A DNA stretch of 6,331 nucleotides from an uncultured archaeon (lineage in GTDB: Archaea; Asgardarchaeota; Jordiarchaeia; Jordiarchaeales; Jordiarchaeaceae). Position 1 is the stretch's first letter; each line of letters opens with the position of its first letter. Below the pieces are notes generated by a model, which was not told the origin of the DNA, searched no databases, and saw only the letters and a list, made by a program, of their open reading frames with translations. Shown in pieces: positions 1-6,331 of the stretch. Position numbers and translations under genes: made by a program. Where the stretch lies: positions 1 to 6,331 of the forward strand of contig CAZECW010000213.1 in the NCBI GenBank assembly GCA_964510585.1, read 5' to 3'.

Positions 1-137
1 GCTGCGTCCTGTTTAGCCTCTTAAGCCCAAGCCAAACCCTTCAGCTACCAACAACTATTTATATACCATACTTTCAAATAAACTTTCTGGCGATTCATCC
101 CCACGACTAAAGTCGGGGGCTTTCTCGCCAAGGTTTT
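1..137 (-). mobile_element. Left end of an IS200/IS605-family element (IS608-like); the element continues beyond the window start
   Basis: The minus strand reads TTAC|AAAACCTTGGCGAG-AAAG-CCCCCGACTTTAGTCGTGGGG-ATGAATCGCC. The subterminal hairpin is at + 99-119 (cccc-a-cgact-aa-agtcg-gggg) with an outer ggcga/tcgcc pair (89-93/125-129). AAAG lies at the foot of the hairpin and TTAC (+ gtaa 138-141) 14 nt further out. This is the guide/cleavage-site pair known for the IS608 left end. No transposase ORF is visible in the window. Confidence 0.8.
55..64 (-). promoter_or_regulatory. Possible TATA box inside the IS left end, pointing into the element
   Basis: The minus strand reads gaaagtatggTATATAAATag: a purine-rich BRE-like stretch followed by a TATA box, oriented towards the IS interior where tnpA/tnpB would lie. 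Confidence 0.4.
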
Positions 138-205
138 GTAAGAGATGTGGAAAACGGTTTGTTTCAAAAAAGAGCAGGATTTTAGAATGTATGGGACGTG
201 AAGCT

Positions 206-641
206 ATGGGAGAACTTGAAGAACGTTTGGAGCATATGAGAGAGAAGTTGTGTAAAAGGCTTAGACCAGCTACTGAGAGAAAGAGGAGCGCGAAGTGTGG
301 TAGTTGACTTCACACTTTTCAACGCGGTGCTTCACATGTTGCAAACAAGCATCCAATCCTTTATAGATGCAGGTGCCCGGCTGCTCTCAGAATTGGGTGA
401 AAAACCGCCAAAAACATATGGAGAACTGCCTGAAAAACTGTTGGAAAAAGGAGTGCTGTCAAGTGGTGAAGGAATAATCGCCAGAAAGATAATTGGCTTG
501 AGAAACATTCTTGTCCACACATACCTAGACGTAGATACAAATATTGTTCTAAACATATTGGAGGAAGGTAAATATCACGACATACTCAAAATGGCACTAA
601 AAATTTTAAAATTTGCACACGATAAAAAGATAGACCCATAA
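206..641 (+). pseudogene. hepT: HepT/DUF86-family HEPN ribonuclease toxin, frameshifted near the 5' end (or a sequencing error)
   Basis: ORF 297-641 carries RNILVHTY (nt 501-524), the RX4HXY motif of HepT toxins, and a DUF86-like LHMLQTSIQSFID helix. That frame is open back to 240 (stop tga 237-239). ATG 206 in another frame gives MGELEERLEHMREK and stops at 303-305. Removing one base around 240-257 fuses them into about 144 aa, a typical DUF86 length. Confidence 0.8.
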
Positions 642-714
642 ATTGAAAATAACACTTAATGAGCCTTTCCCCAAGAAAAAATTGTGATTGGAGGGTAGTC
701 GCTTACAAAATTCA

Positions 715-744
715 CTTTTCAATCCTTTTTATAGAGTAGCTAAC
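715..744 (-). repeat. Single CRISPR-repeat-like 30-mer; not an array
   Basis: The minus strand reads GTTAGCTACTCTATAAAAAGGATTGAAAAG. It has the length, GTT start and ATTGAAA(A)G end typical of archaeal repeats. No second copy was found in the window. Confidence 0.25.
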
Positions 745-1287
745 GGAAGCGGTTAGAGATGCTGTGAGATGCCACTTTGGAGGGGGAAATGCCTCGAGTC
801 ATAAGGCTGCATATGGTTAAGGATGAGGTATTTAACACTATAATTTTGAGAACCGCAATTTTAAATTGAAAGTATTTTCCAAAATTTTTTGATTATTGGA
901 GGATTTATAGTATGAAGATTCCTAGGGATATAAATAGGAAATGCTAAAATTATATATGGTGTCTTTGCTTCATCCATAGAGGGTTTTTTCTTGTGATGTC
1001 TTGTGGGGATTTAGTGAAGGTTTTCGGCTTGGGAACCTGATAAGGTCTGAGTTTTTCGCCCCAACTCAAACCGTTGGTGGTGCACAAGATGTTAATGAGA
1101 ACAAAATAATGTCACTAGCAAATTATGAAACATAATGGCTGGAACCCACATTTCGCATTGTTTGTGAATTTTTTGGTATTTTTTTGTTTTTACCAGTTTC
1201 TTCTCCTGTTTCTTGCGGGGATTTGGAGATTTCCAAAAATTTTTTTGATAAAGTAAGATCAGATTCCCAGTATAGACTTAATTCCGC

Positions 1288-1306
1288 AAAAATAGAAAAA
1301 AATAAA
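1288..1306 (-). terminator. Possible archaeal oligo-T terminator after the peptidase gene
   Basis: The minus strand reads tttatttttttctattttt about 40 nt downstream of the stop at 1343. Confidence 0.3.
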
Positions 1307-1342
1307 CCAAGGGTGCGGGAAATGGGCTGTAATATTAATTAT

Positions 1343-1954
1343 TTATTTTTTACTAAGGTAATTTTTTGCTTGGTTGAAGTTCACTTCAAGTAATTCTGGT
1401 AGGTTTATTCCGGCTTTTTCAAATTTTTTTGTTGTTTTTCTGAGGGCTTCCTCGGATTCTGAGAAGTATAGGGTGAGTATGGTTTTTTCTCCCACGATTT
1501 TGGTTATGTCTTCCCAAATTTTGGTGTAGCTGAACTCGTCATATATGCTTTCTCCGATTTCTATGTTGAAATGGTTTGATACCAGTTTTTGAATGTAGCG
1601 GGTTAATCCTTCCCTAACCCATCTCTTGTAACGTGTCTTTATCCACGTTAGTGAATGTAGTAGTTCGTGTAGTATTGTGTCGTATTTTTGGATGCTTTTC
1701 TCTTTTATGACAATGATTTTTTCTCCGTGTATGGTTATGGCGTTTGTTATTTCTGCTAGTGTTTCTGCTGTTTGTTGAGAGTATCCCAACTTTTCATAGT
1801 AACTTTGGAAGTAGGGTAGGTCTGCTACTCTAAAATGGTACTTGGAGTGTTCCGAAATTTCGACGCTGACCCCCTTTTCCTGTAGAAAGGATTGTATGTA
1901 GTTAAGGCAGGTTTTTGCCGCCTGGTCGAGTCTACCATCACTCCAGATTTTCAC
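1343..1954 (-). CDS. Zinc metallopeptidase, gluzincin / peptidase MA-like (HExxH...WxxEG), 203 aa
   Basis: HELLH at aa 96-100 follows a beta-strand (IIVIK) and precedes RWVREG with the third-ligand Glu115 (HExxH-x14-E). The GTG start has GGTGGA upstream and overlaps the end of the HTH gene by 17 nt. No signal peptide is apparent. Confidence 0.8.
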   Translation of the reverse strand: MKIWSDGRLDQAAKTCLNYIQSFLQEKGVSVEISEHSKYHFRVADLPYFQSYYEKLGYSQQTAETLAEITNAITIHGEKIIVIKEKSIQKYDTILHELLHSLTWIKTRYKRWVREGLTRYIQKLVSNHFNIEIGESIYDEFSYTKIWEDITKIVGEKTILTLYFSESEEALRKTTKKFEKAGINLPELLEVNFNQAKNYLSKK

Positions 1955-2390
1955 CCAGTTCCACCGCTAACTCTGCTATATCTTTTCCGAATCTTTCCTT
2001 GAGCTGATGGGGGTACCACTTTATTAGGTTTTCCAGCGTTTTCCGAGCGGTTTCCAACTGAGCTGGTTTTTTGATTTCTAGTAGCTTTTCAATTTCACCT
2101 AGTCTTAGCAGTATGTCATGATAAATAAGTTCTTCTAAGAATTGAATCAGTTTCTCCCTCACTCCGGACTCGTTGTTAACACTGAAGCGGATTTCACCAG
2201 CAATGTCCCTCCTTACCACAAGTCCAGCTTCTACAAGCATTTTCAAGTGCTGGTATACAGTTGCTGCGTGGAGCCCAGTAATTTTTGAAAGCTGCCCCGT
2301 AGTTAAGCTTTCTCGGTGTCCAACTAAAGCTCTTAACAATTTTAATCTTCCCTCAGCAGAAAGGCTCTTCTCAACAACAGAAATCTCCAT
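1938..2390 (-). CDS. ArsR-like winged-HTH transcriptional regulator with a C-terminal helical extension, 150 aa
   Basis: RLKLLRAL...LTTGQLSKITGLHAATVYQHLKMLVEAGLVVRR...RFSV matches the ArsR/HTH_20 pattern. GGTG lies 6-7 nt before the ATG and a TATA box is upstream. Confidence 0.88.
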   Translation of the reverse strand: MEISVVEKSLSAEGRLKLLRALVGHRESLTTGQLSKITGLHAATVYQHLKMLVEAGLVVRRDIAGEIRFSVNNESGVREKLIQFLEELIYHDILLRLGEIEKLLEIKKPAQLETARKTLENLIKWYPHQLKERFGKDIAELAVELGENLE

Positions 2391-2407
2391 ATGTTGACAC
2401 CAAAAGA

Positions 2408-2431
2408 ATATATGCTAAAAACATATATAAA
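2408..2431 (-). promoter_or_regulatory. TATA box of the HTH-peptidase operon overlapped by a 7-7-7 inverted repeat
   Basis: TTTATATA lies at 2431-2424 on the minus strand, about 34-41 nt upstream of ATG 2390. The perfect inverted repeat is ATATATG (2408-2414), 7-nt spacer, CATATAT (2422-2428). Confidence 0.55.
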
Positions 2432-2892
2432 CATTCACCAAAACAAAACCTAAAGAACCACCATAAATTTAGATGCTGCAAACATCTCCCTTGTTTAAAA
2501 ACAAGCTAAAAAATTATTGTTCTCTTCTACGTTACATAATTCCCATTTTTTTAAATTTTTTATATACTCTTCTGAATTTTTTGCAATTTTGAATTGCTTT
2601 TTTGAAAAATTTTCAGAATCCAAATGAAATATACTAAAAAAGTAAAATTATGCAACCAGTAGTTCGGTTCTCTTGGCTTCAAGTTTCATTTTTGCGGATC
2701 CTTCTTCCATCGCGAGAGGGTGGAATTCGCAGAGGAGTTGACTTAAAGTTATGACCCAAACAGTAAAACAAAATTATTTTTGATAATTCCAGTGAAGGAA
2801 CAAGCATTTTTTGAGGGTGTTTCTGTTGTGATGGTTTGATTTTGGCATTTGTTTATGGGGGTTTTGGTGTTGCTCGTATGGTAATTTTGTGG

Positions 2893-4410
2893 TTAGTTTT
2901 GTCTTTCGTCTTTTTCGGTTGGGGGTAGTAGTTCTCTTTTTATGTCTTCTTTTGATATTAGCCAGATGAGTTCTTTTTCGTCTTCGTAGACGTAGATTAG
3001 GGGTATCATGTATTTTTCTGCGAGTTTGTAGTAGGCTATGGTTGCGGGCTTGTTTAGGGCTGTGCAGTCCATGACCAAAATGTGATTTCTTATTAGTTCT
3101 TTGAGAACTTGTTCAACCTTCTCTTCAACGGTTTTAACATTTGTTATTTCTTCGTCTCTTAAAAGGTGCCAGTTTATGTTGCTGGGTGTGATATTTTCCC
3201 ATTCGGGAATGGATTTGTATGTTTCAAAAACGGTGACTTTAATTTCATGTTTCTGGTCTTTTTCAGACTGGGAGTTTTCTTTTGGGAAGTTTTCTTTGGC
3301 TAGGAGTTTGAGTGCTGTTTCAGTTTCAGACTCGCTTCTTTGCTCTCTTCTTCCCAAGAGGCCGAGGTAGGCGTAGTCAACATTTGTGGAATCGAAAATG
3401 TAGCATAGGGGGCTTTTATGCGTTAATTCTACGGTGTGTCTTATGTGTTTCCCTTTTTCCTTTCTCGAATCTTTCTTTCTCATTGTATACATTAATCTTT
3501 CGCCGCGTGTAGAGGTTATGATTCCCTTCTCTTCGAAAATGTCTAGGATATGGCTTAGTGTGCTTTTCCCCATTTTTGCTTTTTCCGCAAGATCTCCAAT
3601 TCCGATGGGTTTACCGACGGTGGCTAGCTCTTTTAGGACTCGTCTCCAGTTCTCATTTTTGAAGGCGGTCTGATAAAATTTTATGTGTTTGGCATCTCCT
3701 TCTCGAGAGGTCTCTCCTTTTTTATTTGGTTTTTCGTCGGGTAGTAACTTTTTCTTTAAGTCTTCTTTTGATATTATCCAGTTTAGTTCTTTTTTGTCTT
3801 CGTAAACATAGATTAGGGGAACGCTGTGTTTTGTTGCGAGTTTATAGTAAGCTATGGTTGCGGGCTTTGTGAGGGAAGTGCAATCCATAACCAAAATGTA
3901 GTTTTTAGCGAGGTCTATGAGATGTGGCTCTACCTTTGATTGAATGGTTTCGATTCTTCTTATTTCCCTCTCTCCTATAAGTTTCCACTCAACTGGGATT
4001 GGGATATTCTCCCACTGGGTTTTACACTTTTCTGTGGTTAAAACTATGACCCTCTCAAAATTCAAGTTCTCCTTGGCCAGGAGTTTTAGGGCTGTTTCAG
4101 TTTCAGACTCGCTTCTTCCCTTCCTCTCACCTAGGAGACCGAGGTAGGCATAGGGAATTTTGGTGGAGTTGAAGATGTAGCATAGGGGGGTTTTGCGCTC
4201 CAGCCTAATTTTGTCCCCCTCAATGGAGATAACATTATTCATCCTGAGAATATTTATTTGGTGCCCAAAAGTGTTTTGGGATAATCCCACACTCCCTTTG
4301 AGTGGTAGGGATTGATTTTGTCCGCCTGCTTTTGCTAACTCCTCCAAGATTGCTCTCCTATTTCTTTGCTCCAGAGCAGACCTGTAATCTATAGCCTGCA
4401 CATTCTCCAT
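2893..4410 (-). CDS. Tandem-duplicated [wHTH + CARF-like Rossmann domain]x2 protein; putative nucleotide-sensing transcription regulator, 505 aa
   Basis: There are two homologous halves (aa about 1-224 and 250-496). Each has an N-terminal wHTH (GLSQNTFGHQINILRMNNVI; IGDLAEKAKMGKSTLSHILDIFEEKGII). Each then has a Rossmann-like domain with YLGLLG, a second hydrophobic strand (VIVLTT in unit 1), ILVMDCTxLxKPATIAYYKLA and PLIYVYE, resembling the CARF DxT/SxGxK/R helix motif and final strand. AAGGGG precedes the ATG. The CDS is certain; the CARF call is from motif recognition only. Confidence 0.75.
   Translation of the reverse strand: MENVQAIDYRSALEQRNRRAILEELAKAGGQNQSLPLKGSVGLSQNTFGHQINILRMNNVISIEGDKIRLERKTPLCYIFNSTKIPYAYLGLLGERKGRSESETETALKLLAKENLNFERVIVLTTEKCKTQWENIPIPVEWKLIGEREIRRIETIQSKVEPHLIDLAKNYILVMDCTSLTKPATIAYYKLATKHSVPLIYVYEDKKELNWIISKEDLKKKLLPDEKPNKKGETSREGDAKHIKFYQTAFKNENWRRVLKELATVGKPIGIGDLAEKAKMGKSTLSHILDIFEEKGIITSTRGERLMYTMRKKDSRKEKGKHIRHTVELTHKSPLCYIFDSTNVDYAYLGLLGRREQRSESETETALKLLAKENFPKENSQSEKDQKHEIKVTVFETYKSIPEWENITPSNINWHLLRDEEITNVKTVEEKVEQVLKELIRNHILVMDCTALNKPATIAYYKLAEKYMIPLIYVYEDEKELIWLISKEDIKRELLPPTEKDERQN
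2923..4410 (-). repeat. Intragenic direct duplication (two units offset by 777-816 nt)
   Basis: Identical DNA blocks: 27 nt gctgtttcagtttcagactcgcttctt at 3314-3340 and 4091-4117; 17 nt gctatggttgcgggctt at 3035-3051 and 3851-3867; 17 nt gtcttcttttgatatta at 2944-2960 and 3760-3776. Confidence 0.95.
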
Positions 4411-4440
4411 CCCCTTAAAATAGTTTGATTAAACCTCCAC

Positions 4441-4451
4441 ACCATAAAAAC
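4441..4451 (-). promoter_or_regulatory. Possible TATA-like promoter element of the wHTH-CARF gene
   Basis: The minus strand reads aagTTTTTATGgtg about 30-40 nt upstream of ATG 4410; a non-canonical TATA box. Confidence 0.3.
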
Positions 4452-4669
4452 TTAGGTTGAGAAAGTGAAGGTTGCCTGTAGCCTTTTACTAAAACTATGG
4501 GCATAAGTCTTCTACCCCATCCATAAAAATATTTCAGCAGGCATATATTTGTGTTATGTGAGAAACTTGCGCTTTTTAACCCATTCCGCCCTTTGCAGAG
4601 ATGTAAAAAGTTTTTGGAGTCTTCTTTACCAACATGGGATTGAAATTTTAGTGCTTTTGGTTCATTAGT

Positions 4670-5527
4670 TTAGAGCTGTTTAATTGCATCTTTGAGGTCT
4701 TCTAGTACTTGTTCCAGCGTTTTGTTTTTTAGAGTTTGGAAGCCTCCTACTGTTTTGTGTCCTCCTGAGCTGTAGCCTTTGTTTCTAAGGTGTTGGTAAA
4801 TTTTTGTGAGGTCCAAGTTTCTCTTTGTGGCTATGGTTCCACCCTTCACCCCCTTTCCCTCCATTCCTACGGAGATGACTATGGGATTTTTTTCTTCCAG
4901 GGTGAGCATGGCCTCTTTGGAGGCTCCTCTCTCCCAGCGGTCACCAAAATTGAACGTGAAGTATACTGCTTCCGTTGTTAATTTTTCGCTTCTATCCAGG
5001 AGTTCCTTCGTTTTCTCCTCTATTTTTTGGTACTCTGATGATACCTTTTCCGCCCATTCCCGGAGTTCTTTCCAGTTTCCTTTTCTAACCATTTCTGAAA
5101 CCCGTTGACGGGGGAATCCTTGGGGGTCTATGCGGTAGGCTCTCCATATTATGTTGCCCAGTTTGGAGTTAAGTGTGGCGGTGTCTACTTCCTCCACTGC
5201 AGTTCTCCATTCTTCTGGGAATTCTAGTTTAAAGTGGTCTGCAATGAGTGAGGAGACCGCACGGTAATCTGGCTTGAGAATCCACTCGTTTCCCATTTCA
5301 TCCATGCCTTGTCGAGTCTCGGTCCCGTGATGATCAATTATGAGTGAATTACGCATAGCTTTTACGCGGGTTGGTGTGATTTCTATACAGGCTGCGTTTT
5401 CAATGTTTAAATCCGCAAGTTCAAGTGGGAATTCTAGGGGAACACCGAAAACGCGTGAAAGAAGGCCGGCTCCCACCACTCCGTCCCAGTCTCCATGGGC
5501 TACAATTCTCAATATTTCAGGCTTCAT
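4670..5527 (-). CDS. DHH/DHHA1-family phosphoesterase (NrnA/Pde2-like), about 285 aa
   Basis: Motif I is RIVAHGDWDG, the signature motif is LIIDHHG, a later acidic motif is EEVDT, and the C-terminal DHHA1 motif is SSGGHKTVGGF. The likely start is ATG 5527 (MKPEILRIVAHGD), which puts motif I near the N-terminus and has GAGGG upstream. The ORF track's extension to 5641 is low-complexity. Confidence 0.9.
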   Translation of the reverse strand: MKPEILRIVAHGDWDGVVGAGLLSRVFGVPLEFPLELADLNIENAACIEITPTRVKAMRNSLIIDHHGTETRQGMDEMGNEWILKPDYRAVSSLIADHFKLEFPEEWRTAVEEVDTATLNSKLGNIIWRAYRIDPQGFPRQRVSEMVRKGNWKELREWAEKVSSEYQKIEEKTKELLDRSEKLTTEAVYFTFNFGDRWERGASKEAMLTLEEKNPIVISVGMEGKGVKGGTIATKRNLDLTKIYQHLRNKGYSSGGHKTVGGFQTLKNKTLEQVLEDLKDAIKQL

Positions 5528-5852
5528 ATCTTTGTATCCCTCTTTTTGAAGTTTCTGTTTCATTTCTGGTTGATAGTGGCGATTACCTTTAGCCATAAGC
5601 TTTTGTATCTTTTTGTTGTGGTTGGTGTGTTTTTTGGGCATTGCGCCGAAATTTTTATGTGGAAAGTTTTATTTTTTGCTGTTTTCTGCTTTTGGTTTGT
5701 AAGGGTTTGGAAAGTTTTCTTTTTTTGTGGTTTGTAGTTTCTATCTGGCACAAGTAGTTGTGCTATATTAATTTTGTTGGAATAATGTTCAACACATATT
5801 AAAATATATTCTATTTCTGCGTGGTGTTTTTGGAGTACGCTGAAATTCTGAT

Positions 5853-5865
5853 TGAACATTGTTCA
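5853..5865. promoter_or_regulatory. Perfect 6-1-6 palindrome, candidate operator in the divergent intergenic region
   Basis: TGAACA-T-TGTTCA, with a 10/13 related copy GGAATAATGTTCA at 5779-5791. Confidence 0.3.
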
Positions 5866-6121
5866 GAGAAAACTCAAGTATTTCCCAACCCTAAAAATAT
5901 TTGGACCCTTAAGGTCTCGATTGTTCCGATGAGCCTGCTGTCGAGGGGCGAATGGGGCTTATCCAAAATAGAACAGCCTTAAAGTGTAATTAAAGTTTGG
6001 AGGTGCAAACTTATGTTTTTGGAGTTTGGGATTGCTTCAAAAATGGGGTTTTGGATGATACCCACTCACTTCCTTGGTGTCTGCCCTCATAATCCTAGGG
6101 TGAAGAGGAGGTGTTGAAAAG

Positions 6122-6331
6122 GTGTTTTGGAGTAAAATTTTGGACTTTTTTAGGAGGCCTAGTGAGGAGGTTGCACGTGAGATTCTGAGGAATATTGGTG
6201 TTTTTGAGTTTGATGAGGGCTATGGGATTTTGAAGACTTGTTTGATTAATTTGGTTGGGAGAAAATCGAGGGAGCCTTCTTTTATTGAATTCTTTGGGAA
6301 GCTCTCCAATGAACTCTTCAAGAAGATTAGA
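6122..6331 (+). CDS. Hypothetical protein, 5' part only (runs off the window end)
   Basis: GTG 6122 has a strong RBS GAGGAGGTG at 6105-6113 and 70 open codons to the edge: MFWSKILDFFRRPSEEVAREILRNIGVFEFDEGYGILKTCLINLVGRKSREPSFIEFFGKLSNELFKKIR. No family was recognised. Confidence 0.7.
   Translation, partial: MFWSKILDFFRRPSEEVAREILRNIGVFEFDEGYGILKTCLINLVGRKSREPSFIEFFGKLSNELFKKIR

Follow-up and report, generated by a model that had tools for sequence, protein, structure and literature searches.

The 6.3-kb stretch of DNA analyzed here (hereafter, the window) is probably a repeat-riddled variable region in which three independent units lie side by side: the gene of a single-chain transcription factor with two wHTH-CARF repeats (unit A), a DHH/DHHA1 phosphoesterase gene (unit B), and an overlapping gene pair that encodes an ArsR-type wHTH regulator and a HExxH peptidase (unit C). 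This judgment is a joint one, given to the explanation as a whole, with the three units independent and each as described below. The evidence says that the four-gene nucleotide-signaling module claimed for this stretch by the initial annotation is a chance juxtaposition; what is new here are the fused double wHTH-CARF and the ArsR-repressor/peptidase pair.

The host of the window is an Asgard archaeon (Freyarchaeota/Jordarchaeia), and the window is one whole contig of its genome (C213). The four genes between positions 1343 and 5527, encoding the HExxH protein, the ArsR-type wHTH protein, the double wHTH-CARF protein, and the DHH/DHHA1 protein, all lie on the minus strand, confirming their reported co-orientation, and the reported gaps of 260–500 nt correspond to 502 nt between the HTH and CARF genes and 259 nt between the CARF and DHH genes. 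Two of the gaps hold high-copy repeats. A ~127-nt repeat with ~20 genome copies (2531..2656) lies within the 502-nt gap, a ~190-nt repeat with ~10 genome copies (1143..1340) lies directly 3' of the HExxH gene, and positions 1..141 are a high-copy repeat element, an IS or MITE end, with ~100 genome copies, many of them at contig ends, in blastn searches against the host's own genome. This 141-nt element is what had been annotated as an IS beside the module. The HEPN toxin–antitoxin system annotated there stands in its toxin part, a HepT-type HEPN RNase gene outside the claimed module (297..641, plus strand; Pfam HepT-like, E = 9.5e-22; NCBIfam HepT_toxin, 73 bits against a cut-off of 60), for which no MNT-like partner was matched anywhere in the window. 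An Rfam search of the window found nothing, and a scan for sigma-70 promoters and terminators, which is ill-suited to archaea, gave results at chance level. We also considered that C213 might be a mis-binned contig, which would account for the second DHH copy described below, and rejected this because the ~100-copy repeat of this very genome is present on the contig with 100% identity; it is thus probably not mis-binned. Mis-binning is further disfavored by the HExxH protein of C213, which is about as near to its relative in KIH08 as the DHH protein of contig C144 is.

A full four-gene model, in which an eraser, a reader, a repressor, and a protease constitute one multi-layer nucleotide-alarm switch, would, if true, have amounted to a novel type of regulatory system. 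It draws on the contiguity and co-orientation of the genes in the window, on the same gene order in contig L076, and on a plausible role by analogy for every component. However, L076 is 95% identical to the window in DNA and hence not independent evidence, and its HExxH match is split across two frames with the other genes intact. Every relative more distant than this has the HTH/HExxH pair separated from both the DHH gene and the CARF gene, and these two from each other, and in the window itself the ~127-nt repeat intervenes between the pair and the CARF gene. In none of five genomes of the same genus (G117–G121, including a closed one) do the three units occur together; they sit on separate contigs or at distances above 400 kb. 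The closed genome G117 has its DHH gene at 0.47 Mb and wHTH-CARF copies at 2.69 Mb and 0.05 Mb, and the HExxH gene was not found in it. The homologues thus show no co-occurrence, so the four-gene module fails as a gene neighborhood, and we regard it as very improbable.

The CARF gene (2893..4410, minus strand) encodes a 505-aa protein in which half-versus-half alignment (45% identity between the halves, E = 1e-68) and PADLOC both identify two consecutive wHTH-CARF units in a single chain. The first (residues 1–225; 3736..4410, minus strand), delimited by HMM envelope, an AF2 model (pLDDT 95.9), and fold matches, consists of an ArsR-like wHTH (residues 1–76) and a CARF domain (residues 84–219), and the second (residues 237–497; 2920..3702, minus strand), delimited by half-versus-half alignment and HMM envelope, consists of another wHTH and CARF with all family motifs retained. 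In fold searches with the AF2 model, the CARF domain at residues 84–219 matched VC1899, Can2, Cdn1, Card1, Csm6, Cad1, Cam1, and Csa3 (Z 10.8–13.9, rmsd 2.2–3.6 over 107–135 residues, Foldseek probability 1.0), and residues 1–76 matched ArsR-type wHTH domains, which bears out the initial description of a CARF fused to DNA-binding domains, here in double copy. The CARF assignment rests on structure prediction and fold search, the Pfam search having given no support for this domain; the profile of the window CARF family additionally matches the CARF domain of Can2 (E = 9e-5) in a block that aligns to Can2 residues 88–133. The ligand site of CARF domains is marked by two motifs, a loop rich in glycine that follows strand 1 and D-x-[ST]-x-x-x-[KR] following strand 4. 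In the alignment of the wHTH-CARF family, G94 (within Y-x-G-L-L-G), D176, and T178 are invariant or near-invariant and are accompanied by a majority-consensus K-P, and both halves of the 505-aa protein keep this pattern, matching the ligand-site motifs.

The PADLOC model CARF_m5 (PDLC01987), which has no curated cut-off in the library, matches the protein in two stretches (E = 5.8e-19), with each half scoring E ~1e-10 and spanning ~10–195 of the 195 model positions. The same model scores another Asgard subgroup far higher (E = 8e-45), and we therefore place the window protein in a sister subgroup. The name CARF_m5 reportedly comes from the CARF census that Makarova et al. published in 2020; as used here, it rests on the PADLOC-DB label 'CARF_m5--CARF' of PDLC01987. 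Each half of the window protein, like CARF_m5, has an N-terminal wHTH followed by a C-terminal CARF and covers the model end to end; unlike CARF_m5, the protein has two units in one chain and belongs to a subgroup with a close genomic tie to type III cas genes. The tandem fusion arose at least two times in the family and was then kept. We classify the 505-aa protein as a tandem-fused member of the CARF_m5-like wHTH-CARF family, as shown by profile, and as a predicted transcription factor associated with type III CRISPR.

The link to type III CRISPR comes from the neighborhoods of the family, which is present in 54 of the 400 Asgard genomes covered by a phylum-wide search. We took the strongest family matches, seven loci from six genomes, as the neighborhood sample. 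Their neighbors include 14 RAMP ORFs, six Cas10 palm2 ORFs, Cmr3, Csm6-HEPN, Cas_APE2256, Csx3, and Cas6; six of these seven closest loci have a Cas10 ORF no more than 8 kb from the wHTH-CARF gene, and in the remaining one the neighbors are Csm6-like and Cas_APE2256 genes. The window itself contains no cas gene and, as correctly stated in the initial annotation, no signal synthase. A search of the host genome for cas10 located it, with GGDD, on contig C108, in a type III locus that spans C210 into C108 and holds an HD+GGDD Cas10, RAMPs, and CARF1, CARF2, and CARF5 proteins; the three other CARF genes of this genome are on contigs other than C213.

The double wHTH-CARF might instead be an orphan regulator that responds to another nucleotide or metabolite, with no CRISPR sensing here, as would fit a contig without cas genes and the much stronger match of the CARF_m5 model to the subgroup of weaker homologues, whose loci, less rich in CRISPR components, include an actin gene. 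In a variant of this proposal, the protein would act chiefly as a wHTH-bearing ring nuclease similar to Crn1/SSO1393, and SSO1393 and Sso2081 are indeed among the fold matches (Z 10.8–11.6). We consider both versions quite improbable, given that all seven closest loci are type III loci, that the nearest relatives (P0007 and P0008) adjoin Csm6-like genes, and that the host's own genome encodes a predicted cyclase-competent Cas10. As a separate observation, the same-genus genome G120 has a wHTH-CARF gene at a spot that corresponds to a 228-aa ORF on C210 of the host genome; this ORF was examined as a candidate family member and rejected (hhalign probability 0.3; no PADLOC match).

Two characterized proteins help to frame how a type III-associated regulator of this architecture might work. 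Csa3 is a CARF-wHTH transcription factor of Sulfolobales that binds cA4 (PDB 2wte, 6wxq). The window protein shares with Csa3 the combination of a CARF sensor and a winged helix, the association with CRISPR loci, and the expected logic of a transcription factor controlled by cyclic oligoadenylate (cOA), with a fold match of Z 10.8. It differs in that the domain order is reversed, with the wHTH first, and in that two single units make up the Csa3 homodimer, where the window protein has both units in one chain. The TIGR01884 score is below its cut-off (16.4 against 60.2 bits), and the matches of the PADLOC Csa3 models fall mostly on the HTH portion. Can1, the CRISPR ancillary nuclease 1 of T. 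thermophilus (PDB 6sce), has two CARFs in one polypeptide that form a cA4 site within the monomer (PMC8284326). The window protein likewise has two CARF domains per chain (CARF match Z 11.4), but its output is two wHTHs rather than the PD-D/ExK nuclease of Can1, and there is no sequence kinship between the two beyond the CARF fold. By analogy with Can1, we propose that the two CARF domains of the 505-aa chain pair intramolecularly and would form a single pocket for a cyclic oligoadenylate, which would be made by the Cas10 encoded on C108; ligand binding would then re-orient the two N-terminal winged helices and alter the transcription of target genes. A candidate promoter or operator is the intergenic region 5' of the CARF gene (4411..4669, minus strand), which has a mean column identity of 88% across three contigs and in which the 170 nt nearest the CARF gene are almost invariant.

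The DHH/DHHA1 gene (4670..5641, minus strand) is, judging from its sequence, an extra, non-syntenic paralogue of a lineage-wide NrnA/pAp-phosphatase-like gene. Similarity to all core DHH homologues begins at M39, the probable start, which lies at 5527 and thus coincides with the end coordinate given in the initial annotation; a basic 38-aa N-terminal extension from 5641 is possible. Its annotation as a DHH phosphoesterase holds, as the catalytic motifs DxD, D, DHH, and GGGH are intact, with D13, D15, D65, H66, H67, G255, and G256 invariant in the family alignment, and the Pfam DHHA1 match is above its cut-off (26.7 versus 25.9 bits). The protein resembles NrnA-type DHH/DHHA1 enzymes in these motifs and in its full-length profile match, the best PDB match being the pAp phosphatase 8a8k of Methanothermococcus thermolithotrophicus (E = 1e-9), with PggH of Vibrio cholerae (7d62) at E = 1e-6; it differs from them in its low identity, in being an extra paralogue, and in the N-terminal extension that it may have. 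A second copy, 69% identical, is located on C144 within conserved core synteny, core orthologues being found among def, trp, MgtE, and tRNA-methylase genes, and the window copy falls in a different subclade of the tree. On C144 the core copy is broken into two reading frames, and the window paralogue may replace it. Its most likely activity, as predicted from these relatives, is the hydrolysis of pAp or short oligoribonucleotides.

Chance most likely accounts for the position of this gene beside the CARF gene; at most, it reflects a recent link restricted to this lineage. The adjacency recurs only in two other contigs, L076 and L075, which are 89–95% identical to the window in DNA. A profile of the window DHH family found no match in ~50 other wHTH-CARF loci; upstream of the 60%-identical orthologue P0006 there is a RING-finger gene and not a DHH gene, and around P0007 there is no DHH gene within 10 kb. 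These observations bear on the proposal that the two genes form a reader/eraser sub-module, in which a DHH paralogue was recruited to degrade cOA or its linear products (A2>p, pApA-like) and thereby resets the neighboring CARF factor, with the HTH/peptidase pair unrelated. The proposal gains from the retention of adjacency and orientation on all three contigs with a highly conserved 259-nt spacer, from the presence of the window gene as a second, non-syntenic paralogue in addition to a core copy, as expected of a recruited accessory enzyme, and from the comparison of the window with L075, in which the middle of the DHH gene has diverged more (70–79% nucleotide identity) than its flanks (85–100%). 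[quoted passage not shown] The window protein belongs to the same enzyme superfamily and adjoins a type III-linked sensor gene. Unlike these systems, however, the window has no CorA gene, no hydrophobic membrane segment was seen in the DHH sequence, a PADLOC search gave no match for it, its orthologues occur in housekeeping contexts, and its adjacency to the sensor is not conserved beyond near-identical contigs. The three contigs, being so similar in DNA, amount to one observation, the nearest solved relative of the enzyme is a pAp phosphatase, and the DHH gene has its own 259-nt spacer. On balance we consider a reader/eraser sub-module unlikely, and we view as still more doubtful its specific form, in which a duplicated housekeeping nanoRNase/pAp phosphatase and a pseudo-dimeric CARF factor are a newly evolved reader/eraser pair of one Freyarchaeota lineage. 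If true, the pair would show an archaeal DHH enzyme, soluble and still early in its recruitment, that takes part in cOA turnover.

Two further features of these loci were noted. In the 3.8-Mb genome, a 17-nt motif has just two occurrences, 5' of the DHH gene (5884) and 5' of the CARF gene (4516); we gave it no weight as evidence because chance alone predicts ~2 such 17/19 pairs over all pairs of positions in the 6.3-kb AT-rich window, for which a repeat scan lists 19 comparable families. On L075 there is a divergent neighbor of 319 aa, for which an Atlas feature search gave HTH-like leads below 0.9.

The remaining two genes are a Freyarchaeota-specific, translationally coupled pair of a repressor and an MA-clan zinc peptidase that is independent of units A and B. 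The HExxH gene (1343..1954, minus strand) encodes a 203-aa protein predicted from alignment, an AF2 model (pLDDT 77), and fold search to be an MA-clan (gluzincin-like) metallopeptidase; the overlapping gene (1938..2390, minus strand; 17-nt overlap) encodes a 150-aa ArsR/SmtB-type wHTH regulator with a C-terminal helical tail (Pfam HTH_5, E = 3.7e-11). The overlapping pair is conserved in L008–L013 and L076, and the overlap is kept on at least six contigs whose other neighbors are unrelated. The HExxH family is confined to Freyarchaeota (13 clusters), and in its alignment H96, E97, H100, and E115 are invariant, constituting the HExxH motif and a downstream Glu ligand. Zinc peptidases of the HExxH type (M1, M4, and others), with a thermolysin-like fold, fill nearly all of the first 39 rows of the fold search, at Z values that are modest (9.1 for the top match and ~4.6–8.3 below it, over 115–174 residues), and an AFDB match is named 'Peptidase MA-like'. 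Pfam gave neither zinc-protease support nor a Peptidase_M78 match for this protein, and PADLOC gave no match; pointing toward M78 are a weak Atlas lead (0.91, with M78 on 18% of cluster members), the Atlas feature search otherwise returning unnamed clusters, and an IrrE-like AFDB row (E = 0.72).

Structure prediction suggests that the two proteins bind each other. The model of the HTH–peptidase complex scored 0.79 against 0.01 for the best control, with three runs agreeing in at least 93% of contacts and a partner pLDDT of at least 83; of 80 solved complexes 58 attain this mark, as do 2 among 110 mismatched pairs, and it is only a rough guide here, where our own alignments were used. The predicted interface brings H96 and E115 of the peptidase together with HTH residues 133–150, placing the C-terminal tail of the repressor at the peptidase active site. 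With its tail so placed, the pair looks like a repressor/protease switch of the kind represented by ImmR/ImmA or CapH/CapP, in which the peptidase would cleave its repressor. With conserved overlapping genes, a zincin peptidase fold, and a predicted complex, the initial description of an HTH/zinc-protease pair is upheld. The pair is like ImmR/ImmA, DdrO/IrrE (Peptidase_M78), and CapH/CapP in that an HTH gene is coupled to an HExxH peptidase gene and the tail is predicted at the catalytic site. It is unlike them in that its regulator is ArsR-type and not Xre-type, and in that its peptidase lacks the Pfam Peptidase_M78 match, is closest in fold to M1/M4 catalytic domains, and occurs in Freyarchaeota only.

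[quoted passage not shown] The double wHTH-CARF is a naturally asymmetric sensor, the two halves of its predicted ligand site and its two DNA-reading heads being free to diverge, and such a fusion is useful for studying how cOA binding passes to DNA binding. The ArsR-repressor/MA-peptidase pair, with its confidently predicted complex, is a candidate archaeal counterpart of bacterial repressor-cleaving switches.

The window takes in the whole of contig C213 (6,331 bp), one of 217 contigs in a genome assembly of 3.78 Mb, and the best protein matches of its ORFs come from Candidatus Freyarchaeota/Jordarchaeia (Asgard archaea). Four genes called in the initial annotation were recovered as ORFs on the minus strand, encoding a 203-aa HExxH protein (1343–1954), a 150-aa ArsR-type winged-helix protein (1938–2390; Pfam HTH_5, E = 3.7e-11), a 505-aa protein with two wHTH-CARF units (2893–4410) and a DHH/DHHA1 protein (4670–5641; Pfam DHHA1, 26.7 bits against a cut-off of 25.9) whose resemblance to core homologues begins at M39, position 5527. 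Intergenic gaps of 502 nt and 259 nt interrupt the series, and a Pfam match to HepT lies at 297–641. The proposal that the four genes form one nucleotide-signalling module is refuted by the criterion set in that annotation itself, co-occurrence of the homologues: it did not survive comparison with five genomes of the same genus, in which the DHH gene, the wHTH-CARF gene and the HTH/HExxH pair lie apart and the three never share a contig. In the one closed genome among them (G117), the DHH gene is at 0.47 Mb, wHTH-CARF genes lie at 2.69 Mb and, in a copy with stop codons, at 0.05 Mb, and no HExxH gene was found. We conclude that three units lie side by side in the window, a variable region rich in repeats.

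The repeats are of several kinds. Positions 1–141 are a 141-nt element with about 100 copies in the genome (86–100% identity), very often at contig ends, and probably accounts for most of the assembly's fragmentation. Dispersed repeats of ~190 nt (1143–1340; about 10 genome copies) and ~127 nt (2531–2656; about 20 copies) occupy the gaps flanking the HTH/HExxH pair and look like MITEs. Because C213 carries the genome's own ~100-copy repeat at 100% identity, it is unlikely to have been binned wrongly.

The claim that the 505-aa protein is a signal reader was borne out to the extent that it is a true CARF protein, and a doubled one. Its halves are 45% identical to each other (E = 1e-68), and an exhaustive search for its family returned no more than 80 cluster representatives, most of them single units of 220–250 aa. 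An AlphaFold2 model of unit 1, built from an alignment of 38 family sequences (A1), reached a pLDDT of 95.9; in a fold search with this model, residues 84–219 matched the solved CARF domains of VC1899, Can2, Cdn1, Card1, Csm6, Cad1, Cam1, SSO1393, Can1, Sso2081 and Csa3 (Z 10.8–13.9), and residues 1–76 matched ArsR/SmtB-type winged helices. The family profile also matches Can2 across a conserved D-x-T-x-x-x-K block (E = 9e-5), and the PADLOC model CARF_m5--CARF matches the protein in two stretches (E = 5.8e-19), each half spanning the model end to end. By analogy, the protein may work in the manner of Csa3, but its domains come in the opposite order and it scores far below the cut-off of the Csa3 equivalog model, so it is not a member of the Csa3 family.

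In a tree of half-units, the tandem fusion arose at least twice and was then kept, since the double proteins form two separate clades (P0037, P0039 and P0050 versus the window's protein, P0006 and P0007), in each of which first halves cluster with first halves; the single-unit protein P0008 clusters with second halves from the window's lineage. CARF sites are built from two domains. Can1 already houses such a two-domain site within one chain (PMC8284326), and retention of the fusion would fit a working intramolecular pseudo-dimer in the 505-aa protein, from which, by analogy, we infer pairing of its two CARF domains within the chain. The spacer upstream of the gene (4411–4669; counterparts L076:915–1171 and L075:3558–3836 on two near-identical contigs) is better conserved than the adjacent DHH coding sequence. 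With two TTTTTATGG-type boxes and, at ~4495–4525, an imperfect palindrome, it is a candidate promoter or operator.

Profile A1 detected the wHTH-CARF family in 54 of 400 Asgard genomes, and we fetched 16 of its loci, called ORFs and scanned them with Pfam. The 82 ORFs neighbouring the gene in the seven closest loci (six genomes, three families) include 14 RAMPs, six Cas10 palm2, three Cmr3, two Cmr2_N, two Csm6-HEPN, two Cas_APE2256, two Csx3 and two Cas6 proteins. A Cas10 ORF lies within 8 kb of the wHTH-CARF gene in six of these loci; in the seventh, the immediate neighbours are Csm6-like and Cas_APE2256 genes. Csm6-like genes on a 156-kb contig also have family members beside them, namely another double protein (P0007, 45% identical) and the single-unit P0008. 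Remoter homologues show a weaker CRISPR association. The second copy in G117 (L052, G117:C1:48550–49191), beside a type III operon, carries one TGA and one TAG stop and is likely a pseudogene.

The window contains no signal synthase, as the initial annotation had noted, but the genome does encode one. Two further contigs, C210 and C108, abut when aligned to a locus of the same genus (L055) and make up one type III CRISPR locus, which encodes RAMPs, three distinct CARF proteins (a Csm6-like CARF1 protein, a CARF2 Csx1 and a CARF5 protein) and a Cas10 that has both an HD domain and the GGDD motif. The position taken by the wHTH-CARF gene in G120, a genome of the same genus, is held in this locus by a 228-aa ORF of unassigned family.

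The DHH protein has intact catalytic motifs. Among solved structures, its family profile matches best the archaeal pAp phosphatase 8a8k (over the full length, E = 1e-9), with PggH in second place. Homologues of ~70% identity occur in all genomes of the genus; in other Freyarchaeota, Lokiarchaeia and Baldrarchaeia, the neighbours are def, trp-operon, MgtE and tRNA-methylase genes, and neither CARF nor cas genes lie beside the homologues. Two copies, 69% identical, are present in the window's genome. The copy on contig C144 (7320–8176) shares core synteny with G117 and groups in the DHH tree with P0022, whereas the window copy shares no synteny on either side and groups with P0010, P0011 and P0012. 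Given this core copy, the tree placement and the improbability of wrong binning, the gene in the window is an additional island paralogue. The C144 copy is broken into two frames at an A-run, a change of frame that is either genuine or introduced in assembly; should it be genuine, the paralogue may be the sole intact copy.

DHH–CARF adjacency recurs in L076 and L075, which are 95% and 89% identical to the window in DNA and thus are not independent evidence. The DHH profile found no match in about 50 other loci of the wHTH-CARF family, and a 60%-identical orthologue of the double protein has, directly upstream in place of a DHH gene, a RING-finger gene (L023:2274–3116, on contig C24 of G121) for a 280-aa RING-type zinc-finger protein (zf-RING_2, E = 1.5e-7). 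Both observations speak against the idea that the paralogue was recently recruited as an eraser, clearing the signal of the adjacent CARF transcription factor. Because DHH enzymes that remove type III signals are known, namely NrN for SAM-AMP (PMC10600005) and, as cited in PMC8284326, MAD for cA4, we leave this recruitment a small chance. Most likely, the gene is an island paralogue that lies beside the CARF gene by accident.

The paralogue has a possible 38-aa basic N-terminal extension (5528–5641), which L075 retains, with a 3-nt indel that preserves the frame, and core orthologues lack. Compared with L075, the gene is a mosaic: its middle (4850–5350) is 70–79% identical in DNA and 67% in protein, its flanks and both intergenic regions 85–100% in DNA, a pattern suggestive of fast divergence or of recombination with an allele that was not sampled. 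Divergent from it, at the contig end (6122–6331, plus strand), is a partial gene, complete at 319 aa in L075 (1137–2096), which has no Pfam match and only weak winged-helix leads in the Atlas (at most 0.86).

The HTH/HExxH pair is a self-contained unit. The HExxH family comprises 13 clusters, all from Freyarchaeota, and in its alignment H96, E97, H100 and E115 are invariant. The model of the HExxH protein (pLDDT 77) matched almost exclusively catalytic domains of zincin peptidases (M1, M4 and others), with Z of 9.1 at the top and ~4.6–8.3 below among the first 39 matches, and also matched AFDB 'Peptidase MA-like' clusters. An overlap of this gene with one for an ArsR-type HTH protein of 150–152 aa is present on at least six contigs; the other neighbours vary (an AOR operon, radical SAM genes, NurA-HerA-Mre11-Rad50), and neither DHH nor CARF genes are among them. 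Complex prediction supports binding between the two proteins without proving it: the score was 0.79 against 0.01 for the best control. In the benchmark, which applies only roughly to our own alignments, 58 of 80 solved complexes scored that high, as did 2 of 110 mismatched pairs. Three runs shared at least 93% of contacts, with partner pLDDT of at least 83. In the predicted complex, the C-terminal tail of the HTH protein (133–150) touches H96 and E115 of the peptidase, a contact that would fit two modes of action: the peptidase cleaves the repressor, or the repressor tail inhibits the peptidase. What is new here is a doubled, single-chain form of the CRISPR-linked CARF transcription factor, itself a known kind of protein, and a lineage-specific ArsR/MA-peptidase pair.

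Follow-up and report, generated by a model that had tools for sequence, protein, structure and literature searches.

A tandem wHTH-CARF protein of an Asgard archaeon, a candidate cyclic-oligoadenylate-sensing single-chain transcription regulator

A gene of an uncultured Asgard archaeon encodes, in one open frame, two consecutive units that are each composed of a winged-helix domain (wHTH) followed by a CARF domain, and we consider it rather probable that its product is a cyclic-oligoadenylate (cOA)-sensing, single-chain pseudo-dimeric transcription regulator of a wHTH-first, CARF_m5-like family. The stretch of DNA that was analysed, hereafter the window, is the entire 6,331-nt contig C213 of a 3.78 Mb MAG (96% complete), the close relatives of the source being named Candidatus Freyarchaeota, an Asgard lineage; the window sequence recurs in hot-spring metagenomes of several studies.

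Architecture and fold of the tandem protein

A first-pass annotation made from the DNA letters had read the order HTH1-CARF1-HTH2-CARF2 in a single open frame, a reading that is borne out by the open reading frame itself, the alignment of one half against the other, the profiles and the fold matches (Table 1). BLASTP of residues 1-235 against residues 236-505 gave 45% identity (E 1e-68), and at the DNA level the duplication shows up as repeats of 249 nt (76%) and 131 nt (80%), with spacings of 816 and 777 nt. The linker between the units is short to moderate and disordered in the full-length AF2 model, in which the low-confidence stretch (residues 204-248) is wider than the linker. Contigs from other hot-spring runs cover the linker (X1 record 2, 1286-4182, and X2 record 12, 3186-4817) or the entire gene (X4 record 29, about 97% identity, all listed indels of run X4 being intergenic), and the fused frame is therefore not an assembly slip; tandem homologues were moreover obtained in independent assemblies of JGI, NCBI, ENA and Logan.

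Table 1. Position of the tandem gene, its parts and the neighbouring DHH/DHHA1 gene in the window
Feature	Position	Strand	Basis or remark
Whole ORF, wHTH1-CARF1-linker-wHTH2-CARF2	2893..4410	(-)	505 aa plus stop, no interruption
wHTH1, residues 1-72, ArsR/MarR-type winged helix	4195..4410	(-)	model fold matches; NCBIfam HTH_metalloreg
Connector KTPLCYIF (conserved) and CARF1, residues 73-226	3733..4194	(-)	fold matches; PADLOC CARF_m5/CARF4; invariant columns
Inter-unit linker, Lys/Glu-rich, about residues 227-239	3694..3732	(-)	pLDDT <50; unaligned between halves
wHTH2, residues 240-331, basic wing insertion of ~20 residues	3418..3693	(-)	Pfam and NCBIfam
Connector and CARF2, residues 332-498	2917..3417	(-)	half-against-half alignment; motifs; CARF4 profile match at residues 408-490
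DHH/DHHA1 phosphoesterase	4670-5641	(-)	DHH motifs intact

One contig of the hot-spring run X3 (1,040 nt, depth 8.8) joins position 3310 of the window to position 4088 and omits 777 nt, which is 259 codons and in frame; its predicted product is a 246-aa single-unit wHTH1-CARF chimera. The joint lies directly past the longest DNA stretch common to both CARF halves (RSESETET), and the skipped region (3310-4088) is partly covered by other X3 contigs at lower depth. The joint could stem from true recombination of the repeats or from an artefact of de Bruijn assembly; a possibility raised by this one contig is that, within populations, the tandem reverts to a single unit when its CARF repeats recombine.

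An AF2 model of residues 1-226, built on an alignment of 53 sequences, had a pLDDT of 97.1 and a pTM of 0.92. Residues 84-218 of this model adopt a CARF fold, with Z-scores of 10.7-13.9 and rmsd of 2.2-2.8 to known CARF domains: VC1899 (13.9), Can2 (13.6), Cdn1 (12.9), Card1 (12.6) and Csm6 (12.6), followed by the lower matches Cad1 (11.7), Cam1 (11.6), Can1 (11.3) and Csa3 (10.7). Foldseek gave a probability of 1.00 for the unit model against Csm6, Card1, Cdn1, Cam1 and Can2, and the CARF call of the first-pass annotation is thus confirmed by the fold, by Foldseek and by the PADLOC profiles described below. Residues 1-76 of the model resemble wHTH proteins of the ArsR/SmtB and MarR families (CzrA, Rv0081, ArsR and MarR, Z of 9-10). 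In profile searches wHTH1 was matched by NCBIfam HTH_metalloreg in two stretches, and wHTH2 by Pfam MarR, HTH_5 and HTH_24 at residues 256-303 and by NCBIfam ArsR/SmtB at residues 249-313; the winged helices are bona fide ArsR/MarR types, above the Pfam cut-offs. No CARF was found in the tandem protein by Pfam or NCBIfam, the HTHs being the sole matches, and because these two collections recognise only the HTHs, the CARF assignment is carried by the PADLOC profiles and the structure. A nuclease domain (PD-(D/E)xK or HEPN) was not found in the protein by Pfam, NCBIfam or PADLOC, and a profile of the CARF part gave no meaningful match among PDB sequences.

The PADLOC profile PDLC01987 (CARF_m5--CARF), which carries no curated cut-off and whose 195 positions take in both HTH and CARF, matches the whole protein in two stretches (E 5.8e-19), the N half over profile positions 10-195 of 195 (E 2.8e-10) and 52 of the 53 family members (best E 1.3e-30). 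The PADLOC CARF4 profile (CARF-PD-D/ExK) matches the tandem protein with an E of 1.8e-14 and 50 of the 53 members with E down to 1e-13. The Csa3 profile TIGR01884 scored 16.4 bits against a cut-off of 60.2, over the HTH only. A profile of the non-HTH part was also searched against 1.84 billion representative proteins and yielded 89 clusters, most of them proteins of 210-250 aa with the CARF domain at the C-terminus; in the weak tail of this search were Can2/Card1-like proteins, whose TGGTKP motif aligns to DCTSLTKP. AlphaFold DB also contains full-length single units, whose TM over the whole unit is 0.95, 0.85 and 0.81 and whose annotation goes no further than ArsR/MarR regulator. Single-unit clusters of the ESM Atlas have about 150 members, and the phyla met most often in them are Bathyarchaeota and Thorarchaeota. 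Each half of the tandem protein is a wHTH-first CARF unit of the catalogued CARF_m5 family.

PDLC01987 represents CARF_m5, a minor CARF clade in the classification of Makarova et al. 2020; we know of no experimental work on this family. Like the tandem protein, CARF_m5 has an N-terminal wHTH and then the CARF, and the tandem protein matches its profile twice, but the catalogued members and nearly all relatives are single units, whereas here two units are fused in frame. An HTH-first, internally duplicated CARF regulator had been unfamiliar to the first-pass annotation. The tandem fusion is indeed unusual, but the novelty of the HTH-first order was overstated, because CARF_m5 is already catalogued and single units are common in AlphaFold DB and the ESM Atlas. 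The claim that the domain order is reversed with respect to Csa3 holds. Csa3 (PDB 6wxq, with cA4 bound at the CARF dimer axis) likewise combines CARF and wHTH, its CARF matching with an rmsd of 2.8 over 128 residues at the Z given above and its HTH profiles resembling the HTH of the tandem protein, but its CARF is N-terminal and its wHTH C-terminal, and it is a homodimer of identical chains and HTHs, whereas the tandem protein has two diverged HTHs in one chain. Can1 (PDB 6sce), a single-chain two-CARF nuclease that forms an intramolecular pseudo-dimer for cA4, also has two CARFs per polypeptide, but carries nuclease and nuclease-like effector domains where the tandem protein has two wHTHs. 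The closest CARF domains, both by structure (Z of 12.4-13.9) and by profile, are those of the CARF4 group (Can2, Card1, VC1899 and Cdn1), which have in common with the tandem protein the T-x-x-T-K-P loop after strand 4 but, unlike it, carry C-terminal PD-(D/E)xK nucleases without an N-terminal wHTH.

Inspection of the two halves revealed that the CARF domains are 64% identical in protein sequence and that all family-invariant CARF residues are kept in both. The strand-1 motif GLLGxRxxRSESET is present in CARF1 and in CARF2, and the strand-4 motif reads DCTSLTKPAT in CARF1 and DCTALNKPAT in CARF2; GLLGxR..E/T (strand 1) and D-C-T-x-x-T-K-P (strand 4) are (near-)invariant, in the two halves as well as throughout the family. 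In the loop after strand 1 (RSESETET), conserved Ser, Thr, Arg and Glu are abundant, and CARF2 has a 12-residue insertion after helix 1. The two winged helices, which had been described as different in the first-pass annotation, do differ, with 24-26% identity to each other versus 59% (HTH1) and 43% (HTH2) to their counterparts in the orthologue P0006. As judged from these alignments, the pattern appears to be that of a conserved, symmetric sensor pair with two differentiated DNA-binding heads. To call the sensor blocks identical at the DNA level would be an overstatement, the CARF halves having 73% DNA identity and a longest identical run of 8 codons (about 27 nt). Each unit also carries two cysteines (residues 77/177 and 336/449 of P0001, in KTPLC and DCT) that are invariant in the close subfamily.

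Distribution and genomic context of the family

Tandems or tandem fragments account for 6 of the 89 representative clusters (P0006, P0007, P0010, P0011, P0029 and P0013). In a survey of 400 genomes of the phylum the domain was present in 32, as a tandem only in the genome of the window and in its congener G121, the other congeners having one or two single-unit genes each. In a tree that included the halves of the window protein, P0006 and P0007, the N halves of the different species form one group and the C halves another (support 100/99 and 100/98), and therefore the fusion is older than these species; the group is placed among single-unit genes of the same genus. In the tandems P0010, P0011, P0029 and P0013, the N halves and the C halves cluster separately in another part of the tree, for which a second, independent fusion is the simplest explanation, the deeper branches of the tree being moderately supported only. 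Under the asymmetric-receptor proposal given below, two separate tandem groups would point to selection for single-chain heterodimers of that kind. We found no paper on a (wHTH-CARF)x2 protein, nor on CARF_m5, HTH-CARF or an Asgard CARF with wHTH, and the 2014 survey of CARF domains refers to 'fusion of two CARF domains' in general terms only (PMC4012209). The in-frame tandem with diverged HTHs is rare and apparently undescribed. The only intact family members in the genome of the window are the two tandem halves; a third wHTH-CARF copy (contig C156 of G000, 1928-2500, minus strand, E 4.7e-16) contains one TAG and one TAA and is probably a pseudogene.

The genomic context was counted for the five relatives with at least 9 kb of surrounding sequence, and type III cas or Csx1/Csm6 genes adjoin all five. 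P0007 is near two Csm6/Csx1-like genes, on a contig that also has the single-unit gene P0008, Csx1_CARF genes are found near P0010 and P0011, P0012 adjoins Cas10-Cmr2, a RAMP gene and Cas_NE0113, and P0016 is divergent from a complete cmr1-6 and csx3 operon. In G117, a complete genome of the same genus, there are two single-unit genes, at 48.5 kb and 2,694 kb, and each of them has one of the two Cas10 genes at a distance of 3-5 kb on the opposite strand. Ordinary CARF_m5-like members are usually transcribed divergently from the neighbouring type III, Csx1 or Csm6 genes. In the genome of the window, contigs C108 and C147 have Cas10-like genes, and C210 has a Csm6/Csx1-like gene. No cas gene is present on the 6.3 kb contig itself, and a repeat search detected no CRISPR-like array in the window; because of the former, the CRISPR linkage of this copy rests on its relatives.

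The DHH/DHHA1 gene lies 259 nt upstream of the tandem gene on the same strand, and its start is probably downstream of the annotated ATG, because the homologues of congeners align only from residue 28-38 or later. The order of these two genes is repeated in a 94%-identical strain only. The DHH/DHHA1 gene itself is conserved in the genus, but the complete sister genome has its orthologue (about 70% identity) at 467 kb, far from the wHTH-CARF genes, and the neighbours of the 60%-identical tandem orthologue P0006 differ; a conserved functional partnership of the phosphoesterase with the tandem protein, such as the degradation of cOA products, was rejected on these grounds. Within the window there is also a 19-nt motif, AAATATTTTTATGGATGGG (minus strand, 4516-4534), about 105 nt upstream of the tandem gene, with a second, 89% identical copy at 5884-5902 upstream of the DHH region. 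This motif could be a promoter or operator element; the signal from the intergenic repeats of the window was too weak for a site to be called.

Other parts of the window were characterised as well. At the start of the contig, positions 82-141 are a dispersed repeat, of which the genome has at least 40 near-identical copies, most of them 80-140 nt from contig ends. The metagenome depth of this segment is very high, and a second high-depth patch lies at about 1061-1484. A CRISPR repeat was rejected for 82-141 in view of the dispersed copies at contig ends, and the segment is probably the terminal part of a high-copy mobile element at which the assembly breaks. An ORF at 297-641 (+) encodes a HepT-like (HEPN) ribonuclease toxin (Pfam E 9.5e-22), no MNT antitoxin ORF being recognisable upstream of it within the window; the P0007 locus also has an MNT/HEPN pair. 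An overlapping pair at 1343-2390 (-) consists of a 150-aa ArsR-type wHTH protein (1938-2390) and a 203-aa HExxH protein (ILHELLH; 1343-1954) and resembles ImmR/ImmA repressor-protease pairs, for which a weak lead to Peptidase_M78 in the Atlas is the sole support; in the 94%-identical strain, too, the tandem gene is followed by a similar pair, whose second gene is called at 113 aa. The window contained no RNA family (Rfam) and no tRNA (ARAGORN).

CARF pairing and proposed mode of action

In light of the two wHTH-CARF units in one protein, a built-in dimer is probable, and we modelled the pairing by folding the halves as two chains, each with its family alignment, in three runs and three controls. 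The CARF1-CARF2 pair reached an ipSAE of 0.74 (0.74, 0.74 and 0.76 in the runs) and the best of the three controls 0.00, a score that holds alike for pairing within or between chains and that may reflect likeness more than the behaviour of this protein, because CARF homodimers are well represented among solved structures. In the benchmark of the ipSAE mark, it was reached by 58 of 80 complexes of solved structure and by 2 of 110 mismatched pairs. At least 97% of the contacts agreed between runs and the partner pLDDT was at least 80. The predicted interface is two-fold symmetric, with Cys177/Thr178, helix 182-193, strands 201-212 and residues 151-154 facing their CARF2 equivalents, and in the models it corresponds to the canonical two-fold CARF dimer interface, with the strand-4 loops on the axis. 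The full-length AF2 model from an alignment of 4 sequences was poor (pLDDT of 58.9), and the full-length ESM Atlas model had a pTM of 0.81, which is consistent with one compact arrangement. The packing of CARF1 on CARF2 that the first-pass annotation had envisaged is therefore supported by the modelling as a pairing, the score being blind to whether it occurs within one chain or between two.

The type III linkage of the relatives makes a cOA-responsive regulator of defence genes the most likely role. The CARF domains of Can2, Card1 and Cdn1 bind cA4 or cA3, and because these are the nearest CARF domains, cA4 is our best guess for the ligand by analogy. In the proposed mechanism, the type III Cas10 enzymes of the organism would make cyclic oligoadenylate upon infection, most likely cA4, and the ligand would sit between the CARF1 and CARF2 domains of one chain, in a pocket that lies on their pseudo-two-fold axis. 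The binding signal would pass via the conserved KTPLCYIF connectors and re-position the two non-identical winged helices, so that occupancy of a non-palindromic operator, and with it the transcription of defence genes, would change.

The pairing model bears on an arrangement in which CARF domains of different chains associate, either in a domain-swapped dimer or in a chain of tandems, so that the assembly would have four CARFs and four HTHs and would offer two ligand sites. The predicted interface is the generic CARF two-fold and would be equally usable between chains, and the linker is short to moderate and disordered; we nevertheless regard inter-chain pairing as unlikely, since the fusion, with the reservation already made for the deeper branches, apparently arose twice and is the expected route to a fixed 1:1 intramolecular pair, as in Can1, and since the Atlas model is consistent with a single compact arrangement. 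The protein might also act mainly as a ring nuclease. Some CARF-wHTH proteins, namely the Crn1 family (Sso2081, Sso1393 and Sis0811), are ring nucleases and not regulators, and a cOA-degrading off-switch of this kind, with winged helices of structural or secondary importance, or else a regulator that limits itself by cleaving the ligand it binds, would agree with the Crn1-type proteins among the fold matches (Sso2081 with Z 10.8, Sso1393 with Z 11.5, Sis0811 and Sis0455), which are CARFs with wHTH-like domains, and with the conserved Ser, Thr, Arg and Glu of the strand-1 loop. The likeness to Crn1 is one of fold only, however, the best fold and profile matches being the CARF4 group and CARF_m5, and the HTHs are genuine ArsR/MarR domains that are each conserved among orthologues, which makes a ring nuclease improbable.

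A sensor outside CRISPR signalling, which would recognise a nucleotide or RNA ends as the divergent CARF of RtcR does and regulate local genes such as DHH/DHHA1, appears to us very unlikely. It would account for a contig without a cas gene, for the adjacent co-oriented phosphoesterase whose position is kept in the 94%-identical strain, and for RtcR-like clusters among the weak structure neighbours in the Atlas, but in the sister genome the DHH orthologue is far away from the two wHTH-CARF genes (at 48 kb and at 2,694 kb), P0006 has other neighbours, and every relative with adequate context is linked to type III genes.

Within the favoured reading of a cOA-sensing single-chain regulator, a more specific and rather doubtful proposal is that the protein is an obligate asymmetric receptor, in which one symmetric ligand would be read by two non-identical CARF halves and relayed to two winged helices on a non-palindromic operator. 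If true, this would permit control that is specific to orientation, for instance over a single arm of a divergent cas promoter. An alternative to orientation control is that one protein serves the promoters of both type III loci of the genome; in the sister genome, each of the two type III loci has its own single-unit regulator.

To our knowledge, no output of type III CRISPR signalling is less well understood than the CARF transcription factors, of which only Csa3, a symmetric homodimer, has been studied in depth. The tandem protein leaves the general picture of cOA signalling unchanged, but as a natural single chain with distinguishable halves it would allow one CARF or one HTH to be mutated at a time, and such one-half mutants would reveal how a symmetric cyclic ligand is read and relayed to the DNA-binding domains; it would also offer a compact monomeric cOA-responsive switch. 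The wHTH-first CARF family, until now a catalogue entry only, is placed beside type III loci in the examined Asgard (Freyarchaeota) relatives, and single wHTH-CARF units are present in other archaeal phyla too.
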